A DNA stretch of 64,000 bases from Ferrovibrio sp. (GTDB taxonomy: Bacteria; Pseudomonadota; Alphaproteobacteria; Ferrovibrionales; Ferrovibrionaceae), in contig NZ_PEKV01000003.1 of the NCBI RefSeq assembly GCF_002796975.1, forward strand, positions 14,870 through 78,869. The letters are read 5' to 3'. The translations under genes were made by a program, and so were the position numbers. The notes under the pieces were generated by a model. It was not told where the DNA came from, made no database searches, and worked only from the letters and a program-made list of their open reading frames with translations. This document shows, one piece after another, positions 1 to 64,000 of this stretch (position 1 is the stretch's first letter; each line of letters opens with the position of its first letter).

Positions 1-2
1 GC

Positions 3-617
3 TGGCATGGCGCCGATATCGCGAAACTGCCGAACCTGAAATGGCTCGGCTATCTCTCCACCAGCGGCGTCTATGGCGACACCGATGGAAACTGGGTGGA
101 TGAAACCACCCCGGTCAACCCGAACCAGACACGCAGCAGGCGTCGCGCCGAAGCAGAGGCCGGCTGGCTGCGGCTGCAGGCTGAGCAGGGCGTGCCGGTG
201 CATGTGTTTCGTCTGGCCGGCATCTATGGCCCTGGCCGCAACCAGCTTGAAGGCGTGCGGCGCGGCACCGCGCATCGCATCAACAAGCCGGGGCAGGTGT
301 TCTGCCGCATTCATGTCGAGGATATCGCGCAGGTGCTGCAGGCCTCGATGGCGCAGCCCGATCCGGGCGCGATCTATAATGTTGCCGATGACGAGCCGGC
401 GCCGCCGCAGGATGTGGTGGCCTATGCCGCTGAATTGCTCGGTGTGACACCGCCGCCGGACGTGCCGTTCGAACAGGCGCAGTTATCGCCGATGGCGGCG
501 AGTTTCTATGGCGATAACCGCCGTGTGCGGAATGATCGCATCAAGTCAGACCTCGGCGTGACGCTGAAATACCCGACCTATCGCGAAGGGCTGAAGGCGC
601 TGCAGTCGAGCCTGTAA
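3..617 (+). CDS. Atypical SDR / NAD-dependent epimerase-dehydratase family protein (5' part outside window)
   Basis: Frame is open from the window edge. Reads WLGYLSTSGVYGD..G.WVDE, then FRLAGIYGPGR, RIHVEDIA and YNVADDEP, typical of YeeZ-like SDRs. Confidence 0.85.
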   Translation, partial: WHGADIAKLPNLKWLGYLSTSGVYGDTDGNWVDETTPVNPNQTRSRRRAEAEAGWLRLQAEQGVPVHVFRLAGIYGPGRNQLEGVRRGTAHRINKPGQVFCRIHVEDIAQVLQASMAQPDPGAIYNVADDEPAPPQDVVAYAAELLGVTPPPDVPFEQAQLSPMAASFYGDNRRVRNDRIKSDLGVTLKYPTYREGLKALQSSL

Positions 618-1120
618 AAGGCCACCAGTTCCGGCGCGGGCCGGATCGGCGTCTGGTCCATGCGCTGCTCGACGAACTGCATGCCGAGCCGGCGTAACGC
701 TGCCAGCGACGCGGCATTGTCGACCTGCGCGACGGCATTCAGATGGTTCAGGCGCAGGGCTGCGATGGCGCCGGCGACAAATGGCCGCAGGATTTCGCTC
801 AGATAGCCCTGGCCGTGAAAGGCTTCGCCGAGCCAGTAGCCCATGCTGCCGGTACGCTGTGTCTCATCGATCACGGCGATGCCGAGCCAGCCCATCGCGG
901 CGTTGTCCGATTTACGCTCGGCGATGCGGCTGAAGGCGGTGCCGGCGTCGTTGGCGGCGATGGCGCGGGTCAGGCGTTCGGTGGCGGCCTCGATGCTGAA
1001 GGGGCTTGGCCAGGTGGCGACCCAGCGGCTGACATTCGGCGTCATCATGGCAGAGACGGCCGCGGCATCTCCGACCCGCAGCGGACGCAGCCGCACGCGC
1101 GCCGTCTCCAGCACTGTCAT
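578..1120 (-). CDS. RimJ/RimL-type GNAT N-acetyltransferase
   Basis: Start at ATG 1120 (MTVLETARVRLRPLR) overlaps the upstream stop. Contains GYWLGEAFHGQGY and N.AS..AL.RLGM motifs. Confidence 0.85.
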   Translation of the reverse strand: MTVLETARVRLRPLRVGDAAAVSAMMTPNVSRWVATWPSPFSIEAATERLTRAIAANDAGTAFSRIAERKSDNAAMGWLGIAVIDETQRTGSMGYWLGEAFHGQGYLSEILRPFVAGAIAALRLNHLNAVAQVDNAASLAALRRLGMQFVEQRMDQTPIRPAPELVAFYRLDCSAFSPSR

Positions 1121-1872
1121 GTCAGGCCGAGCACGGTGCGGACCAGCAGCTCGATATCCTGCGGGCGCGACAGGCGATGGTCGCCGTCGCGCAAGAGCGT
1201 CAGCTGCGTATCGCCGCCCTGGAAGGCGGCGGCCGTCTTCACCGCATGCTGGTAGGGCACATCCGGATCCATCATACCCTGCAGGATGCGCACCGGCCTG
1301 TCGTAGACGATGCCGGGCTTCAGGATCATGTGATCGCGACCCTCGGTGATCAGCTTCAGCGTATATTCGTAAGGCTGGTCGGAATACTGCGAGGGCTCGC
1401 GCAGGATGCCGTCGCGCAGCAGCACGGCACGCTGCGCCTCGGTCATCCCGGCCCACATCAGGTCTTCGGTGAAATCCAGCGCCGGTGCGATCAGCACCAG
1501 ACCGGCGGTGCGGTCGGGCAGCGCCAGTGCTGCCAGCGTCGCCAGCCAGCCGCCCATGCTCGATCCGACCACGATCTGCGGTGCGGGTCCGCAGATCTCG
1601 CGCAGGATGCTGAGCGTGTCTTCCTTCCAGCGGCCGATGCTGCCGTCGAGGAAATTGCCGTCCGACTGGCCATGGCCGAAATAGTCGAAGCGCACATAAC
1701 CGAGGCCCTGCTGCTGCGCCGCCTGTTCCAGCGCCACCGCCTTGGTGCCGGTCATGTCGGAACGAAAACCGCCGCAGAACAGGATGCCGGGCTTGTGCGG
1801 ATCATGGGCCGGCGTGGCGTGATAGGCGAGGCGGGTGCCGTCAGGGCGGGTTAGAAATCTGGTATCGCTCAT
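1117..1872 (-). CDS. Alpha/beta hydrolase (ABHD10-like esterase)
   Basis: FCGGFRSDMTGTKA, RFDYFGHGQS, nucleophile elbow GSSMGG, D..VP and GDHRLS catalytic motifs. Confidence 0.9.
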   Translation of the reverse strand: MSDTRFLTRPDGTRLAYHATPAHDPHKPGILFCGGFRSDMTGTKAVALEQAAQQQGLGYVRFDYFGHGQSDGNFLDGSIGRWKEDTLSILREICGPAPQIVVGSSMGGWLATLAALALPDRTAGLVLIAPALDFTEDLMWAGMTEAQRAVLLRDGILREPSQYSDQPYEYTLKLITEGRDHMILKPGIVYDRPVRILQGMMDPDVPYQHAVKTAAAFQGGDTQLTLLRDGDHRLSRPQDIELLVRTVLGLT

Positions 1873-1877
1873 CCGTC

Positions 1878-3125
1878 TTATCTAACGCTTTCGGCCGCCG
1901 GCCGCCATGCCGCCGCGCGCTGCTGCGCCGCGGCCTGAATATCCGGCGTCAGCTTGGGCAGCAGGCTCTGCCGGTTGCGCTCGGCGAGATCATATTTTCC
2001 GGCGGCGATGGTGAACCACATCAGCGCCTCGGTCATGTCCTGCGGCACGCCTTTGCCGTCGCGCAACAGGAGGGCAAGATTGTTCTGCGAGGTCAGATGC
2101 CCGACATCGGCATTGCGCCGGTAGATGCTGGCCGCGTGGGCAGCGTCCTGCGGTACGAAATATCCGTTATTCAGCGCATAGGCGACGTCGAAGCGCTGAG
2201 CGGCATCGGGCAGCTGGGCCGCCTGCGCGATCAGCGCCTGCATCCTGGCCTCATCCTTGGGCAGCGAGAGTCCGAAACGATAGGCCTCGGCCAGCGACAA
2301 CAGGGCGCGGGCGCTGCCGGCCTTGGCTGCGACTTCCAGATCGGCAATCACGTCATGGAACAGCGCTGTCGAGTCGGTTTTTGGCGGCGCGGCGGGATTC
2401 AGTGCGCGCCGTTTTTCCTCAATGATGCCGTCGGCCAGAACCATCGCCGCCAGCCGCGACAGGCCGGGTTTCATGCGCTCGTCATACAGTGTCTGCAGCA
2501 TCACTGTATCGGCTTCAGTCATATCGAAGACTATGCGCACGGTGTAATAGCTCATCACCGAATGCAGCTTGTGGGGATGGCCACGCAGACCGAAGGCATG
2601 CAGCATTTCGTGGTTGATGCACTGCGTCAGGTCGGACCTGGTGCCGAGATTGATATGCAGCTCAGCGCGGTTGAACGCGCCGGTCCACTGATGGCTGTTC
2701 CACGATGTCAGGCAGCCGGCCTTGCCGCCGTTGCTGGAGCGCAGGTTATCGGTGTTGCGGAAGACGAGAATGAAGTTGGCCGTAGCTTCGGTGCCTTCGC
2801 TGACGGAAACGCCGGCAATGGCTGCTACCCGCTTCAGGCTTGCGATCGTTTCCGCGATCCGCGCCTTGTCATAAGTCATGCCATCGACGCGGTACACGAC
2901 CGGCCGGGTCCATTTGGCCACAATCCCGGTCATCGTGGCGCCACTGCCATAACCTGTGGTGCCCTGCGACTTGTCGGCATAAAGGGCGGCTATGTCGAAG
3001 CCGCGCAGGATGTCGGCGTGCGAAGGATTCTTCCCGGTGGTCTGCGCGACCGCAGTTGCAGCCAGAAATCCCGACAGGCCGATAATTGCAGCGATCCCGC
3101 CAAATCCGCGCATGCTTCCCCCCAA
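1878..3125 (-). CDS. Exported DUF2927-like/metzincin-type peptidase domain fused to three Sel1-like repeats (paralog 1)
   Basis: N-terminal signal peptide, HEMLHAFGLRGH followed by SVMSY, and C-terminal Sel1 repeats (NNLALLLRDGKGVPQDMTEALMWF). Confidence 0.7.
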   Translation of the reverse strand: MGGSMRGFGGIAAIIGLSGFLAATAVAQTTGKNPSHADILRGFDIAALYADKSQGTTGYGSGATMTGIVAKWTRPVVYRVDGMTYDKARIAETIASLKRVAAIAGVSVSEGTEATANFILVFRNTDNLRSSNGGKAGCLTSWNSHQWTGAFNRAELHINLGTRSDLTQCINHEMLHAFGLRGHPHKLHSVMSYYTVRIVFDMTEADTVMLQTLYDERMKPGLSRLAAMVLADGIIEEKRRALNPAAPPKTDSTALFHDVIADLEVAAKAGSARALLSLAEAYRFGLSLPKDEARMQALIAQAAQLPDAAQRFDVAYALNNGYFVPQDAAHAASIYRRNADVGHLTSQNNLALLLRDGKGVPQDMTEALMWFTIAAGKYDLAERNRQSLLPKLTPDIQAAAQQRAAAWRPAAESVR

Positions 3126-3210
3126 AGTTCGCCGCCGAATTTGCCGGGATGCTACCGTAAATACCCCTGTCTCTGGAAGACTCCCGTAAAGATGGATATT
3201 CTGATTCAGG

Positions 3211-4503
3211 CTAGCGGGGAGGCTCTGCCACCGGCCGCCATGCCGCCGCGCGGCGTAAAGCCTCCTGCTGCTGGGCCGGCGGCAGGTTCTGCATCAGTGC
3301 CCGCCGGCTGCGTTCGGCCATGGCCACCTTGCCGCGCGCCGCCAGAATGAACCAGCTCAGCGCTGCCACAGGATCGGCCGGCACGCCGATCCCGTCGCGC
3401 AGCATCACCGCGTAGTTGTTCTGCGATACGGCATGGCCCAGTTCGGCATTGCGACGATAAAGTGCTGCGGCGCGCGTGCTATCCTTGGGCATGTAGCGTC
3501 CGCTGGAGAGTGCATGCGCCAGATCGAAACGCGCCACCACATCGGGGGTGGCCGAGGCGCGCTCGATCCAGGCGGTCATGCGCGCCGGATCCTTCGGCAT
3601 GCCGTAGCCCTGCCAGGCCGCTTCGGCCAGATACATCATGGCCCGCACGTTTCCTCTCGCCGCCGCCTTGTCGAGATCGGCGATGACGTCGCGCAGCACC
3701 GGCGCGGCATCGGTTTTCGCCGGGGCGCGCGGATTGAGGCTGCGGCGATTTGCTTCGATCAGGCTGTCGGTGATGCTCAGCGCCGCCAGTCGTGACATCG
3801 CCGGCCGGATGCGCGGATCGTACAGGCTGCGCAGCATCACGATATCGGCCTCGGTCATCTCGGCCATCTGGTCGCCGACATGATAGCTCAGCACCGAATG
3901 CAGGCGGTGCGGATGGTTCATCAGGCCGAAGCCATGCAGAATTTCATGCCGCACGCAGCGTTCCAGGCTGGGCGCCGCCAGATTGATCTGCAGCTTCGCC
4001 CACTGCATCTGCCCGGTGGTGTTGAAATTGTAGGTCAGGAAGCAGACCGCCTTGCGGTCGCCGATGTTGTATCCGGCGGCATTGCCGAAGGTGAGCGTGT
4101 AGTTGGCCTCGCTCGGCGCTTTCGCCGCCCGCACCTCGATCCCGGCCAGTGCGGCCTGCTGCTGCAGCGTGGCAATGGCGAGGTTGATGGCCTCGGGCCG
4201 CGAGCGCAGGCCTTCAATTTTGTAGACGATCGGTGTCTGCCACTTCACGATCATGCCGACCGGGTCGTAGCTGCCGCCATAGGCGACATCCTCGCGGCTC
4301 GCCGACAGCGCACTGGCATCGAAGCCGCGCAGGATGTCTTCATGCGTCGGGTTGCGGCTGGGCGCCTCGACCAGGGCGACCGCCGTGCCGAGGCCGGCCA
4401 GCAGCAGGCTTGCTGCCAGCGCCAGCGTCGCGAACCACCGCCGGATCAGGCTTTTTACAGGCCGCACAGTCTTATTCCTCACCCCGTCCATCTCTTTGGC
4501 CAT
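3211..4503 (-). CDS. Exported DUF2927-like/metzincin-type peptidase domain fused to three Sel1-like repeats (paralog 2); start uncertain
   Basis: Signal peptide, HEILHGFGLMNH followed by SVLSY, Sel1 repeats. Colinear with paralog 1 (NPTHEDILRGFD vs NPSHADILRGFD). Confidence 0.7.
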   Translation of the reverse strand: MAKEMDGVRNKTVRPVKSLIRRWFATLALAASLLLAGLGTAVALVEAPSRNPTHEDILRGFDASALSASREDVAYGGSYDPVGMIVKWQTPIVYKIEGLRSRPEAINLAIATLQQQAALAGIEVRAAKAPSEANYTLTFGNAAGYNIGDRKAVCFLTYNFNTTGQMQWAKLQINLAAPSLERCVRHEILHGFGLMNHPHRLHSVLSYHVGDQMAEMTEADIVMLRSLYDPRIRPAMSRLAALSITDSLIEANRRSLNPRAPAKTDAAPVLRDVIADLDKAAARGNVRAMMYLAEAAWQGYGMPKDPARMTAWIERASATPDVVARFDLAHALSSGRYMPKDSTRAAALYRRNAELGHAVSQNNYAVMLRDGIGVPADPVAALSWFILAARGKVAMAERSRRALMQNLPPAQQQEALRRAAAWRPVAEPPR

Positions 4504-4593
4504 CTCTTTGGGCCCGGCGGGCTTGCCAGCCGCGCGGCTTTGCGCTACCCGGCAGGCGGCCTATACTGGCCCCTCCCTCCTTGCGCGCCCTTG

Positions 4594-5790
4594 ATGTCAG
4601 ATATTCCGATTTCTACTGCAGACCAGCCCAGTTCGGGAAGACCGCCGGCGGTGATGCAGGTGCTGCCCGCGCTAGTCACCGGCGGCGTCGAGCGTGGCAC
4701 GGTGGATACCGCCAAGGCGCTGGCCAAGGCCGGCTGGGTCTCCTATGTGGTGTCGGCCGGTGGCCCGATGGTGCGTGAGCTGGAACGCGCCGGCGCCAAA
4801 CACATCACGCTGCCGGTCAACAGCAAGAATCCTTTCGTGATGCGCAAGAACACCGCGCGGCTGGAAGAGCTGATCCGCAGCCTGCCGGTCGATCTGGTGC
4901 ATGTGCGGTCGCGCGCGCCGGCCTGGTCGGCCACCGCCGCGGCGGAGCGCTGCGGCGTGCCGTTCGTCACGACGTTTCACAATGCCTACAAGTCGCACAA
5001 CTGGTTCAAGAAACTCTGGGCCAGCCCGATGGCCAAGGGCGACAGCGTGGTGGCGATCTCGGATTTCGTCGCCGATTACGCCAACAAGGCCTTCGGCGTG
5101 CCGCGCGCGCGGCTGGTCACCATTCCGCGCGGCACCGATCTGGCCAAATTCGATCCCAGCCGCATCTATCCCGAACGCATGTCCAATCTGCAGCAGCAGT
5201 GGCGCCTGACCGACGGCCTGCCGGTGATCCTGCTGCCGGGCCGGCTGACGCGCTGGAAGGGCCATACTGTTCTGTTGCGTGCACTCAAGATCCTGGCCGA
5301 GCGGCATGACGGCAGGCAGGATTTCACCGCCGTGCTGCTCGGTTCGGGCCGCGACGGCTATCGCGCCGAGCTCGAAGGCCTGATCCGCGACTATCATCTG
5401 GACCGCAGCGTGCGCATCCCCGGCGACGGCAAGGACATGCCGGCGGCCTATATGCTGGCCGATGTGGTGGTCTCGGCCTCCACCTTCCCCGAAGGCTTCG
5501 GTCGTGTGGCGGTGGAAGCGCAGGCGATGGGCAAGCCGGTGATCGCCACCGATCACGGCGGCTCGCGCGAAACCGTGCTGCCGGGCGAAACCGGCTGGCT
5601 GGTCAAGGCGGGCGATGCCAAGGCGCTGGCCGATGCGCTGGACGAGGCGCTGCACCTGACGCCGGAGCGCCGCATGGAAATTTCCGCCCGCGCGCGACAG
5701 CATGTGTCGGCGAATTTCACGGTGGACGCGATGTGCGAGGCCTATATCAGGGTCTACACGCGCCTGCTGTTTCCCAGCCACAACGACTGA
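4594..5790 (+). CDS. Glycosyltransferase family 4 (GT-B)
   Basis: Start at ATG 4594. QVLPALVTGGVERG, GRLTRWKG, EGFGRVAVEAQAMGKPVIAT motifs. Confidence 0.92.
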   Translation: MSDIPISTADQPSSGRPPAVMQVLPALVTGGVERGTVDTAKALAKAGWVSYVVSAGGPMVRELERAGAKHITLPVNSKNPFVMRKNTARLEELIRSLPVDLVHVRSRAPAWSATAAAERCGVPFVTTFHNAYKSHNWFKKLWASPMAKGDSVVAISDFVADYANKAFGVPRARLVTIPRGTDLAKFDPSRIYPERMSNLQQQWRLTDGLPVILLPGRLTRWKGHTVLLRALKILAERHDGRQDFTAVLLGSGRDGYRAELEGLIRDYHLDRSVRIPGDGKDMPAAYMLADVVVSASTFPEGFGRVAVEAQAMGKPVIATDHGGSRETVLPGETGWLVKAGDAKALADALDEALHLTPERRMEISARARQHVSANFTVDAMCEAYIRVYTRLLFPSHND

Positions 5791-5806
5791 AAATAGCACC
5801 CTCATA

Positions 5807-5893
5807 TGTCATGGCCGGGCTTGTCCCGGCCATCCACGTCTTTTCTTTTGCAGACAGAAGGCGTGGATGCCCGGCACAAGGCCGGGCATGACA
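5807..5893. repeat. REP-like palindromic dyad (GTCAT...ATGAC family, CATCCACG/CGTGGATG subtype)
   Basis: tgtcatggccgggcttgtcccggccatccacg ... cgtggatgcccggcacaaggccgggcatgaca; lies between convergent genes. Confidence 0.85.
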
Positions 5894-5903
5894 CTATGAG
5901 GCA

Positions 5904-6932
5904 TTACCGCAGCGGGATGGCGTACATCAGGCCGCCTTTGGTCCACAGGTCGTTCAGGCCGCGCTCCAGCTTCACCGGGCTGCCCTTGCCCAGGTTGCGC
6001 TCAAAGCTTTCGCCGTAATTGCCGATCTGCTTGACGATCCAGTAGGCCCATTTCTCGTCGAGGCCGAGCGCCTTGCCATAACCGGGCGTGACGCCGGTGA
6101 AGCGCTTGATCACCGGGTCGTCGCTTTTCAGCATCCCGTCGATATTCGTCTGCGTGATGCCGAGTTCCTCGGCTTCCTTCAGCGCCAGCAGAGCCCATTT
6201 CACGATCTGGTACCACTGGTCGTCGCCCTGGCGCACCATCGGACCCAGCGGCTCCTTGGAGATGCGCTCGGGCAGGATGATGTAGTCATCCGGCGGATTG
6301 AGCGCCGTGACGCGCACGGCGGCAAGCTGCGAGGCATCGGTGGTGTAGACATCGCAGCGGCCGGAGCTGAAGGCGGCGATGTTTTCATCCACCTTCTCGA
6401 TCACCACCGCCTTGAAGGTCATGTTCATCTTGCGGAAGTAATCGGCGAGGTTCAGCTCGGTGGTGGTGCCGGGCTGCACGCAGACGGTCGAGCCGTTCAG
6501 CTCCTTCGCGCTTTTCACGCCCAGCTTCTTGTTCACGATGAAGCCCTGGCCGTCGTAGAAATTCACCCCGGCCTCGCGCAGGCCCAGCGCCACGTCGCGC
6601 AGCAGCGTCTGCGTCACATTGCGGGTCAGCACGTCGATCTCGCCCGATTGCAGCGCGACGAAGCGCTGCTGCGCGGTCAGTGCGGTATATTTGATCTTGC
6701 TGGAATCGCCGAACACCGCGGCTGCCACGGCACGGCACATGTCGACATCGATGCCGGTCCACAGGCCCTGGCTGTCGGGTGCGGAAAAGCCGGCAACGCT
6801 GCCGTTGACGCCGCATTGCACGAAGCCCTTCGCCCTGACGGCATCGAGCGTGGCGCCGGCCAAAGCGGCCGGGCTGGTGGCGGCCAGGCCGGCGGTGGCC
6901 AGCATGGCGGCGAGAATGATTCTGATACGCAT
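5904..6932 (-). CDS. aapJ: General L-amino-acid ABC transporter periplasmic binding protein (AapJ/BztA family)
   Basis: Start at ATG 6932 with signal peptide. G.DVD.CRAVAAA, RF.ALQSGEIDVL, ISKEPLGP.VR.GD, GNYGE.FERNLG motifs. Confidence 0.9.
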   Translation of the reverse strand: MRIRIILAAMLATAGLAATSPAALAGATLDAVRAKGFVQCGVNGSVAGFSAPDSQGLWTGIDVDMCRAVAAAVFGDSSKIKYTALTAQQRFVALQSGEIDVLTRNVTQTLLRDVALGLREAGVNFYDGQGFIVNKKLGVKSAKELNGSTVCVQPGTTTELNLADYFRKMNMTFKAVVIEKVDENIAAFSSGRCDVYTTDASQLAAVRVTALNPPDDYIILPERISKEPLGPMVRQGDDQWYQIVKWALLALKEAEELGITQTNIDGMLKSDDPVIKRFTGVTPGYGKALGLDEKWAYWIVKQIGNYGESFERNLGKGSPVKLERGLNDLWTKGGLMYAIPLR

Positions 6933-7105
6933 GGATTGCCCCTGTTTTTTGCGGCGGTTGATCCGCCCGGTTATGCGAGGTCCATGCCAGCATATTCTGC
7001 CCGCCAGACCCAGCAGATTCGTATCGGTCGCCGGTCGCTGGCGCCGAAAGCGGCAGTCGGGCTGCCCGACTGCCCGCAAACCGGCCGGCGGGGCCGGGCA
7101 CGCGC

Positions 7106-7133
7106 TTGACAGGGGGGGCAGGGCGGCTAGGCT
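7106..7133 (+). promoter_or_regulatory. Putative sigma70 promoter of thrS
   Basis: TTGACA-N16-TAGGCT ending 26 nt before the thrS ATG. Confidence 0.55.
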
Positions 7134-7159
7134 GCGCCCCCTTGGAGGTCCGCTAAACC

Positions 7160-9145
7160 ATGTCAAATCCTGCTGTTTCTGCCGCCGAAGTCCGCGTCAC
7201 CCTGCCCGATGGCAGCGTGCGAACTTACGCGTCCGGCAGCACCGGCGCGGATGTGGCGGCCAGCATCGGCGCCGGCCTGGCCAAGGCGGCGCTGGCGATC
7301 CGCCTGGATGGCGCGCTGAAGGACCTCAAGACGCCGATCAGGAGCGATGCGAAGCTCGAGATCGTGACGATGAAGGACAAGAACGAGGCCGAGCTGCTCG
7401 ACCTGATCCGTCATGACGGCGCGCATGTGATGGCGCAGGCCGTGCAGGAACTGTTCCCCGGCACGCAGATCACCTTCGGGCCTTCGACCGACGACGGCTT
7501 CTATTACGACTTCGTGCGCGACGAGCCTTTCACGCCCGACGATTTCACCAGGATCGAACAGCGCATGGCCGAGATCGTGAAACGCGATCTGCCGATCACG
7601 CGCGAGGAATGGGCGCCGGAAAAGGCGGTCGATTACTTCAAGTCGATCGGCGAGACCTACAAGGCCGAATGGGTGGCGGAAATCGCCAAGCGCGGCGAGG
7701 CGATCTCGATCTATCGCCAGGGCGACAGCTGGCTCGACCTCTGCATGGGTCCGCATCTGCCTTCCACCGGCAAGCTGCCGCCGGTGTTCAAGATCATGAA
7801 AGTGTCGGGCGCCTACTGGCGCGGCGATGCCAATAACCGCCAGCTGCAGCGCATCTATGCGACGGCCTGGCGCGACCAGAAGGAACTCGACGCTTACCTG
7901 AAGCGTCTCGAAGAGGCCGAGAAGCGCGACCATCGTCGCCTCGGCAAGGAAATGGGTCTCTTCCATCAGCAGGAAGAAGCCGCCGGCATGGTGTTCTGGC
8001 ATCCCAAGGGCTGGACGCTGTATCGCACCCTGGAAGCCTACATGCGTCAGCGCCTGGAAAAGGCGAAGTATGTCGAAGTGAAGACGCCGCAGCTGGTCGA
8101 CCGCAAGCTGTGGGAAGCCTCGGGCCACTGGGAGAAGTTCCGCGAAAGCATGTATATCGCGGAAAATGAAGAGGGCATCCGCGACTTCGCGAACAATCCC
8201 GACGAGCGCATCTTCGCGCTGAAGCCGATGAATTGCCCCTGCCATGTGCAGATCTTCAACCAGGGCCTCAAGAGCTATCGCGACCTGCCGCTGCGCATGG
8301 CCGAATTCGGCTCCTGCCACCGTTTCGAGCCGGGCGGCGCGCTGCATGGCATCATGCGCGTGCGCAACTTCACGCAGGACGACGCGCATATCTTCTGCAC
8401 CGAAGACCAGATCATCTCGGAGAGCAAGATTTTCTGCGACCTGCTGCAGTCGATCTACAAGGACATGGGCTTCACCGAGATCAAGGTGAAGTTCTCCGAC
8501 CGTCCGGCCAAACGCGCCGGCACGGATGAGACCTGGGACAAGGCCGAGAACGCGCTGAAGGATGCCTGTGTCGCCTCCGGCCTCGACTACACGCTCAATC
8601 CCGGCGAAGGCGCCTTCTATGGTCCGAAGCTGGAATTCGTGCTGCGCGACACCATCGGCCGCGACTGGCAGTGCGGCACCTTGCAGGTCGATTTCGTGCT
8701 GCCCGAGCGCCTGGATGCCGATTACGTCGGCGCCGATGGCGCCCGCCATCGCCCGGTGATGCTGCATCGCGCGATCCTCGGCAGCTTCGAACGTTTCATC
8801 GGTATCCTGCTCGAGCAGTATGCCGGCCGGCTTCCGCTCTGGATGTCGCCGCTGCAGGCGGTGGTCGCGCCGATCGTCTCGGATTGCGACGACTATGCCC
8901 AGACGGTGGCCGACCAGCTCGATGCCGCCGGCATGCGGGTCGACACCGATCTGCGCAACGAGAAGATCAATTACAAGATCCGCGAGCTGAGCCTCGCCAA
9001 GGTTCCGGTCATCCTGGTGGTCGGCAAGAAGGAAGCGGAACAGGGTACCGTGACCCTGCGTCGCCTCGGATCCGAGCAGCAGGAAACCATTGCGCTGGCC
9101 GACGCGATTGCTAAATTGTCGGCCGAGGCCCGGATGCCTGGATGA
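7160..9145 (+). CDS. thrS: Threonyl-tRNA synthetase
   Basis: TGS domain, [52 protein letters not shown]. Confidence 0.99.
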
Positions 9146-9231
9146 TCCCCCGATGAGCCTTTGGGGGGATTGAATCCTGCCCCTCACGCCTTAACTATCT
9201 GATTTTGTTGCAACTACTTCAGGAGCGCGTC

Positions 9232-9774
9232 ATAGCCCGTCCCCCGTTCAATGCCCCGCCGACACCGAAAACCGATGGTCCGCGGGTCAATTTTGAGATC
9301 GACGTCCCGAACGTCCGCCTGATCGATGCCGCTGGCGAAAACCGCGGTGTTGTCCCGATCCGCGAAGCGCTGCGTCTGGCTGAAGAAGCCGGCCTCGATC
9401 TCTGCGAAATTTCCCCGAATGCCGATCCTCCCGTCGCCAAGATCCTCGATTTTGGCAAATACAAATACGAGGAGCAGAAGAAGGCAGCCGAAGCCCGCAA
9501 GAAGCAGAAGATCATCGAGATCAAGGAGATCAAGCTCCGCCCGATGATCGACACGCATGACTATGACGTGAAGATGCGGGCGATGCTGCGCTTCCTGGAA
9601 GAAGGCGACAAGGTGAAGGTCACCCTGCGCTTCCGCGGTCGCGAAATGGCGCACCAGGAACTCGGCATGAAACTGCTGGATCGCGTGCGCGACGATCTTG
9701 GCGAGAAGGCCAAGATGGAGCAGTACCCGAAGATGGAAGGGCGGCAGATGACCATGGTCATGTCGCCGAAGTAA
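9232..9774 (+). CDS. infC: Translation initiation factor IF-3 with non-canonical ATA start
   Basis: AGGAG at 9221-9225, then ATA at 9232. [44 protein letters not shown]. Confidence 0.95.
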
Positions 9775-9785
9775 CCAGACCTCTC

Positions 9786-9817
9786 GAAATGGCGCCGATG
9801 CAAGTCGGCGCCATTTC
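9786..9817 (+). terminator. Hairpin/terminator after infC
   Basis: Inverted repeat gaaatggcgccga / tcggcgccatttc. Confidence 0.7.
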
Positions 9818-9859
9818 TGTATCTGCAGCATAAGAAAAATCGAAAACAGGGAGTGCGTG

Positions 9860-10855
9860 ATGTCGGCAGCGGTGAACGTGAAGGCAATGGTCTGCGAAGC
9901 CTGGGGCGGGCCGGAAAGTCTGGCGCTCAAGGATCTCGCGCTGCCCGCACTGGGTCCGAAGGATGTGCGCATCCAGGTGCATGCCGCGGGCCTGAACTTC
10001 CCCGACACGCTGATCATCGCCAACAAATACCAGGTCAAGCCGAGTTTTCCCTTTGCGCCCGGCATGGAATGCGGCGGCGAGATCGTTGCCGTCGGCGACA
10101 AGGTGACCGACCTGAAGGTTGGCGACCGCGTGATGGCCACCACCAGCTACGGCGCCTTTGCCGAGCAGTTGAACTGCGCGGCCGCCAATGTGTACAAAAT
10201 TCCCGCCAGCATGCCCTATGAAACGGCGGCCGGTTTCCCGATCACCTACGGCACCACCTGGCACGCACTGGTCGATCGCGGCCGCATGAAGCAGGGCGAA
10301 GTGCTGCTGGTGCATGGCGCGGCCGGCGGCGTCGGGCTGAATGCGGTCGAACTCGGTCGCGAACTCGGCGCAACCGTGATCGGCACCGTGGGATCGGACG
10401 AGAAGGCCGCCATCGTCAAGGACTACGGCGCGGCGCATGTGATCAACTACTCGAAGGAAAGCATCAAGGATCGCGTCAAGGAACTCACCGGCGGCAATGG
10501 CGCCGATGTGATCTACGATCCGGTCGGCGGCGATGCCTTCGACCAGAGCCTGCGCTGCATCAACTGGGACGGTCGCCTGCTGGTGATCGGCTTTGCCTCA
10601 GGCCGCATCCCCGAAGCGCCGGCCAATCTGGCGCTGATCAAGGGCTGCAGCATCGTCGGTGTGTTCTGGGGCGCCTTTGCGGCGCGCGAGCCGGAAAAGA
10701 ACCGCGCCAATTTTGCCGCACTGCTGGCGCTCTACGAACACGGCAAGCTCAAGCCGCATGTCTCGCAGAGCTTTGCGTTCGATCAGGTGCCGCAGGCGAT
10801 GGCGGCGCTGCTCTCGCGCAAGACCACCGGCAAGGTGGTCATCAAGGTGCGCTGA
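9860..10855 (+). CDS. NADPH:quinone oxidoreductase family (MDR superfamily)
   Basis: GLNFPDTL, PFAPGMECGG, VLLVHGAAGGVG, GRLLVIGFASG, TTGKVVI. Confidence 0.9.
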   Translation: MSAAVNVKAMVCEAWGGPESLALKDLALPALGPKDVRIQVHAAGLNFPDTLIIANKYQVKPSFPFAPGMECGGEIVAVGDKVTDLKVGDRVMATTSYGAFAEQLNCAAANVYKIPASMPYETAAGFPITYGTTWHALVDRGRMKQGEVLLVHGAAGGVGLNAVELGRELGATVIGTVGSDEKAAIVKDYGAAHVINYSKESIKDRVKELTGGNGADVIYDPVGGDAFDQSLRCINWDGRLLVIGFASGRIPEAPANLALIKGCSIVGVFWGAFAAREPEKNRANFAALLALYEHGKLKPHVSQSFAFDQVPQAMAALLSRKTTGKVVIKVR

Positions 10856-11071
10856 TTACTTCGCTTCCAGTTCGGCGAGCCACTGCGGCAGCGGGCCGCC
10901 GAGGTCATAGGTGATCAGCTTGCCGTATTCCGCCGCGGTCAGGTTGCCCGGCTTGTCTTCCAGCACTTCCACTTTTGGGAAGCGCTTGGCAATGCTCGCC
11001 TTGTCGGGCGCCTTGATGATGGCCCAGAGGCCGGCCGAACCGTAATCATAGGTCACGAGATAGCTGTTCAT
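10856..11071 (-). CDS. Small hypothetical protein (71 aa)
   Basis: ATGA overlap with the nadD stop. Non-shadow composition (YLVTYDYGSAGLWAII). Confidence 0.7.
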   Translation of the reverse strand: MNSYLVTYDYGSAGLWAIIKAPDKASIAKRFPKVEVLEDKPGNLTAAEYGKLITYDLGGPLPQWLAELEAK

Positions 11072-11685
11072 ACGCGTCCTCCCGTTTTGCGCTGCTGCGC
11101 GCGGATGGCCGTCGCGCTCAGCGGATTAAGCCTGGACTTCAGCAGCAGGAAGGCCGGCGGCGGTCTGTCGGCCAGTATAGCAGCAGCATAGCGCGGCAGG
11201 CGATGGCGCGACAGCCAGCGCGCGGCGGGAGTCTGCATCGCCGTCAGGTTGAAGCCCGGCCGGTCCAGCACGGCAATCGGCATGGTCCGGGCAATGCCCT
11301 GCCAGTCCTGCCAGCGGTGGAATTGCGCCAGGTTGTCGGCGCCCATCAGCCAGACGAACCTGGCCTGCGGGTAATGGGTGGTCAGGCGGCGGAGCGTATC
11401 CGCCGTATACCGCGTACCCAGGGTGGTTTCGATGGCCGTCACCCGAATGCGCGGATGCGCCGCCACGGCTTCGGCCTGCTGCAGGCGATACGCCAGCGGC
11501 GCCATGCCGCGTATGGGTTTCAGCGGGTTCTGCGGGCTGACCAGCCACCAGACCTGATCCAGCTTCAGCCGGTGCAGCGCGGTCAGGCTGATCTCGCGAT
11601 GTGCCGCATGGGCGGGGTTGAACGAGCCGCCGAGCAGGCCGATCCGTAGTCCGGTGGAGGAACCGAGAGGCGGAATACCGTTCAT
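11068..11685 (-). CDS. nadD: Nicotinate-nucleotide adenylyltransferase
   Basis: GLLGGSFNPAHAAH, WWLVSPQNPLK, FVWLMGADNL, SATAIR; follows proA. Confidence 0.95.
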   Translation of the reverse strand: MNGIPPLGSSTGLRIGLLGGSFNPAHAAHREISLTALHRLKLDQVWWLVSPQNPLKPIRGMAPLAYRLQQAEAVAAHPRIRVTAIETTLGTRYTADTLRRLTTHYPQARFVWLMGADNLAQFHRWQDWQGIARTMPIAVLDRPGFNLTAMQTPAARWLSRHRLPRYAAAILADRPPPAFLLLKSRLNPLSATAIRAQQRKTGGRV

Positions 11686-11713
11686 GCGGGGCTTGGTCGC
11701 TCCGTCTTGTTGT

Positions 11714-12987
11714 TCAGGGCCGCGTCTGCCCGGTGCCGTAGACGCGATACTTGAAGGTGGTGAGCTGTTCGACGCCGACGGGGCCGCGCGCATGCATCTT
11801 GCCGGTGGCAATGCCGATCTCGGCGCCGAAGCCGAACTCGCCGCCATCGGCAAACTGCGTCGAGGCATTGTGAAGAAGAATGGCGCTGTCGAGCCGGTTC
11901 ATGAACTGCGCGGCGTGATCCGCATTCTCGGTCAGGATCGCGTCCGTGTGGCTCGAACCATGCGTGGCGATATGTTCGATGGCAGCGTCGAGATCCTCGA
12001 CCACGCGCACGGCGATGATGGCATCGAGATATTCGGTCGCCCAGTCTTCTTCGGTGGCGGCTTTCACCCGCGCATCGACCTTCTGCGTATCAGTGTCGCC
12101 GCGCACTTCGCAGCCTGCCTCCAGCAGCATCTTCACCAGCGGGTGGAGATGCGTGGCGACGGCGGCGCGTTCGACCAGCAGCGTTTCGGCGGCACCGCAG
12201 ACGCCGGTGCGGCGCAGCTTGGCGTTTTTCACAATCGACAGAGCCATGTCGAGCGAAGCAGAGGCTTCGACATAGACATGGCAGTTGCCTTCGAGATGGG
12301 CAAAGACCGGCACGCGGCTCTCGCTCTGTACGCGGGCCACCAGCGACTTGCCGCCGCGCGGCACGATCACGTCGAGCCAGTTCGCCGCCGTCAGCATGGC
12401 ACCGACCATGGCACGGTCGGTGGTGGGCACCAGCTGAATCGCCGCTTCGGGCAGACCAGCCGCCTTCAGGCCTTCGACCAGGCAGGCATGGATCGCCGTG
12501 CTGGAGTGGAAGCTTTCCGAGCCGCCACGCAGGATGCAGGCATTGCCGGCTTTCAGGCAGAGCCCGCCGGCATCGGCCGTGACATTCGGGCGGCTTTCGT
12601 AGATCACGCCAATCACGCCGAGCGGCGTGCGCACGCGTTCGAATTTCAGGCCGTTCGGCCGCGTCCAGTCGGCGATCACACCGCCGACCGGATCGGCAAG
12701 GTCTGCGATCTCTTCCAGGCCCTGCGCGATGGCCGCGATGCGCTGGCCATCCAGCATCAGGCGGTCGAGCAGCGCAGCCGTCAGGCCCTTGGCCTTGCCG
12801 GCGGCCATGTCTTCGGCATTGGCGGCGAGGATTTTCTGTTCATTGCCGCGCATGGCAGCGGCAGCGGCTTTCAGCGCAGCATTCTTCTGCGCCGTCGGCG
12901 CCGTGGCCAGCACGCGGGCGGCAGCCTTTGCCGCCGCTCCCATCTGGTTCATCCGCGTGGCTGTGTCAGTGATCGCGGTATGGGCCG

Positions 12988-12991
<4 letters not shown>
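11714..12991 (-). CDS. proA: Gamma-glutamyl phosphate reductase
   Basis: [58 protein letters not shown]. Confidence 0.98.
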
Positions 12992-15136
<2,145 letters not shown>

Positions 15137-15161
15137 TCACGGGAGATGTGGTGCAGATACG

Positions 15162-15192
15162 AAAAAGGGGAATGGCCTGCGCCATTCCCCTT
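15162..15192 (-). terminator. Rho-independent terminator after rpmA
   Basis: Stem aaggggaatggc / gccattcccctt with an A-run on + (U-tract on -). Confidence 0.75.
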
Positions 15193-15227
15193 GATCGATT
15201 GTGATGCTTGCGGGAAGGCGCGTTGAC

Positions 15228-15488
15228 TTACGCCTCCGGCGGGAGCACCGAAACATACGAGCGGCTGCCCTTGCCGTCGTGGAACTTCACGACGCCGTTG
15301 GCCGTGGCGAACAGGGTGTGGTCCTTGCCCATGCCCACGTTCTTGCCGGCATGCACCTTGGTGCCGCGCTGGCGCACGATGATGTTGCCGGCGAGAACGG
15401 CTTCGCTGCCGTACTTCTTGACGCCGAGGCGCTTGGACTGGGAGTCGCGACCGTTACGCGAAGAGCCGCCAGCTTTTTTATGTGCCAT
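15228..15488 (-). CDS. rpmA: 50S ribosomal protein L27
   Basis: [23 protein letters not shown]. Confidence 0.99.
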
Positions 15489-15521
15489 GAGAGTGTCTCC
15501 TTAAATCTGTGCGCGGGCTGC

Positions 15522-15830
15522 TCAGGCAGCGATCTCGAGGATCTTCACCGCGGTGTAGCGCTGGCGATGACCGTTCTTGCGGCGCGAATTCTGCCGGCGA
15601 CGCTTCTTGAAGATGATCAGCTTCGGGCCGCGGGTCAGGCCGACGACTTCCGCCTTCACCTTGGCATTGGCAACATCCTTGCCGAGCTTGACGTCGCCGC
15701 CGTTGCCGATGGCCAGCACCTGGCCGAATTCGATCTTGTCGCCCGCTTCGCCGGCGACCAGTTCGACCTCGAGCACGTCGCCCGCTGCCACCTTATACTG
15801 CTTACCGCCGGTCTTGATCACTGCGAACAT
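15522..15830 (-). CDS. rplU: 50S ribosomal protein L21
   Basis: MFAVIKTGGKQYKV ... GHRQ; start at ATG 15830. Confidence 0.98.
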   Translation of the reverse strand: MFAVIKTGGKQYKVAAGDVLEVELVAGEAGDKIEFGQVLAIGNGGDVKLGKDVANAKVKAEVVGLTRGPKLIIFKKRRRQNSRRKNGHRQRYTAVKILEIAA

Positions 15831-15893
15831 ATTGATATTCCATAACAAAGCGGCAGCGCCGGCCATCCGGCACCGCCTGAATTCGAGGCGCGC

Positions 15894-15921
15894 ACTATAA
15901 CCGGGGGGAAGGGGCTGTCAA
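15894..15921 (-). promoter_or_regulatory. Putative sigma70 promoter of the rplU-rpmA operon
   Basis: Minus strand reads TTGACA-N16-TATAGT. Confidence 0.65.
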
Positions 15922-16454
15922 CCCCGGATTCGGGCGCTTCCGCCGGCGTTATCATTAGCTGGTTTGGCGCGCCGATTCTGCTGTTTTTGGGCGCGGCGCC
16001 AGTCCCAGGCCGGTTCGGCCAGGACATTGCCCGCCCAGACCCCGTTGCCGAGCAGCTGGGCTTCCCATTCGGCCGCTTCGTAATCCCGGCTGTAGGCCAG
16101 ATAGGCCCAGGCGAGGCCGGCCCGCACCATCGCCCGGTTCAGGTCCAGGCCGCCGGAATGGCAGACCGCCACCACCCGGCCATAGCGGTCGCGATCCATC
16201 TCGGTGCAGCTGACCGGCCGGCCGGCGATCAGGCCGCGCAGATAGGCGGCAGCCTCCTGGCCGCACAGCCAGTCCAGGTTATCCCTCTGGCAGCGCTGGG
16301 CTTTTTCCGGCGCATCGATGCCATGCAGGCGGTAATTCACCTTGCCGATCTTGATCGTGTCGCCATCCAGCACCCGGACCCCGGGTTCTTCTGCCCGCGC
16401 CGGACCGGCCAGCAGCAGGGCGAGCAGGACAAGCCGAATCGCATACCATGTCAT
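15918..16454 (-). CDS. Exported thermonuclease (SNase-like) family protein
   Basis: Signal peptide, VLDGDTI, RLHGIDAPE, DRYGRVVA, LNRAMVRAGLAWAY. Confidence 0.9.
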   Translation of the reverse strand: MTWYAIRLVLLALLLAGPARAEEPGVRVLDGDTIKIGKVNYRLHGIDAPEKAQRCQRDNLDWLCGQEAAAYLRGLIAGRPVSCTEMDRDRYGRVVAVCHSGGLDLNRAMVRAGLAWAYLAYSRDYEAAEWEAQLLGNGVWAGNVLAEPAWDWRRAQKQQNRRAKPANDNAGGSARIRG

Positions 16455-16515
16455 GCAGCCGGCTTAGCACGCGGCGGAAACTCAGAATACAAATGTATGC
16501 TAAGATTTGTCCGTG

Positions 16516-17688
16516 TCAGTCGGCCGGAGGCTGCATCCCTGCACCGAGGATCGCCATATAAGCCGTGTAGCAAAAAACCCGACCGCGTTTTTTGCCTGTC
16601 ACTTCACGAACGATTCCGAGCTTCTGCAGGGTTTCGAGCGCCGTGTTGACGGTTGGCATGCTCAGCCCGGTCTGCGCTGCTGCACGCTTGGCGTTGATAT
16701 AAGGATGTGCCTGCAGCGCGCCATGGAGGCGCAGGACCGATCCGCTGTTGGCGCCATCCTTTGGAATGCGCTCGCGATCCTGTTTGAACAGATTGACGAT
16801 CGCCATGGCTTCGTTGGAGGCCTGGTTCGCGGTTTCGGTGACGCCGTCGAGGAAAAACTCGATCCAGGCTTCCCAATTGCCGTTCTCGCGCACTTCCTGC
16901 AGCAGACGGTAATAATCCTGTCGGTGAGTTTTGAAATAGAGACTCAAATACAGCAGTGGATGCTGCAGCACGCCTGCGGCGCATAGATACAGCGTGACCA
17001 ACAGGCGGCCAACGCGACCATTGCCATCGAGAAACGGGTGAATGGTCTCAAACTGGTGATGCAGTAAGGCCGCCTTGATCAACGGTGGCAGATCGTCATG
17101 TGTGGCATGGATGAAGGTTTCCATGTCATGTAGGCAAGCCTGCATTTCGATCACGGGCGGTGGCACGTAAAGCGCATTGCCGGGACGGGTACCGCCGATC
17201 CAATTTTGCGAGTTACGGAATTCTCCGGGATTTTTGTTCATGCCGCGACCGCTCCGCAGCAGACGCTGGTGCAATTCGCGAATCAGCCGCAACGACAATG
17301 GGAAGTCCGGCAGGCGTTCGATGCCATATCGCATGGCATCAACGTAATTCGACACCTCGCGAATATCGTCCACCGGTTCGCCACTCTCGGCGTCGGTTTC
17401 GAAACGCAGCAGATCGGACAAGGTGGATTGCGCGCCCTCAATCTGCGACGACAGCACCGCTTCCTTGCGCACATACATATACAGAAACAGTCCCATATCC
17501 GGCAGCAGAGCGACGCCGCCGTCCAGACGGCCGAGCGCGCGATCAGCGGCGCTCAAACGCACGGCAAGGCCCGCGATGGCAATCGGTGGATCGGGCGGCA
17601 GCGGTGGCGGAATATAGGCGCGAACGGTTTCGTCGCCCGCCTGGGTCACAGCGTACCGCCCTCGTCTGGAAAGCATTCGGTCGCTCAT
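16516..17688 (-). CDS. Class II Fic family protein (auto-inhibitory helix, C-terminal HTH)
   Basis: Canonical HPFLDGNGRVGR motif, N-terminal inhibitory SSQIEG, C-terminal HTH ending TGKKRGRVFCY. Confidence 0.92.
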   Translation of the reverse strand: MSDRMLSRRGRYAVTQAGDETVRAYIPPPLPPDPPIAIAGLAVRLSAADRALGRLDGGVALLPDMGLFLYMYVRKEAVLSSQIEGAQSTLSDLLRFETDAESGEPVDDIREVSNYVDAMRYGIERLPDFPLSLRLIRELHQRLLRSGRGMNKNPGEFRNSQNWIGGTRPGNALYVPPPVIEMQACLHDMETFIHATHDDLPPLIKAALLHHQFETIHPFLDGNGRVGRLLVTLYLCAAGVLQHPLLYLSLYFKTHRQDYYRLLQEVRENGNWEAWIEFFLDGVTETANQASNEAMAIVNLFKQDRERIPKDGANSGSVLRLHGALQAHPYINAKRAAAQTGLSMPTVNTALETLQKLGIVREVTGKKRGRVFCYTAYMAILGAGMQPPAD

Positions 17689-17815
17689 TATTTAATTATA
17701 TGATATTTATTTAATTAAAGGAACTGGTCTATTTAAATCAGACCTAACACTCTCGCGGTTAATTAAAATTCGTATCACTATTTAATTAGTTGAGATGGAC
17801 TAATAAAATCAGACA
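17689..17815. promoter_or_regulatory. AT-rich iterated repeat region upstream of fic
   Basis: TATTTAATTA at 17689, 17708 and 17779; variants TATTTAAATCAGAC (17730) and TAATAAAATCAGAC (17801); TTAATTAA at 17759. Confidence 0.6.
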
Positions 17816-17878
17816 TAGCCGCCACTGTCATAAAACCATCCCTGCCGCTGGACCCAAAAACCTGCTATCCGGGCCGCC

Positions 17879-18832
17879 ATGCCCGGGTCCGCGCCTGCGA
17901 CATACCGCCGGCGCCTGCTGGTGATCTACAACCCGACCGCCGGGGCCGGCCGGCTCGGGCGGCGCAAACGCGCGCGCCTCGAAGCCTATCTCGACCTGCT
18001 GGAAGAGTCCGGCTGCGCGGTCGAATTCCGTCCCACCACCCGGCGTGGCGATGCCGAAGCCTTCGCCGCCGAAGCTGCATCTGAGAAATACGATGCCGTG
18101 GTCGCCGCCGGCGGCGACGGCACCATCGGCGAAGTGGCGAACGGCCTGCCGGCGAACAGCGCGCCGCTCGGGATTTTCCCGCTCGGCACCGCCAATGTGC
18201 TGGCGATGGAAATCGGCCTGCCGCTCGATCCGCCGACCGTGATGCACGCCGTGCTGCACGGGCCACAGACCATGATCTGGCCGGGTTTCGTCAACGACCG
18301 CCTCTTCACCATCATGGCCGGCGTCGGTTTCGATGCGCATGTGGTGCGCGACCTGCCGCCGCAGATGAAACGCTGGCTCGGCAAGGGCGCCTATGTGGTC
18401 GAAAGTCTGCGTCAGCTCGCGGCCTATCATGTGCCGCGCTATCGCGTCAGCATCGACGGCAAAGATTTCGACTGCGCCTCGGCCGTTGTCGCCAAGGGGC
18501 ATTTCTACGGCGGCAGGTTCGTCTGTTCGCCAAATGCAAGACTCGACGATCCGGCTTTCGAGGTCTGCCTGTTCAAGATGGGTGGCCGCATCGGCGCGGC
18601 GCGCGCGACCGTGGCGCTGACGCTCGGGCTGTTGCAAAAGCTGCCCGAGATCGAACTGGTGCACGGTCGCGAAGTTACCATTACAGGCATCGATGGCGAG
18701 CCGGTGCAGGCCGATGGCGATATCGCCGCCACGCTGCCAGCGACTGTCAGGATCGGCAGTCGCGCGATCCCGCTGATCCTGCCGAAGGGCAGCGCACTGA
18801 CCCCGGATGTGATAGAGACGGTGGCAGATTAA
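17879..18832 (+). CDS. Diacylglycerol/lipid kinase family protein (YegS/BmrU-like)
   Basis: IYNPTAG, AAGGDGTIGEV, PLGTANVLA, MAGVGFDA, QADGD. Confidence 0.9.
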   Translation: MPGSAPATYRRRLLVIYNPTAGAGRLGRRKRARLEAYLDLLEESGCAVEFRPTTRRGDAEAFAAEAASEKYDAVVAAGGDGTIGEVANGLPANSAPLGIFPLGTANVLAMEIGLPLDPPTVMHAVLHGPQTMIWPGFVNDRLFTIMAGVGFDAHVVRDLPPQMKRWLGKGAYVVESLRQLAAYHVPRYRVSIDGKDFDCASAVVAKGHFYGGRFVCSPNARLDDPAFEVCLFKMGGRIGAARATVALTLGLLQKLPEIELVHGREVTITGIDGEPVQADGDIAATLPATVRIGSRAIPLILPKGSALTPDVIETVAD

Positions 18833-18858
18833 ATCCTTCCAGCAGGGGATTCGCCGCC

Positions 18859-19206
18859 ATGTCCGCCGCCGGCTTCGCCAGCACGCCCAAACCACCTTAT
18901 TACGCCGTGATCTTTTCCTCGCAACGCACAGAAGGCGACAACGGGTATGGTGCCACCGCCGACCGCATGGCCGAACTGGCCGCGCAGCAGCCGGGGTTTC
19001 TGGGCATGGAAAGCACGCGCGGCGGCGATGGTTTCGGGATCACGGTGGCGTATTTCGATACGGAAGAAAATATACGCGCCTGGAAGCGCAACATGGAACA
19101 TGCTGCCGCGCGGCAGAAAGGCCGCGAGGTCTGGTATGCGCATTACGAAATCAGAATCGCGAAAGTCGAGCGCGCCTATAATTTCAAGGCGCCGCAAATT
19201 GACTGA
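18859..19206 (+). CDS. Antibiotic biosynthesis monooxygenase (ABM) family protein
   Basis: PPYYAVIFSSQR, QPGFLGMES, WK...EH..AR.KGR..WY..Y.IRIAKVER. Confidence 0.88.
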   Translation: MSAAGFASTPKPPYYAVIFSSQRTEGDNGYGATADRMAELAAQQPGFLGMESTRGGDGFGITVAYFDTEENIRAWKRNMEHAAARQKGREVWYAHYEIRIAKVERAYNFKAPQID

Positions 19207-19215
19207 GAGAAGGGC

Positions 19216-19647
19216 TCAGCCCTTCGGCACATCGCCCGGCAGGCGCTTGTAGCGCACGCCGGCGCCGCGTTCGATGGCGGCGGCATGCAGGCGCTCGACG
19301 CGCAATTCGTGCCGCAGCATTTCCAGCCAGCGCAGTTCCTCCTGGCGGCCATGGCCATCCACCGCGATGATGTCGCAGGCCAGTGCGTAAGCCGTTTCGC
19401 ACCAATCGGCGGGTAAAGCTTCCTTCACCAGGCCCAAAGCTGCATCGATGCCATCTTCCTGGTCCAGCAGCGCCACGCAATCGCCGACCGCCACCTGCAT
19501 CGCATCCAGCCCATAACCGCGGAAAATCGGCAGATGCCGCACGGCGGCGTCGATGGCGGCCACCTCGGTATCCTTCAGTTTTCCGTCCGCCACGGCGGCA
19601 ATCACCATGGCATAGATCAGGGCATTCTGTGGCGTGATGGTCGACAT
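19216..19647 (-). CDS. TerB-family (tellurite resistance) protein
   Basis: ALIYAMVIAAVADG...D.E, ETAYALACDI..VD, EEL..LE.LR..L, AAIE.GA..RY. Confidence 0.8.
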   Translation of the reverse strand: MSTITPQNALIYAMVIAAVADGKLKDTEVAAIDAAVRHLPIFRGYGLDAMQVAVGDCVALLDQEDGIDAALGLVKEALPADWCETAYALACDIIAVDGHGRQEELRWLEMLRHELRVERLHAAAIERGAGVRYKRLPGDVPKG

Positions 19648-19750
19648 AGAGTGATGTTTCCCTAACGGTGAATATCCCGCCTAGCGGGACATTGCGGCGA
19701 AAGGATGACTTGACCGGCGAAAGACCGGGTGGCGAAAGGATGCCTTCAGC

Positions 19751-22561
19751 TTACGCGAGATTCTGCTGGCCGCCAGTGCCAGCCCGCATGCCATGCAAAA
19801 AAGCCGCCGTCTCGGACACCGCATCCCGGATGCCGAGGCGTTTCACCTCGACGCTGGCCGGGAATGCCGTCAGCAGGCGCGACGGCAGCTGCGCATCCAG
19901 CACGACGAAGACGCCGTAATCGTCGGCGCGCCGCAGCAGACGGCCATAGGCCTGCTTCAGTTTCAGGCGCGTGAGAAGATCGTCATAGGCCTGGCCGCCG
20001 AAGGCCGCCTTGCGCGCCTTGTGCAGCAGGTCGGGTCGCGGCCAGGGCACGCGGTCGAACACGGCCAGCCGCAAACTCGCACCCGGCACATCGACGCCGT
20101 CGCGCATGGCATCGGTGCCGAGCAGGCAGGCATGTTCCTCGGCACGGAAGATATCGACCAGCGTGGCATTGTCGAGCGGATCGACATGCTGCGCGTAGAG
20201 CGGCAGCCCGGCGTCGGCTAGCGGCTTGAGGATGCGCTTCTGCACGGCGCGCAGGCGGAAGATCGCCGTGAACAGCCCGAGTGCGCCGCCATTGGCGGCA
20301 AGGAACAACTCGCGATAGGCGGCGGCCACCTGGTCCATCGCATCGCGCCGTACATCGGTGACGACAAAAATGCGTGTGCGGTTGGCGTAATCGAACGGCG
20401 AGGGGAAAGCGGCACGCCGCGCCGGCTGCGGCAGATGGCGGGCGCCGCTGCGGATCTCGGCGCTGTCCCAGGCAAGCTCCGGCGAAGCATCGGCCTTAGC
20501 CGGTGCGATGTCGCGCAAGGTGGCCGAGGTGACCGCCACACCATGCGCGGGCTTCAGCACGGCAGCGGCAAAGGGCAGCATCGGATCGAGATAGTGGCGA
20601 TAGAGGCCGAGATCGAGGTCGCGGCCGTCGATGCGTTCCAGCCCGAACCAGTCGACGAAGGTCGACGGCGTTTCGGTCTGCAGGTCGAGCAGCATGCTGC
20701 GCCAGGCATCCAGCGTCAGCTTTCGCCGCAGCAGGCCGCGCAGCGCACCTTCGATGCGCGAGCGCGTCGCGGTATCCAGTTCGGCGGTTTCATCCGCCAG
20801 CATGTCGCTCAGGGCTTTGGTCAGCGTGTTGACCGGTTCCAGCACGCGGTCGATGCCGCTGGCAAACTCCATCGCGGCATCGATCAGGCCGTTGACGGGT
20901 TCCTTGGTCGGGCATTCCAGACCGTAAGGCGAGTCCGGCTGCGCGCTGCGCGCGAGAATCTGTTGCCGCGCCTTGTTCAGAAATTTCTCGCCCTGGCCAA
21001 CCGGATTGCCGTCCGCGATGCGTGCCAGCCAGCCTTCGCCCGGCAGGCAGCGCGCCATCTCCACCACGGCTTCCAGCGCGGTACGGCCGCGTTCGTCCTG
21101 CGCCACCAGATCGCCGATGCGATTGGCGATGCCGCGGGCGCGGCTGCGCCGTCCGCCTTCCGGTCCGCGCAGCCAGCGCCGCAGGTCGACGCCTTCCATG
21201 CCGGTCAGGTGAGCGGCGAAGGCGCCGTCAGCGGCTTCAAACAGGTGATGGCCTTCGTCGAACACATAACGCAGCGGCTTCTGCGCATCGTCTTCTCCCC
21301 CAGAACTTCCTATGGCGGCCTGAATCATGACCAGCGCATGATTGGCAATCACCATCTCGGCCTTGCGCGATTTGCGCACGGCCCGCTCGATGAAACATTT
21401 GCGGTAATGCGGGCAGGCGGCGTGGATACATTCGCCGCGCTGGTCGGTCAGACCCAGGGTGCGGTTGCGGCCATGCAGGTCGGCGGCCCAGGCGGGAAAA
21501 TCGCCGCCGGCCAGATCGCCGTCGCGCGTCGCACCGGCCCAGCGCGCAATGAGCGACAGCGGCACCATATCCTGCGGCCGCGCCGCGCCGCCCTGCGTCG
21601 CATCTTCCAGATTCAGCAGGCAGAGATAATTCTCGCGGCCCTTGCGGATGACGACGCGGCCTTGCTTTTCCGCCGGATCGGGAAACAGGCGGTCGAGTTC
21701 GTGATCCAGCTGCCGCTGCAGGTTCTTGGTATAGGTCGAGAGCCAGACCGTGCCGCCATTCTTCTCGGCCCAGACGCTGGCCGGCGCGATATAGCCCAGC
21801 GTCTTGCCGATGCCGGTGCCGGCCTCGGCCAGCACCATCTCGGGCATGCCGATCACTTCGCGCGGCGCAAAGGCCTGCGCCACGGTGGCGGCGTAGTCGG
21901 CCTGCGTCTCACGCAGTTCAGCGGTGGTGCCGAGCAGCTGCGCAAGTCGCTCACGCGCTTCAGAGGGCGACACCGATTGCGTATCGGGCGGCGGTGGCGG
22001 CGCGTAATCCACCCATTCGGGCAGTTCCTGCCAGATATCCAGCCCGCCAAAACCGCCGCTCGGCGCCTGCGTTGCTTCCGGCCCGAGGCCGAGCAGCAGA
22101 TAGGGCGCCCAGGGCCAGCCGGATTTGTTCAGCAGCTGCGCCAGCCGCATCGACCGGCGCAACGCACGCGGCTGCTGGCGCGGCAGGTCTTCCAGCAGCA
22201 TCTGGGCCGCGTGATGCAGATACTGCACGGCCTCTTCGTCATCGGCGGCGTCGAGGTTGAGCCGTTCGAGCAGGCCATGCGGCGTCGGCAGGCAGAAGCG
22301 CGCCGGCCGCACGAAGGCAAACAGGTCGAGCAGGTCGAAAGCCATGAAGGGCTCGACGCCGAGCTTGGCGGCGGTGGCCTTGAAATGCACCAGCAGCGGC
22401 GGCGTGGCGCGGGCGCGGCGCGCGGCGGCATCGGGCGACAGCTTTTCCAGGTGACCGTTCTCGAACCACCAGGCAACACCGCCGCCGGCCACCAGCGCCG
22501 GCAGTCGACCGAGCGCTTGAGAAAGATTGCTGCCGATACCTTCGCTACTCTGCATTGCCAT
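19751..22561 (-). CDS. DinG/YoaA-family ATP-dependent Fe-S DNA helicase
   Basis: EAGTGIGKTLGY, KGRENYLCL, Cys cluster ECIHAACPHYRKC, FDEGHH, TSATL, DGVDVPG, QAYGRLLRR. Confidence 0.93.
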   Translation of the reverse strand: MAMQSSEGIGSNLSQALGRLPALVAGGGVAWWFENGHLEKLSPDAAARRARATPPLLVHFKATAAKLGVEPFMAFDLLDLFAFVRPARFCLPTPHGLLERLNLDAADDEEAVQYLHHAAQMLLEDLPRQQPRALRRSMRLAQLLNKSGWPWAPYLLLGLGPEATQAPSGGFGGLDIWQELPEWVDYAPPPPPDTQSVSPSEARERLAQLLGTTAELRETQADYAATVAQAFAPREVIGMPEMVLAEAGTGIGKTLGYIAPASVWAEKNGGTVWLSTYTKNLQRQLDHELDRLFPDPAEKQGRVVIRKGRENYLCLLNLEDATQGGAARPQDMVPLSLIARWAGATRDGDLAGGDFPAWAADLHGRNRTLGLTDQRGECIHAACPHYRKCFIERAVRKSRKAEMVIANHALVMIQAAIGSSGGEDDAQKPLRYVFDEGHHLFEAADGAFAAHLTGMEGVDLRRWLRGPEGGRRSRARGIANRIGDLVAQDERGRTALEAVVEMARCLPGEGWLARIADGNPVGQGEKFLNKARQQILARSAQPDSPYGLECPTKEPVNGLIDAAMEFASGIDRVLEPVNTLTKALSDMLADETAELDTATRSRIEGALRGLLRRKLTLDAWRSMLLDLQTETPSTFVDWFGLERIDGRDLDLGLYRHYLDPMLPFAAAVLKPAHGVAVTSATLRDIAPAKADASPELAWDSAEIRSGARHLPQPARRAAFPSPFDYANRTRIFVVTDVRRDAMDQVAAAYRELFLAANGGALGLFTAIFRLRAVQKRILKPLADAGLPLYAQHVDPLDNATLVDIFRAEEHACLLGTDAMRDGVDVPGASLRLAVFDRVPWPRPDLLHKARKAAFGGQAYDDLLTRLKLKQAYGRLLRRADDYGVFVVLDAQLPSRLLTAFPASVEVKRLGIRDAVSETAAFLHGMRAGTGGQQNLA

Positions 22562-22595
22562 CGCGTCAGGTTTGTCTGCGCTTCAATACTTGTTT

Positions 22596-22671
22596 GTCAT
22601 GCGCGGACTTGATCCGCGCATCCCATTTTTGTCGCCTAAAATGGGATCCTCGGGTCAAGCCCGAGGATGAC
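22596..22671. repeat. REP-like palindromic dyad (CCCATTT/AATGGG subtype)
   Basis: gtcatgcgcggacttgatccgcgcatcccattt ... aatgggatcctcgggtcaagcccgaggatgac. Confidence 0.85.
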
Positions 22672-22681
22672 GATTTTTATC

Positions 22682-23317
22682 TTACTGCGCTGCCCAGACG
22701 ATGCGAGCGATCCAGGCGATGTCCTGCACGTCGAAGCCGCGCTCAGGGTAAGCAGGATTGAAGGAGGCGAGTTCGATGCGGGTGAGCGTGCGGCGCGACA
22801 GCAGTTTGCACATCACTTCGCCCTGCGTGGTCTTGGCGATCACGCGGTCGCCGCGGCGCACGCTGGCGGCTGGCGATACGATCACCACATCGCCGTCGCG
22901 ATAGACCGGCAGCATGCTGTCGCCGCTGATCTCCAACGCATAGGCCTGGCTGTCGCCGATCTCGGGGAAGGGCACCTTCTCCCAGCCTTCGCCGGTCGGG
23001 AAACCGGCATCGTCGAAGAAGCCGTCCTTACCGGCCTGGGCCAGGCCGATCAGCGGAATGCGCTGCGTGCTGCGCGGCACGCCGCCGCTTTCGCTCAGCA
23101 GGTCCATGAATTCCGGCACGCTGGCGCCGGTCGCCTCGATCACCTTGGCGATCGATTCCGTCGACGGCCAGCGCTGCTTGCCGTCGCGCGAAATGCGTTT
23201 CGACCGATTGAAGGTCGTTGGATCGAGACCGGCTTTGCGGGCGAGACCGGAGGCGGTGAGGTCGTAGCGTTCGGCAAGACCGTCGAGGGCAGCCCAGATG
23301 GCGCGATGTGTCAGCAT
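22682..23317 (-). CDS. HTH + S24 peptidase (CI/LexA-like) repressor
   Basis: N-terminal HTH (SGLARKAGLDPTTFN), Ala-Gly cleavage site in IPLIGLAQAG, catalytic GDSM Ser and downstream Lys (VMCK). Confidence 0.9.
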   Translation of the reverse strand: MLTHRAIWAALDGLAERYDLTASGLARKAGLDPTTFNRSKRISRDGKQRWPSTESIAKVIEATGASVPEFMDLLSESGGVPRSTQRIPLIGLAQAGKDGFFDDAGFPTGEGWEKVPFPEIGDSQAYALEISGDSMLPVYRDGDVVIVSPAASVRRGDRVIAKTTQGEVMCKLLSRRTLTRIELASFNPAYPERGFDVQDIAWIARIVWAAQ

Positions 23318-23385
23318 GGGAAGATTGTCTTGCAAAACGGGTCATTTGCATACAGGAATATTATCTGATTTTTGCTTTGACATGA

Positions 23386-23400
23386 GAACATAATGGGAAT
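23386..23400 (+). promoter_or_regulatory. Putative alphaproteobacterial LexA (SOS) box overlapping a TTGACA promoter
   Basis: GAAC-N7-GAAT (one mismatch to GAAC-N7-GAAC), 3 nt after TTGACA at 23377-23382. Confidence 0.55.
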
Positions 23401-23466
23401 TACATCTTGTCGTTAGGCGCGAAAGTCGCCTCTGTTCTGCTCGCCTCGGGTCTGGATGTGAAACAA

Positions 23467-23937
23467 ATGAGCGAAAATCCAGCGAAACCCGGACTTCAAT
23501 CGCCAGCTTCGGCTGCAGTCGCTCCCGCCAGACCGGAACGGGCCGTCGTGGTCTTTGCCGAAGACATCCGGCTGCCGAAGCTGCGCCGGCTCAAGCCGGG
23601 CTTCCGGCACTGCTATGCCTATCTGGCCATGCCGGGCGGCTGGGTCGGCATCGATCCTCTCTCACATATGATTGAGATAAAAGGGTTTTATGACTGGCCG
23701 GTGGATGCCGATCTGGCGGCGCATCTGCGCAGCCTGGGACACTGCGCCTTGACCGTTCCGGTTCTGGCGGCGCCCAAACGCCTGGCGCCGCCGCTGCCGT
23801 TTTCCTGTGTCGAGGTGGTCAAGCGTCTGATCGGCCTGCAGAGCTGGCGGATCAGAACACAATGGGAACTATTTCTGCATTTACGGAAAATATCCCTTGA
23901 TTATGGATTTGTTTTGTTCTATATCTGGTTTTCATAG
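23467..23937 (+). CDS. Hypothetical protein, possibly a permuted papain-like (His-before-Cys) fold
   Basis: KPGFRHCYAY ... PFSCVEVVKRLIG; first gene of the phage-like unit. Confidence 0.65.
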   Translation: MSENPAKPGLQSPASAAVAPARPERAVVVFAEDIRLPKLRRLKPGFRHCYAYLAMPGGWVGIDPLSHMIEIKGFYDWPVDADLAAHLRSLGHCALTVPVLAAPKRLAPPLPFSCVEVVKRLIGLQSWRIRTQWELFLHLRKISLDYGFVLFYIWFS

Positions 23938-23952
23938 GAACAAATAGCAAAC
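23938..23952 (+). promoter_or_regulatory. Second putative LexA box, upstream of the portal operon
   Basis: GAAC-N7-AAAC within an AT-rich stretch that also contains GTTCTATATCTGGTTT (23916). Confidence 0.5.
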
Positions 23953-23986
23953 ACTTCTGGTCGATCCGCGAAAGGACTTTGCCGCC

Positions 23987-24229
23987 ATGGGTGGGATTTT
24001 CAGCTCTCCGTCGCCGCCGCCACCGCCTCCCGCGCCGCTGCCGCCCCCGGCCGAGCCGCCCGAGAGTGCCGCCGAACTGGCCGAGAAGGCGGCCCGCGAC
24101 CGTCGTCGTCGCGCCCAGGGTGAAACCATCGCCACCTCGTGGCGCGGCGTGAACGACACCGACACCGAAACGCTGGGCGGCGGCAGTTCGACCGCCAGCC
24201 GCAGCGGCAAACGCCTGCTGGGCGAATGA
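23987..24229 (+). CDS. Small Pro-rich hypothetical protein preceding the portal gene
   Basis: MGGIFSSPSPPPPPP ... RRRRAQGETIATSWRGV ... KRLLGE; resembles the small gene that precedes T7-type portals. Confidence 0.7.
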   Translation: MGGIFSSPSPPPPPPAPLPPPAEPPESAAELAEKAARDRRRRAQGETIATSWRGVNDTDTETLGGGSSTASRSGKRLLGE

Positions 24230-24255
24230 GAGCGCAGATGTCTGGCAAGACCCGC

Positions 24256-24753
24256 ATGACAACGACACAGGAAGAGTCGCGGAAAGATTCCGCAACTGAT
24301 CCTCTGCATCCTGACGCGCTGCGTCGCCGCTACGACCGGCTGCGCAGCCAGCGCGGCAGCTGGGAAGCGCTGTGGCAGGACTGCTACGACTATTCGCTGC
24401 CGGCGCGCCGTCCGAATGCCGGATCAGGCAGCACTACAGGTCGTGTCGCTGAGCGCCTGTTCGATGCGACGGCGGCCGATGCGGCCGAGCAGCTGGCGGC
24501 CACCCTGCTGGCGCAGCTGACGCCGCCGTGGTCGCGCTGGTTTGCCTTCCAGCCCGGTCGCGACGTGCCGGAAGACCAGCGCGGCGCCATGGCGAGCGAA
24601 CTCGATCGAACTGCTGAACTGCTGCAGGCGCAGTTCGACCGCAGTAATCTCGCCGTCGATCTACGCGCTTGCCCCGCGCCGCGAGATCGGCGAGCAGGCA
24701 CCGTTCCTTGCCGATTTCCATCGTCTCGAACTGCCGGTGCTGGATCAGCATGA
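24256..24753 (+). pseudogene. Truncated T7-type head-to-tail connector (portal) protein
   Basis: SWEALWQDCYDY, RLFDATAADAAEQLAATLLAQLTPPWSRWF, QFDRSNLAVD. Portal-like sequence ends at about 24660, then an out-of-frame tail runs to the stop at 24753. Confidence 0.8.
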
Positions 24754-25558
24754 CGAAAGCCGCTGGCCGGAACGTTTTCCGCGCGAAAGACTCGACAGCA
24801 TCCGGCGCCGCACCGGCGCGGCGCGGTTCGCTGCGCAGATGCTGCTGCAGCCGGTCTCCACGGAAGACGCGCGCCTCGATCCCGACCGCATTCCGCTTTA
24901 CGGCGGCGAGCTGGAGGTCGAACACCTGAGCGGCGACCGCATGCTGCTCAGCATCGAGGGCAAACGCATGGTCTCGGCCAGCTGCTGGTGGGATCCCGCC
25001 TTCGGCATGCCGCGCCATGGCGACGGCAGCGTGATCGCTGCGGTCTTTGGCGACACCGATGGTGGCTACTGGCTGCATCGCATCCAGTGGCTGGAGCAGC
25101 AGCCCGGCAGCAGCCTGGATGCCGCCAGCCAGCTTTGCGCGCAGGCCGCCGGCTTCGTGAAGGCATTGCATCTGCCCTCCGTGCGGCTGGAAACCAACGG
25201 CCTTGGCCGTTTCCTGCCCGGCCTGCTGCGCCGCGCGCTCAGTGCTGCCGACTGCGGCGCCGGCGTGGTCGAGCAGACCAGCCGCCAGTCGAAAACCGCC
25301 CGCATCCTGCAGGCTTTCGATGTGGTGCTGGCCGCCGGTGCATTGCAGGTGCATCGCAGCGTCGACGACACGCCCTTCTTTGCCGAGATGCGCGAATGGC
25401 GCGCCGACGGACGCAGCCGTGACGATGGGCTGGATGCGGTCTCGGGCTGCCTGCTGGCTGAGCCGGTGCGCTTCGGCCTGCTGCCGGCGCGGCCTGCGAT
25501 GCCCGACTGGCGCGGCGGTGCCGGGCAGCATGTGGCGAAAACGGAATTCGAAGTGTGA
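24656..25558 (+). pseudogene. 5'-truncated phage terminase large subunit (end of ATPase domain plus RNase H-like nuclease domain)
   Basis: SIYA, SRWPERFP, FAAQMLLQP, WWDPAFG..GDGSV, LETNGLG, K.ARI, RDDGLDAVSG. No start codon or Walker A region upstream in this frame. Confidence 0.8.
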
Positions 25559-25570
25559 AGGGAGGCCGTC

Positions 25571-25867
25571 ATGATCGGACAATTTGCCATCGATCTGATG
25601 TGGTGGCTCAGCATGGTGGAACTGCCGGCGCTCGGCGGCCTGTTCTGGCTGATCCAGCACCAGCGCGACCGCCAGGAGCAGAATCTGCAGCAGATGCAGG
25701 CCGAACACCGCGCCGCCATCGGCGCGACGCGTGCTGCGCTTTCAGACTTTAAATTGGACGTCGCGCAGCGCTACGCCTCGATCGCGCATCTGAAGGATGT
25801 CGAGACGCGGCTGACCGAACATCTGCTGCGCATCGAGGCCAAACTCGGCCAGCCGGTCCGTCTGTAG
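25571..25867 (+). CDS. Membrane-anchored coiled-coil protein of the lysis region
   Basis: N-terminal hydrophobic segment (WWLSMVELPALGGLFWLI) followed by a coiled coil; GGAGG RBS. Confidence 0.7.
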   Translation: MIGQFAIDLMWWLSMVELPALGGLFWLIQHQRDRQEQNLQQMQAEHRAAIGATRAALSDFKLDVAQRYASIAHLKDVETRLTEHLLRIEAKLGQPVRL

Positions 25868-25878
25868 GGGAGGGTGAC

Positions 25879-26334
25879 ATGCGTATCGACAGACTGCCAG
25901 CCGATCCGGCCGCCCGTGCGGTGGCTTGCGGAGACCATGCCTTCGCCCTGGATGTGCTGGCGCGTACGCTGTGGGGCGAGGCGCGCGGCGAAGGCCGCGA
26001 CGGCATGCGCGGTGTGGCGAATGTCGTGCTCAACCGCGCCGCCCGTCCCGGCTGGTGGGGCCGCAGCGTGGCGGAGGTGTGTTTAAAGCCCTGGCAGTTT
26101 TCCTGCTGGCTGGAGAGCGATCCCAATCGCGCGAAGCTGCTCGGCGTGGACGGCCGCGACCGTGCATTTGCCACGGCGCTGTCGATCTCGGTCGATGCGC
26201 TGGCCGGCATCCTGCCGGACTACACCTTCGGCGCCACGCATTACCACGCGCTCGACTGCGAAGTGGCATGGAGCAAAGGCCGCACGCCCTGCGCGGTAAT
26301 CGGCCGGCATGCCTTTTACAACGACATAGACTGA
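25879..26334 (+). CDS. Cell wall hydrolase (SleB/Hydrolase_2 family), putative endolysin
   Basis: LARTLWGEARGEG..GM..VA.VVLNR, KPWQFSCW, GATHYHA, IGRHAFY. Confidence 0.88.
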   Translation: MRIDRLPADPAARAVACGDHAFALDVLARTLWGEARGEGRDGMRGVANVVLNRAARPGWWGRSVAEVCLKPWQFSCWLESDPNRAKLLGVDGRDRAFATALSISVDALAGILPDYTFGATHYHALDCEVAWSKGRTPCAVIGRHAFYNDID

Positions 26335-26343
26335 GAGACGACA

Positions 26344-26748
26344 ATGCTCGACAAACTGCTGACCGCACAGATCGCCACGCCGATAGAGGCCATCGGCAAT
26401 GTCTTCGACAAGCTGTTCACGTCCGATGACGAACGCGCCCAGGCCGAGGCCGTGCTGGAAAAACTGCGCCAGCATCCGGCCGAACTGCAGGTCGAGCTGA
26501 ACAAGATCGAGGCAGCGCATCACTCGGTCTTTGTCGCCGGCTGGCGGCCTGCCGTGGGCTGGATCTGCGCCGCAGCTGTCGGCTGGGCCTATCTCGGCCA
26601 TCCGCTGTTCCTGTGGGCGGCGGCGCTCTGGTCGCCCGGCCTGCAGCCGCCTGCCATCCATACCGACAGCCTTTTCGAACTGGTGCTGGCCATGCTCGGG
26701 ATGGCGGGCCTGCGCAGTTTCGAGAAGGCGGCGGGGAAGCGGCGGTGA
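26344..26748 (+). CDS. 3TM holin (GTA-type holin family)
   Basis: IEAAHHSVFVAGWRPAVGWIC ... LVLAMLGMAGLRSFEK. Confidence 0.85.
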   Translation: MLDKLLTAQIATPIEAIGNVFDKLFTSDDERAQAEAVLEKLRQHPAELQVELNKIEAAHHSVFVAGWRPAVGWICAAAVGWAYLGHPLFLWAAALWSPGLQPPAIHTDSLFELVLAMLGMAGLRSFEKAAGKRR

Positions 26749-26759
26749 GAAGCCTCCGT

Positions 26760-26825
26760 CGTCATGCCGGGCTTGACCCGGCATCCCATTTTTTAATGGG
26801 CCTCCGGCTCAAGGCCGGGGTGACG
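26760..26825. repeat. REP-like palindromic dyad (CCCATTT/AATGGG subtype)
   Basis: cgtcatgccgggcttgacccggcatcccattttttaatgggcctccggctcaaggccggggtgacg. Confidence 0.85.
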
Positions 26826-26854
26826 GACTCCGCGCCTTCTGCTATCTCCAGCCC

Positions 26855-27199
26855 ATGACCGTGATCTACCGCATCGTCTCGGCAGCCGACTGGCAGGCGG
26901 CACAGGCGGCCGGCACCTTCGCCGGCACCGCGCATGACCTGCGCGACGGCTTCATCCATTTCTCGACAGCGAAACAGGCGGCCGAAACCGCGGCGAAGCA
27001 CTATGCCGGCAAGACCGACCTGCTGCTGCTCTATGTGCGCGACACCGATGTGGAAGCCCCGTTAAAGTGGGAAAGGTCGCGCAACGACGATCTCTTCCCG
27101 CATCTCTACGGCCAGCTTCCCGTGTCTGCCGTGTATCGCATCGATCCGCTGCCGCTGGGCGCCGACGGCCGGCATGTCTTCCCGGCGGATATGCCATGA
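26855..27199 (+). CDS. DUF952 family protein
   Basis: IYRI, DGFIHFST, LKWE.SR...LFPHLYG.L. Confidence 0.9.
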   Translation: MTVIYRIVSAADWQAAQAAGTFAGTAHDLRDGFIHFSTAKQAAETAAKHYAGKTDLLLLYVRDTDVEAPLKWERSRNDDLFPHLYGQLPVSAVYRIDPLPLGADGRHVFPADMP

Positions 27200-27834
27200 G
27201 CGGCCCGGGAAATGTTCTGGTTCGCGACCCATACTGGGGTCAGCCGCTGATCTCCTACACCGTCGTGCAGATGCTGGAGCCGGCGGCGCGCGACACCTGC
27301 GTGGAGAGTCTGCGGCAGGTGTCCGCGATTGCCGGCGGCGCCGAACATCTGCTGATCGCGCCGGCCGAGACGTTTCATCTCTCGCTCTATGCCATCGCGC
27401 CGGTGCGCTCGGATTTCGACAAGGATGCCTGGTGGCAGGTGCATGGCCAACAGGCGCTGACCGTGTTCCGCCGCTGGTGCGGCACGCAGCCGGCAGCCGT
27501 GCTGAAATTCCGCGAGCTGCGCGTCACGTCTACTGCGGTGATCGCGGTGGCCGAGCCGCATGAGGCGGTCTGGAGCCTGCGCCGCCTGCTGCGCGCCGAA
27601 GTGCCGCAGCCGCCGGGTGGCACGCCGAATTACGACATGATCCACATGACCCTGGCGCGTTACGCGCAGCCTGACAGACTGCCAGCGGACTTCGCCGCCC
27701 GCGTTGCGGCCTTGCCGCTCACGCTCGATGTGCGGCTGTTCGAACCCACGCTGGTGCGTGAAACCGCCTATCCGCTGCTCGGCGGCAAACCGGTCGAGAC
27801 GCATGTGCTGAAAACTCCGGAGACGGCGGCATGA
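27196..27834 (+). CDS. 2H phosphoesterase (LigT-like) superfamily protein
   Basis: Two HxS/T motifs (PAETFHLSL, MIHMTLAR) about 90 aa apart; ATGA overlaps on both ends. Confidence 0.65.
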   Translation: MSGPGNVLVRDPYWGQPLISYTVVQMLEPAARDTCVESLRQVSAIAGGAEHLLIAPAETFHLSLYAIAPVRSDFDKDAWWQVHGQQALTVFRRWCGTQPAAVLKFRELRVTSTAVIAVAEPHEAVWSLRRLLRAEVPQPPGGTPNYDMIHMTLARYAQPDRLPADFAARVAALPLTLDVRLFEPTLVRETAYPLLGGKPVETHVLKTPETAA

Positions 27835-28889
27835 GCCTCTATCGCAACCTGATCTTTCCGCTGGTGCGCAACATCGATGCCGAAACCGCGCATCGCGCCA
27901 CGCTGAGGCTGCTGAGCTGTGCGCCGCTGCCGCCGCTGCTGCCGGACGATCCGGTGCTGGGGACGACGCTGTTCGGCAAACCCCTGCCCAATCCGGTCGG
28001 GCTGGCCGCCGGCTTCGACAAGAATGCCGAAGTGCCCGATGCCATGCTGCGGCTCGGTTTCGGCTTTGTCGAGGTGGGCGGCATCACGCCGCAGCCGCAG
28101 ACCGGTAATCCGCGTCCGCGTGTGTTCCGCCTGCCCGAAGACCGCGCGGTGATCAACCGCATGGGTTTCAACAACGACGGGCTGGAGGTGACGGCGTCGC
28201 GGCTGCAGGCGCGCAAGGGCCAAGGAAAGCAACTGGGCGGTGTTGTCGCCGCCAATCTCGGTGCGAACAAGGACAGCGCGGATCGTCCGGGCGATTATGC
28301 GATCTCCTATGAGCGGCTGGCGCCGCTGGTCGATTTCGCCGTGGTGAACGTGTCGTCGCCCAATACGCCGGGCCTGCGCAACCTGCAGGGCCGCGAGGAG
28401 CTGGCGGCATTGCTGGCGCGGCTGCAGCCGCTGCATGAAAAACTGAAGACGCCGCTGCTGGTCAAAATTGCCCCCGACCTTGCAGAAGAAGATATCCGCG
28501 ACGTCGCCGACCTGGCGCTGCAATTCCGGCTGGATGGTATCATTGCCACCAACACCACGGTGACGCGGCCGGAGACTTTGCGGAGCGGCAATCGCGGCGA
28601 GACCGGCGGGCTCTCGGGCGCACCGCTGTTCGAGCTTTCAACAATGGTGCTGAAGCAGCTCTACGGCTTCACCGGCGGCAAGGTGCCGCTGATCGGGGTC
28701 GGCGGCATTGCTTCGGGCGCGCAGGCCTATGCCAAGATCCGCGCCGGTGCCTCGGCCGTGCAGCTGTATTCGGCGCTGGTCTACGAAGGCCCCGGCCTGG
28801 TCGGCCGCATCAAGCGCGAACTGGCCACGCTGCTGAAGCGCGACGGGTTCCGCAGCGTGGCGGACGCGGTGGGCGCAGACGTTAAGTAA
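27831..28889 (+). CDS. pyrD: Quinone-dependent dihydroorotate dehydrogenase (class 2)
   Basis: NPVGLAAGFDKN, GNPRPRVFRL, INRMGFNN, NVSSPNTPGLR, VKIAPD, GGLSG.PL. Confidence 0.98.
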   Translation: MSLYRNLIFPLVRNIDAETAHRATLRLLSCAPLPPLLPDDPVLGTTLFGKPLPNPVGLAAGFDKNAEVPDAMLRLGFGFVEVGGITPQPQTGNPRPRVFRLPEDRAVINRMGFNNDGLEVTASRLQARKGQGKQLGGVVAANLGANKDSADRPGDYAISYERLAPLVDFAVVNVSSPNTPGLRNLQGREELAALLARLQPLHEKLKTPLLVKIAPDLAEEDIRDVADLALQFRLDGIIATNTTVTRPETLRSGNRGETGGLSGAPLFELSTMVLKQLYGFTGGKVPLIGVGGIASGAQAYAKIRAGASAVQLYSALVYEGPGLVGRIKRELATLLKRDGFRSVADAVGADVK

Positions 28890-28896
28890 GACAAAT

Positions 28897-28963
28897 CGTC
28901 ATACGTGGGCTTGACCCGCGTATCCCATTTAATGGGATGCCCGGATCAAGCCCGGGCATGACA
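28897..28963. repeat. REP-like palindromic dyad (CCCATTT/AATGGG subtype)
   Basis: cgtcatacgtgggcttgacccgcgtatcccatttaatgggatgcccggatcaagcccgggcatgaca. Confidence 0.85.
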
Positions 28964-28978
28964 GTACTATTTTCAGGT

Positions 28979-29011
28979 GTCATGGCCGGACTTGTTCCGG
29001 CCATCCACGCC
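28979..29011. repeat. Solo (unpaired) REP arm
   Basis: gtcatggccggacttgttccggccatccacgcc matches the left arm at 5807; no CGTGGATG...ATGAC partner follows. Confidence 0.75.
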
Positions 29012-29059
29012 TTAAAAGAAACGGCGCCACTTCAAAGAAGGCGGTGCAAAGACCAACAC

Positions 29060-29377
29060 CTATCTATTGCTTTGGTACCAGTTCAACAGGCTGAGTATAT
29101 AGCTGGTATTGCGAGATTGTGTTGCCTCGCCAAGCTCGGCTCTGCCGATCTGGCCCGAACGTAGTTTCTGGTAATAAGGATACACTTTCTCGAACTCGGA
29201 TTTCGTTACGCGTCTTTCGTTTTGGGTGCGAAGACTTTTGACAAGGACGGCATTCCTCTCACATTCGACGACGGCAAACTGATTTCCGGAGTAACCTCGA
29301 ACACCCCAGTTTTCCACTTTTTGGTTTTTGCTGAGATTGGCCTGAAGATACTGCCAAACCTGTTCAAAGGCCGACAT
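29060..29377 (-). CDS. Low-GC orphan protein (105 aa)
   Basis: Clean ORF with visibly lower GC than its neighbours, G-rich RBS, and TATAAT upstream on the minus strand (about 29405-29410). Confidence 0.7.
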   Translation of the reverse strand: MSAFEQVWQYLQANLSKNQKVENWGVRGYSGNQFAVVECERNAVLVKSLRTQNERRVTKSEFEKVYPYYQKLRSGQIGRAELGEATQSRNTSYILSLLNWYQSNR

Positions 29378-29440
29378 GGAATACCCCCGCTGCTTATCGT
29401 CTGAATTATATATTTAGTATGTTGAGGATGAAACACTGTT

Positions 29441-29530
29441 GTCACCCTCGGGCTTGCCCCGAGGGTCCATCCCATGGTCATCGCATGCGGGATGGGACAG
29501 ATGGATTCTCGGGGCGAGCCCGAGAATGAC
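29441..29530. repeat. REP-like palindromic dyad
   Basis: gtcaccctcgggcttgccccgagggtccatc ... gatggattctcggggcgagcccgagaatgac. Confidence 0.8.
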
Positions 29531-29547
29531 GGTTTTAGAGTTCGTAC

Positions 29548-29577
29548 AAAAAAAGCGGCGCCGGTGAGGGCGCCGCT
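29548..29577 (-). terminator. Rho-independent terminator after the FAH-family gene
   Basis: A7 followed by stem agcggcgcc / ggcgccgct. Confidence 0.75.
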
Positions 29578-29606
29578 CTGTCGGATTTCAGTATGGAAGT
29601 GGCGGC

Positions 29607-30455
29607 TTACCCGTTCTTCACCGGGTTGCGCAGCAGGCCGACCTTCTCGATCTCGATCTCGATGATGTCGCCGTCCTTCATGTAGACCGGCGGGTTGCGC
29701 TTGGTGCCGACGCCGCCCGGGGTGCCGGTGGCAATCACGTCGCCGGGTTCCAGCACCGTGAAGGTCGTCACATACTTGATGATCTTGCGGATGTTAAAGG
29801 TCATCAGGTCGGTGTTGGAGGACTGCATCACCTGGCCGTTCAGGCGGCTCTGGATCGCCAGCTTCTGGGCGTCGGGGATATCGTCTGCCGTCACCATCCA
29901 GGGTCCGAAGCCGCCGGTGGCGTTGAAGTTCTTGCCGGGGGTGAACTGGCCGGTATGGGTCTGCCAGTCGCGCACCGAGCCGTCGTTGTAGCAGGCGTAA
30001 CCGGCGACGATGCTGAAGGCATCGTCTTCCGACACCTTGTAGCCGCGCTTGCCGATGATCACGGCCAGTTCGGCTTCGTAATCCAGCTTGTCGGATTCGG
30101 CAGGCTTCAGCAGGGGCTGATTATGGGCGACCTGGCTTTCAGGGAAGCGCACGAAGATGGTGGGATGGCCCGGCGGCTCGCGGCCCATCTCGCGGCGGTG
30201 TTCGTCGTAGTTGACGCCGACGCAGATGATCTTGCCCGGATTGGGTATCACCGGCAGCAAGGTCGTGCCTTCATACTTGAGGTCGGCCGATTGACCCTTG
30301 GCGGCGGCTTCCACCTCGGCCAGCGCGCCGGCCTTCAGCACGGCGACCAGGTCGGCGTATTTCGCGCCCAGCCTGGCGCCCACATCGACGATGCCGTCAT
30401 TCACGACCACGCCGTAAGAGCTCTTGCCATTACGGACGAAGCTCACCACTTTCAT
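29607..30455 (-). CDS. Fumarylacetoacetate hydrolase family protein
   Basis: KIICVGVNYDEH, LDYEAELAVIIGK, NDGSVRDWQ, LEPGDVIATGTPGGVG. Confidence 0.93.
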   Translation of the reverse strand: MKVVSFVRNGKSSYGVVVNDGIVDVGARLGAKYADLVAVLKAGALAEVEAAAKGQSADLKYEGTTLLPVIPNPGKIICVGVNYDEHRREMGREPPGHPTIFVRFPESQVAHNQPLLKPAESDKLDYEAELAVIIGKRGYKVSEDDAFSIVAGYACYNDGSVRDWQTHTGQFTPGKNFNATGGFGPWMVTADDIPDAQKLAIQSRLNGQVMQSSNTDLMTFNIRKIIKYVTTFTVLEPGDVIATGTPGGVGTKRNPPVYMKDGDIIEIEIEKVGLLRNPVKNG

Positions 30456-30574
30456 CGGACTGCTCCCTGCCGGAAAAAGAAAATGCGGTATAATTGGGGT
30501 GCAGACGATACGCTCCGCATTGCACCCCGACAAGCACCCCCCAGCCTAGTTCACCCATCGCGCCCCGCCCAGCC

Positions 30575-32419
30575 ATGACCGACTTGAAAAAATCGCTACC
30601 CAGCTTGCTGATTCCGCGACTCTGGCCGGCCGATCGCCCGGACCTGCGCCGCCGCGTGGTGATCGCCTTCGGCTTCCTGCTGCTGGCCAAGCTGGTCAAT
30701 GTCACCGTGCCGTATTTCTTCAAGCAGGCCGTCGACCTGCTCGACCGCGGCATGAATGCGAACCAATTGGCGATTGGCACAGGCTTCATTGCTTCGGTAC
30801 TGGGGATGGTGCTGGCCTACGGCATCGCCCGCATGCTCGCCCAGGGCTTTGGCGAGCTGCGCGATGCGGTCTTTGCCAAGGTGGCGCAGGCCGCCATTCG
30901 CAACCTGGCGCTGGAAACCTTCAACCACCTGCATGCGCTGTCGCTGCGGTTCCATCTCGAACGCCAGACCGGCGGCCTGTCCCGCGTGATCGAACGCGGC
31001 ACCAAGGGCATCCAGTTCGTATTGCAGTTCATGACCTTCAACATCGTGCCGACGCTGGTCGAGATCGGCTTGGTCGGCGGTGTGCTGTGGTGGCTGTATG
31101 GCTGGACCTTCGCTGCCATCACCGTGGTCACCATCGGCGGCTATATCTTCTACACGCTGGCGATCACCGAATGGCGCACCAAGTATCGCCGCCAGATGAA
31201 TGACGAGGACCAGCGCGCCAACACGCGTGCCGTCGACAGCCTGTTGAACTACGAGACGGTGAAGTATTTCACCAACGAGGCGCATGAAGCACATCGCTTC
31301 GACGACGCCATGATGCGCTACGAAAAGGCGGCGGTGAAAAGCCAGACCTCGCTGGCCTATCTCAACCTCGGCCAGGGCGCCATCATCGCCATCGGGCTGA
31401 TCGGCGTGATGAGTCTGGCCGTGCTCGGCGTGCGCGACGGCAGCATGACCTTGGGCGACCTTGTCATGGTCAATGCCTATCTGATCCAGCTGTATCTGCC
31501 GCTCAACTTCCTTGGTTTTGCCTATCGCGAGATCAAGCAGGGCCTGGTCGATATGGAGGCGATGTTCAAGCTGCTCGACGTGTCGCAGGAAGTGCAGGAT
31601 CGCCCCGATGCGCCGGCGCTGCTGGTCGAGCGTGGCGAGGTTGTCTTCGAGGACGTGCGCTTTGCCTACGATCCGCGCCGCGAGATTCTCGCCGGCGTCT
31701 CTTTCCGCATTCAGCCGGGCCGCAAGGTCGCCGTCGTCGGCGCCTCGGGTGCGGGAAAGTCGACCTTGTCCCGGCTGCTGTACCGCTTCTACGACATCGG
31801 CAGCGGCAGCATCCGCATCGACGGCCAGGATATCCGCGAGGTCTCGCAGGCCTCGTTGCGGCGCTGCATCGGCATCGTGCCGCAGGATACCGTGCTGTTC
31901 AACGATACGATTCTCTACAATATCCGTTACGGTCGCGTGGAAGCGTCGGATGCCGACGTGGCCGAAGCCGCGCGGCTCGCGCAGCTCGATCACCTGATCG
32001 CGCGTCTGCCCGACGGCATGCAGACCATGGTGGGCGAGCGCGGCTTGAAACTGTCCGGCGGCGAGAAGCAGCGCGTGGCGATTGCGCGTGCGCTGCTGAA
32101 GAACCCGAAGATCATGGTCTTCGACGAGGCGACCTCGGCGCTGGATACCCATACCGAACGCGAGATTCAATCCGCACTGAGCCGTGCAGCGGAAGGCTGC
32201 ACGACTTTGGTGATCGCGCATCGGCTGTCCACTGTGGTGGATGCCGACGAGATCATCGTGTTCGACCAGGGCCGTATCGCCGAACGCGGCCGCCATCATG
32301 CTTTGCTGGCGCAGGGCGGGCTGTATGCCGCGCTGTGGCAGAAGCAGCAGGAAGCCCGCGCGCTGGAAGAACAGGCCGAGGGCGAGACGGTTAGCGTGCT
32401 GTCGGCGGCGGGGGATTAA
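30575..32419 (+). CDS. Atm1/ABCB7/HMT1-type ABC exporter (fused permease-ATPase)
   Basis: SLRFHLERQTGGLSRVIERG, DSLLNYETVKYF, GASGAGKST, LSGGEKQRVAIAR, DEATSALD. Confidence 0.93.
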   Translation: MTDLKKSLPSLLIPRLWPADRPDLRRRVVIAFGFLLLAKLVNVTVPYFFKQAVDLLDRGMNANQLAIGTGFIASVLGMVLAYGIARMLAQGFGELRDAVFAKVAQAAIRNLALETFNHLHALSLRFHLERQTGGLSRVIERGTKGIQFVLQFMTFNIVPTLVEIGLVGGVLWWLYGWTFAAITVVTIGGYIFYTLAITEWRTKYRRQMNDEDQRANTRAVDSLLNYETVKYFTNEAHEAHRFDDAMMRYEKAAVKSQTSLAYLNLGQGAIIAIGLIGVMSLAVLGVRDGSMTLGDLVMVNAYLIQLYLPLNFLGFAYREIKQGLVDMEAMFKLLDVSQEVQDRPDAPALLVERGEVVFEDVRFAYDPRREILAGVSFRIQPGRKVAVVGASGAGKSTLSRLLYRFYDIGSGSIRIDGQDIREVSQASLRRCIGIVPQDTVLFNDTILYNIRYGRVEASDADVAEAARLAQLDHLIARLPDGMQTMVGERGLKLSGGEKQRVAIARALLKNPKIMVFDEATSALDTHTEREIQSALSRAAEGCTTLVIAHRLSTVVDADEIIVFDQGRIAERGRHHALLAQGGLYAALWQKQQEARALEEQAEGETVSVLSAAGD

Positions 32420-32421
32420 GA

Positions 32422-32533
32422 CCTTCACCCTCCCACCGCTTCGCGGCGGTGCCCTCCCTCTCCCACGAGTGGGAGAGGGTAAATGTGGTGCAGTCCTCCC
32501 TCTCCCGCTTGCGGGAGAGGGTCGGGGTGAGGG
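32422..32533. repeat. CCCTCTCCC...GGGAGAGGG palindromic element (second REP-like family)
   Basis: Two hairpins, ccctctcccacgagtgggagaggg and ccctctcccgcttgcgggagaggg, between convergent genes. Confidence 0.8.
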
Positions 32534-32542
32534 CCTTCTCTT

Positions 32543-33472
32543 TTACCAGCTCCCCGTCTCCAGCAGCTGCATCGCATAAGCCGGCTGGCTCCAGCGGATC
32601 GGTAGCGCGCCCTGCAGGATGCGGCCTTCCTCGACGCGCAGGCGCAGCAGGCGCAACGCGCCCTGGAAGCGCTCGACCTCGGGCCCGTCCCAGACGATCT
32701 CGGCCTGGCCGGTGATCTGCAGCAGGTCACCGCTGTCGTAATTGACCACCAGCAAACCCGCGCGGCTGTCGAGCGCGATATTGCCCAGCGTGTTGAAGAA
32801 ATTGTTGCCGCGGAAATCCGGAAGGGTCAGCTGCGTGAAGCCGGCGCGCTGTTCGACCCTGACGAAGCCCGGCTTGCCGCCGCGATGCGAGACATCGACG
32901 CCTTCGTCTTTCGCATGCGTGGCGATGAACAGCGTGTCGGTCTCGGCCAGCATCAATGCGGCGCGCGGCGACAGCACGGAATCTTCCGGCTTCACCGGCG
33001 GTTCGGCCGGCGCGCCGACCAGCCGCGGCAGTCGCGCCTGGATATACTGCGGGCAATTGCCGAAACTCTGTTCGACATGCACGGTAAAACCATCGTCCTG
33101 CAAATGCGTGACGCGGCCGTTCATGCGGTTGCGCCGCCGCGTCTCCGGCTGCAGGCCGAGGATGCCGAGCTGCGCGTTCTGCTTCAGGTTCTGCGCCAGC
33201 ATGTCGCCGGGCGCAGGCTTCGCGCTCACCTGCAAGGTCACCGGATCGGGCGAGGTCACGAAGCCGGGCTTGCCGGCCAGCATCGAGGCCCAGGGACGGC
33301 CGGCATCGTCCACGCTGCCGACGACAAGCGTGGGCAGAAGGGCGAAGAAATCGCGATGCTGGTCGGGCATGAAATCGCGCAAAGCGATCTCGGCGGTGCG
33401 CGCCATGCGTTTGGGCAGTGCCGGATGCACGCGCGCCTGCAACTGCTGCTCGCCCTCGTGAAAGCGTCCCAT
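32543..33472 (-). CDS. Pyridoxamine 5'-phosphate oxidase-like FMN-binding protein (two split-barrel domains)
   Basis: FHEGE..LQ, TRRRNRMNG, GNCPQYIQAR, DVSHRGGKPGFV, PDFRGNNFFNTLGNI. Confidence 0.88.
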   Translation of the reverse strand: MGRFHEGEQQLQARVHPALPKRMARTAEIALRDFMPDQHRDFFALLPTLVVGSVDDAGRPWASMLAGKPGFVTSPDPVTLQVSAKPAPGDMLAQNLKQNAQLGILGLQPETRRRNRMNGRVTHLQDDGFTVHVEQSFGNCPQYIQARLPRLVGAPAEPPVKPEDSVLSPRAALMLAETDTLFIATHAKDEGVDVSHRGGKPGFVRVEQRAGFTQLTLPDFRGNNFFNTLGNIALDSRAGLLVVNYDSGDLLQITGQAEIVWDGPEVERFQGALRLLRLRVEEGRILQGALPIRWSQPAYAMQLLETGSW

Positions 33473-33476
33473 GGCA

Positions 33477-34088
33477 CTACGCTCTCATCGGCACAAAGCC
33501 GGGCAGCGCTTCGATGCGCGCGATCCAGGCGCGGATACCGGGATACGGTTCCAGCGACACATCGCCTTCGGGCGCATGTGCCGTATAGGAGTAGAGCGCG
33601 ATATCGGCAATCGTCGCATGCGTGGCGGCGAGCCAGTCGCGGCCCTGCAGATGCTGCTCCATCACGTCGAAGAGCTGTGTTGCCGCCTGCCGGCAGGCAT
33701 CATGGTCGAAGGGCGAACTGAACAGCTTCACCATGCGGGCGCGGGCCGGGCCCATCAGCAGTTGCCCGGCAGCGACCGAGAGCCAGCGCTGCACCTGCGC
33801 GGCCGTCGCCGGATCGGCGGGCAGCCACCGGCCGCTGCGGTCATACTTGCCGGCGAGATAGACCAGGATCGCATTGCTGTCGGCGATGACGACAGGATTC
33901 TCCGGGTCACCATCCTCCAGTACCGGCACCTGGCCGAAGGCGTTCATCGCCAGATAGGAAGGCTGCTTCTGGGCGCCGCCGCGCAGGTCGACATCGACCA
34001 CTTCAGCCTGCAGCCCGAGCAGGGCCAGCATCAGCCGGGCGCGATGGGCATGGCCGGAGAGGGGAAAGCTATGGAGACGGAGCGTCAT
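33477..34088 (-). CDS. Glutathione S-transferase
   Basis: SFPLSGHAHR, NAFGQVPVLED, DSNAILVYLA, TIADIALYSY. Confidence 0.92.
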   Translation of the reverse strand: MTLRLHSFPLSGHAHRARLMLALLGLQAEVVDVDLRGGAQKQPSYLAMNAFGQVPVLEDGDPENPVVIADSNAILVYLAGKYDRSGRWLPADPATAAQVQRWLSVAAGQLLMGPARARMVKLFSSPFDHDACRQAATQLFDVMEQHLQGRDWLAATHATIADIALYSYTAHAPEGDVSLEPYPGIRAWIARIEALPGFVPMRA

Positions 34089-34171
34089 GGGGTCGGTCCT
34101 TACATATAATAAGAGGTGGCCCAATCTGGCATTTCGGCTGGAAAACAGAATAACCCCATTTGACAAGTCAC

Positions 34172-34190
34172 TATTTCAATTTATGAAATA
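34172..34190. promoter_or_regulatory. LysR-type operator (T-N11-A dyad)
   Basis: TATTTCA-N5-TGAAATA perfect dyad between the divergent GST and LysR genes. Confidence 0.6.
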
Positions 34191-34195
34191 ATCCC

Positions 34196-35089
34196 ATGGA
34201 CCGGCTCGACGCCATGCGCATCTTCCTCACCGTCGCGGAGAAGTCCGGCTTCGCCGAGGCCGCCCGGCATCTGCGGCTGTCGCCGCCTTCGGTGACGCGG
34301 GCGATTGCGACCCTGGAGGAGCGGCTCGGCACCAGCCTGTTCCAGCGCTCGACCCGGCATGTCCGCCTGACCCAGGCCGGCCAGCGTTTCCTGATGGATG
34401 CGCGCCGCATCCTGTCCGACCTCGAGGAAGCCGAGGCCTCGGCCGCCGGCGACCATGGCGCGCCGAGCGGCGATCTTTCGATCACCGCCTCGCAGATGTT
34501 CGGCAGCATCTATATCGCGCCGCTGGTGCAGGATTTTCTCAGGATTCATCCGGCAGTGAATGCGCGGCTGCTGCTGCTCGACCGCGTCACCAATCTGATC
34601 GACGAGGGCTTCGATATCGCCGTGCGCATCGCGCAGCTACAGGATTCTTCATTGCGCGCCATCCGCGTCGGCGCGGTGCGCCGCGTGATCGTCGCCGCGC
34701 CGGAGTATCTGGCGCAGCATGGCGAGCCGCAGACGCCCGACGATCTGCTGCAGCATGATGCGATTGCCTTTTCATCCTCGGCGGCGGCCGACCAGTGGAT
34801 CTTCAGGGACAACCAACGCGTGGCGCCGCCGGCACGGTTCACGGTGAATTCCTCCGATGTGGCGATCAAGGCAGCGATTGCCGGGCGCGGCGTCACGCGC
34901 GTGCTCAGCTATATGGTGGCGCCGGCGCTGGCCGCAGGCCAGTTGAAAATCCTGCTCGCCGACCATGAACTGCCGCCGACACCGGTGCAGCTGGTGCATG
35001 CCGAAGGCCGCCGCGCCAATGCGAAAGTGCGCGCCTTCCTCGACTTCGCCGTCGAGCGGCTGCGCACAGAACCCGTGCTGCAGAACTGA
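34196..35089 (+). CDS. LysR family transcriptional regulator
   Basis: GFAEAARHLRLSPPSVTRAIATLEERLG..LFQRSTR..LT.AG. Confidence 0.95.
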   Translation: MDRLDAMRIFLTVAEKSGFAEAARHLRLSPPSVTRAIATLEERLGTSLFQRSTRHVRLTQAGQRFLMDARRILSDLEEAEASAAGDHGAPSGDLSITASQMFGSIYIAPLVQDFLRIHPAVNARLLLLDRVTNLIDEGFDIAVRIAQLQDSSLRAIRVGAVRRVIVAAPEYLAQHGEPQTPDDLLQHDAIAFSSSAAADQWIFRDNQRVAPPARFTVNSSDVAIKAAIAGRGVTRVLSYMVAPALAAGQLKILLADHELPPTPVQLVHAEGRRANAKVRAFLDFAVERLRTEPVLQN

Positions 35090-35105
35090 ATAGAAGGAGA
35101 GGGGT

Positions 35106-35501
35106 ATGAGCGCGTCAGCCTTCAAAGCCATCACGGCGATTGATTACACCGTGATCTATGTGCGCGATCTGGCCGCCATGCGCCGCTTCTATGAGGACGT
35201 GCTTTGCTTCGAACTGATCCGCGAACTCTCGCCGCGCTGGATCGAATATCGCGTGGGCGCAAATACGCTGGCGCTCGCGCTGCCGGGCCTCACGGCCAAA
35301 GACGATCCGGTGCCGAAGCACACGGCCGCGCTGCAGCTTGCTTTCCGGGTCGCGCGCGACGATGTCGATGCCTGCGCCGCCGAATTGACGAAGCAGGGCA
35401 TCGCGCTGGTGCTGCCGCCGACGGACCAGCCCTTCGGCCATCGCACGCTGTTCTTCCGCGACCCCGACGGCAACCTGCTGGAGATCTATGCGGAGATTTG
35501 A
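35106..35501 (+). CDS. VOC/glyoxalase family protein
   Basis: IDYTVIYVRDL..MRRFY, PFGHRTLFFRDPDGNLLEI. Confidence 0.9.
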   Translation: MSASAFKAITAIDYTVIYVRDLAAMRRFYEDVLCFELIRELSPRWIEYRVGANTLALALPGLTAKDDPVPKHTAALQLAFRVARDDVDACAAELTKQGIALVLPPTDQPFGHRTLFFRDPDGNLLEIYAEI

Positions 35502-35516
35502 AGAGGCGCCCAAGTT

Positions 35517-35596
35517 GCATCCCCGCGAAAGCGGGGATCCAGGGCCACTTGATAAATCTTGCCTGTGATCTGGATTCCCGCTTTCGCGGGAATGAC
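35517..35596. repeat. REP-like dyad of the ATTCCC-N8-GGGAAT type (resembles Neisseria dRS3)
   Basis: gcatccccgcgaaagcggggatccag ... ctggattcccgctttcgcgggaatgac. Confidence 0.8.
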
Positions 35597-35722
35597 GAAG
35601 AGGGCCAATTGCACCCTCCCAACACGGATTAACGCCATAAATCCACCCGACGGGCCTTTAAGCGCGCGGCGGCAGTAGCTACATTCCGCCCAGCCTCATT
35701 CCGCCAAAGGTTTACGTCGCCC

Positions 35723-36415
35723 ATGGACACCATCCGTTCCGTTCTGGTCCCGATCCACCGCGAAGGCTGGAAGTTCATCGCCATCTTCGCGGTCGCGACC
35801 CTGGTGCTGTTCTGGATCGCCGAACCGCTCGGCTGGCTCGGCGTGATCCTGACCTGCTGGTGCGCCTATTTCTTCCGCGACCCGCCGCGCGTCACCCCGG
35901 TGCGCGACGGCCTGCTGATCTCGCCCGCCGACGGCGTGGTGCAGATGATCGAACGCGCCGTGCCGCCGGAAGAACTCGGCATGGGCAGCGATGCCCGCAC
36001 CCGCATTTCCGTGTTCATGAATGTATTCGACGTGCATGTGAACCGTGCGCCGGTCGATGCCAGCGTGGTGGCCGTGGCCTATCGCCCCGGCAAGTTCCTC
36101 AATGCCGCGCTCGACAAGGCCAGTATCGACAACGAACGCCAGTCACTGCGCATGAAGCTGAACAATGGCAAGGAAATCGCGGTCGTCCAGATCGCCGGGC
36201 TGGTCGCCCGCCGCATCCTGTGCGAGGCCCGCGAGGGCCAGAGCTACAAGGCCGGCGAACGTTTCGGCCTGATCCGCTTCGGCAGCCGCGTCGACGTCTA
36301 TCTCGATGACGGCATGGTGCCGCTGGCGGTGACCGGCCAGCGCTGCGTGGCCGGTGAAACCGTGATCGCCGAGGACGGCGCCAGCGAACAGCCGCGCGTC
36401 GGCGAAGTTCGTTAG
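35723..36415 (+). CDS. psd: Phosphatidylserine decarboxylase proenzyme (short type)
   Basis: [37 protein letters not shown], autocleavage site RFGSRVD. Confidence 0.95.
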
Positions 36416-36539
36416 GGACAAAGTCCGGTAACGTCGCCTCTTTCTGGCGTTATCTTTTTAATCCTGCCGTAACCCAGCCTGCTTAAGCTTGGTGGGGCGT
36501 GCCGGAAGGAGGCATCCCAGTGCCGATGGAGTGGGGCCG

Positions 36540-37427
36540 ATGAAGCTGAAACCGCCGCAGCGCCTGGGCAAACTGCCGCTCAACACGCTGGCGCCGAATA
36601 TCCTCACCATCATCGCGCTCTGTTCGGGGCTGACCGCGATCCGTTTTGCGTTGCTCGGCCAGTTCAAATTCGCCGTGCTGGCCATCGCCACGGCGGCCTT
36701 CTTCGACATGCTGGATGGCCGTGTCGCGCGGCTGCTGAAAGGCGCCTCGAAATTCGGCGCCGAACTGGATTCGCTGTCGGACTTCCTCAGCTTCGGCGTC
36801 GCGCCGGCGATGGTGCTGTATTTCTGGACGCTGCACGATCTCGGGGCCGGCGGCAATACCGGCTGGCTGGTCGTGCTGGCCTTTGCCGTCTGCGCGGCGC
36901 TGCGCCTTGCGCGTTTCAACACCGCACTCGATGACGACAGCAAGCCGGTCTGGACCGGCAGCTTCTTCACCGGCGTGCCGGCGCCGGCCGGCGCCGGCCT
37001 GAGTCTGCTGTTCCTGATCATCAACCTGGAACTCGAAAGCGCCTTTTTCGCCTCGCCCTTCCTCAATGCGGTCTGGATGCTGTGCATCGGCGGGTTGATG
37101 ATCAGCCGCGTGCCGACATACTCGTTCAAGCGCGTGCGGGTGAAGCGCGAATATGTCGGCCTCGTGCTGCTCGGCGTCGGGCTTCTCGTGGCGGCCTTGC
37201 TGAACCAGCCGTGGTATACGCTGGCGGCGATGGAGATCGCCTACATCGCGTCGATCCCGCTCTCGATCAAGGCGCATGACAGGCTGAAACGCGGCGATGC
37301 CCAGGCGCAGACCGGAGATATGGCCGATGCGGCAGCAGCCTCCGCAGCCATGCCCGCTGCGCCTGCTGCCGGCAGCGACGCGGACGGCGAAAGCAAGCCC
37401 GGCAGCACGCCGGGAGTCCTACACTAA
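36540..37427 (+). CDS. pssA: CDP-diacylglycerol--serine O-phosphatidyltransferase
   Basis: CDP-alcohol motif DMLDGRVAR....S.FGAELDSLSD, ALRLARFN, FFTGVPAP; follows psd. Confidence 0.93.
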   Translation: MKLKPPQRLGKLPLNTLAPNILTIIALCSGLTAIRFALLGQFKFAVLAIATAAFFDMLDGRVARLLKGASKFGAELDSLSDFLSFGVAPAMVLYFWTLHDLGAGGNTGWLVVLAFAVCAALRLARFNTALDDDSKPVWTGSFFTGVPAPAGAGLSLLFLIINLELESAFFASPFLNAVWMLCIGGLMISRVPTYSFKRVRVKREYVGLVLLGVGLLVAALLNQPWYTLAAMEIAYIASIPLSIKAHDRLKRGDAQAQTGDMADAAAASAAMPAAPAAGSDADGESKPGSTPGVLH

Positions 37428-37445
37428 AACTTTCCCGCCCGCATC

Positions 37446-38591
37446 ATGCGTGCCGCAATTCTCGCGGGTCTGTTCAGCATTTTTGCCTGTGCATCCACAG
37501 CGCAGGCCGCCGATGCCGATCTGCGCAACATCGTCGACCGCGCCTTCCGCCCGCTGCTGCAGGCGCATGACGTGCCCGGCATGGCCGTCGCCATCACGGC
37601 CAGTGGCCGCACGGAAATCGTCACCTACGGCGTGGCGTCGAAAGAGAGTAAGGCGCCGGTGACTCCCGACACGCTGTTCGAGCTCGGCTCGGTCAGCAAG
37701 ACCTTCACCGGCATTCTCGGCGGCTATGCGGTCGCGCTCGGCCGCACGACGCTCAATGATCATCCCGGCCAGTATCTGCCGGCGTTGCGTGGCAGTGCAG
37801 TGGATCGTGCCACCCTGCTGCAACTCGGCACCTACACCGCCGGAGGATTGCCGCTGCAATTCCCGGCTGATGTCACCAGCCATGAGCGCATGATCGACTG
37901 GTTACAGCATTGGTCGCCGTCAGCGGCACCCGGCACGCAGCGGCGCTATTCCAATCCCAGCATCGGGTTATTCGGTCATCTTGCCGCCATGTCGCTGGGG
38001 CGCGATTTCGCCACACTGGCGGAACGCGAGCTGTTTCCGCAATTCGGCCTGCGCAGCACCTTCGTGCGCGTGCCGAAGCCGGAGATGGCGCGCTATGCGC
38101 AGGGCTATGATCGCGCGAACCGGCCGGTGCGCGTCAATCCCGGCGTGTTCGATGCCGAAGCCTATGGCGTGAAGTCATCGGCCGCCGACATGATCCGCTT
38201 TATCCAGTGCAACTTACGCCCTGCGGAACTGGAGCCGCCGATGCGGCGCGCAGTGGAAATCGCGCAGAGCGGCTATGCGAAGATCGGATCCATGATTCAG
38301 GGACTGGGATGGGAGCAGTATTCCTGGCCGGTGAAACTGGAACAGCTGCAAGCTGGCAATGGCGAACAGATGAGCCGGCAGGACAACGCGGCCACGACAC
38401 TGTCGCCGCCGCAGCCTCCGTCGGCTTCGCGCCTATATAACAAGACCGGTGCGACGAACGGCTTCGGCGCCTATGTCGCCTTCCTGCCGGAAAAGAATGT
38501 CGGCCTTGTCATGTTGGCCAACCGCAACCTGCCGATCCCGGCGCGCGTCACGGCGGCCCATGCCGTGCTGGATCAGCTGGCGCGCCCATAA
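37446..38591 (+). CDS. ampC: Class C beta-lactamase
   Basis: Signal peptide, FELGSVSK (SxxK), YSNPSIG (YxN), NKTGATNGF (KTG), [14 protein letters not shown]. Confidence 0.9.
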
Positions 38592-38603
38592 CCTAGTGAA
38601 TGG

Positions 38604-38969
38604 TCAGTGACTGCTGCGCCGGCGCTTGTCCAGCCTGGCTTTCAGCTTGGCGGCAAAGTCGCCGCCGTCATCCTTCTGCGCCAGGAACAGTTCGATCGCC
38701 AGCGTGGCGCGATCCTGGTCGGTGGTGGGAGGTCCTTTCCTGGCGATCTTCTCGCCGAGGCGCAGGATCTGCGGATTGAGCCTGGCGCGGATCGCCCGGA
38801 TCTGCTGCGCCAGCAGGATGCGCGGGTCCCGGGACTCGCTCTTGGCCGGCCCGGTGTATTTCTGGGTGGGTTTGGCCGCCGGAACCGGCTCCGCGCCGAA
38901 CAGCCGGGCCAGCAGGCCGGGCTTCGCCGGAGTCTTCTGGGCAGGTTTGGACAGCTTGGGCTTGGACAA
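38604..38969 (-). CDS. Hypothetical protein (121 aa)
   Basis: Fills the intergenic gap. Lys/Pro-rich N-terminus and helical C-terminus; no recognised family. Confidence 0.55.
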   Translation of the reverse strand: MSKPKLSKPAQKTPAKPGLLARLFGAEPVPAAKPTQKYTGPAKSESRDPRILLAQQIRAIRARLNPQILRLGEKIARKGPPTTDQDRATLAIELFLAQKDDGGDFAAKLKARLDKRRRSSH

Positions 38970-39095
38970 GACGGCGGCTCTTTCCCGGTGCGGTTCTGCT
39001 GACGAAGGCCTTGGTGATATTAACGATTCGCCCCTCTACCTGCCATCTTACTTTAATTCCTTGTCAAGGGCTTGCTGTCATCTTACATCTTAACC

Positions 39096-39389
39096 ATGAG
39101 CCTTTTCGTGCCACCTATTCTGCCGCAGCCCCTGGCGAGTAATCCGGCCCAGGGACTGTCCCAGCAGAGCCAAGCTCCCAACGCAGCCCAGGCGGCTGCG
39201 GCGGTGACGGCTGTGCCGGTTGGCGGCCAGCAGACCCGCATGGCGGCGACCGCCTCGGGCAACAGCGGCGGCAGCGGCGCGGCCAAGGGCGAGAAGGGCA
39301 AAAAGGCGGATAACCAGGCCGCCGCCACCGAAGCCAAGACCGACACGCGTCCGCGCGGCCTGGGCCGCAAGGCCGATCTCAGCGTCTGA
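39096..39389 (+). CDS. Low-complexity hypothetical protein
   Basis: Ala/Gln/Gly-rich, ending RGLGRKADLSV; no clear RBS. Confidence 0.5.
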   Translation: MSLFVPPILPQPLASNPAQGLSQQSQAPNAAQAAAAVTAVPVGGQQTRMAATASGNSGGSGAAKGEKGKKADNQAAATEAKTDTRPRGLGRKADLSV

Positions 39390-39515
39390 CCTTCTGAAAT
39401 CTTCCGGCTAAATCTCCAGCTAAATCTTTTGGGCTCTGAAACTGCTGCAGCGATGCGGCGTTGTCCTCGTGTGCCTGCGCCGCAACGGCGCGCGTCAGTT
39501 CCGTGCGAGGCCGCC

Positions 39516-39887
39516 ATGAATCCGATGCAGTATCCGCGTTTCGCCCGTCCCGGCCTCAATCCCGATATGAGTCGCGCGACGGCCTCCTTGCATCATGCGC
39601 GCGGCAGTCTCGCCACCGTGGAACGCGGTGCGCGGCTGTATTTCGCACAGGATGTGCAGCCGCTGGTGCTGCAGGCCTGCCGGGCGCATGGCATCGGCTT
39701 CGATCTCTTCGCCGCCCGCTTCAACCTGCCGCGCAGTGCGCTGGTGCTGGTGCTGAAAGGTCATGATCCGGTGTCGCGCCAGGCCCAGCGCGCCATCGAG
39801 GATTTCGTGCTGCGGGGCCTGAGCCTCAGCGCCGGCATCACGCCCTGGCAGCAGGCCGCCGCCGCCACGGCCCAGGATCGCTTGTAG
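39516..39887 (+). CDS. Hypothetical protein with XRE-like HTH (paralog A)
   Basis: DVQPLVLQACRAHGIGFDLFAARFNLPRSALVLVLKGHDPV; GAGG RBS. Confidence 0.6.
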   Translation: MNPMQYPRFARPGLNPDMSRATASLHHARGSLATVERGARLYFAQDVQPLVLQACRAHGIGFDLFAARFNLPRSALVLVLKGHDPVSRQAQRAIEDFVLRGLSLSAGITPWQQAAAATAQDRL

Positions 39888-40004
39888 GCGTCATTTCCGA
39901 TTTTCCATCACGTATTTGTCCCGCGCTGGTCACCGCGCGTGGGCCGGCCGGCGGAAACTTCCGCGGCCATTCTGCTGTTTGGCTTGCAGCGATGCGACCC
40001 GGAG

Positions 40005-40628
40005 ATGCCCGTGCCCCCGGAAATGATCCAGACTCCCGCGCAGCAGGCCGATGACGATTTCCTGCTCGATGACGGCCTGCCCTGCCTGCGCCGCGACGGC
40101 CGGCTGTATTACCTGAACGACGTGCAGCCGCGCGTGCTGGAGGCCTGCCGCCAGTTCGAGATCAGCTTCGACCAGCTGGCCGAAAAGCTGGGCATGACGC
40201 GGCCTGTGCTGCTGCTGATCCTGAAAGGCTACGATCCGGTGACGCCGGTGCTGAAAGGCATGATCGACCGGCTGCTGGCGCAGGCCGGCCTGCTGTCGCC
40301 GCTGCATGCCGAGGGCGCGTCGATGTCTGAATCGATCCGCGGCGTCACGACGGAACCGCCGCCGGTGGTCACCATCATTGAATCCGTACCGGTGCCCGAA
40401 CCGCCGGCAGTGGACGAGGATGACGAGGACGAAGCGATCACCGTGACGGCCGAAGCCATGGGCGAAACGCTGGTGCCCCAGCCGCTGACACCTGGCCGTC
40501 CCGCCGCCTCGGTGCCGCCGGGCTCTGCAGCGATGGTGCCGCCGGTGGTGTTCGCGCCCGGCCTGCCGGACTTCACGCCGGGTCTGCGTCGTGCGCCGCG
40601 CCGGCGGCGGGGCCGATTGGGAGCGTGA
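40005..40628 (+). CDS. Hypothetical protein with XRE-like HTH and acidic/Pro-rich tail (paralog B)
   Basis: DVQPRVLEACRQFEISFDQLAEKLGMTRPVLLLILKGYDPV; aligns with paralog A. Confidence 0.6.
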   Translation: MPVPPEMIQTPAQQADDDFLLDDGLPCLRRDGRLYYLNDVQPRVLEACRQFEISFDQLAEKLGMTRPVLLLILKGYDPVTPVLKGMIDRLLAQAGLLSPLHAEGASMSESIRGVTTEPPPVVTIIESVPVPEPPAVDEDDEDEAITVTAEAMGETLVPQPLTPGRPAASVPPGSAAMVPPVVFAPGLPDFTPGLRRAPRRRRGRLGA

Positions 40629-40819
40629 TTACACTCCGTTGTGGGTGGAGGCGTCGACGCGACACAAGATAAGCTTTGAGAGCATTTGTGCAGCATGACG
40701 CCGGCTGCATCGGCACAATCTCAGCGCAGCCTGGCAACAGATTTTGTTAACCAAAGCCCTGCACTCTCCCTCGCGTGACAACCGATTCGACACGCGATTC
40801 ATTTGAGGGGGATAAGGAT

Positions 40820-40972
40820 ATGCCGGCTCGTATTCGGCACCTGCGCACCATTCTGGCGTCCATCAACGAACAGCTGCAGCAGGATGCACTCCGCCCCGAA
40901 GCCCGCGCTTATCTCGAGCGCACCGCCGATGCCTGCCGTACGGCGATCCGGGATCTCGCGCTCAAACTCTGA
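40820..40972 (+). CDS. Small helical hypothetical protein (50 aa)
   Basis: AAGGA RBS directly before ATG 40820; amphipathic two-helix pattern. Confidence 0.45.
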   Translation: MPARIRHLRTILASINEQLQQDALRPEARAYLERTADACRTAIRDLALKL

Positions 40973-40984
40973 TCAGAAGAAACG

Positions 40985-41878
40985 CTAGATTCTCGCCGGC
41001 TGCTGCAACAGCCGGCGCAGCAACCCTGCATTCACCAGCAGGCCGAACAGGATCAGCGCGGCGCCGCCGAGCTTCATCGTGGACGGCATCTCGTCCAGCA
41101 CGGCCCAGGCGCTGAGCAGGCCGAACACCGGCACCAGCAAGGTGAATGGCGCCACCAGCGACGCATTATGCTGCCGCAGCAGCAGGCTCCAGCCGGCGAA
41201 GGCAGCGGTGGTCGACAGCAGGCCGATATAGAGCACGGCCAGCAGCCCGCGCAGCTCGAGGCTGGCGAAGGCAGCGGCGATTGTGTCGGGCCCTTCGAAA
41301 ATCCACGACAGGCCGAACATCGGCAGCGGCGGCACGGCGCTGACCCAGATCATGAAGGCAAGCGGATTCGGTGCAGCGGCCCGCCGCGTCATGATATTGG
41401 CGAGGCCCCAGCAGGCGGCAGCCGCGATCAGGGTCAGGAAAGCGATCAGCCCGCCAGAGAATGTACTTGTGCCGTCCATGTCGCCGGCGATCACGACAAG
41501 TCCGCCGGCGGCAATCGACAATCCAAACCACTGCATCCGGCGCGGCCGTTCGCCCAGCAGCACTGCTGCGAACGCCACGCTGAACAACGCCTGCGCCTGC
41601 ATCACCACGGACGCGAGCCCGGCCGGCATGCCCCAGGCCATGGCAAGGAACAGCAGGCTGAATTTCGTCACGCCCAGCACCAGCCCGACGCCGATCACCC
41701 AGCGCCATGGAACGCCCGGCGTACGGAAGACCAGCAGGAAGGGCAGGCTGGCGACGACGAAACGCAGGCCATTGAACAGCAGCGGCGGGAAGGCATCGAG
41801 CCCGAGCCGGATCACGACGAAATTGAAGCCCCAGATCGCAGCGATCAGGACGGCGAGGGCGATATGCGGAACCGGCAT
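40985..41878 (-). CDS. EamA/DMT family exporter
   Basis: IWGFNFVVIRLGL..FPPLLF..LRF, GMPAGLAS.V.Q.QA, VAPFTLLVPVFG. Confidence 0.9.
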   Translation of the reverse strand: MPVPHIALAVLIAAIWGFNFVVIRLGLDAFPPLLFNGLRFVVASLPFLLVFRTPGVPWRWVIGVGLVLGVTKFSLLFLAMAWGMPAGLASVVMQAQALFSVAFAAVLLGERPRRMQWFGLSIAAGGLVVIAGDMDGTSTFSGGLIAFLTLIAAAACWGLANIMTRRAAAPNPLAFMIWVSAVPPLPMFGLSWIFEGPDTIAAAFASLELRGLLAVLYIGLLSTTAAFAGWSLLLRQHNASLVAPFTLLVPVFGLLSAWAVLDEMPSTMKLGGAALILFGLLVNAGLLRRLLQQPARI

Positions 41879-42116
41879 CGAAGGCTCTGGCGCGAAACTC
41901 TGCGGGGGGAAGCAGTTTTTGTACGATTGGGGCGGAAAATGCCTGCCGCCGGCTGAACAGGCCAGCGGAATATTGTCGGGATACATTCACGCCGTCATGC
42001 GCGGTCAGCCACTTACCTGTAAGGTCAGATTGTCGGGTGGCAATTTGCTGCTCGACAGGCCGGCATCAGCGCGGCAATCACAGGCCTCCTTATCTGTCTG
42101 CAGATGGACTGCTTCG

Positions 42117-43280
42117 ATGAATCAGCAAAGCCCGACCTCGAATTTTCTGCCGTCGCAGCGCGCGCTGTTCGATATCCCCGAGGATGTCGCCTATCTCAAC
42201 AGCGCCTATATGGGGCCGATGCCGAAAGCGGCGGTTGAGGCCGGCGAACGCGGCATGCGCGCCAAGCTCAACCCCTGGACGATTGCACCGGCCGACTTTT
42301 TCACGGAATCGGAAGCCGTGCGTGGCCTGTTTGCCAAACTGGTCAATGCCACGGCCGACGATGTCGCGCTGGTGCCGAGCGTGTCCTACGGCATGGCGGT
42401 GGCGGCCAATATCCTGCCGCTGAAAAAAGGCCAGACGGTCATCACGCTGGCCGAGCAGTTCCCGTCCAATGTCTATCCCTGGATCGAGAAGGCAAAGGCT
42501 GTCGGCGCCACTTTCGTCAACATCCCGCGTCCCGGTGACGATGACTGGACCGCGCTGGTGTTGCAGCGCATCGATTCAAATACAGGAATCGTGGCCCTGC
42601 CGCATTGCCACTGGACCGATGGCGGCCTGCTCGATCTCGTCGCCATCGGCGCGGCCTGTCGCAAGGTCGGCGCCGCACTCTGCATCGATGCCACGCAGTC
42701 GATGGGCGTGATGCCCTTCGACGTGCAGGCGATCCAACCGGATTTCCTCGTCTCGGGCGGCTACAAGTGGCTGCTCGGGCCTTACACCTACGGCTATATG
42801 TATGTGGCGAAGCCGTGGCAGGACGGCATGCCGATCGAGCAGAACTGGATCGCGCGCAGGGACTCGGAAAACTTCGCCGGCCTCGTCGATTACAAGAGCG
42901 ACTACCAGCCCGGCGCGCGGCGCTTCGATGTCGGCGAGCGCAGCAATTTCGCGCTGGCGCCGGCCGCACATGCCGCGCTCGACTATCTGCTCACGCTCGG
43001 CACCGCGCGCATCTACGCGACGCTCAAACACCGCAACGATGCGATTGCCGAACGCGCGCGTGCTGAACTCGGACTTGATACCGTGCGCGCCGACCGCCGC
43101 GCCGGGCATTATCTGGGCTTACGTTTTGGTGGCGCCGTGCCGGCTGATCTGCCAATGAGGCTGGCGGCGGAAAAGATTTTCGTCAGCGTGCGCGGCAGGG
43201 CGATGCGCGTCACGCCGCATGTCTACAACACCGATGCCGATATCGAGAAGCTGTTCAGGGTGCTGAAGTCGGTGCTGTAG
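42117..43280 (+). CDS. PLP-dependent aminotransferase class V
   Basis: YLNSAYMGP, IDATQSMG, GGYKWLLGP (PLP Lys), RVTPHVYN. Confidence 0.9.
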   Translation: MNQQSPTSNFLPSQRALFDIPEDVAYLNSAYMGPMPKAAVEAGERGMRAKLNPWTIAPADFFTESEAVRGLFAKLVNATADDVALVPSVSYGMAVAANILPLKKGQTVITLAEQFPSNVYPWIEKAKAVGATFVNIPRPGDDDWTALVLQRIDSNTGIVALPHCHWTDGGLLDLVAIGAACRKVGAALCIDATQSMGVMPFDVQAIQPDFLVSGGYKWLLGPYTYGYMYVAKPWQDGMPIEQNWIARRDSENFAGLVDYKSDYQPGARRFDVGERSNFALAPAAHAALDYLLTLGTARIYATLKHRNDAIAERARAELGLDTVRADRRAGHYLGLRFGGAVPADLPMRLAAEKIFVSVRGRAMRVTPHVYNTDADIEKLFRVLKSVL

Positions 43281-43313
43281 CTTTCTTGCCGTCTCGGGCT
43301 TCATTGTAACCTT

Positions 43314-43402
43314 TGTCATCCCCGGGCTTGTCCCGGGGATCCACGCCTTCCTTTTCTGCGTCGGTAAAGACGTGGATGGCCGGGACAAGCCCGGCCATGA
43401 CA
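43314..43402. repeat. REP-like palindromic dyad (CATCCACG/CGTGGATG subtype)
   Basis: tgtcatccccgggcttgtcccggggatccacg ... cgtggatggccgggacaagcccggccatgaca. Confidence 0.85.
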
Positions 43403-43449
43403 GTTAAGAGGGAGTGCGGCCGCCCTCTTCGCGAACGTCTTGTCGCCCG

Positions 43450-44037
43450 CTACGGCACCGGATACCAGAATTCCTCCGCCACGCGCGACGCGACCGGGCC
43501 GCTGCCGCGGCCGTTGCCGTCGAGGAAGGTGGTGATGCCGGCGACCCAGCGCAGGCGGCCCGCTTCGTCGGTCATCGGCATGGCCACCCGTTCCATCGGG
43601 ATGGCCACGCTCCAGTGCGGCGTCAGGCTGAAAGCCTTCTGGTAATAGATCGCCGGCTTGCCCAGGATGTTATGCGACAGGGCGTTTATCAGCGGCACCA
43701 TATTGGGCGGGTAGACCTCTTCCATCGCCTTGCCCTTCGGGCTGGAGCCATACCAGTCGACCAGGTTCTGACCGACGAGATGGAAATACAGCCGGCCGTC
43801 GTCGCGCCATTCCACGATCCAGATATCGGGCAGCGCCGCAGGAAACTGCAGCGGATCCAGCGCGCGGTAGCGGGGAATGCGATGGCCGGCCGCTGCATGG
43901 AGGTCGAGCCAGTGCTGCACCATCAGGCGATGGCTGGGCAGGGTGACATCGTCGAGCAAAGTGTCCAGCGGGCGCTGCGTGGATTGTGAAATCGTCATCG
44001 CGTCGGATGAAACGCTTTTACGAGCGGGCTGGTTCAT
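43450..44037 (-). CDS. Stand-alone PAS_5-type domain protein (array copy 4)
   Basis: RPLDTLL..TLPSHR, ALDPLQFPAALPDIWIV, FHLVGQN, ERVAMP, EFWYPVP; ATGA overlap with copy 3. Confidence 0.75.
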   Translation of the reverse strand: MNQPARKSVSSDAMTISQSTQRPLDTLLDDVTLPSHRLMVQHWLDLHAAAGHRIPRYRALDPLQFPAALPDIWIVEWRDDGRLYFHLVGQNLVDWYGSSPKGKAMEEVYPPNMVPLINALSHNILGKPAIYYQKAFSLTPHWSVAIPMERVAMPMTDEAGRLRWVAGITTFLDGNGRGSGPVASRVAEEFWYPVP

Positions 44038-44597
44038 TGCGAGCCTGTGGCCTGGGCGGGCACATCCGTGACCGGGATGCGGTACTGGCGCTGGAAATCG
44101 ATGATGACGGAGTCCTGCGCGCGGTCGGGCTCGTGCCGCGAATGCACGGTGGCGCTGATGATATGCCTGGCGCGACCGCTGGCATCCGCCAGCGGCAGGC
44201 TGAGGCGCTGCAGCGCCACGGAGTAATTCCACTGCGGCAGCATGCCGCTCATGCCGTGCAGGATGGCGGCCGGCGGTCGCAGTACGGCATGCGCCATGCC
44301 GATCAGTCTTTCGCGCGTCGGCGAGGGGAGCAGATCGGTCAGCAACTTGCCGCGCACCTCGCCGCCGTAGAAATCGTTGACATGGCCGCCGGCGAGGCGG
44401 AAACGGAACACGTTGCCGCCGTCGTGATTGAGGATGCAGATATCGGGCAGATGGCGGCCGAGGCTGAGCGGGTCGATGGCGGTCACGCGCGGCAGCGCGC
44501 CACCGCCGGCGGCATGCAGCTCGAGCCAGTGCGCCGCCAGCGCCCGGTGCGAGTCCAGCGTCAGGGCATCCATCAGGCCGGCAAAGTCGTATTGCAT
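44034..44597 (-). CDS. Stand-alone PAS_5-type domain protein (array copy 3)
   Basis: AIDPLSLGRHLPDICI, FRFRLAG..V..FYG.E..GK.L, RLSLPL. Confidence 0.8.
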   Translation of the reverse strand: MQYDFAGLMDALTLDSHRALAAHWLELHAAGGGALPRVTAIDPLSLGRHLPDICILNHDGGNVFRFRLAGGHVNDFYGGEVRGKLLTDLLPSPTRERLIGMAHAVLRPPAAILHGMSGMLPQWNYSVALQRLSLPLADASGRARHIISATVHSRHEPDRAQDSVIIDFQRQYRIPVTDVPAQATGSQ

Positions 44598-44708
44598 GAC
44601 CGCCCGCCCCTCCGGATGGCTGTGATCATGTCAACTCTGGGGTGAATCCGGCAGCAGGGATAATTGAAAATTGATAACCCGCCGGCTTCCGTCTCGCTGC
44701 GGCAATTC

Positions 44709-45224
44709 TTACGGAATCGGATACCAGTATTCGCGTTCAGGCGCGGGTTCGCCGGCATCGCGGTTGAAGATCGAATTGCCGAGGATATGCACGATTCTGC
44801 CGCCGGCCTTGTCGCGCAGCGGGAAGGTCAGGCGCTCAAAGGCGCGTGGCATATGTGCGCCATCCGGCACGTTGGTATGCACGCGCTGGAATCCGGCCTG
44901 CGGCCGTTCCAGCACCCGGCGCGACTGCTGCTCCAGCACCGGCACCACATGGGCCGGGAACAGATCCTGGTAAAACAGGCCCTTCGTGTTGCGGCCGTAC
45001 CAGGCCTGCAGCGTCTCGCCCATCAGGCGGAAGCAGAAGCGGCCGTCGTCTGTCAGGTCGACGATCCAGGCATCGGGCAGCGCGCGATGGAAATGCAGCG
45101 GATCGATCTCGGCCAGTGACGGCACCGTGCCGGCCGTGGCGTATAGCTCAAGCCAGTGCCCGGCCACGGCACGATGTCCGGGCAGATCGAGATCGGCGAG
45201 CAGGGTGTCGAGCGGGCGGTCCAT
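44709..45224 (-). CDS. Stand-alone PAS_5-type domain protein (array copy 2)
   Basis: MDRPLDTLL..LPGHR, IDPLHFHRALPDAWIV, FERLTFPL, EYWYPIP. Confidence 0.78.
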   Translation of the reverse strand: MDRPLDTLLADLDLPGHRAVAGHWLELYATAGTVPSLAEIDPLHFHRALPDAWIVDLTDDGRFCFRLMGETLQAWYGRNTKGLFYQDLFPAHVVPVLEQQSRRVLERPQAGFQRVHTNVPDGAHMPRAFERLTFPLRDKAGGRIVHILGNSIFNRDAGEPAPEREYWYPIP

Positions 45225-45365
45225 GGCGGGCAGGGAAGCGGCGGGGAACGGCGAAAAAAAGTCCGCGCAGCATAACCACGCGGACCGGCGGTTCAATCCT
45301 CCCCGCGGGCGAGTCGCCGCAGGGCAGCCATGCAGAAAGCCAGACTGTGTCCGGCGTCACGTCAT

Positions 45366-45941
45366 TCAGTCAGCGGTGGCGGGCGCAGATTCGTCAGCGT
45401 GAATTTCCGCTTCCGCCACCGGATACCATTGCTCGCTTTGTATGTCGCTGCGGATCATGCCATCGCCATGGCCGTCGCGGGTCTTGTAGACGGTGACACC
45501 GAACAGGCGCCGGATGCGGCCGTCCGTGTCGGCCAGCGGCAACGCGATTCGTTCGGCCGGCACCGGCGACAGGCGATTGCGCGTCGTGCTGAGCGTATGC
45601 TGATGGCAGATGGCCGGACGGTCGATGACCTGGCGCACCATGGCGGTCACCACCGGCAGGACGGTCTGCGTATAGACCTCCTCGAAGGTCAGGCCCTTCG
45701 GGTTACTGCCATGCCAGTCGATCATGTTCTGGCCCAGCAGGTGAAAGCGGAAAATCCCGTCATCGTCCTGATCGACAATCCAGACATCGGGCAGCGCCGC
45801 GGAGAATTGCAGGGGATCGAGGCTGGACAATGCCGGCACCCGGTTGCCGGCCGCGCCGTAAAGCGCCAGCCAGTGCTGGGCCACGGCGCGGTGACCGGGC
45901 AGGGTGAGGGTTTCCAGCAGGCTGGCTAACGGACGGGTCAC
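45366..45941 (-). CDS. Stand-alone PAS_5-type domain protein (array copy 1; probable GTG start)
   Basis: RPLASLL..LPGHR, LDPLQFSAALPDVWIV, FRFHLLGQN, ERIALPL, EQWYPV. Confidence 0.75.
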   Translation of the reverse strand: MTRPLASLLETLTLPGHRAVAQHWLALYGAAGNRVPALSSLDPLQFSAALPDVWIVDQDDDGIFRFHLLGQNMIDWHGSNPKGLTFEEVYTQTVLPVVTAMVRQVIDRPAICHQHTLSTTRNRLSPVPAERIALPLADTDGRIRRLFGVTVYKTRDGHGDGMIRSDIQSEQWYPVAEAEIHADESAPATAD

Positions 45942-46061
45942 CGGCTCAGTATATCGACGGCGCGTGGTGTTGCACCGAAATAGCGCAGCCACATAGGCGA
46001 AGACTGGTCCGTCCGGGCCGAATGGCGTATGTCATGCCGGGCCAGACCAGAGGTTTTCCCC

Positions 46062-47135
46062 ATGAACATTGCCAGCAACAGCAGCGCCCCGAACCGCCTG
46101 GTGATCCGCCAGCCCGACGACTGGCATGTGCATCTGCGCGACGGCGATGTGATGGCCGCCGTGCTGCCGCATACCGCCGCGCAGTTCGCCCGCGCCATCG
46201 TGATGCCGAACCTGAAGCCGCCGGTGACCAGGGCTGCCGACGCCGAAGCCTATCGCCAGCGCATTCTCGCCGCCCTGCCCAAGGGCGCGCGGTTCGAGCC
46301 GCTGATGACCGCCTATCTGACCGATGCCACCGATCCAGCCGATCTTGCCGATGGCTTCAAACGCAAGGTCTGGGTGGCGGCGAAACTCTATCCGGCCGGT
46401 GCCACCACCAACTCCCAGCATGGCGTCACCGACATCGCGCGGATCGCCGGCGTGCTGGCGATGATGGAAAAGATCGGCATGCCGCTGCTACTGCATGGCG
46501 AGGTGACCGACCACAGCGTCGATATCTTCGACCGCGAAACCGTATTCCTCGACCGCATTCTGGGCAGGCTGCTGAAGGACTTTCCCGGCCTGAAAGTGGT
46601 GCTGGAACATATCACCACGGCGGAAGCCGCCGATTTCGTGCGCGCGCATGCGGCGCAGCTGGGTGCGACGATCACGCCGCATCACCTGATGATCAACCGC
46701 AGTTCGATCTTCGAGGGCGGCGTGCGGCCGCATCTCTACTGCCTGCCGATCGCCAAGCGCGAGCATCATCGGCTGGCACTGCGCAAGGCGGCGACATCCG
46801 GTGACGCCTGCTTTTTCCTCGGCACCGATACGGCGCCGCATTTCGTGCATCTGAAGGAAGCCGCCTGCGGCTGCGCCGGCATCTTCAACGCGCCGACCGC
46901 GATGCAGTCCTATGCGCAGGTGTTTGCCGAGGAGAATGCACTCGACAGGCTGGAGGCCTTCGCCTCACTGAACGGCCCGCGCTTCTATGGTCTGCCGGTC
47001 AACGAGATGCGCATTGCGCTGGAGCGCCGCGGTACGGCAGTGCCCGACAGCGTGGCAGTCGGGCAGGACAGCATCCTGGTCTTTGCCACCGAGGCGGCGA
47101 AACAGTGGACGGTCGGCGAGGTCGTGCCGGCCTGA
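46062..47135 (+). CDS. pyrC: Dihydroorotase (homodimeric, class II)
   Basis: PDDWHVHLRDG, VMPNL.PPV, KLYPAGATTNS, YCLPIAKRE, FLGTDTAPH. Confidence 0.97.
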   Translation: MNIASNSSAPNRLVIRQPDDWHVHLRDGDVMAAVLPHTAAQFARAIVMPNLKPPVTRAADAEAYRQRILAALPKGARFEPLMTAYLTDATDPADLADGFKRKVWVAAKLYPAGATTNSQHGVTDIARIAGVLAMMEKIGMPLLLHGEVTDHSVDIFDRETVFLDRILGRLLKDFPGLKVVLEHITTAEAADFVRAHAAQLGATITPHHLMINRSSIFEGGVRPHLYCLPIAKREHHRLALRKAATSGDACFFLGTDTAPHFVHLKEAACGCAGIFNAPTAMQSYAQVFAEENALDRLEAFASLNGPRFYGLPVNEMRIALERRGTAVPDSVAVGQDSILVFATEAAKQWTVGEVVPA

Positions 47136-47154
47136 TCCAGCAAGTCTTAAGCGA

Positions 47155-47185
47155 TAAAAAAGCGCCGCTGTCAGCGGCGCTTTTT
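47155..47185. terminator. Bidirectional terminator between pyrC and the PilZ gene
   Basis: aaaaaagcgccgct / agcggcgcttttt dyad, overlapping the PilZ gene stop codon. Confidence 0.8.
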
Positions 47186-47770
47186 CGTTGCGGATTTCTT
47201 CGCCGCCTTCTTTTTCACAATGGCTTTCTTCTTCGCGACGACTTTCTTCTTCGCAGCAGATTTTTTCTTCGTCGCGGTTTTTTTCGCTGCTTTCTTCCGG
47301 GCCGGCGCGGCCTTCTTTTTTGCCGGCGCCGCAGCTTTCTTCTTCGCAGCCTTTTTCTTCACGGTCTTCTTTTTGGCGGGCTGTTTCGGCGCCGGCTCCA
47401 CCACATGCGGGCGGCTGGCATTCAGCATCAGCAGCGCCATGTCATCGACTTCCACCGACAGGCGACCCAGCGTGGCGCCGCCGGCATGCAGCAGGCAATG
47501 CACACCCAGATCGCTCACCGCCTTCACCGTCGCCGGCACGGCCTTGTGTTCGCCGGCCAGCTTCAGCTTGATGCGCCCGCCGAGCGGGATATCGAGACGC
47601 GGCGCAAACAGGCAGCCTTCGAGCGACAGGTTGGTCACCATGCCGTCGACGGGCATATCATTGTAAATCAGCTGGGCGACGATATGGGTATCGCGGCGGT
47701 CGAATCTGCGGCGGTTCGCGCCATCTTTATCGCTACTGGTTTTCTCGTTTTTTTCTTTAGCGGACGCCAT
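47171..47770 (-). CDS. PilZ domain protein with histone H1-like Lys/Ala-rich C-terminal tail
   Basis: RxxxR (RRFDR) and (D/N)xSxxG (NLSLEG) motifs; the last 68 aa contain 35 Lys/Arg and no acidic residue. Confidence 0.8.
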   Translation of the reverse strand: MASAKEKNEKTSSDKDGANRRRFDRRDTHIVAQLIYNDMPVDGMVTNLSLEGCLFAPRLDIPLGGRIKLKLAGEHKAVPATVKAVSDLGVHCLLHAGGATLGRLSVEVDDMALLMLNASRPHVVEPAPKQPAKKKTVKKKAAKKKAAAPAKKKAAPARKKAAKKTATKKKSAAKKKVVAKKKAIVKKKAAKKSATKKRR

Positions 47771-47939
47771 CGACACATTCCCCTGTTGAATAGCCAACAC
47801 TACTTGCTGCTCCGGATTCTGAAAAGCCCGATTAAGGTTATAGGAGTCTGACAAAGCCATGGCGGCCAAGGGTTGGTTTCTTTAAAGTGAAGCCTCGAAC
47901 CGTCATCCCCGTAATCCACCAAGAGTCGAAATCATCGCC

Positions 47940-49187
47940 ATGTCCGCGCGGATACCGCCGGAGCCCGTTCGCTGGGCCTTGTCGCGCCATAACGCCTATC
48001 TGAACAGCCGGCCGGGCGGCGTCCGCCTGCAATGCCGCGGCGACGACTTTTCCGATCTGAAGCTGGATAGCGCCACCTTCGACGATGCCATCCTGCCGGG
48101 CTGCAGCTTCGCCAGTTCCTCGCTGCAGGACGCCCGCTTCCTGCGCGCCGACCTGTTCGGCAGCGACTTCACCCGCGCCGACCTGACCGGCACCACCTTC
48201 GAACGCGCCGATCTGCGCGGCACCAATTTCCTGATGGCGGTGCTGAAAAAGACCTCCTTCCGGCAGGCCGATCTGCGCCCGGGCCAGATCGTGCAGCATG
48301 TGAAGGATGGTGACGGCAACGCGAAGGAGAAGAAGCAGGACGTGCCGGTCAATATGTCCGGCGCCAACCTGGAAGAGGCCAATCTGGGCCATGCGCATCT
48401 GGACAAGGCCAACATGTCCAACGCCAGCGCGCTGAATGCGACCTTCGTTGGCGCCTCGCTGTTTGCCGCCAATCTGACCGGCGCCGATCTGTCGGGCGCG
48501 GATTTCTCTGGCGCCAAGCTGAAGGACACCACCTTTGTCGGCGCCAATCTGGAAGGCGCCAAGCTGGCCGGCTGCGACCTGCGCGGCGCCAACCTGCGCA
48601 GCGTCGACCTCACCAGCGTCGACCTCAGCGGCGCGATGATGGCGGGCGCGATCTATCGCGGCGCCCAGCTGCCGCCCGAGATCGAGGGCAAGCTGCTGCT
48701 GCACGGCAAGTGGATCGCCTCGAACGGCCTGAGCGGCGAACGCGCCGTCTTCACCGGCATGAAGCTGCCCGGCATCGACTTCTCCAGCTGCGACCTGCGC
48801 GCCGCGGTGTTCCACGACACCAACCTGGCCGGCGCCTATTTCACCAAGAGCCAACTGCTGTTCACCAGCTTCGTCGGCTCGGATATCCGCAAGGCGAATT
48901 TCGACCAGGCCAGCCTGGGCGGCGCCAATTTCTCCGGCGCGATCCTGCTGGGCGCGGCCTTCCGCGGCGCCCAGCTGGTCGGCGTCGAAATCTTCAATGC
49001 GCTCAACCAGCGCACCGGCAAGACGATCTTTCCGCGCTTCGACAATGCCGATCTGACCGGCGTCGATCTGCGCGGCGCGGTGGTCGAAGGCGTGGATTTC
49101 GCCAGCACAACTTTCGATAAGGTGAATATCGCCGGCACCGAACTGCGCAACTGCACCGGCATGCGTTCCGGGCATCGGCATAAGTGA
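47940..49187 (+). CDS. Pentapeptide-repeat protein, paralog 1
   Basis: Long A(D/N)LxxA-type tracts; two blocks, each opened by an H..(W/Y)...G..G.R cap. Confidence 0.9.
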   Translation: MSARIPPEPVRWALSRHNAYLNSRPGGVRLQCRGDDFSDLKLDSATFDDAILPGCSFASSSLQDARFLRADLFGSDFTRADLTGTTFERADLRGTNFLMAVLKKTSFRQADLRPGQIVQHVKDGDGNAKEKKQDVPVNMSGANLEEANLGHAHLDKANMSNASALNATFVGASLFAANLTGADLSGADFSGAKLKDTTFVGANLEGAKLAGCDLRGANLRSVDLTSVDLSGAMMAGAIYRGAQLPPEIEGKLLLHGKWIASNGLSGERAVFTGMKLPGIDFSSCDLRAAVFHDTNLAGAYFTKSQLLFTSFVGSDIRKANFDQASLGGANFSGAILLGAAFRGAQLVGVEIFNALNQRTGKTIFPRFDNADLTGVDLRGAVVEGVDFASTTFDKVNIAGTELRNCTGMRSGHRHK

Positions 49188-49318
49188 TTGAAAATCAGAT
49201 GTAATATTGCATTAGTAAGAATTGGCAACAATTTCACTTAGGAGTTGCGCCACTTCTTAACAGACATTAGCGTTTTGTAACTACCCGGTTGCCGGGTTTT
49301 CGCTGATCTTCAACGCTA

Positions 49319-50536
49319 ATGGCCGATCGCAATCTACCATCGCACGAAGTGCAGGTTGTCCTGTCCCGCCACGCCGCCTTCCTGGCCGGGCGGCCGGGTG
49401 GCACGCGCCTGCAGTCGCCCGGCGTGCATTACGAGAATCTGAAACTCGACGGCGCCAAGCTCGACGATGCGATCCTGTCGCGCGCCGGCTTCGGCAACGC
49501 TTCGCTGGCCAATGCCGAATTGCGGCGCGCCGATCTGTTCTGCGCCGACTTCCAGGATGCCGACCTCACCCGCGTGGTGCTGGATCGCGCCGATCTGCGC
49601 GGCGCCAATCTGGGCCGTGCCATCCTGCGCAACGCCTCGCTCAGCCAGGTCGATCTGCGGCCCGGCCAGATCATGATCGCCGAGACCAGCGAGAGCAAAC
49701 AGGTCAATGCGAGTCTCGATGGCGCCAAGCTCGATGGCGCCGATTTCAAGAATGCCCAGCTCGACGAGGCCAATATGTCGGTCTCCTCCGCCACCGGTGC
49801 GAATTTCGGCGGCGCCAGCATGTTTGCCGTCAATCTCGCCGGCGCCGATCTCAGCGGCGCCAACCTGACCGGCACCAAGCTGAAGGATGCCAACCTGATC
49901 GGCGTCAATCTCGAAGGCGCCAAGCTGAAGGGCGTCGACCTGCGCGGTGCCAACCTGCGCAATGTTGATCTCTCCAAGGTTAATCTCGAGGGCGTGTCCC
50001 TGCAGGGTGCGATCTATCGCAAGGGCGATCAGCTGCCGCAGGCGATCGAGACCGCGCTGCAGGAACACAGCGTGTGGATCGCCACCAATGGCGCGCAGGG
50101 CAAGCGCGCCGTGCTCAGCGGGCTCAAGCTCGATGGCTGCAATTTCACCGGCTGCGACCTGCGCGGCGCGGAACTGCACGGTGCCTCGCTGGAGGGCGCC
50201 GATTTCTCGAATGCGCAGATGATGTTCGCCAGCTTCGTCGAGGCCAATCTGAACAAGGCCAATTTCGACATGGCCGATCTCAGCGGCGCGAATTTCATGC
50301 GGGCTCATCTGGCGGGCAGCCGCTGGCGCGGCGCCAAGGTGGCCGGTGTCGAACTTTACAATGTGCACAACCAGCGCACCGGCAAGGTGATCTACCCGCG
50401 GTTCGAGCAGGCTGACCTGTCCAGCGCCGACATGCGCGGCGTGGCCCTTGAAGGTATCGACTTCACCCAGGCCAAGATGGTCGGGGTCAACCTGCAGGGC
50501 TCCGACCTGCGCGAATGCCTCGGAATCAAGCGCTGA
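49319..50536 (+). CDS. Pentapeptide-repeat protein, paralog 2
   Basis: Same architecture; shared DLRPGQI and NQRTGK.IYPRF landmarks. Confidence 0.9.
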
Positions 50537-50626
50537 GCGGGCAAATGCCCTTGAAGCGCGAATGATCTGGTGCGTTAATCCATTTCCAAGCAAAACCTGA
50601 GACCGCTTTTCCCTTGACGATCCGGC

Positions 50627-51847
50627 ATGCCTGAACTCCGTTTTCCCCCGCAGCAGCTGACTGTTGCCCTCTCCCGCCATGCCGCCTGGGCCGGCGGCCG
50701 CAGCGAAGGCGAGCGCCTGCAGCGCCGCGGCGAGGATCTGTCTTTCTTCCGCTTCGACAATGCGAAACTGAACGATGCCGTGCTGGCGCGCTGCCTGCTC
50801 AGCGGTTGCTCGCTGGTAAAGGCCGAACTGCGTCGCGCCGACCTGTTCGCGGTCGATTTCATGCATGCCGATCTGTCGGGCGCGATCCTGGACCGTGCCG
50901 ACCTGCGCGGCGCCAACATGATGAAGACCGTGCTGCGCGGCGCCTCGCTGAACCAGGCTGACCTGCGGCCGGGCCAGATCGTGGTCGAAGGCGGCGGCAC
51001 CAAGTCGCAGACCGCCAATCTCTCGGAAGCCAAACTGGATGGCGCCGATCTGCGTTCGGCCCAGCTTGATGAAGCCAATATGGCGGTGTCGTCCGCCACG
51101 GGCGCGAATTTCGCCAATGCCAGCCTGTTCGCGGTGAACCTCGCCGGCGCCGATCTCTCGGGCGCCAATCTCACCTCGGCCCGCCTGCGCGACGTCAACC
51201 TGATCGGCGCCCGTATGGAAGGCGCGCTGCTGCAGGGTGCCGATCTGCGCGGTGCCAATCTGCGCAACGTCGATCTGTCGAAAGTCAATCTGAAGGGCGT
51301 CGATCTTTCGGCCGCCACCTATCGCAAGGCCGCCAATCTGCCGACCGAGATCGAGGTGATCCTGCACGCCCACAGCCGCTGGATCGCCACCGGCGGCGCT
51401 GAAGGCGCGCGTGCCATCCTGAACGGCAAGAAGCTGCTCGGCTGCGACTTCTCCAGCTGCGACCTGCGCGGTGCCGAGCTGCATGGCTGCGACCTCAAGG
51501 GCGCCGACTTCTCGAATGCGCAGCTGCTGTTCGCCAGCTTCCTTGGTGCCGACATGCACAAGGCGAATTTCGACCAGGCCGATCTCGGCGGCGTCAACTT
51601 CACCAGCGCCAATATGGCCGAGGCGACATTCCGCGGCGCCAAGCTGGTCGGTGCGCCGCTGTTCAGCGCCAGCCAGCAGGCCACCGGCCGCACGCTCTAT
51701 CCGATCATGGTCGATACCGACCTGACCGGCGCCGATCTGCGCGGCGCGGTACTCGATCATATCGATCTCAGCAAGGCCAAACTCGGCCGTGCCAATTTCT
51801 CCGGCGCCGATCTGCGCAACTGCATCGGCATCACAGGCGCCGCCTGA
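50627..51847 (+). CDS. Pentapeptide-repeat protein, paralog 3
   Basis: Same architecture; DLRPGQI, QQATGRTLYP, DLRNCIGI end. Confidence 0.9.
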   Translation: MPELRFPPQQLTVALSRHAAWAGGRSEGERLQRRGEDLSFFRFDNAKLNDAVLARCLLSGCSLVKAELRRADLFAVDFMHADLSGAILDRADLRGANMMKTVLRGASLNQADLRPGQIVVEGGGTKSQTANLSEAKLDGADLRSAQLDEANMAVSSATGANFANASLFAVNLAGADLSGANLTSARLRDVNLIGARMEGALLQGADLRGANLRNVDLSKVNLKGVDLSAATYRKAANLPTEIEVILHAHSRWIATGGAEGARAILNGKKLLGCDFSSCDLRGAELHGCDLKGADFSNAQLLFASFLGADMHKANFDQADLGGVNFTSANMAEATFRGAKLVGAPLFSASQQATGRTLYPIMVDTDLTGADLRGAVLDHIDLSKAKLGRANFSGADLRNCIGITGAA

Positions 51848-51862
51848 CATCCTGCGATCCTG

Positions 51863-51900
51863 AAACAACAGGAACCGGCTTGCGCCGGCTCCTATTGTTT
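51863..51900. terminator. Bidirectional terminator between the pentapeptide cluster and catalase
   Basis: aaacaacaggaaccgg / ccggctcctattgttt imperfect dyad. Confidence 0.6.
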
Positions 51901-51923
51901 TGCAGCGAAGCAAAGAGGAGCGG

Positions 51924-53408
51924 TTACTCCGCTGCTGCGGCCGGCTGCAGTTTAAGACCCACCAGACCAAGGCGTTGGGCCACGCCGGCGCCATAGGCCG
52001 CATCGGCCTTGGTGAAATGCGCGATCTGGCGGCGCTGGATGAATTCCGGCACCGGCTTCATCGCACCGGCGATCGCATCCATTAGGCGAGCCTGCGCGGC
52101 GGCATCCATCAGTCGGAACAGCGCGCCGGCCTGGCCGTAATCGTCATTGCCGTCGCGATGATTGTAACGGTCGGCATCGCCGCTGATTTTCAGCGGCGGT
52201 TCGGCGGCGGAAGCCGACTGCACCGGACCGCCGAAGCTGTTCGGCTCGTAATTCGGACGTGAGGCGCCGTTGCCATCCACCCGCATCCGCCCGTCGCGCT
52301 GGTAGTTGTGATACGGGCATTTCGGCTGGTTGACCGGGATCTGCGCATGGTTGCCGCCCAGGCGATAGCGCTGCGCATCGGCATAGGCGAACAGCCGCGC
52401 CTGCAGCATCTTGTCCGGCGAGGCACCGATACCCGGCACCAGGTTGCCCGGCGCAAAGGCCGCCTGCTCGATTTCGGCGAAATAGTTGTCGGGGTTGCGG
52501 TTCAGCTCGATCACGCCGACCTCGATCAGCGGATAATCGGCATGCGGCCACACCTTGGTCAGGTCGAAAGGATTGTAGGGCGTCCTTTCTGCCTCCAGTT
52601 CCGGCATGATCTGCACCGACATGGTCCACTTCGGATAGTCGCCGCGTTCGATCGCATCGTAGAGATCGGCCTGCGCGCTTTCGCGATCCACGCCGATGAT
52701 CTGCTCCGACTCGGCCGCGGTGATGCTCTTCACGCCCTGATGGCTGTGGAAATGGAACTTGACCCAGAAGCTTTCATTCTGCGCGTTGATGAAGCTCAGC
52801 GTATGGCTGCCATAACCGTTCACATGGCGATAGCTCAGCGGCAGGCCGCGGTCGCCGAACAGATAGGTGATCTGGTGCAGGCTTTCCGGGCTTAGCGACC
52901 AGAAGTCCCACATCGCCACCGGATTGCGCAGGTTACTGCGCGGATCGCGTTTCTGCGTATGGATGAAGTCGGGGAATTTCAGCGGGTCGCGCACGAAGAA
53001 AACCGGCGTGTTGTTGCCGACCAGGTCGAAATTGCCGTCCTCGCTGTAGAACTTCAAAGCGAAGCCGCGCACGTCGCGTTCGGCATCCGCCGCGCCGCGT
53101 TCGCCGGCCACGGTGGAAAAGCGCAGCAGCAGGTCGGTCTGCGTGCCCGGTTTGAACAGCGCGGCCTTGGTGTAGCGCGTGATGTCCTGGGTCACCGTCA
53201 GCCGGCCATAGGCGCCCGAGCCCTTGGCATGCACCACGCGTTCGGGGATGCGCTCGCGGTTGAAGGCGGCCAGCTTCTCGATCAGATGCACGTCCTGCAG
53301 CAGCAGCGGCCCGCGCGCACCGGCGCTCAGCGAGTTCTGGTTGTCGACGACGGGGGCACCGCCTGCCGTGGTCAGGATGGTCGGGGCGGTCGTGGGCGTG
53401 TTGGTCAT
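51924..53408 (-). CDS. katA: Monofunctional small-subunit heme catalase
   Basis: [53 protein letters not shown]. Confidence 0.95.
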
Positions 53409-53467
53409 GGCAGCTCTCCTCAGAATGGCCTGCAAAAAAGGCTAGCCGGATCACGTCAACAGAGGAA

Positions 53468-53504
53468 ATTGATTATTTTGTATAAAATGATCGTTTTTTC
53501 CGAT
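53468..53504. promoter_or_regulatory. Putative OxyR-type binding site upstream of catalase
   Basis: ATTG-N7-TGTA-N7-ATCG-N7-CGAT at 11-bp periodicity, versus the OxyR consensus ATAG-N7-CTAT-N7-ATAG-N7-CTAT. Confidence 0.45.
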
Positions 53505-53578
53505 CACGTGGTTCTTACGTCTGGTGCAGCGGTTTTGCGGCATAGTGGAGGCGGACTCGGCGGAAGGCGGGAGAAACC

Positions 53579-54157
53579 ATGCGCTTTGCCGAAAAAATCG
53601 ACGAGCAGGATCTGCGGCATCTGTATTTCTACTGGCTGTCGAAAAAGACCAGCCGGTTCCCGCCGCCGCGCGCGGTGGTCGAACCGGGCGAAATCCGTTT
53701 CCTGCTGCCGTCGCTGTTCATCATCGAAGTCGATCACGACGAGGAACGCTTCCGCTATCGCCTCGCCGGCGCCGATGTCGAGGCGCTGGTGCAGGCGCGG
53801 CTGCATGGCCTGTGGCTGGATGAAGCGCTGCGCTCGCCGCTGCGCGAATTCTTCGACGAGGCCTTCTGCACGGCCGCCTTCGACCGCAAGGTGCAGTATC
53901 GCCGCAACACGCTGCATCTCACCGGACGGCCGTATATCCGCTATTCGCGCATACTTCTGCCGCTGTCGAATACCGGCGAACGCATCGATCATCTGCTCGG
54001 CTGCATCAAGCTCGATGGCGAGATCGCGGCGCGCAATCCCAGCCTGGTCGAACAGCACGAGATCACGATCAGCGATGTCGCGACCTTCGAACTCGATGCC
54101 TATGAAATGCCGGAAGAGATCAGGCGCCTGAGCGGCGGCGGCCAGCCGACGCAATAA
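53579..54157 (+). CDS. Stand-alone PAS_5-type domain protein
   Basis: LY.YW, P.EIRFLLPSLFII, RFRYRLAGADV, RILLPLS...RIDHLLG. Confidence 0.85.
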   Translation: MRFAEKIDEQDLRHLYFYWLSKKTSRFPPPRAVVEPGEIRFLLPSLFIIEVDHDEERFRYRLAGADVEALVQARLHGLWLDEALRSPLREFFDEAFCTAAFDRKVQYRRNTLHLTGRPYIRYSRILLPLSNTGERIDHLLGCIKLDGEIAARNPSLVEQHEITISDVATFELDAYEMPEEIRRLSGGGQPTQ

Positions 54158-54203
54158 GCGGCGGTGGCGCAGGCAGCAGCCGGGACGGGCCCGGCCGGCA
54201 GCG

Positions 54204-54467
54204 TCACATTTCGACCTTGCCCCAGTTGATCTGGTGCAGCGGTACGTCTTTCAGTTTTTCAACGTAGGGCTTGGCGCCGATGAAGATCGGGGCAAGGCTT
54301 ACCCCCTTGGCCACCAGCACGACTTCATCCTTCTGCAGCCGCTGCTTGAAGGCCGCCATGGAGCGCTGGGCCATTTCTGGCGTGGCGACTCCGGCCTCCG
54401 AAACCATGATCAAGGTGACGACTTTGCCGTCGATCTTATAATTCACAAACGGGTACTGCTGCCCCAT
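54204..54467 (-). CDS. Small hypothetical protein (87 aa)
   Basis: GGGGAG RBS before ATG 54467; alpha/beta pattern ending VPLHQINWGKVEM. Confidence 0.6.
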   Translation of the reverse strand: MGQQYPFVNYKIDGKVVTLIMVSEAGVATPEMAQRSMAAFKQRLQKDEVVLVAKGVSLAPIFIGAKPYVEKLKDVPLHQINWGKVEM

Positions 54468-54720
54468 TGCCCCATTCTCCCCACGCCGACCCCTGCGTGT
54501 AGCGTTAACCAAACAGTATTCGATATGCTGGAAAAAAACTAACGAATTCTAACCATTAGGCGGATTACTAAGTCGGCTTGCATTGAAAACTGTGACGCTC
54601 GCCGCAGGGTGGAGAGTTTCCAGAACACGTGATCTCGCCTTTCGACAGATGCGCTCATACTTGTGTCCAATCGATCCCGACGGCACTGCGATTGCCATAT
54701 CGGGAGACTGGAGACAGGGC

Positions 54721-55080
54721 ATGACGAAAAACACCTTCGCTGTTTCGCTTCTTTCCGCCATTGCTTCGGTCGCACTGTTCGCGGCAGGGCCGGCGCAGGC
54801 CGGCAGTCGCGTGATACAGCCCGGTGCTACGGCGCAGATCGATGTCGCCGAGCGCGGCGGCTATACGACCGCCGTCATCGTCAACAGCAGTAGCGCTGCC
54901 GGCAGCCTGCAGTTGCCGGCGGGCGGTCGCAGCACGACCGTCCCGGCCAATGGCAGGACGGAACTTTACGATCGCTACGGCAACGGTCCGGTCGGCAATT
55001 CCTATATCGCCGTAACCAATACCGGCAGCGTGCCGCTGCAGGTGATCACGCGCTACGCCGTGCGCGTGCAGCTGCCCTGA
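54721..55080 (+). CDS. Exported beta-rich hypothetical protein
   Basis: Sec signal peptide ending AQA; Thr/Val/Asn-rich mature part. Confidence 0.65.
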   Translation: MTKNTFAVSLLSAIASVALFAAGPAQAGSRVIQPGATAQIDVAERGGYTTAVIVNSSSAAGSLQLPAGGRSTTVPANGRTELYDRYGNGPVGNSYIAVTNTGSVPLQVITRYAVRVQLP

Positions 55081-55090
55081 TCCGGGTCCG

Positions 55091-55669
55091 TCAGCTTCCG
55101 TCCGCAGAGCGCGGATCGGGCAGCGGCTGGAAGGTTTCAGTCTCCAGCCGCAGGTAGAGGCCGTCCCTGAAGCCGCCGCTGCGGCTGAGTTCTGTGATCG
55201 AACGCGGTCGCACCGGCATCGCGGTGGGCCAGACCTGCACGCTGAAAATCTGCGCCGGCTGGTCGGTCATGCCATGGCTCAGCGGCAGCATCAGCCGGCG
55301 CGTCATCGCAAAGCCTTCGGTATCCCAGCGGAACACGCTTTCCGAATAGATCGGCGCGCGATCCCGAAAGGCGGCGTCATAGATATGTGTCATGTAATCG
55401 CGATAGCTGCCCTGCATGATGTCGTGCAGGGTCTTGCCAGTGAAATCCATGCCGTAGCGCTCGACATGCGCAGAGCCGACCAGGCGATAGCGCCAGATAC
55501 CGGCTCCGGCCGGCTCGGTGATCAGCAGGTTGGGCCAGATCGCCGGCGGCAGATCCAGCGGGTCGATCTCGCTGCGATCGGGCATGCGGCGGCTCTGCCG
55601 TTTGCGCGTCCAGTAATCCGCGACCGCCTCCAGAGCGGGTTCGTCGGAAAAGGGCGTTGTATAGATCAT
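55091..55669 (-). CDS. Stand-alone PAS_5-type domain protein
   Basis: DYW..KR..R.MP.R.EIDPLD, RYRLVGS, G.D.TGK.L, RRLMLPLS. Confidence 0.88.
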   Translation of the reverse strand: MIYTTPFSDEPALEAVADYWTRKRQSRRMPDRSEIDPLDLPPAIWPNLLITEPAGAGIWRYRLVGSAHVERYGMDFTGKTLHDIMQGSYRDYMTHIYDAAFRDRAPIYSESVFRWDTEGFAMTRRLMLPLSHGMTDQPAQIFSVQVWPTAMPVRPRSITELSRSGGFRDGLYLRLETETFQPLPDPRSADGS

Positions 55670-55717
55670 GAGCCAAGTCTATCGCCGCAAGGACGGCTTG
55701 TCCGCAAATCCTGCGCG

Positions 55718-57955
55718 TCAGGGGCGAGAAACGGCCCTGTCCGACTTCGGCAGCGCAGCAAACAAACCGAGCAGGAACCAGAAGCTGCGCTGATAGAAGA
55801 AGTCATGCACGGCGGCACCGGCGGCGATGCAGATCATCGCAATCAGCAGACCGACGGCCCAGCCGGCTGCATCCGGATGCCTGATATGGCGATGGGCGTA
55901 GACCATCAGCGCCGCGAAGGTACCTCCAACTACTGCTAGGCCTACCAGCCCGGTCTCTGCCAGCAGCCAGACCGGCACCGAATGGATCACCAGTGGACCG
56001 CCGGTGAGGCTGAGATAGTGGTGCATATAGGCGCCAAGGCCATTACCGAAGATAGGACGTTCCAGCCACATCGCCCAGCCGTCGGTGATGCTGGTCCAGC
56101 GTTCAAGATCGCCGGACTGACGCTCCAGATTGACCTGCAGCAGATCGGTGAGAATGGAGATATAGTTTGAGTCGCCCAACAGCCCCCGCACGGTGAAAAG
56201 TTCCATGATAAACCGAAGCAGGAGGCCATAAAGGAGATGAAGCTGCGTGCTTGCTAGCAAGGCGGCGATCGACCACAGCGCGGCCGGCAGCAGGCTGCGC
56301 CGTCGTACCCCGGCTGGGAAGATCATCATCGCTGCCAACATGATGAAAAACATGCCAAGGCCTGCACGCGAATGGCAGAAATAGATCGCGATGGCGATGA
56401 TGCTGAGGGTCAGCGGCAGCAGATAGTTGCGCCGGCCGTAAAGTCCGAGATGGCGCGCGGCAATCGCCGCCGCTCCGGTCACGATCAGCTGCACGGCGAA
56501 GGCATTGGTATTGCCGGCATAGCCCTTGAGCGGCAGAGAGAAGATATCGACGTGAAATCTGAAACCGCTGAGCACCATGAACATCAGGACGATCTGCAAA
56601 ACAGCGATCGTCGTGCCGGTGGCCACAAAAGCCGACAGGATGATCCGCCGGTATCGCTCGGTCGTCATCGCAACCGCAATGCCGGTGGTGGCGTAACCGA
56701 GAATGATCAGCCAGCCGAGGCCGCGGTTGAGAAATGCCCAGCTGGTCCAGCCGAAACGCAGATAGCCGTGGGCCAGCGATGCGGCAAGCACCAGCGACAC
56801 GGCCGCCAGCCCAATCAGCAGCACCCTTGGCAGTGGCAGCGTATGCCGGTGGGTCCACAGGAAGTAGGGCGCAAGTCCCAGACTGGTCAGCGCGATCAGA
56901 TCGGCGATGTTGGCGGTCAGTTCGCCGCTGCTGGTAGGAACGCGCAGCTGGAAGAACAGCAGCAGTGTGCACAACAATGCGCCGCCAATGACGCCGAGAT
57001 TGCTCCAGTCGACGCTCGGCGCAGGCGCAGTGACGAGTGGCTTCTGGGCGGTATATTTCTTGCGGTGCCGCATCATGATCGTGGTGCTGATGACAGCAAA
57101 TGCGACCACGAGCAGGAGATACAGCAGGCCGATGGCGACGGCGCTGGCAACCGCGGCGGATTCATCAACACCGACGGCGCCCAGCGCCTGTGCGGCACTC
57201 AGTTCACGAATACCCCAGCCGGAAAAGCTGATCGGCAGGCTGGAGGTGAACATCACCACGATCAGGGCAGCGATGACGGTGCCGTCGATACGGACAATGC
57301 CTAACCCCCACAGCAGCGTTATGTAGGCGGCCAACATGCAGCTATGTGCCAGCAGCGTGATCGCCACGCTGGGCCACTGCCGCAGGACGGTGTTCAGGCC
57401 GCCGGAAATGCCATTCAGCATGCCGGCCGGGCGCAGTACCGTAACGGCCACTACGATGGCGGCGACCAGCATGGTGACAAGCAGCGACAGCAGCGACAGG
57501 CCCGCCGGCAGCAGGTCGAAATGAATGTTGACGAAGAGATACCACAGGCTGGCAAGGCTGAGCAGGAACAGTATGGCAGCAGCCTGGATGCGCTCCCAAT
57601 AGGTCGCGATCACCGAGGCGCTGAACGGCACGCCATCGGCGGCGAGCGCGGCGGCACGACTGAGGCTCTGGCCGATGATATTCAGGAAGATCTGGTTCGA
57701 GACCTGGCCGATCGAATGGGCGAAGAACAGGCTGCGCCAGCTGGGATGAAAGCCCAGGCCGCCTAGTACCGAGCGGAAGCGCACCAGTGAGAGCAGCGAA
57801 TTGGCCAGCACCAGCACGGCGGCCATGGCGATGCTCGTCCATTGGATCGAGCCCAGGGTGTCGATAACCGTATCAATGCCAACGAAATACAGGGTCGCAA
57901 CAAGCGATCCGAGCGAGATCAGCGCAAGAAAGGCGAGACGAAGGCCACGGGCCAT
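55718..57955 (-). CDS. Fusion of a lysylphosphatidylglycerol-synthase-TM (flippase-like) domain and an O-antigen ligase/Wzy-like domain
   Basis: N-half has SLPISFSGWGIRE. C-half has HSRAG, ERW......W.M..ERPIFGNGLG and IHSVPVWLLAETGLVG; many TM segments. Confidence 0.75.
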   Translation of the reverse strand: MARGLRLAFLALISLGSLVATLYFVGIDTVIDTLGSIQWTSIAMAAVLVLANSLLSLVRFRSVLGGLGFHPSWRSLFFAHSIGQVSNQIFLNIIGQSLSRAAALAADGVPFSASVIATYWERIQAAAILFLLSLASLWYLFVNIHFDLLPAGLSLLSLLVTMLVAAIVVAVTVLRPAGMLNGISGGLNTVLRQWPSVAITLLAHSCMLAAYITLLWGLGIVRIDGTVIAALIVVMFTSSLPISFSGWGIRELSAAQALGAVGVDESAAVASAVAIGLLYLLLVVAFAVISTTIMMRHRKKYTAQKPLVTAPAPSVDWSNLGVIGGALLCTLLLFFQLRVPTSSGELTANIADLIALTSLGLAPYFLWTHRHTLPLPRVLLIGLAAVSLVLAASLAHGYLRFGWTSWAFLNRGLGWLIILGYATTGIAVAMTTERYRRIILSAFVATGTTIAVLQIVLMFMVLSGFRFHVDIFSLPLKGYAGNTNAFAVQLIVTGAAAIAARHLGLYGRRNYLLPLTLSIIAIAIYFCHSRAGLGMFFIMLAAMMIFPAGVRRRSLLPAALWSIAALLASTQLHLLYGLLLRFIMELFTVRGLLGDSNYISILTDLLQVNLERQSGDLERWTSITDGWAMWLERPIFGNGLGAYMHHYLSLTGGPLVIHSVPVWLLAETGLVGLAVVGGTFAALMVYAHRHIRHPDAAGWAVGLLIAMICIAAGAAVHDFFYQRSFWFLLGLFAALPKSDRAVSRP

Positions 57956-58084
57956 TGCGAATGGTCGAATCTGAAGGAGACGCGCGCTATCTGTCGATGA
58001 CGCCTGAGGTCATGGTCATGCCACGCTGTCCGTGTACGGGCAAGTTGTCCATAAGACGCGGCTGGAAAAAGATTCGCGGGCAGA

Positions 58085-58159
58085 TGGTGCTGCTGGACAG
58101 GATTGAACTGTCGACCTCCTCATTACCAATGAGGTGCTCTACCACTGAGCTACAGCAGC
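58085..58159 (-). tRNA. tRNA-Thr(GGT)
   Basis: Reverse complement GCTGCTGTAGCTCAGTGGTAGAGCACCTCATTGGTAATGAGGAGGTCGACAGTTCAATCCTGTCCAGCAGCACCA folds as a cloverleaf with anticodon GGT and encoded CCA. Confidence 0.97.
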
Positions 58160-58447
58160 CCGGCAGGCCCGGCTTTTAATCCGAACGAATTAATGCGGGC
58201 CTAAAACGACAAACCGGCCCTCGGACCCTGAAAGTCCGGCCGGCGTCGGGCGCGGAAACTGCCACAGCCGGCCGGCGCGCGCAAGCACGACATCGCAGCT
58301 TTCCGCCCGGTTTTGCGAAATCGGGGATTTGTCTGTCTTTCCCGGCAGTTGAGCCCGGATTCCGCCGCTCGCCCGCCGCATATTACGATTGACGGCCACA
58401 GGGCTGCTGACTATCGCTGGCGGCGCTGCAAGGATGGCAGGACAGGA

Positions 58448-58636
58448 ATGGCAGACAGCGACAATTCGGCTCCCGAAACACCGGTCTCGGCCCAGCGCCG
58501 CCGCACGGCGAAAGCGCGTGCCGAGCGCGAGACCCGGCTGGCCGCGAACCTGCGCGCCAATATCGCCCGCCGCAAACAGCAGGCCCGCGACCGGAGCGCC
58601 AGCGGTGCTGATGAACCCGACGACCCCGCCGCTTGA
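58448..58636 (+). CDS. Small basic conserved hypothetical protein
   Basis: RLAANLRANIARRKQQAR, a motif I recognise from small alphaproteobacterial genes near murA; AGGA RBS. Confidence 0.6.
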   Translation: MADSDNSAPETPVSAQRRRTAKARAERETRLAANLRANIARRKQQARDRSASGADEPDDPAA

Positions 58637-58700
58637 CGGGCCAGCGCGGCCCGCTTAAGCCCGAACGACCGTATTTCCGCCACCGAAAGGGCACCGCTGC

Positions 58701-59255
58701 ATGTCCGTCATGTCCGATATCTGGATTCGCGAAATGGCGAAGACGCAGGGCATGATCGAGCCCTTCGTCGAGGCGCAGAAGCGCGAGGGCACGATCTCCT
58801 ACGGCCTGTCCTCCTATGGCTATGACGCCCGCGTGGCGCGCGAATTCAAGATCTTCACCAATGTCGACAGCGCGGTGGTCGACCCGAAGGAATTCTCGCC
58901 GGCCTCTTTCGTCGACCGCGACACCGATGTCTGCGTCATTCCGCCCAATTCCTTTGCGCTGGCGCGTACGGTGGAATATTTCCGCATTCCACGCGATGTG
59001 CTGGTGATCTGCCTGGGGAAAAGCACCTATGCGCGCTGCGGCATCATCGTCAATGTGACGCCGCTGGAGCCGGAATGGGAAGGCCATGTGACGCTGGAAT
59101 TCTCCAACACCACGCCGTTGCCGGCGAAGATTTATGCGAATGAAGGCGCCTGCCAGTTCCTCTTCCTCAAGGGCGATCAGCCCTGCGAGGTGAGCTATGC
59201 CGACCGCGCCGGCAAATATATGGGCCAGCGCGGCGTCACGCTGCCGAAGTTATAG
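58701..59255 (+). CDS. dcd: dCTP deaminase
   Basis: [40 protein letters not shown]. Confidence 0.97.
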
Positions 59256-59777
59256 GGCCGAAGCTGTAATGCCTGCACCTGCTGCGCGATACTGGCGCAG
59301 CAGGGCGACAAACCAGCCGATGAAATAGCCGGCGCTGGCGCCCGAGACTGCGATATCGGCCTGCAGCAGCATTGCCTTCTGCGCCGTCAGAATGGCGGCC
59401 GTCACGATCAGCGCATAATGCGCGAAGAAGATGATCAGGTTGCGCGCCAGCGGCCAGCCGCTCGCCGGCAGTTCGACTTCGCGCCGTGTGCGATCGACGC
59501 CGAGCAGTTGCGGGCCGGTCGCCAGGCCGAGTGTCGCACCGAGAATCAGCCCGCCGAGCCAGAGCGCTGCGATGATCCCGGCCTCGAACGGTCGCGCCGC
59601 CAGGCCCGACAGGCCCCAGATGACGAAGACGACCGGCACGATGGCGACGCGACGCAGAGCCATGCGGCGACTCTTCAGCCCCAGGCTGCCGAGCCAGATC
59701 AGCAGCGCGAGCAGGGCCCAGACCCAGAGCGGGGTGTTGGCGAGGATGCCGGTGGCGTAGCCGAGAAAGGTGGTCAT
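59250..59777 (-). CDS. Integral membrane protein (DUF6622-like)
   Basis: [15 protein letters not shown], five to six hydrophobic segments; start at ATG 59777. Confidence 0.65.
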
Positions 59778-59992
59778 GCGGGCCTCTGGTTTAAGTATCG
59801 GCAAACTGGCCGGCGTCGTCGTCGCCGGCAACCGCATTTCCGCCGCATTGTGATGGCGTTTACGCATCCGGCTGCAGATGCCGCGCTGCAACCGCGCACT
59901 GGCGATTCGGCCCCCGTTGCGCTAGACAAGCGGTGCCCTAATTTATCTCTGACCGGCAATTTCGGCCGGTAGTTCTTTGGAATCAATGCGTT

Positions 59993-61273
59993 ATGGATAG
60001 AATTCGGTTGCGCGGCGGCAAGCCGCTGGAAGGCAGCATCGGCATCGGCGGCGCCAAGAACGCGGCGCTGCCGCTGATGGCGGCCAGCCTGCTGAGCGAG
60101 GAGACGCTGACGCTCTCCAACGTGCCGCATCTGGCCGATATCGCCACCATGGCGCATCTGCTGCAGCAGCATGGCGTCGACATCTCGATGGATGGCGGCA
60201 ACGGTACGCCCGAGGGCCGCACCATGCACCTCAACGGCGGCAGGATCACCTCGATGCTGGCGCCCTACGACATCGTGCGCAAAATGCGCGCGAGCGTGCT
60301 GGTGCTTGGGCCCTTGCTGGCGCGGTTCGGCGAGGCGGAGGTGTCCTTGCCAGGCGGCTGTGCGATTGGTACGCGGCCGGTCGATCTGCATATCATGGGT
60401 CTCAAGGCGCTCGGCGCCGAGATCAATGTCGAGAACGGCTATATCAAGGCCAAGGCGAAGAAGGGCCTGAAGGGCGCGACCATCCGCTTCCCGCAGGTCA
60501 GTGTCGGTGCCACCGAGAACCTGCTGATGGCGGCCGCGCTGGCCGACGGCACCACGGTGCTGGAGAATGCCGCACGCGAGCCCGAGATCACCGACCTCGT
60601 GCAATGCCTTGTCGCCATGGGCGCGATGATCGACGGCGTCGGCAGCGAGCATCTCACCGTGCATGGCAAGCCGTCCTTGCGCGGCGCGACGCATAAGATC
60701 GTGCCGGACCGTATCGAAATTGGCACGTACCTCGCCGCTGTCGCCATCTGCGGCGGCAAGGTCGAACTGACCGGCGCGCGGCTCGACCTGATCGAGGCGG
60801 TGGCGGAGAAGCTGGTCGAAGCCGGCTGCCTGATCGAGCAGACCACGCGCGGCATCTCGATCGCGCGCAACGGGTCGCGCCTGAAAGGCGTCGATTTCCT
60901 CACCGCGCCCTATCCGGGTTTCCCGACCGACATGCAGGCGCAGATGATGTCGCTGATGGCGGTGGCGGAAGGCGCCTCGATGATCACCGAGACGATCTTC
61001 GAGAACCGTTTCATGCATGTGCCGGAACTGGCGCGCATGGGCGCGAATATCGTGGTGCATGGCTCGTCGGCGCTGGTGCGCGGCGTGCCCAAGCTGACCG
61101 GCGCGCCGGTGATGGCGACCGATCTGCGCGCGTCTGTGTCTCTCGTTCTTGCCGGTCTCGCTGCCGAAGGCGAAACCGTCGTCAACCGCGTCTATCATCT
61201 CGATCGCGGCTACGAGCGGCTGGAAGACAAGCTGTCAGCCTGCGGCGCGGATATCGAAAGACTGAAGGACTGA
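59993..61273 (+). CDS. murA: UDP-N-acetylglucosamine 1-carboxyvinyltransferase
   Basis: [49 protein letters not shown]. Confidence 0.99.
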
Positions 61274-61274
61274 G

Positions 61275-61766
61275 ATGCAGGAAGACCGCCGCAAGACGCC
61301 GCGTTTTCCGCCTCTGCGTTTGCGCGCAGAAGACGCGGAGGACGTGACCGTGCTGGCGGCCTGCCTGCAGGATGCGACCTTGCGCGCCGGCGATATGACC
61401 TGGCAGCCGCAGCAGCGCCGCTTTGTCATGGTGCTGAACCGCTTCCGCTGGGAAGACGAGAACCGCGTCGATGCGCGCGGCAAGCTGGTCCGCGCTCTGC
61501 CGCATGTGCGCGTCGCTGCCGGCCTGCATTTCGACGGCGTGCTGAAAGTGCAATCGAACGGCATCGACCGCGAGGATGCGACGCCGCTCGAACTGCTCTC
61601 CATTGTGGCCGAACCGCATGGCGAAGCGCCGGCGGCTCTACTCACCCTTGTATTTGCCGGCGGCGGTGCCGTCCGGCTCGAAGTCGAATGCGTGGACGCA
61701 CAGATGCAGGATCTGGGAACTCCCTATCCGGTGCGTCGCGCGCCCAAGCATAAGGAAGTGTCATGA
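61275..61766 (+). CDS. DUF2948 family protein
   Basis: [42 protein letters not shown]; lies between murA and his genes. Confidence 0.9.
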
Positions 61767-62461
61767 GCGTGTCCGATTCGAACAAACTGGTGATGGCTCT
61801 GCCCAAGGGGCGTATCCTGAAAGAGGTCATGCCGCTGCTGCTCGCCGCCGGCATCGAACCCGAGAAGGACTTCTCCAACGAGGACAGCCGCAAGCTGCGC
61901 TTCGCCACCAGCCAGCCCGATATTGAGCTGATCCGCGTGCGCAGCTTCGATGTCGCCACCTTCGTGGCCTTCGGCGCGGCGCAGCTCGGCGTCGCCGGTA
62001 ATGATGTGCTGATGGAATTCGACTTCCCGGAAATCTACGCGCCGCTCGATCTCGATATTGGGCATTGCAGATTGTCAGTCGCCGAGCCGGCCTCGCTCTC
62101 TGCCTCTGACGATCCGAAGCGCTGGAGCCATGTGCGTGTCGCCACCAAATATCCGCATGTGACGCAGAACTACTTTGCCGCGCGCGGGGTGCAGGCGGAA
62201 TGCATCAAGCTGAACGGCGCGATGGAACTGGCGCCGACGCTCGGCTTGTGCCGCCGCATCGTCGATCTGGTCTCGACCGGCGCTACGCTCAAGGCCAACG
62301 GTCTGGTCGAAGTGGAAGTGATCGCGCAGGTCACCTCGCGCCTGGTGGTGAATCGCGCAGCCCTGAAGACCCGTCCGATCCAGGTCGGCGGCTGGCTGGA
62401 GAAGTTCACAGCGGCCGTGGAAGCTGCGAATGCCGCCAAACCCAAGAAGGCGGCCGGCTGA
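61763..62461 (+). CDS. hisG: ATP phosphoribosyltransferase, short form
   Basis: [51 protein letters not shown]. Confidence 0.96.
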
Positions 62462-63762
62462 TGCCCGTTTCGCTGAATGCGTCCGACAGGGATTTCACCG
62501 TACGCTTCAACGCCATGGTGAAGGCCAAACGCGATGCCGAGGCCGATGTCTCGGCTGTGGTAGCAGGGATCATCGCCGATGTGCGCAAGCGCGGCGACGC
62601 GGCACTGCATGAGCTGAACGCGAAATTCGACCAGGTCGATTCCGCCAAACTCGGCCTGCGCATCTCGCAGTCCGAGATCGACACAGCGGCTGCGCAGGTC
62701 GATGCCGCGACGCTGCAGGCGCTCGAAACCGCCGCCGCGCGTATCCGCGATTTCCACGCGCGCCAAAAGCCGTCAGATGATTTCTACACCGATGCGCAGG
62801 GTGTGCAGCTCGGCCATCGCTGGACTGCGCTGGATGCCGTAGGTCTTTACGTGCCCGGCGGCAAGGCCGCCTATCCGTCGTCGGTGCTGATGAACGCCAT
62901 TCCGGCCGTGGTGGCCGGCGTGCGCCGCGTCGTCGTCACGCTGCCGACGCCGGGCGGCGAACTCAACCCGCTGGTGATGGCGGCACTGAAACTCGCCGGC
63001 GTGACGGAAGTCTATCGCATCGGCGGCGCGCAGGCGGTAGCCGCCCTGGCCTATGGCACCGAAAGCATTCCTGCGGTCGACAAGATCACCGGCCCGGGCA
63101 ACAGCTTCGTCGTCACCGCGAAACGCTTGGTCTTCGGCCAGGTCGGCATCGACAATCCGGCGGGTCCGTCCGAAATCCTCGTCGTGGCGGATAGCAAGAA
63201 CGATCCGGCCTGGATCGCCGCCGATCTGCTCAGCCAGGCCGAGCATGACGAAGTGGCGCAGTCGGTACTGATCACCGATGACGCCGCTTTTGCCGAAAAG
63301 GTCGGCGCCGCCGTGCGCCAGCAGCTTTCGACCATGTCGCGCAGCAGTATCGCCATGCCATCCTGGGAGAAGTTCGGCGCGCTGATCACCGTGAAGCAGC
63401 TGTCCGATGCAGCGCCGCTGGTGGATGCCATCGCGCCCGAGCATCTGGAGCTTGCCATCGACGATCCACAGATGCTGGCCAACAAGGTGCGCCATGCCGG
63501 CGCGATCTTCCTCGGCCGTCACACGCCGGAAGCCATCGGCGACTATGTTGCCGGTCCGAACCATGTTCTGCCCACGGCAGGCGCCGCGCGTTTCGCCTCG
63601 GGGCTGAACCTGCTCGATTTCATGAAGCGTACCACGCTGGTGCAGTGCGACGCGGATTCGCTGCAGAAGATTGGCCCAGCCGCCGTGGTGCTGGCCAATG
63701 CCGAAGGCCTGCAGGGTCATGCATTGTCGGTCAGTATCCGTCTCCCCAAAGGAGCCGTATGA
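62461..63762 (+). CDS. hisD: Histidinol dehydrogenase
   Basis: GLYVPGGKAAYPSSVLM, GGAQAVAALAYGT, AGPSEILV, DLLSQAEHD, GDYVAGPNHVLPT. Confidence 0.98.
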   Translation: MPVSLNASDRDFTVRFNAMVKAKRDAEADVSAVVAGIIADVRKRGDAALHELNAKFDQVDSAKLGLRISQSEIDTAAAQVDAATLQALETAAARIRDFHARQKPSDDFYTDAQGVQLGHRWTALDAVGLYVPGGKAAYPSSVLMNAIPAVVAGVRRVVVTLPTPGGELNPLVMAALKLAGVTEVYRIGGAQAVAALAYGTESIPAVDKITGPGNSFVVTAKRLVFGQVGIDNPAGPSEILVVADSKNDPAWIAADLLSQAEHDEVAQSVLITDDAAFAEKVGAAVRQQLSTMSRSSIAMPSWEKFGALITVKQLSDAAPLVDAIAPEHLELAIDDPQMLANKVRHAGAIFLGRHTPEAIGDYVAGPNHVLPTAGAARFASGLNLLDFMKRTTLVQCDADSLQKIGPAAVVLANAEGLQGHALSVSIRLPKGAV

Positions 63763-64000
63763 CCGACAAGACGCCGCCGGACTGCCACCGTCTCGTCGAA
63801 GTACAGCTCGACGAGCGTACGGTGGTGCGCCGCTCGGCCGATATCGAGCATGAACTGAAGGTCGCGATCTTCGACCTGATCGAGCAGAACACTTTCTCGC
63901 CGGTCGGTGCGACCGAGACACAGGGACCGTTCCAGCTATCGCTCGGCATTGCCGACAACCGGCTGGTCTTCGACATCAGCGACGAGACAGCAGCACCGCT
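63759..64000 (+). CDS. UPF0262 family protein (runs off the window end)
   Basis: ATG 63759 after GGAG; V.LDE.T.....DIEHE.KVAIFDLIE.NYF. Confidence 0.85.
   Translation, partial: MTDKTPPDCHRLVEVQLDERTVVRRSADIEHELKVAIFDLIEQNTFSPVGATETQGPFQLSLGIADNRLVFDISDETAAP

Follow-up and report, generated by a model that had tools for sequence, protein, structure and literature searches.

Predicted LexA boxes at both promoters of a remnant T7-like module divergent from a widespread S24 regulator gene in Ferrovibrio sp.

In Ferrovibrio sp., the remnant of a T7-like phage-derived module lies divergent from a gene for an HTH-S24 regulator, and region 23318-23986, which appears to be the control region of the module, carries four predicted LexA boxes distributed over two putative promoters, PR and P2. 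The reading that we favour, with a probability of about 0.7, is that the host LexA protein directly holds this ancient module off and that DNA damage opens PR and P2, with the S24 protein as a possible second lock. LexA bound at box 1 would block PR, and at boxes 2, 3, and 4 it would bracket and cover P2, the promoter that would drive the small gene and the lysis cassette and, before their loss, the structural genes. Upon DNA damage, RecA filaments would provoke the self-cleavage of LexA, and both promoters would open. The S24 protein probably senses RecA in the same way, would regulate its own gene from a TTCCTA-type site in the S24 promoter, and may act on the module as a further lock. Taken as a claim of its own, repression of PR and P2 by LexA and induction of both by DNA damage is quite probable on the sequence evidence. 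The analysed genome has 4.23 Mb and 63% G+C, and the region described here is part of a stretch of 64,000 nt, referred to as the window, whose relevant features are listed in Table 1.

Table 1. Features in and around the control region, with their positions in the window.
Feature	Position	Strand	Evidence or remark
DinG/YoaA-like helicase gene	19751-22561	minus	precedes the HTH-S24 gene
HTH-S24 (LexA/CI-type) regulator gene, 211 aa	22682-23317	minus	Pfam PF00717 Peptidase_S24, 8.6e-23; PHROG 4 transcriptional repressor, 1.2e-27
S24 promoter region	23331-23368	minus	promoter scan and genus alignment
PR, putative rightward promoter	23377-23405	plus	-35/-10 hexamers flanking LexA box 1
LexA box 1 (predicted)	23386-23400		GAACATAATGGGAAT, GAAC-N7-GAAT; 18.6 bits, genome rank 64
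ORF176 gene, 156 aa counted from ATG	23467-23937	plus	first gene downstream of PR
LexA box 2 (predicted)	23855-23869	plus	GAACACAATGGGAAC, perfect GAAC-N7-GAAC; inside ORF176; 19.7 bits, rank 56
P2, putative second promoter	23887-23925	plus	read directly from the sequence; layout conserved in the genus and in other orders
LexA box 3 (predicted)	23905-23919	minus	GAACAAAACAAATCC, degenerate, poor second half-site; over the P2 spacer; 16.2 bits, rank 76
LexA box 4 (predicted)	23938-23952	plus	GAACAAATAGCAAAC, GAAC-N7-AAAC; 18.7 bits, rank 63
Small proline-rich protein gene, 80 aa	23987-24229	plus	first gene of the P2 operon; PHROG 831, 4e-6
Deletion scar, portal/terminase	24238-25558	plus	partial matches to PF12236 and NF033889
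Lysis cassette, intact	25571-26748	plus	98-aa membrane protein, SleB-type endolysin, holin
SleB-type endolysin	25879-26334	plus	PF07486, 1e-17; PHROG 938 endolysin
Holin	26344-26748	plus	PHROG 3427 holin
Terminator-like hairpin	26764-26794		directly after the lysis cassette
Host DUF952 gene	26855-27199	plus	beyond the module
Host pyrD gene	27831-28889	plus	beyond the module

The alphaproteobacterial SOS box, as described for Caulobacter, is GTTC-N7-GTTC (PMC9578287). We listed all exact GAAC-N7-GAAC sites of the Ferrovibrio genome and built a matrix from 25 of the intergenic ones, excluding the site in the window itself. The intergenic exact boxes of the genome have in common the extended direct repeat tgAGAACAT-N5-GAACATat. 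Applied to the promoters of canonical SOS genes, which were located by family search, the matrix gives 25.4 bits for lexA, 24.9 for imuA, 22.1 and 13.9 for recA, and 20.0 for umuD; the uvrA(-ssb) promoter reaches only 12.5 bits, and the recN promoter contains no matrix site. With 16.2-19.7 bits, the four window sites rank 56 to 76 among the ~8.4 million positions of both strands and fall in the range of the lexA, recA, umuD, and imuA boxes, bearing in mind that the matrix is AT-rich and that promoters are AT-rich likewise. The region contains 4 sites of at least 16 bits within 673 bp, whereas 5000 dinucleotide shuffles yielded 0.006 such sites on average and never as many as 2, and the intergenic density of the genome itself would lead one to expect 0.05. 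The second half-site differs from GAAC in three of the four boxes, boxes 1 and 4 having one mismatch each, and the variant seen in box 1, GAAC-N7-GAAT, also occurs in the recA promoter of the same genome. A preliminary description of this DNA had proposed two host LexA boxes. Both of them exist, the first beside the TTGACA at 23377 and the other just upstream of the small gene, 35 nt before its ATG (23987); the total is nevertheless four, as the perfect site at 23855 and the minus-strand site at 23905 had been missed.

Many of the top-ranked matrix sites genome-wide do not adjoin classical repair genes, and the matrix therefore does not cleanly delimit the LexA regulon. The idea of a clean SOS regulon defined by the top matrix hits was dropped for this reason, and we relied on five canonical SOS genes instead.

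The promoter hexamers were assigned from the sequence rather than from mapped start sites. PR consists of the -35 hexamer TTGACA (23377-82), a 17-nt spacer containing box 1, and the -10 hexamer TTACAT (23400-05), which reads TATAAg in relatives of the genus and has drifted only in this genome. On its other side, box 1 overlaps by 3 nt the -35 TTCTCA that a consensus promoter scan assigns to the leftward S24 promoter. P2 was identified by reading the sequence and by its conservation, the consensus promoter scan having covered this part from 23900 onward; it comprises the A-tract CGGAAAATAT, the -35 hexamer TTGATT (23897-902; TTGACg in relatives), a 17-nt spacer, and the -10 hexamer TATATC (23920-25). 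Relative to these elements, box 3 lies in the spacer, box 4 lies 13 nt past the -10, and box 2 precedes the -35 by ~28 nt, a position that is unusual for a repressor acting alone. Box 2 and the UP/-35 portion of P2 share their sequence with the 3' end of ORF176. On the plus strand, no terminator-like site is found from P2 to 26764, just past the holin gene, so transcripts from P2 should cross the deletion scar into the lysis genes. A search for a common non-LexA operator in PR and P2 returned just the A-tract/UP-like CGGAAAATAT and loose GGAAT similarities, too little to call an operator, and an Rfam search of 22500-24300 gave no credible RNA family.

A matrix scan of orthologous promoters had been suggested as a check on the LexA boxes, and such a comparison shows that they are conserved in the genus and recur in other orders. 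The locus is present in 23 of 23 sampled genomes of the genus. Box 1 occurs at an identical offset (+69 from the S24 ATG) in 16 of 17 other genus loci, with a GAGC variant in one; its GAACAT and GAAT parts are kept across the genus while five spacer bases vary, and this combination of a constant core and a varying spacer is the signature of a protein-binding site. Boxes 2, 3, and 4 are in register in the genus loci. Box 2 is near invariant, box 3 reads GAAC-N7-GTAC in many relatives, where it scores up to 23.5 bits, and of the 18 genus sequences compared at box 4, 17 keep its GAACA and most keep its AAAC. Box 2 falls within the ORF176 codons for R-T-Q-W-E-L, a peptide that is R-T-(P/Q)-W-E-L across the genus. 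The codons used are rare in the genome (AGA, 1.4% of Arg codons; ACA, 5.8%; CAA/CCA, 6-8%), with a joint probability of this codon choice of ~3e-5. Distant ORF176 orthologues encode L-T-P-W-Q-L in common codons and have no box there, which argues, together with the rare codons of the genus, that within the genus the DNA itself is constrained beyond the peptide.

For a wider survey, one genome per species was used. At least 598 species proved to carry the S24 gene, and the best 80 loci were analysed, including those of Azospirillum, Magnetospirillum, Telmatospirillum, Defluviicoccus, Methylocystis, Ancylobacter, Bradyrhizobium, and Brucella oryzae. ORF176 and T7-like genes are divergent from S24 in 23 of these 80 loci, and the other 57 are module-less. 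A box of at least 14 bits on either strand, at 65-95 nt from the S24 ATG, is found in 15 of the 23 module loci versus 4 of the 57 module-less ones, with one of these four cut off by a contig end (Fisher p 2e-7, with the reservation that related genomes are not independent). Several distant module loci also have a box adjoining their P2. The box is a direct repeat whose orientation flips between orders, which points to turnover under continued selection for LexA control. By eye, the Azospirillum loci scored as box-negative still have a GAAC-N7-AAAC.

These comparisons also bear on whether LexA is the right protein. The GAAC repeats might instead be operators of S24 or of another module-specific factor, all the more as the TAGGAA motif tentatively ascribed to S24 partly coincides in sequence with the LexA half-site in its AGGAAC form and as boxes 1 and 2, each taken with its surroundings, share 81% identity over 26 nt, in the manner of phage operator copies. 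We regard this as very improbable: the same direct repeat, with its 11-bp periodicity, precedes lexA, recA, umuD, and imuA in the genome, it is absent from 53 of the 57 module-less S24 promoters, and its change of orientation between orders fits the repeated recruitment of a host factor. Moreover, the N-terminal domain of S24 is an Xre-type HTH (Xre-like match of 1.8e-4 in the Pfam search, below its cut-off), whereas that of LexA is a winged helix.

The S24 gene is, as first described, transcribed away from the module, and its product carries an Ala-Gly site and a Ser/Lys dyad, in the motifs PLIGLAQ-A95-G96, GD-S134-M, and VMC-K171-LL. In an alignment with LexA and UmuD from the same genome, S134 and K171 fall on the catalytic Ser and Lys of those proteins, and the Ala-Gly, Ser, and Lys are retained in 81 of 81 orthologues examined; in a few relatives farther off, R, Q, or G takes the place of the Lys. 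A104-G105, which MAFFT aligned with the LexA cleavage site, was rejected, and A95-G96 was taken as the cleavage site because it is conserved within PL-x-G-x-x-x-AG while position 104 varies. The promoter of the gene shows the -10 hexamer GATAAT (23360-23365, minus strand), an invariant GAATATT core, TTCCTG at about +1, and the inverted repeat TGCAAA-N8-TTTGCA at 23332-23351. Just past the S24 -10, TTCCTA is found in 58 of the 80 orthologous upstream regions compared with 20 of 1600 background windows, and 14 of those 58 loci have an inverted TAGGAA partner; the local equivalent is AATATTCCTG at 23350-23359. We infer from this pattern that the TTCCTA-type site is a candidate operator of S24 itself. 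Overall, it is probable that S24 is a RecA-responsive, autoregulated repressor. A literature search returned no description of this regulator.

The relation of S24 to the module is less straightforward. The preliminary description had taken S24 for the module's own CI-like repressor, a view that is not supported in this form, as the gene is pan-alphaproteobacterial, single-copy, and often found where there is no module. Among 301 evenly sampled Alphaproteobacteria, 71 (about a quarter) have it as a single copy, more than half of these without an orthologous portal (at least 50% identity), and such a portal occurs in 36 of the 301 genomes. S24 is thus not a gene confined to the element, as would be expected of a prophage CI. 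One may ask whether LexA alone controls the module, S24 being a host regulator with other targets that has been a neighbour ever since the ancestral phage landed between S24 and DUF952-pyrD. In Rhizobiales, S24 faces DUF952-pyrD without a module, and the same two genes follow just beyond the module here; a DinG-like helicase gene lies downstream of S24 in 14 of the 80 loci, and the TTCCTA motif is equally present at S24 promoters with and without the module. With so many S24 genomes free of the module, the adjacency may reflect inherited synteny rather than function. Against this, the portal-bearing module is almost always directly divergent from S24 (~30 of 36), even at 50-60% portal identity, and several of the distant module loci show, as judged by eye, TTCCT-like elements directly beside the PR -35. 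We consider control by LexA alone a serious but somewhat doubtful alternative. Owing to the wide occurrence of S24 without the module, its action on the module can be inferred only from their conserved adjacency, and the odds that S24 also represses the module are about even.

The first gene behind PR offers few clues to its function. ORF176 has no match in Pfam, NCBIfam, or PHROGs, and its orthologues are found in every module-bearing locus where the search was possible, with residues H48-C49, C114, and E116 invariant. The AlphaFold model of the protein is confident, with a pLDDT of 82. Its structural matches in BFVD, down to 2e-6, are uncharacterised phage proteins only, and comparison with the PDB gave no significant match, the best one (E 0.27) being among papain-like deubiquitinases. 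That ORF176 is a permuted papain-like thiol peptidase would be no more than a guess.

As judged from comparison with relatives, the module is an ancient, vertically inherited T7-like head-tail-lysis cluster, of which this genome keeps a remnant only. What is left of the T7-type portal gene is the first ~140 codons (positions 3-121 of 489 in the PF12236 profile), after which the sequence continues in another frame with a T7-type large terminase gene devoid of its first ~185 residues (NF033889 positions 186-500 of 500). In relatives such as G012, the two points fused here are separated by 13-14 kb with the genes for portal, scaffold-like protein, major capsid, tail tubular proteins A and B, fibres, a radical-SAM protein, and terminase, and we therefore conclude that an internal deletion has occurred in this genome. 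The earlier proposal that the module is wired into the SOS response at two promoters accordingly stands as far as the LexA-type boxes at PR and P2 are concerned, but the head, tail, and packaging genes (~13-14 kb) have been lost. With the particle genes deleted, the output of the circuit would be at most ORF176, the small protein, and the holin and endolysin. Other species have other deletions in the module, and several relatives have lost the lysis cassette too; the small proline-rich gene is kept across the genus. No description of this T7-like inherited module was found in the literature search.

Such losses raise the question of whether the boxes are relics of a circuit that has been decaying in this genome since the deletion and is neither expressed nor under selection any more. 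The absence of the structural genes, the drift of the PR -10, the degeneration of box 3 in this clade, and the disappearance of the lysis cassette from several relatives would all agree with decay. Yet boxes 1, 2, and 4 are intact, and so are all three lysis genes, the small gene, and ORF176, each of these being as long as in the full-module relative; species with module deletions, too, have box scores similar to those of full-module species. Decay of the circuit is on balance unlikely. The wiring had also been offered as support for domestication. LexA control is common in ordinary prophages, however, so by itself it is no argument for domestication; that argument is the vertical inheritance of the module.

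Several known systems resemble parts of this arrangement. In CTX-phi of Vibrio cholerae, LexA and the phage repressor RstR reportedly act at the PrstA promoter, a finding attributed to Quinones, Kimsey and Waldor (2005). The likeness lies in host LexA being placed directly in the key promoter of the element beside an element-linked repressor, the induction of CTX-phi requiring cleavage of LexA; the differences are that RstR is not an S24 self-cleaving protein and that CTX-phi is a mobile filamentous phage, whereas the regulator here has the full cleavage motifs and the element is immobile and inherited. Prophages with LexA-controlled antirepressors (tum of coliphage 186, Ant of Gifsy/Fels, AntC of N15) also have a LexA box at the promoter of a small early gene beside the repressor gene, the position that ORF176 occupies here. 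Their CI is not cleavable and is inactivated by the LexA-controlled product, whereas S24 keeps its catalytic dyad; in addition, ORF176 has no resemblance to known antirepressors, and the boxes described here also cover the late promoter P2.

Pseudomonas aeruginosa has the PrtR-PrtN pyocin system and the AlpR-AlpA pathway of self-lysis through alpBCDE. PrtR and AlpR are host-kept chromosomal S24 repressors which, cleaved upon DNA damage, gate phage-derived particle or lysis genes, and the gutted copy in this genome, with its regulators and holin/endolysin, resembles the Alp lysis pathway. In contrast, PrtR and AlpR exert their effect via an activator or an antiterminator, and these systems are not characterised by LexA boxes on their effector operons; at the present locus, nothing homologous to PrtN or AlpA was found. 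Lambda CI likewise combines HTH and S24 domains, has an Ala-Gly site as well as a Ser/Lys dyad, and is encoded divergently from the lytic genes, but lambda lacks LexA boxes and its CI occurs in the phage only, while the S24 gene described here is single-copy in hundreds of species, many of them module-less.

Like the module, the gene transfer agent RcGTA is a phage-derived particle cluster of Alphaproteobacteria that is inherited vertically and linked to the SOS regulator. One study reports in-silico LexA sites in the GTA cluster of Dinoroseobacter and states that LexA acts on RcGTA indirectly, through cckA (PMC6473078; Kuchinski 2016 as cited there). RcGTA is HK97/siphovirus-like and driven by CtrA, GafA, and quorum sensing, with an indirect LexA dependence, whereas the module is T7-like, stands divergent from an S24 gene, and has predicted LexA boxes at the promoters of the module itself. 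Treatment of Azospirillum lipoferum and Azospirillum sp. B510 with mitomycin C leads to the release of particles that contain ~10 kb of what seems to be host DNA (PMC3899980), and these could be products of this module.

Taken together, the locus is, to judge by its sequence, a variant of the known SOS-gated phage-derived systems, its twist being the pan-alphaproteobacterial S24 gene. A bolder version, in which S24 is an undescribed second SOS-responsive alphaproteobacterial repressor with a TTCCTA operator that forms with LexA a double lock on an undescribed T7-like module of the gene-transfer-agent type, is put forward only tentatively. For this genome the consequences would be small: the remnant might bring about lysis upon DNA damage, or might do nothing. 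More generally, box 2 suggests that a predicted binding site can be maintained inside a gene through rare codons, and the locus points to a conserved alphaproteobacterial S24 regulator. If LexA does gate the module directly, a widespread, inherited T7-like cluster would be triggered by DNA damage, unlike RcGTA with its dependence on quorum sensing and CtrA, and DNA damage would then provide a handle to induce the cluster in tractable relatives, for example Azospirillum or Magnetospirillum.

The phage-derived module is broken at the same portal codon (~140) in several species, and in some of them the lysis cassette has also been lost, as far as the 3' end of the holin gene. In most of the 23 sampled genomes of the genus, the gene of the HTH-S24 regulator, the divergent ORF176, the small proline-rich gene and the portal stub survive. 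On the other side of the S24 gene, REP-like hairpins lie in an approximately 80-nt stretch, and further copies of this stretch are dispersed in the Ferrovibrio sp. genome G000 and in the genomes of relatives.

Features of the S24 region (window positions)
Feature	Position	Remark
DinG/YoaA-like DNA-repair helicase gene	19751-22561	next gene downstream of S24
Two REP-like G+C-rich hairpins, ATGCGCGGACTTGATCCGCGCAT and ATCCTCGGGTCAAGCCCGAGGAT	22599-22668	between helicase and S24 genes
TGTTC	23432-23436	ORF176 5' leader
ORF176	23467-23937	
Region of the portal stub and its break	24238-24753	

Within the ORF176 family a His-Cys pair, a further Cys and a Glu are invariant. The predicted fold is a confident one and is otherwise seen only in uncharacterised phage proteins. 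When this fold is compared with the PDB, the top matches are weak and are all papain-like thiol proteases. At six orthologous S24 loci (L030-L033, L064 and L076), the ORF176 frame runs without a stop across the region of the second promoter and in frame with the small proline-rich gene, so that a fusion protein is formally possible there.

The TGTTC motif of the ORF176 leader is invariant throughout the genus and matches one half of a LexA-type box on the minus strand. Two relatives further away (L032 and L033) have a complete minus-strand box at this position, scoring 20-24 bits on the matrix derived from the exact intergenic boxes of G000, and it is the leader box that is the strong one. Perfect putative LexA boxes also adjoin S24 in Acidisphaera (L107) and Acidocella (L110), upstream of the S24 genes; at these two loci the T7-like module was not detected, and small unknown genes divergent from S24 stand in its place. 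Elsewhere in G000, strong predicted LexA boxes lie upstream of a HigB/Gp49-like toxin gene (G000:C35:348744) and a radical-SAM (SplB-like) gene (G000:C33:447338), both kinds being known SOS members in other Alphaproteobacteria.

The pairing of S24 with a DinG/YoaA-like helicase is found again at 14 of the 80 distant loci. This recurrence gives a hint that S24 is part of a DNA-damage gene neighbourhood that does not depend on the module.

Follow-up and report, generated by a model that had tools for sequence, protein, structure and literature searches.

The window, which is the whole stretch of 64,000 nucleotides from Ferrovibrio sp. that was analyzed (genome G000), contains the 5' part of a T7-type portal gene, joined out of frame to the 3' part of a gene for a terminase large subunit (TerL). 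A sequence-only reading had interpreted this arrangement as a deletion scar. The features of the locus are listed in Table 1. Ferrovibrio terrae (G012), the complete genome of which carries the whole element, served as the main reference.

Table 1. Features at the portal-terminase locus, with positions in the window
Feature	Position	Strand	Remarks
HTH and peptidase S24 (LexA/CI-like) repressor	22682..23335	-	intact; PF00717, E 9e-23; phrog_4
First gene of the rightward operon ("hyp161" family)	23467..23937	+	about 156 aa; alternative start TTG at 23407
80-aa proline-rich gene	23987..24229	+	phrog_831, E 4e-6; stop overlaps the portal start (ATGA)
Portal remnant	24226..24659	+	first ~144 codons; residues 1-148 of the 551-aa G012 portal
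Deletion junction	24656..24659	+	TCGA, common to the portal and TerL sides; imperfect 7-mer TCGA[G/T]CT at 24656-24662
TerL remnant	24656..25558	+	C-terminal 300 residues, RNase H-like nuclease half; ATPase domain deleted
98-aa gene, first of the lysis-end block	25571..25867	+	intact; phrog_29007, E 2e-26; 91% identical to G012
Cell-wall hydrolase (SleB-type endolysin)	25879..26334	+	intact; PF07486, E 1e-17; phrog_938; same length as in G012
Three-TM holin, GTA_holin_3TM family	26344..26748	+	intact; PF11351, E 5e-15; phrog_3427, E 1e-29
Terminator-like hairpin, closing the operon before DUF952	26764..26784	+	8-bp stem, 6 GC pairs, T-rich tail; CCCATTTTTT

The portal and terminase fragments

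The frame 1 open reading frame that ends at 24753 belongs to the T7-type portal family. It matched PF12236 (Head-tail_con) with an E value of 5.5e-28 at profile positions 3 to 121 of 489, yielding 98.1 bits compared to a gathering cut-off of 27. It also matched the PHROGs profile phrog_332, which the full-length portal of G012 matches at positions 12 to 541 of 560. The remnant was 80% identical to residues 6 to 148 of the G012 portal. A start at 24226 is more likely than one at 24256 because the ATG at the former position overlaps the stop codon of the upstream 80-aa gene, as it also does in G012. Full-length T7-type portal proteins of about 500 to 550 aa form a dodecameric ring. The portal gene in the window, with ~144 residues and 31 further codons that are out of frame past the junction, is a pseudogene fragment.

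In frame 2, positions 24656 to 25558 matched the terminase large subunit profile phrog_38 at positions 483 to 717 of 760 with an E value of 5.9e-28, so that both fragments were assigned to the families that had been proposed for them from the letters. The alignment to the 543-aa TerL of G012 begins exactly at SIYALAP and extends without gaps over 300 residues, residues 244 to 543, with 87% identity. This part of the G012 protein contains PF17289 (Terminase_6C). Both Walker motifs of G012 TerL, A (RDAGKST) and B (LCDDVE), are located within residues 1 to 243, the part that is absent from the window. The C-terminal nuclease domain is present in the window but the N-terminal ATPase with the Walker motifs is not, which bears out the earlier statement that the ATPase was missing. 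An in-frame ATG at 24839 would give a product of 239 aa; no ribosome-binding site was visible for it.

In the comparison with G012, the portal homology stops at 24659 and the TerL homology begins at 24656. The bases in common are TCGA, or TCGA[G/T]CT with six of seven positions matching. The microhomology had been recognized before, although it was given as GTCGA, which is one base too many. The parental sites in G012 are GCCGT[C/T]GAGCTG in the portal gene and CTACTCGATCTACG in the TerL gene, and the joined product in the window is GCCGTCGATCTACG, as obtained in an ungapped three-way display. These parental and product sequences place the crossover within TCGA, inside the imperfect 7-mer.

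The repressor gene and the first gene, together with the genes of 80 and 98 aa and those for the hydrolase and holin, are all full length in the window, in agreement with the earlier claim that the regulator, the 5' genes, and the lysis genes remained. The S24 repressor is transcribed away from the element, and its translation contains an Ala-Gly site (QAGK), the serine in GDSM, and the lysine in AKT. It was present in all Ferrovibrio genomes in which the left flank could be read (22 including G012), with dN/dS values of 0.03 to 0.33 even between genomes that had lost the particle genes. The first gene adjoins the repressor in nearly all related loci and possesses the invariant residues G45, R47, H48, C49, C114, V115, E116, R120, and T131; it had no match in Pfam, PDB sequences, or PDB folds, and its AF2 model reached a pLDDT of 86. 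A homologue of the 80-aa gene with 77% identity occupies the same position in G012. No terminator-like site comparable to the strong one downstream of the holin gene was found between the scar and the holin gene. Together with the 80-aa gene and the block of 98-aa, hydrolase, and holin genes, the first gene still forms one transcription unit. De-repression would now probably lead to transcription of the lysis cassette without particles.

Comparison with Ferrovibrio terrae and age of the deletion

A blastn comparison of the window with G012 resulted in two collinear blocks, 22682 to 24662 and 24656 to 28962 of the window, between which G012 possesses 14,082 additional bp at the same chromosomal site. 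The flanks are alike, with dinG and the S24 repressor on the left side and the hydrolase, holin, DUF952, and pyrD genes on the right side. The additional DNA contains the rest of the portal gene (three quarters of it), a small Bbp19-like open reading frame, and genes for the T7 scaffold protein (PF05396), the capsid protein (PF19821, phrog_3437), the tail tubular proteins A (phrog_394) and B (phrog_376), a gp14-like internal protein (PF24072), a collagen-like fibre, a radical-SAM protein, and a second fibre with the N terminus of the T7 tail fibre (PF03906) and a collar domain. A 90-aa gene, two separate genes of 395 and 400 aa without assigned function, a 106-aa gene at the position of the small terminase (putative small terminase), and the ATPase half of TerL complete the list. 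These are exactly the parts of which the loss in a single deletion had been proposed: the remaining portal, scaffold, capsid, tail, and the terminase ATPase.

We therefore regard the locus in the window as the scar of a single ~14.1-kb deletion inside a chromosomally fixed, T7-like cluster of head, tail, packaging, and lysis genes, the parent of which was GTA-like (GTA, gene transfer agent), with a probability of roughly 85%. Codon ~144 of the portal gene would have been joined to codon 244 of the TerL gene, out of frame, at a microhomology of 4 to 7 nt. The mechanism was likely RecA-independent slippage or microhomology-mediated end joining, and the length of the common sequence at the junction is consistent with the microhomology-mediated event that had been suspected. 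Along with the terminase ATPase and three quarters of the portal, 12 to 13 whole genes would have been lost in such a deletion. Due to the loss of the structural genes and the ATPase, the copy in the window cannot build or fill particles. The scar, taken alone, is ordinary gene decay.

No stop codons or frameshifts were found in the portal and TerL remnants. Compared with G012, the dN/dS value was 0.15 for each of them, with 0.13 and 0.17 for the intact comparators, and relaxation of selection was not apparent in either remnant. The TerL omega on the G000 branch, calculated arithmetically from three pairwise values, was about 0.14. The absence of stops and frameshifts together with the low omega indicates that the deletion is young relative to the G000 branch (dS about 0.37). 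The closest relatives, G018 and G002, differ in their lesions: G002 has a deletion from capsid to holin, whereas the contig of G018 ends after the 79-aa gene and its assembly is without either fragment. Since these relatives carry other lesions, the scar arose on the G000 lineage. The deletion thus appears to be as recent as had been assumed.

Recurrent deletions in the genus

The dinG-proximal 20 kb were compared from 20 further Ferrovibrio genomes, plus four more pieces. All Ferrovibrio genomes compared possess the S24 repressor and the first gene beside dinG, followed by the full cluster or a remnant of it and then by DUF952 and pyrD, so that the site that had been suggested for a synteny check in relatives was occupied in every Ferrovibrio genome in which it could be read. 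The structural genes were kept in only about 10 genomes (G012, G004, G021, G006, G005, G020, G015, G013, G017, and G007). Table 2 gives the lesions of the remaining genomes.

Table 2. Lesions of the element in Ferrovibrio genomes; "+" gives the nucleotide position from the gene start, other positions are residues
Genome	Left end	Right end	Remarks
G000 (window)	portal +439	TerL +729	out of frame
G001	portal ~+443	holin +67	in frame
G003	portal ~+440	holin ~+140	in frame
G022	portal ~+440	holin ~+140	in frame; also ~34.7 kb inserted upstream
G019	portal ~+445	TerL residue 305	in frame
G011	portal ~+422	TerL residue 428	in frame
G002, G010, G016	capsid +46	holin +150	in frame; identical junction
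G014	capsid +51	hydrolase +72	in frame
G008	portal ~+90	holin ~+148	out of frame
G023	portal ~+730	fibre	out of frame
G009, G018			larger or unreadable lesions

The element was also polymorphic within a species. Among public run assemblies, L149 and L150 were intact. L151, 99.87% identical to these two, had lost the DNA from capsid +48 up to and including the 3' end of the radical-SAM gene, with an in-frame junction at GACG. Deleted genomes are interleaved with intact sisters on the host tree, and their flanks follow the host clade, which indicates that the deletion events were independent. On this basis, at least 11 independent deletions can be counted in Ferrovibrio when G001/G022 and G019/G011 are taken as one event each.

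The left ends of these deletions are not evenly distributed. Four or more are confined to a stretch of about 10 nt inside the portal gene (~+440) and five to a stretch of 6 nt inside the capsid gene (~+48). Under a uniform model, the probability that four of 11 ends are positioned within 12 nt is about 1e-6, and this occurred twice. The recurrent site-specific deletions and the two hot spots are a new result of this analysis. Endpoints that recur within about 10 nt in separate lineages are unusual and might point to breakage at a specific site or to a template switch that is strongly preferred.

Several candidates for the origin of the hot spots were rejected. A Chi-like octamer, CAGTTCGA, is located 6 to 25 nt 5' of both hot spots; it was not over-represented (305 and 347 observed versus 324 and 361 expected), showed no strand skew (0.46), and did not occur in clade-C portals. 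Hairpins did not stand out at the breakpoints, with ordinary folding energies of the 60-nt windows (3rd to 46th percentile). The 15-mer GTCGAGCTG[C/A]AC[C/A]AG in the portal and holin genes accounts for the junctions of G003 and G022 only, and most intact copies are without it. Spreading of one deleted allele between species does not agree with the flanks beside the identical capsid-to-holin junctions of G002, G010, and G016, which follow the respective host clade. Selection for in-frame fusions was considered since 8 of the 11 deletions are in frame (p = 0.009 compared to one-third), yet 41 to 60% of the microhomologies of 3 to 8 nt are in phase in the GC3-rich element. With the codon-phase composition allowed for, the in-frame excess has a p value of about 0.06 by arithmetic.

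The parent element and its inheritance

An intact cluster comprises about 18 kb with about 20 open genes. Wherever the assembly permits a check, dinG and the TerL or portal gene are located on one contig, 2 to 17 kb apart. No integrase, excisionase, replication, or polymerase genes were found among the ~20 open reading frames of the G012 element in a scan with PHROGs and Pfam, and neither att-like flanking repeats nor a tRNA gene were found at the element; this substantiates for the intact element what had been stated for the integrase, replication gene, and att site from the window. GC and GC3 content of the element are those of the flanking host genes, and the codon style had likewise been described as host-like. 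A host tree (pyrD, DUF952, and the N terminus of dinG) and an element tree (portal and scaffold DNA) contained the same three clades with the same internal groupings, and the deleted copies grouped with their host relatives. Between intact copies, the dN/dS values were 0.06 to 0.27 for the portal, 0.04 to 0.21 for the capsid, 0.10 to 0.44 for tubular B, and 0.15 to 0.41 for TerL, and the dS values of the element genes were similar to those of dinG and pyrD.

A GTA is generally defined as a phage-like structural cluster without its own replication, integration, and excision genes, the particles of which take more or less random pieces of host DNA, each too small for the entire cluster, to recipient cells. 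The intact G012 element possesses none of these genes, and the vertical inheritance at an orthologous locus, co-divergence, and purifying selection that also belong to the definition were observed. An integrase, att repeats, and a sporadic presence at variable sites, as in ordinary prophages, were not found. These comparisons support a parent element that was not an ordinary prophage but was vertically inherited and under purifying selection where intact, and that carries the genomic signature of a domesticated, GTA-like element, as the sequence-only reading had put forward in place of a recent prophage. Intact relatives would accordingly be candidates for particle production and DNA transfer. 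On the other hand, the frequent losses (at least 11 deletions in about 25 lineages) show that the element is dispensable, and it may simply be a very old prophage that is slowly dying.

Relatives of the portal were found in more than 480 bacterial contigs. The best 80 of these were 54 to 83% identical, and almost all of the 80 loci had the order S24 repressor, first gene, portal, and scaffold, with capsid, the 90-aa gene, and tubular A and B coming next in most cases. In Tagaea, Telmatospirillum, Marivibrio, Algihabitans, and others, dinG is located at a distance of no more than 10 kb from the portal locus. In the portal tree, Ferrovibrio, Azospirillaceae, Magnetospirillum, Tagaea, Defluviicoccus, and Aestuariispiraceae formed separate, well-supported clades, which on the evidence of this tree are specific to the host genus or family across the Rhodospirillales. 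In contrast to the bacterial contigs, 50,697 phage records contained no portal relative with more than 35% identity, one 5-kb fragment excepted; the best were Pelagibacter podophages.

True podophage prophages are present at other sites in G014 and G019. Their portals are 31 to 38% identical to that of the resident element, their TerL gene is located upstream of the portal gene, their internal proteins comprise 745 and 1479 aa, and they possess an integrase-like open reading frame and a 742-aa open reading frame at the position expected of a replication gene, which is a candidate by its position. The capsid gene of the element is nevertheless 70 to 86% identical to the capsid genes of these unrelated, integrase-bearing prophages, indicating that the element still exchanges genes with real phages. 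The RcGTA marker PF13547 (GTA_TIM) was absent from the genome of the window, with a positive Caulobacter control. Full-text searches of the literature found no description of a T7-like GTA. Azospirillum particles of ~10 kb have been reported and were attributed there to RcGTA-like genes.

A deletion scar in a GTA-like element has to be weighed against three other explanations. If two places had been mis-joined in the assembly, the strain would really have the whole element. The chimeric open reading frames exactly as in the window are indeed recorded from one contig only, and no second public assembly carries them. The 12 to 13 missing genes and the missing parts of portal and TerL are, however, on none of the 45 contigs of the assembly, which is 97% complete and in which no further copy of the portal family, the TerL family, the capsid, or any other G012 element protein was found. 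Moreover, the junction is located in the middle of a 191-kb contig with an overlap of 4 to 7 nt, far below the k-mer of an assembler, and similar deletions occur in eleven or more relatives, complete genomes included, so that an artefact is highly improbable. A temperate T7-like phage might also have integrated beside dinG and be eroding neutrally, with a conservation that results merely from its age. The loss of or damage to the element in more than half of the Ferrovibrio species, a CI-like S24 repressor as is typical of temperate phages, and a capsid gene in common with real prophages would agree with this. Neutral erosion over such a span should have ruined all copies, but the intact ones retain their open genes with dN/dS values of about 0.04 to 0.2 over dS values of 0.3 to 1.3, similar to host genes; genes for an integrase, an excisionase, or replication, att sites, and a tRNA are all absent, and the same layout with host-specific clades is found across many genera of the Rhodospirillales. 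This makes an ordinary decaying prophage improbable, if less so than an artefact.

Alternatively, the remnant itself may be functional. Repressor, first gene, portal N-terminal fragment, and lysis genes would then form an SOS-triggered lysis or anti-phage module, and the breakpoints would recur by selection for products such as the N-terminal piece of the portal. At least four independent deletions, mostly in-frame fusions, retained the N-terminal ~145 to 150 portal residues, the dN/dS of this portal part was 0.10 to 0.23 between sister genomes that are both deleted, purifying selection on the repressor is strong in genomes from which all the rest has been lost, and the lysis genes in the window are intact without a terminator upstream. 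The fusion in the window is out of frame, however, and under selection the breakpoints should fall anywhere past the edge of a domain rather than in a 10-nt interval. The low dN/dS could just as well result from independent, recent deletions in the sister genomes. The in-frame excess is largely expected from codon-phase composition, and many other remnants contain truncated holins. We consider a functional remnant unlikely, although somewhat less so than an ordinary decaying prophage.

A more far-reaching model can be set beside the preferred interpretation of a deletion scar within a GTA-like locus. The intact relatives could be a working, DNA-damage-induced GTA of T7/podovirus ancestry, with an origin independent of RcGTA and fixed across the Rhodospirillales, and the hot spots in portal (~+440) and capsid (~+48) could be footprints of the activity of the element or of a site-preferring nuclease instead of chance. 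This combined model is tentative, and we would rather doubt it than accept it. For the genus, the data are an independent demonstration that a T7-type particle cluster is inherited as a chromosomal locus and kept under selection. A podovirus-derived GTA becomes directly testable in the cultured species Ferrovibrio terrae, and the series of at least 11 deletions, which includes 99.9%-identical strains with and without the block from capsid to radical-SAM, may be used as natural knock-outs for the cost and the contribution of the element.

Among the known systems, the GTAs of the RcGTA type (Rhodogtaviriformidae, in Rhodobacter capsulatus, Caulobacter, and Dinoroseobacter) are similar to the element in that a cluster of head, tail, packaging, and lysis genes without integration and replication genes occupies a fixed place in the chromosome, has diverged together with its alphaproteobacterial hosts, is subject to purifying selection, and is frequently lost or truncated in single lineages. 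A holin of the GTA_holin_3TM family is also common to both. In morphotype and ancestry, however, the element differs, with a T7-type portal, scaffold, tubular A and B, gp14, and fibre N terminus, whereas RcGTA uses an HK97-type siphovirus set. An adjacent S24 LexA/CI-like repressor is the regulator of the element instead of the CtrA/GafA control of RcGTA. T7-like and HTVC010P-type podophages (Autographiviridae and Pelagibacter podophages) agree with the element in the order of portal, scaffold, capsid, tubular A, tubular B, internal protein, fibre, small and large terminase, and lysis genes, and in the T7-specific Pfam families, with the nearest phage portals at 30 to 35% identity. In contrast to these phages, the element encodes neither an RNA or DNA polymerase nor a primase/helicase, an integrase, or large ejection proteins of the gp15/gp16 type, comprises about 18 kb instead of 35 to 40 kb, and is inherited with the chromosome. 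The copy in the window resembles cryptic prophage remnants, for instance those in Escherichia coli K-12, with an internal deletion that spared the regulatory and lysis genes and left two truncated structural genes. It differs from them in that the parent element is an orthologous locus across the genus and the order and not sporadic or strain specific, and in that the same two breakpoints recur across independent lineages.

Deletions within the element

Deletions in the Ferrovibrio element, a T7-like cluster of head, tail, packaging and lysis genes between dinG and the DUF952 gene, began at two sites, about 440 nt into the portal gene and about 48 nt into the capsid gene, with starts at most approximately 10 nt apart. 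These clustered starts belonged to independent deletions, which occurred in different species and also inside one species. The capsid-to-holin junction was identical in three species, but the flanks of each copy nevertheless tracked the host clades. A mechanism was sought for the clustering of starts at these two sites, and none was found.

Logan assemblies of the public runs SRR31327552, SRR31386429 and SRR31386449 yielded contigs L149/L150 and L151, which were 99.87% identical and differed by a block of about 8.2 kb from the capsid to the radical-SAM gene, present in L149/L150 and absent from L151. This difference is a presence/absence polymorphism of the particle genes within one species.

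Features of the Ferrovibrio element and of podophage prophages (window, the 64,000-nt stretch; L027, element of Ferrovibrio terrae, G012; other G numbers, Ferrovibrio genomes; C, contigs; L, sequence pieces)
Feature	Location	Strand	Remarks
S24 LexA/CI-like repressor	window 22682-23335	-	full length; orthologues compared
Conserved first operon gene	window 23467-23937	+	alignment A1
Cargo block	L027:5005-10400 and orthologues		between gp14-like gene and second fibre
Deletions at two sites	G001, G003, G019, G011, G022; G002, G010, G014, G016; L151:8370
Integrase-bearing podophage prophages, other sites	G014:C19:~53000, G014:C2:~172500, G019:C1:~3760500		L128-L134

Repressor and first operon gene

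All Ferrovibrio genomes examined contained the full-length S24 repressor, with a dN/dS of 0.03 to 0.33 even when genomes without any structural or lysis genes were compared, and the role of this repressor may extend beyond the element to the host. In the first gene of the operon, G45, R47, H48, C49, C114, V115, E116, R120 and T131 were invariant. The AF2 model of its product was confident (pLDDT 86), and no match was obtained in Pfam, PDB and fold searches. The His/Cys pattern hints at a putative thiol enzyme.

Variant copies, cargo and podophage prophages

In the G022:C14 remnant, an insert of other DNA, about 34.7 kb long, separated the portal fragment from the conserved first gene (L121, L144, L145). 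In G017 and G007 (L124, L126), portal through TerL were retained, but in the interval from the 98-aa gene to DUF952 tblastn found neither a hydrolase nor a holin, and the radical-SAM block was also missing. These copies appear to have the particle genes but not the lysis pair that normally accompanies them.

The Ferrovibrio cargo of about 5 kb comprised a collagen-like fibre, two unknowns and a radical-SAM protein. The portal-to-TerL distance was 13.8 kb in the Ferrovibrio version but only 7 to 10 kb in other genera. Capsid genes of the G014 and G019 prophages were 59 to 86% identical to those of the resident element, but the portals just 31 to 38%, which suggests that circulating phages and the fixed element have exchanged capsid genes.

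What the first reader, a model, noticed from the sequence alone, without database searches (positions are those of the whole stretch)
47171..47770. PilZ domain fused to a histone H1-like tail: candidate c-di-GMP-responsive nucleoid protein
Seen: intact RxxxR and NxSxxG motifs, followed by a 68-aa tail of KKK/AAKK units with 35 basic and no acidic residues. Known: PilZ binds c-di-GMP through these motifs, and such tails bind and condense DNA in chlamydial Hc1/Hc2, Pseudomonas AlgP and mycobacterial HupB. I do not recall a characterised PilZ-H1 fusion. Inference: a second-messenger-gated DNA (or polyphosphate/RNA) binding protein linking lifestyle switching to nucleoid state.
Basis: partly seen in the sequence, partly recalled or inferred. 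Interest (0 to 1): 0.72.

Follow-up and report, generated by a model that had tools for sequence, protein, structure and literature searches.

The report
PilZ sensor with movable polylysine tail
A small sensor protein for the bacterial signal c-di-GMP in the soil and water genus Ferrovibrio carries a floppy, very lysine-rich tail that probably sticks it to DNA or another negatively charged polymer.

Summary
Window 47171-47770 (minus strand) encodes a 199-aa protein with a canonical PilZ domain (Pfam above cut-off, RRxxxR and NxSxxG intact, modelled as a six-strand barrel plus helix). A disordered tail follows; its last 68 residues hold 35 K/R and no D/E.

The family is confined to Ferrovibrio. 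All 24 species genomes have exactly one ortholog, always divergent from a pentapeptide-repeat gene. It is the only PilZ shared by the whole genus and the only PF07238 match in this genome, which has 11 GGDEF genes.

The 102-aa core is constant but the tail is labile. It is C-terminal in 13 species, N-terminal in 9 (up to 110 aa) and nearly absent in 2, including F. xuzhouensis KCTC 42182. Pooled tails are 42% K/R and 0.24% D/E, so charge is under selection.

Ten unrelated proteins in the same genome carry similar tails (aconitase, PurB, DapA, SpeE, PpdK, RsfS, YbeY and others). The tail therefore looks like a lineage-wide polyanion-tethering module, not proof of a purpose-built c-di-GMP-gated histone.

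Best reading: a stand-alone PilZ adaptor tethered to the nucleoid, RNA or polyphosphate. I found no described precedent. It is a new variant of a known kind, and all function is untested.

The parts
47171..47770 (-). Complete gene, 199 codons plus TGA stop: PilZ core plus Lys/Ala tail (P0001)
   Evidence: One ortholog in each of 24 Ferrovibrio genomes.
47717..47770 (-). Residues 1-18, short mixed-charge N-terminal leader (MASAKEKNEKTSSDKDGA). In 9 other species this position holds the long basic tail.
47408..47716 (-). Residues 19-121, canonical PilZ core: six beta-strands (30-92) plus C-terminal helix (99-118)
   Evidence: Pfam PF07238. AF2 pLDDT 84-93 over the barrel. The top 32 Foldseek PDB hits are all PilZ domains.
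47687..47716 (-). Residues 19-28, NRRRFDRRDT: RRxxxR c-di-GMP-binding arm
   Evidence: Invariant N19 R20 R21 F23 R25 R26 T28. Present in 24/24 orthologs.
47615..47632 (-). Residues 47-52, NLSLEG: (D/N)xSxxG c-di-GMP-binding motif
   Evidence: Invariant N47 L48 S49 G52.
47417..47476 (-). Residues 99-118, conserved amphipathic C-terminal helix (TLGRLSVEVDDMALLMLNAS), a candidate partner-binding surface
   Evidence: AF2 helix 99-118. D109 D110 A112 L114 are invariant. The same SxDDhAALLh helix occurs in tailless outgroup PilZ proteins P0111, P0113, P0116 and P0136.
47174..47407 (-). Residues 122-199, disordered polycationic tail (33 K, 3 R, 21 A, 1 E) made of KKK-x(2-5) units and ending in KKRR
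   Evidence: Composition. AF2 pLDDT 49-61 with no secondary structure. Weak 15- and 18-nt tandem repeats in the DNA.
47156..47185 (.). Bidirectional intrinsic terminator shared with the convergent amidohydrolase (pyrC-like) gene. Layout: A6, stem GCGCCGC (47162-47168), loop TGTCA (47169-47173), stem GCGGCGC (47174-47180), T5. The PilZ stop codon lies in the loop, and the last codons (K-R-R) form one stem arm.
   Evidence: Sequence. Terminator scan on both strands. Ortholog 3' ends.
47771..47939 (.). 169-bp divergent intergenic region between the PilZ and pentapeptide-repeat genes. In 23 genus genomes measured, the same stretch counted with both start codons is 151-210 nt (175 in this window). 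It holds conserved blocks (...TTTAGAGAAAC..., ...CGCCATGCTTTTGT..., ...GCTAGTGT...), presumably promoters or operators.
47940..49187 (+). 415-aa pentapeptide-repeat protein, divergent neighbour of the PilZ gene in all 24 species. Candidate functional partner (inference only).
   Evidence: Pfam PF00805 E=2.6e-62. Synteny in 24/24 loci. Near-neutral pI of 7.7.

Best explanation
The gene encodes a stand-alone, canonical PilZ c-di-GMP receptor. It is the one PilZ protein shared by every Ferrovibrio species and the only PF07238 match in this genome. A disordered Lys/Ala polycation makes up about 40% of its length.

Proposed mechanism:
- Shown: the conserved 102-aa core has all the sequence and fold features of a c-di-GMP-binding PilZ.
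- Inferred: the core binds c-di-GMP through RRxxxR and NxSxxG and passes the signal on through its invariant surface and C-terminal helix to a protein partner, as the single-domain adaptor MapZ does.
- Inferred from composition and from characterised H1-like tails (AlgP, PhaF, DdbA): the tail is an electrostatic tether. It keeps the receptor on a cellular polyanion, most likely chromosomal DNA, possibly RNA, ribosomes or polyphosphate. The c-di-GMP read-out, or the recruited partner, is therefore localised there.
- Shown by comparison: what matters in the tail is net positive charge and absence of acidic residues, not its sequence, length or which terminus it is on.

The tail is one instance of a tagging habit that Ferrovibrio applies to at least 10 other proteins. 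In this reading it is an address label, not itself the c-di-GMP-regulated DNA-condensing element.
For: PilZ identity:
- Pfam hit above cut-off.
- Motifs invariant in the 22-member alignment and present in all 24 orthologs.
- AF2 gives a six-strand barrel plus helix with pLDDT 84-93.
- The top 32 Foldseek PDB hits are all PilZ domains: BcsA, VCA0042, PA0012 (TMt 0.67, rmsd 2.1 Å), Alg44, MapZ, MrkH, PlzA.

c-di-GMP signalling exists in this organism: 11 GGDEF genes. This is the only PF07238 match in the genome, the only one present in all 24 genus genomes, and the sole match in 10 of them.

Selection on the tail:
- A tail is present in 22/24 species even though core identity falls to 48%.
- It is C-terminal in 13 species and N-terminal in 9, with at least 2 switches on the core tree.
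- Pooled tails total 1264 residues, 42% K/R and only 3 D/E (0.24%), against 9.9% D/E in the cores. This holds in a 64% GC genome, where Lys codons run against the compositional bias.
- N-tail start codons are supported by strong AAGGAG sites and a constant intergenic distance to the neighbour gene.

Address-label reading: similar tails sit on aconitase, PurB, DapA, SpeE, PpdK, a PNP-family phosphorylase, YbeY, RsfS, CarD and a TfoX_N protein.

Known functions of such tails:
- AlgP associates with polyP granules (PMC9239181).
- The PhaF disordered region binds RNA (PMC12818456).
- The DdbA H1-like domain binds and condenses DNA and is fused to a DksA-like regulator (PMC3643593).
Against:
- Two species, F. 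xuzhouensis KCTC 42182 and one MAG, do without the tail while keeping the core and the RsfS tail. The tail is therefore dispensable at least there.
- Net tail charge runs from about +8 to +39 as a continuum, which fits loose constraint.
- No partner is identified. The conserved pentapeptide-repeat neighbour is only a synteny hint.
- DNA, RNA, polyP and anionic membrane cannot be told apart from sequence.
Confidence: 0.45

Rival explanations
1. One reading: a c-di-GMP-gated nucleoid-associated protein. Ligand binding to the PilZ core switches the tail's DNA (or polyP/RNA) binding on or off, so that c-di-GMP directly changes nucleoid compaction.
For: - The tail can sit directly before the RRxxxR arm (N-tail species) or directly after the C-terminal helix. 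From memory of the PA4608/MapZ NMR work (Habazettl 2011, listed in the references seen), these are the two segments that rearrange on ligand binding. Gating is therefore sterically conceivable from either end.
- There are precedents for c-di-GMP controlling nucleic-acid binding: PlzA, which requires c-di-GMP, and CdbA, where binding is mutually exclusive (abstracts).
- It is the sole or universal PilZ of the genus.
Against: - A 16-102-aa featureless polycation should bind polyanions regardless of a roughly 100-aa domain at its end, and no autoinhibitory acidic patch is evident (the leader plus core, residues 1-121, has pI 8.7).
- The same tails sit on enzymes for which no gating is expected.
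- Two species lack the tail.
- Tail length and charge are not conserved, which is unexpected for a calibrated switch.
Confidence: 0.15
2. Generic appendage: the tail is a lineage-wide low-complexity expansion produced by repeat slippage. It is tolerated or mildly useful (for example for solubility or general nucleoid hitch-hiking) on many Ferrovibrio proteins and has no role specific to c-di-GMP signalling.
For: - Ten other unrelated proteins in the genome carry such tails.
- The DNA shows weak 15- and 18-nt tandem repeats.
- Length varies from 16 to 102 aa, the tail flips termini, and it is lost in two species.
- Tailless outgroup PilZ proteins have the same core helix.
Against: - Acidic residues are almost completely excluded (3 in 1264), and Lys content stays at 29-56% against GC pressure across deep divergence. 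This shows purifying selection on charge.
- The tail was rebuilt at the other terminus rather than simply lost.
- The PilZ tail is among the two most lysine-dense in the genome.
- RsfS keeps its tail at one fixed terminus in 23/23 species, so tails are not randomly gained and lost.
Confidence: 0.2
3. PilZ and pentapeptide-repeat protein form a module. The PilZ core binds the divergently encoded pentapeptide-repeat protein in a c-di-GMP-dependent way. Such proteins form a beta-helix, and some family members are DNA mimics acting on gyrase. The tail would place the complex on DNA and so link c-di-GMP to DNA topology.
For: - The divergent gene pair is conserved in 24/24 species, across the whole depth of the genus. 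The intergenic region, start codon to start codon inclusive, is 151-210 nt in the 23 species measured and holds conserved sequence blocks.
- The neighbour is a bona fide pentapeptide-repeat protein with repeat-level similarity to MfpA and Qnr.
Against: - Synteny alone is weak evidence.
- The repeat proteins are near-neutral (pI 6.4-7.7), unlike acidic DNA mimics (the acidity of MfpA and Qnr is from memory).
- Similarity to MfpA and Qnr is only the generic repeat.
- A tailless distant PilZ relative, P0111, has no such neighbour.
Confidence: 0.1
4. Membrane tether: the polybasic tail binds anionic phospholipids and places the PilZ receptor at the inner membrane, for example near flagellar or secretion machinery.
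For: Polybasic stretches can bind acidic lipids (general knowledge). Many PilZ outputs are membrane-associated machines.
Against: - The tail has no hydrophobic or aromatic anchor residues and is not predicted to be amphipathic.
- The same tails sit on cytoplasmic enzymes and ribosome factors.
- No membrane machinery genes lie nearby.
Confidence: 0.05

Closest known systems
MapZ / PA4608 (Pseudomonas aeruginosa), single-domain PilZ adaptor
   Same: Stand-alone canonical PilZ: a six-strand barrel followed by a C-terminal helix, with RRxxxR and DxSxxG motifs. It is a structural match in Foldseek (1ywu, 5xly_B, 5y4r). It acts by binding a partner protein (CheR1) when loaded with c-di-GMP.
   Different: MapZ is about 125 aa and has no polycationic extension. 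No sequence-level similarity was detected. The partner of the Ferrovibrio protein is unknown.
PlzA (Borrelia burgdorferi)
   Same: [quoted passage not shown] It is a weak Foldseek hit (7mie). The Ferrovibrio protein is likewise the sole or universal PilZ of its genus.
   Different: PlzA is a two-domain xPilZ-PilZ protein of about 260 aa, and its nucleic-acid binding resides in folded domains (domain architecture and binding site from memory). It has no low-complexity Lys tail.
MrkH (Klebsiella pneumoniae)
   Same: A PilZ-containing protein that binds DNA when loaded with c-di-GMP. It is a structural hit (5kgo, 5ejl).
   Different: MrkH is a sequence-specific transcription activator with an extra N-terminal PilZ-like domain. 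It has no disordered polycation.
CdbA and CdbS (Myxococcus xanthus)
   Same: They link c-di-GMP to nucleoid organisation, and CdbS is a stand-alone PilZ protein (PMC7156744, PMC10313047).
   Different: DNA binding is by CdbA, a ribbon-helix-helix protein and not a PilZ. CdbS acts through chaperones and has no reported H1-like tail.
DdbA (Streptomyces coelicolor)
   Same: The same design logic: a histone H1-like DNA-binding region fused to a small regulator belonging to a nucleotide second-messenger pathway (a DksA-like domain, ppGpp). Its H1-like part was shown to bind and condense DNA (PMC3643593).
   Different: A different messenger system and a different folded domain. The tail is N-terminal only.
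H1-like tails of AlgP and PhaF (Pseudomonas), Hc2 (Chlamydia), Burkholderia H1-like protein, HupB (mycobacteria)
   Same: Lys/Ala/Pro-rich, acid-free, disordered repeats. Length varies through repeat-number changes, as in Hc2 (PMC2848022). Known ligands are DNA, polyP granules (AlgP, PMC9239181) and RNA (PhaF, PMC12818456); all papers listed.
   Different: There is no homology. HC2 PF07382 scores 11.3 bits against a cut-off of 40, and NF038053 scores 16.1 against 80. Here the tail is attached to a PilZ domain.

Membership tests
PilZ domain (Pfam PF07238), canonical c-di-GMP-binding type | Profile HMM score above the curated gathering threshold | tested here: met
   28.1 bits against a cut-off of 22.5, E=2.6e-6, residues 19-92. 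The six-frame search gives 29.9 bits.
PilZ domain (Pfam PF07238), canonical c-di-GMP-binding type | N-terminal RxxxR (RRxxxR) motif | tested here: met
   N19-RRRFDRR-D27. R20, R21, R25 and R26 are invariant in 22 aligned members, and the motif is in 24/24 orthologs.
PilZ domain (Pfam PF07238), canonical c-di-GMP-binding type | (D/N)xSxxG motif | tested here: met
   N47-L-S49-L-E-G52, with N47, S49 and G52 invariant.
PilZ domain (Pfam PF07238), canonical c-di-GMP-binding type | [quoted passage not shown] | tested here: met
   The AF2 model has strands 30-36, 39-49, 52-56, 66-71, 78-85 and 90-92 and helix 99-118, with pLDDT 84-93 over the barrel. The top 32 Foldseek PDB hits are PilZ domains.
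PilZ domain (Pfam PF07238), canonical c-di-GMP-binding type | Binds c-di-GMP | not testable with these tools
   Needs ITC, DRaCALA or MST on purified protein.
Hc2 histone H1-like nucleoprotein (Pfam PF07382; NCBIfam NF038052) | Profile HMM score above cut-off | tested here: not met
   PF07382 scores 11.3 bits against 40 (E=0.38). NF038052 scores 10 bits against 135.
Burkholderia-type histone H1-like DNA-binding protein (NCBIfam NF038053) | Profile HMM score above cut-off | tested here: not met
   16.1 bits against a cut-off of 80. The similarity is compositional only.
Bacterial H1-like polycationic tails (functional class, not a homologous family) | Long, acid-free, Lys/Ala-rich, intrinsically disordered segment | tested here: met
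   78 aa with 33 K, 3 R, 21 A and 1 E. pLDDT is 49-61 with no secondary structure.
Nucleoid-associated protein | Binds chromosomal DNA in vivo, co-localises with the nucleoid and alters its compaction | not testable with these tools
   Needs EMSA, microscopy or ChIP.

The most novel reading that the evidence does not exclude
The PilZ-polycation fusion is a c-di-GMP-operated electrostatic switch. The tail always abuts one of the two segments that rearrange on ligand binding (the RRxxxR arm or the C-terminal helix). c-di-GMP loading would therefore change how much of the tail is free to bind DNA or polyphosphate, coupling the lifestyle messenger directly to nucleoid or polyanion-condensate state. 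Ferrovibrio may more generally use H1-like tails as an address label that gathers a defined set of at least 11 proteins on that polyanion, including its only universal PilZ receptor. Another note of this scan reports an apparently independent PilZ-polylysine fusion in a Bdellovibrionota genus. I did not check that note; if it holds, the architecture would be convergent.
Probability: 0.15. Interest if true: 0.8.

Novelty: new variant of a known kind. Interest (0 to 1): 0.5.

Why it matters
PilZ proteins are the commonest c-di-GMP receptors. For most stand-alone PilZ proteins, the output and the place in the cell where it acts are unknown. This one is the only universal PilZ of its genus, and it is physically joined to a module whose characterised relatives bind DNA, RNA or polyphosphate.

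If the tail does tether the receptor, it would be a simple example of spatial addressing of second-messenger signalling by a disordered polycation. It would also be a second route, besides PlzA, MrkH and CdbA, from c-di-GMP to the nucleoid.

Nature has already done the key experiments:
- tail at the C-terminus;
- tail at the N-terminus;
- no tail, in a cultured type strain.

Function can therefore be tested by comparison and by swapping between species.

The wider observation may be the more general lead about how this lineage organises its cytoplasm. A whole set of housekeeping proteins in Ferrovibrio carries the same kind of tail.

Tried and rejected
- Longer ORF from TTG at 47869 (232 aa): rejected. 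The upstream frame is closed by stop codons in close orthologs, and the ATG at 47770 has the conserved ribosome-binding site.
- Homology of the tail to Hc2 or Burkholderia H1-like proteins: rejected, far below cut-offs.
- Sequence search of the core against PDB chains: no PilZ hit, only noise with E of 0.28 or worse. Only the fold search recognised PilZ structures.
- Family or architecture beyond the genus: nothing found in three searches.
  - A profile search of 1.84 billion representatives gave 7 family clusters, and the nearest outsiders are tailless.
  - The GTDB contig scan gave only Ferrovibrio records.
  - A PF07238 scan of 120 other alphaproteobacterial genera gave 20 small PilZ genes, which I fetched and read; none had a Lys-rich tail.
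- Genome-wide loss of tails as the explanation for the two tailless species: rejected. RsfS keeps its basic N-tail in 23/23 species, including those two.
- Pentapeptide-repeat neighbour as an acidic DNA mimic matching the basic tail: not supported by charge (pI 6.4-7.7). It is kept only as a low-probability rival.
- Conserved neighbour for a distant tailless relative (P0111): no pentapeptide-repeat gene there.
- C53/C92 as a metal or redox site: considered. The C/C to F/G co-variation in four species is equally explained by volume compensation in the barrel core, so I make no claim.
- Habazettl 2011 (PA4608 NMR) could not be read. The statement about rearranging termini is from memory.

Full report
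**1. Observation**

The minus-strand ORF 47171-47770 translates cleanly to 199 aa. Pfam places a PilZ domain at residues 19-92, above the gathering threshold (28.1 bits against 22.5).

The two ligand motifs are N19-RRRFDRR-DT28 (RRxxxR) and N47-LSLE-G52. Both are invariant in an alignment of 22 family members and present in all 24 genus orthologs.

The whole segment after ...NASRP (78 aa) has 36 K/R and 1 E. The protein has net charge +37 and pI 10.6.

The shorter ATG start is the real one. It has a conserved AGGGGA ribosome-binding site, and the upstream frame is closed by stop codons in close relatives.

The gene ends in a bidirectional terminator shared with the convergent amidohydrolase (pyrC-like) gene. 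The hairpin spans 47162-47180, flanked by A6 and T5. The stop codon lies in the loop, and the final K-R-R codons form one stem arm.

**2. Structure**

AlphaFold2, run on a 22-sequence alignment, gives six beta-strands (30-92) and a helix (99-118), with block-mean pLDDT of 84-93 across residues 31-90. The tail has pLDDT 49-61 and no secondary structure. This matches the published definition of a canonical PilZ, a six-stranded barrel followed by a helix (10.1101/814665).

The top 32 Foldseek hits in the PDB are all PilZ domains: BcsA, VCA0042, PA0012 (TMt 0.67, rmsd 2.1 Å), Alg44, MapZ/PA4608, MrkH and PlzA. E-values are modest because the query carries about 80 disordered residues. Sequence search against PDB chains found nothing relevant.

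**3. Organism and distribution**

Database homologs are named Ferrovibrio sp. or Alphaproteobacteria MAG. A scan of one genome per GTDB species returned 17 loci. Most records are titled Ferrovibrio (F. terrae MAGs, F. xuzhouensis KCTC 42182, Ferrovibrio sp.). The rest carry generic MAG labels, and at least three of those four sit on the same contigs as genus genomes found earlier.

A whole-genome search found exactly one ortholog in each of the 24 genomes of the genus and none in 17 other alphaproteobacterial genomes. A profile search of 1.84 billion cluster representatives found only 7 clusters below 1e-30. The next hits are tailless stand-alone PilZ proteins of 82-122 aa that share the C-terminal SxDDhAALLh helix.

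PF07238 matches only this gene in the window's genome, although 11 GGDEF genes are present. Across the genus there are 1-3 PilZ matches per genome. This is the only one present in all 24, and the only match in 10 of them. It is therefore the core PilZ receptor of Ferrovibrio.

**4. The tail in orthologs**

The core between NRRRF and ...A(S/G)R is 102 aa in 21 of the 24 species (101 in two, 107 in one). The basic extension is not constant:
- C-terminal in 13 species, including this one.
- N-terminal in 9 species, up to 110 aa with 39 K/R. These starts are supported by strong AAGGAG sites and an unchanged distance to the divergent neighbour gene.
- Nearly absent in 2 species, one of which is the cultured type strain F. 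xuzhouensis KCTC 42182.

A maximum-likelihood tree of the cores needs at least two switches of tail position.

Pooled over the 22 tail-bearing orthologs, the tails total 1264 residues. They are 42% K/R, with 3 acidic residues (0.24%), against 9.9% acidic in the cores. Tail DNA is 54% GC in a 64% GC genome, and a single A-to-G change turns a Lys codon into Glu. This pattern therefore shows selection on charge, not on sequence, length or terminus. Weak 15- and 18-nt tandem repeats in the tail DNA suggest growth and shrinkage by slippage, as described for Hc2 (PMC2848022).

**5. The tail is not unique to PilZ**

I ran a six-frame census of the window's genome for 40-residue windows with at least 12 K and at most 1 D/E. 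It found 11 ORFs. Pfam confirms the other ten as:
- aconitase (a basic window of about 125 aa in the N-terminal region)
- adenylosuccinate lyase
- a PNP-family phosphorylase
- DapA
- YbeY
- spermidine synthase
- CarD
- RsfS
- pyruvate phosphate dikinase
- a TfoX_N protein lying just downstream of a GGDEF gene

RsfS keeps its N-terminal tail in 23/23 species, including the two whose PilZ is tailless. Loss of the PilZ tail is therefore gene-specific, and tails are not shuffled at random. Still, the tail is a habit of this genome, and the RsfS tails show the same habit across the genus. This weakens the idea that the PilZ fusion is a purpose-built c-di-GMP-gated histone.

In a sample of 120 other alphaproteobacterial genera, none of the 20 small PilZ genes I fetched had such a tail.

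**6. Context**

In all 24 species the gene is divergently paired with a pentapeptide-repeat gene of about 415 aa. The intergenic region, measured start codon to start codon inclusive, is 151-210 nt in the 23 species measured. It contains conserved blocks. The pyrC-like neighbour is conserved only in the close clade.

The repeat proteins are near-neutral in charge and resemble MfpA and Qnr only at the level of the generic repeat. A distant tailless relative has no such neighbour. The pairing is a lead for a partner, nothing more.

**7. Mechanism**

What is shown:
- a canonical PilZ core with intact ligand motifs;
- a disordered, acid-free polycation under selection for charge;
- independence of that selection from which terminus carries the tail;
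- universality of the gene in the genus.

What is inferred:
- c-di-GMP binding;
- signalling through the invariant surface and C-terminal helix to a partner, as in MapZ;
- polyanion tethering by the tail, as in AlgP (polyP), PhaF (RNA) and DdbA (DNA).

The switch model is not excluded. The tail always abuts either the RRxxxR arm or the C-terminal helix. From memory of the PA4608 NMR study, whose paper could not be read here, these are the segments that move on ligand binding.

**8. Novelty**

Full-text searches for PilZ together with "histone H1-like", or with "lysine-rich" and "nucleoid", found no description of such a fusion. The PilZ domain review mentions neither lysine, histone nor disorder. 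Public records call the protein only "PilZ domain-containing protein" or "hypothetical protein".

The closest concepts are PlzA, MrkH, CdbA/CdbS and DdbA. I file the finding as a new variant of a known kind.

Two earlier notes of this scan bear on it, and I did not check either. One reports a similar PilZ-polylysine protein in a Bdellovibrionota genus. The other reports an N-tailed PilZ that shares short sequence words with this protein.

**9. Limits**

There are no experimental data of any kind. Only the window's own genome could be scanned proteome-wide.

Noticed in passing
Own genome G000: contigs C9, C13, C17, C22, C30, C34 (three ORFs) and C35 (coordinates): Ten other proteins carry acid-free Lys/Ala tails: aconitase (about 125 aa, N-terminal region, 40 K), PurB, a PNP-family phosphorylase, DapA, YbeY, SpeE, CarD, RsfS, PpdK and a TfoX_N protein. 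This looks like a genome-wide tagging habit in Ferrovibrio. A similar tail on aconitase was noted elsewhere in this scan, in a Zixibacteria-like genome (e1-5046516).
   Followed up: partly
Own genome G000:C9:348739-349203 (GGDEF) and the ORF starting near C9:349356 (+): The TfoX_N-domain protein with a Lys-rich C-terminal tail lies directly downstream of a GGDEF gene. This is a second place where c-di-GMP machinery and an H1-like tail meet in this genome.
   Followed up: no
window 47771-47939 and 47940-49187 (+): The PilZ gene and the first of three tandem pentapeptide-repeat genes form a divergent pair conserved in all 24 Ferrovibrio species. Conserved intergenic blocks include TTTAGAGAAAC, CGCCATGCTTTTGT and GCTAGTGT.
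   Followed up: partly
window 47156-47185: A bidirectional terminator lies between the convergent pyrC-like and PilZ genes. The PilZ stop codon sits in the hairpin loop, and the terminal K-R-R codons form one stem arm. The KKRR ending is nevertheless conserved in orthologs that lack the hairpin.
   Followed up: yes
window 47611-47613 (C53) and 47494-47496 (C92) of the PilZ gene; loci L019, L020, L022, L023: Cys53 and Cys92 co-vary across the genus: both are Cys in 20 species and they become Phe and Gly together in 4 species. This may be volume compensation in the barrel core, or a Cys pair of unknown role next to the conserved H91 and H95.
   Followed up: no
loci L025-L047 (RsfS genes of 23 Ferrovibrio genomes): The ribosome silencing factor RsfS has an N-terminal Lys/Ala/Thr-rich extension in every species checked. 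The open frame upstream of the core holds 12-34 K and always sits at the same terminus.
   Followed up: partly
window 43450-45992, minus strand: Tandem output-less PAS_5 (PF07310) proteins lie just beyond the pyrC-like gene. One (45366-45992) was confirmed by Pfam. They are the subject of another first-stage note.
   Followed up: no
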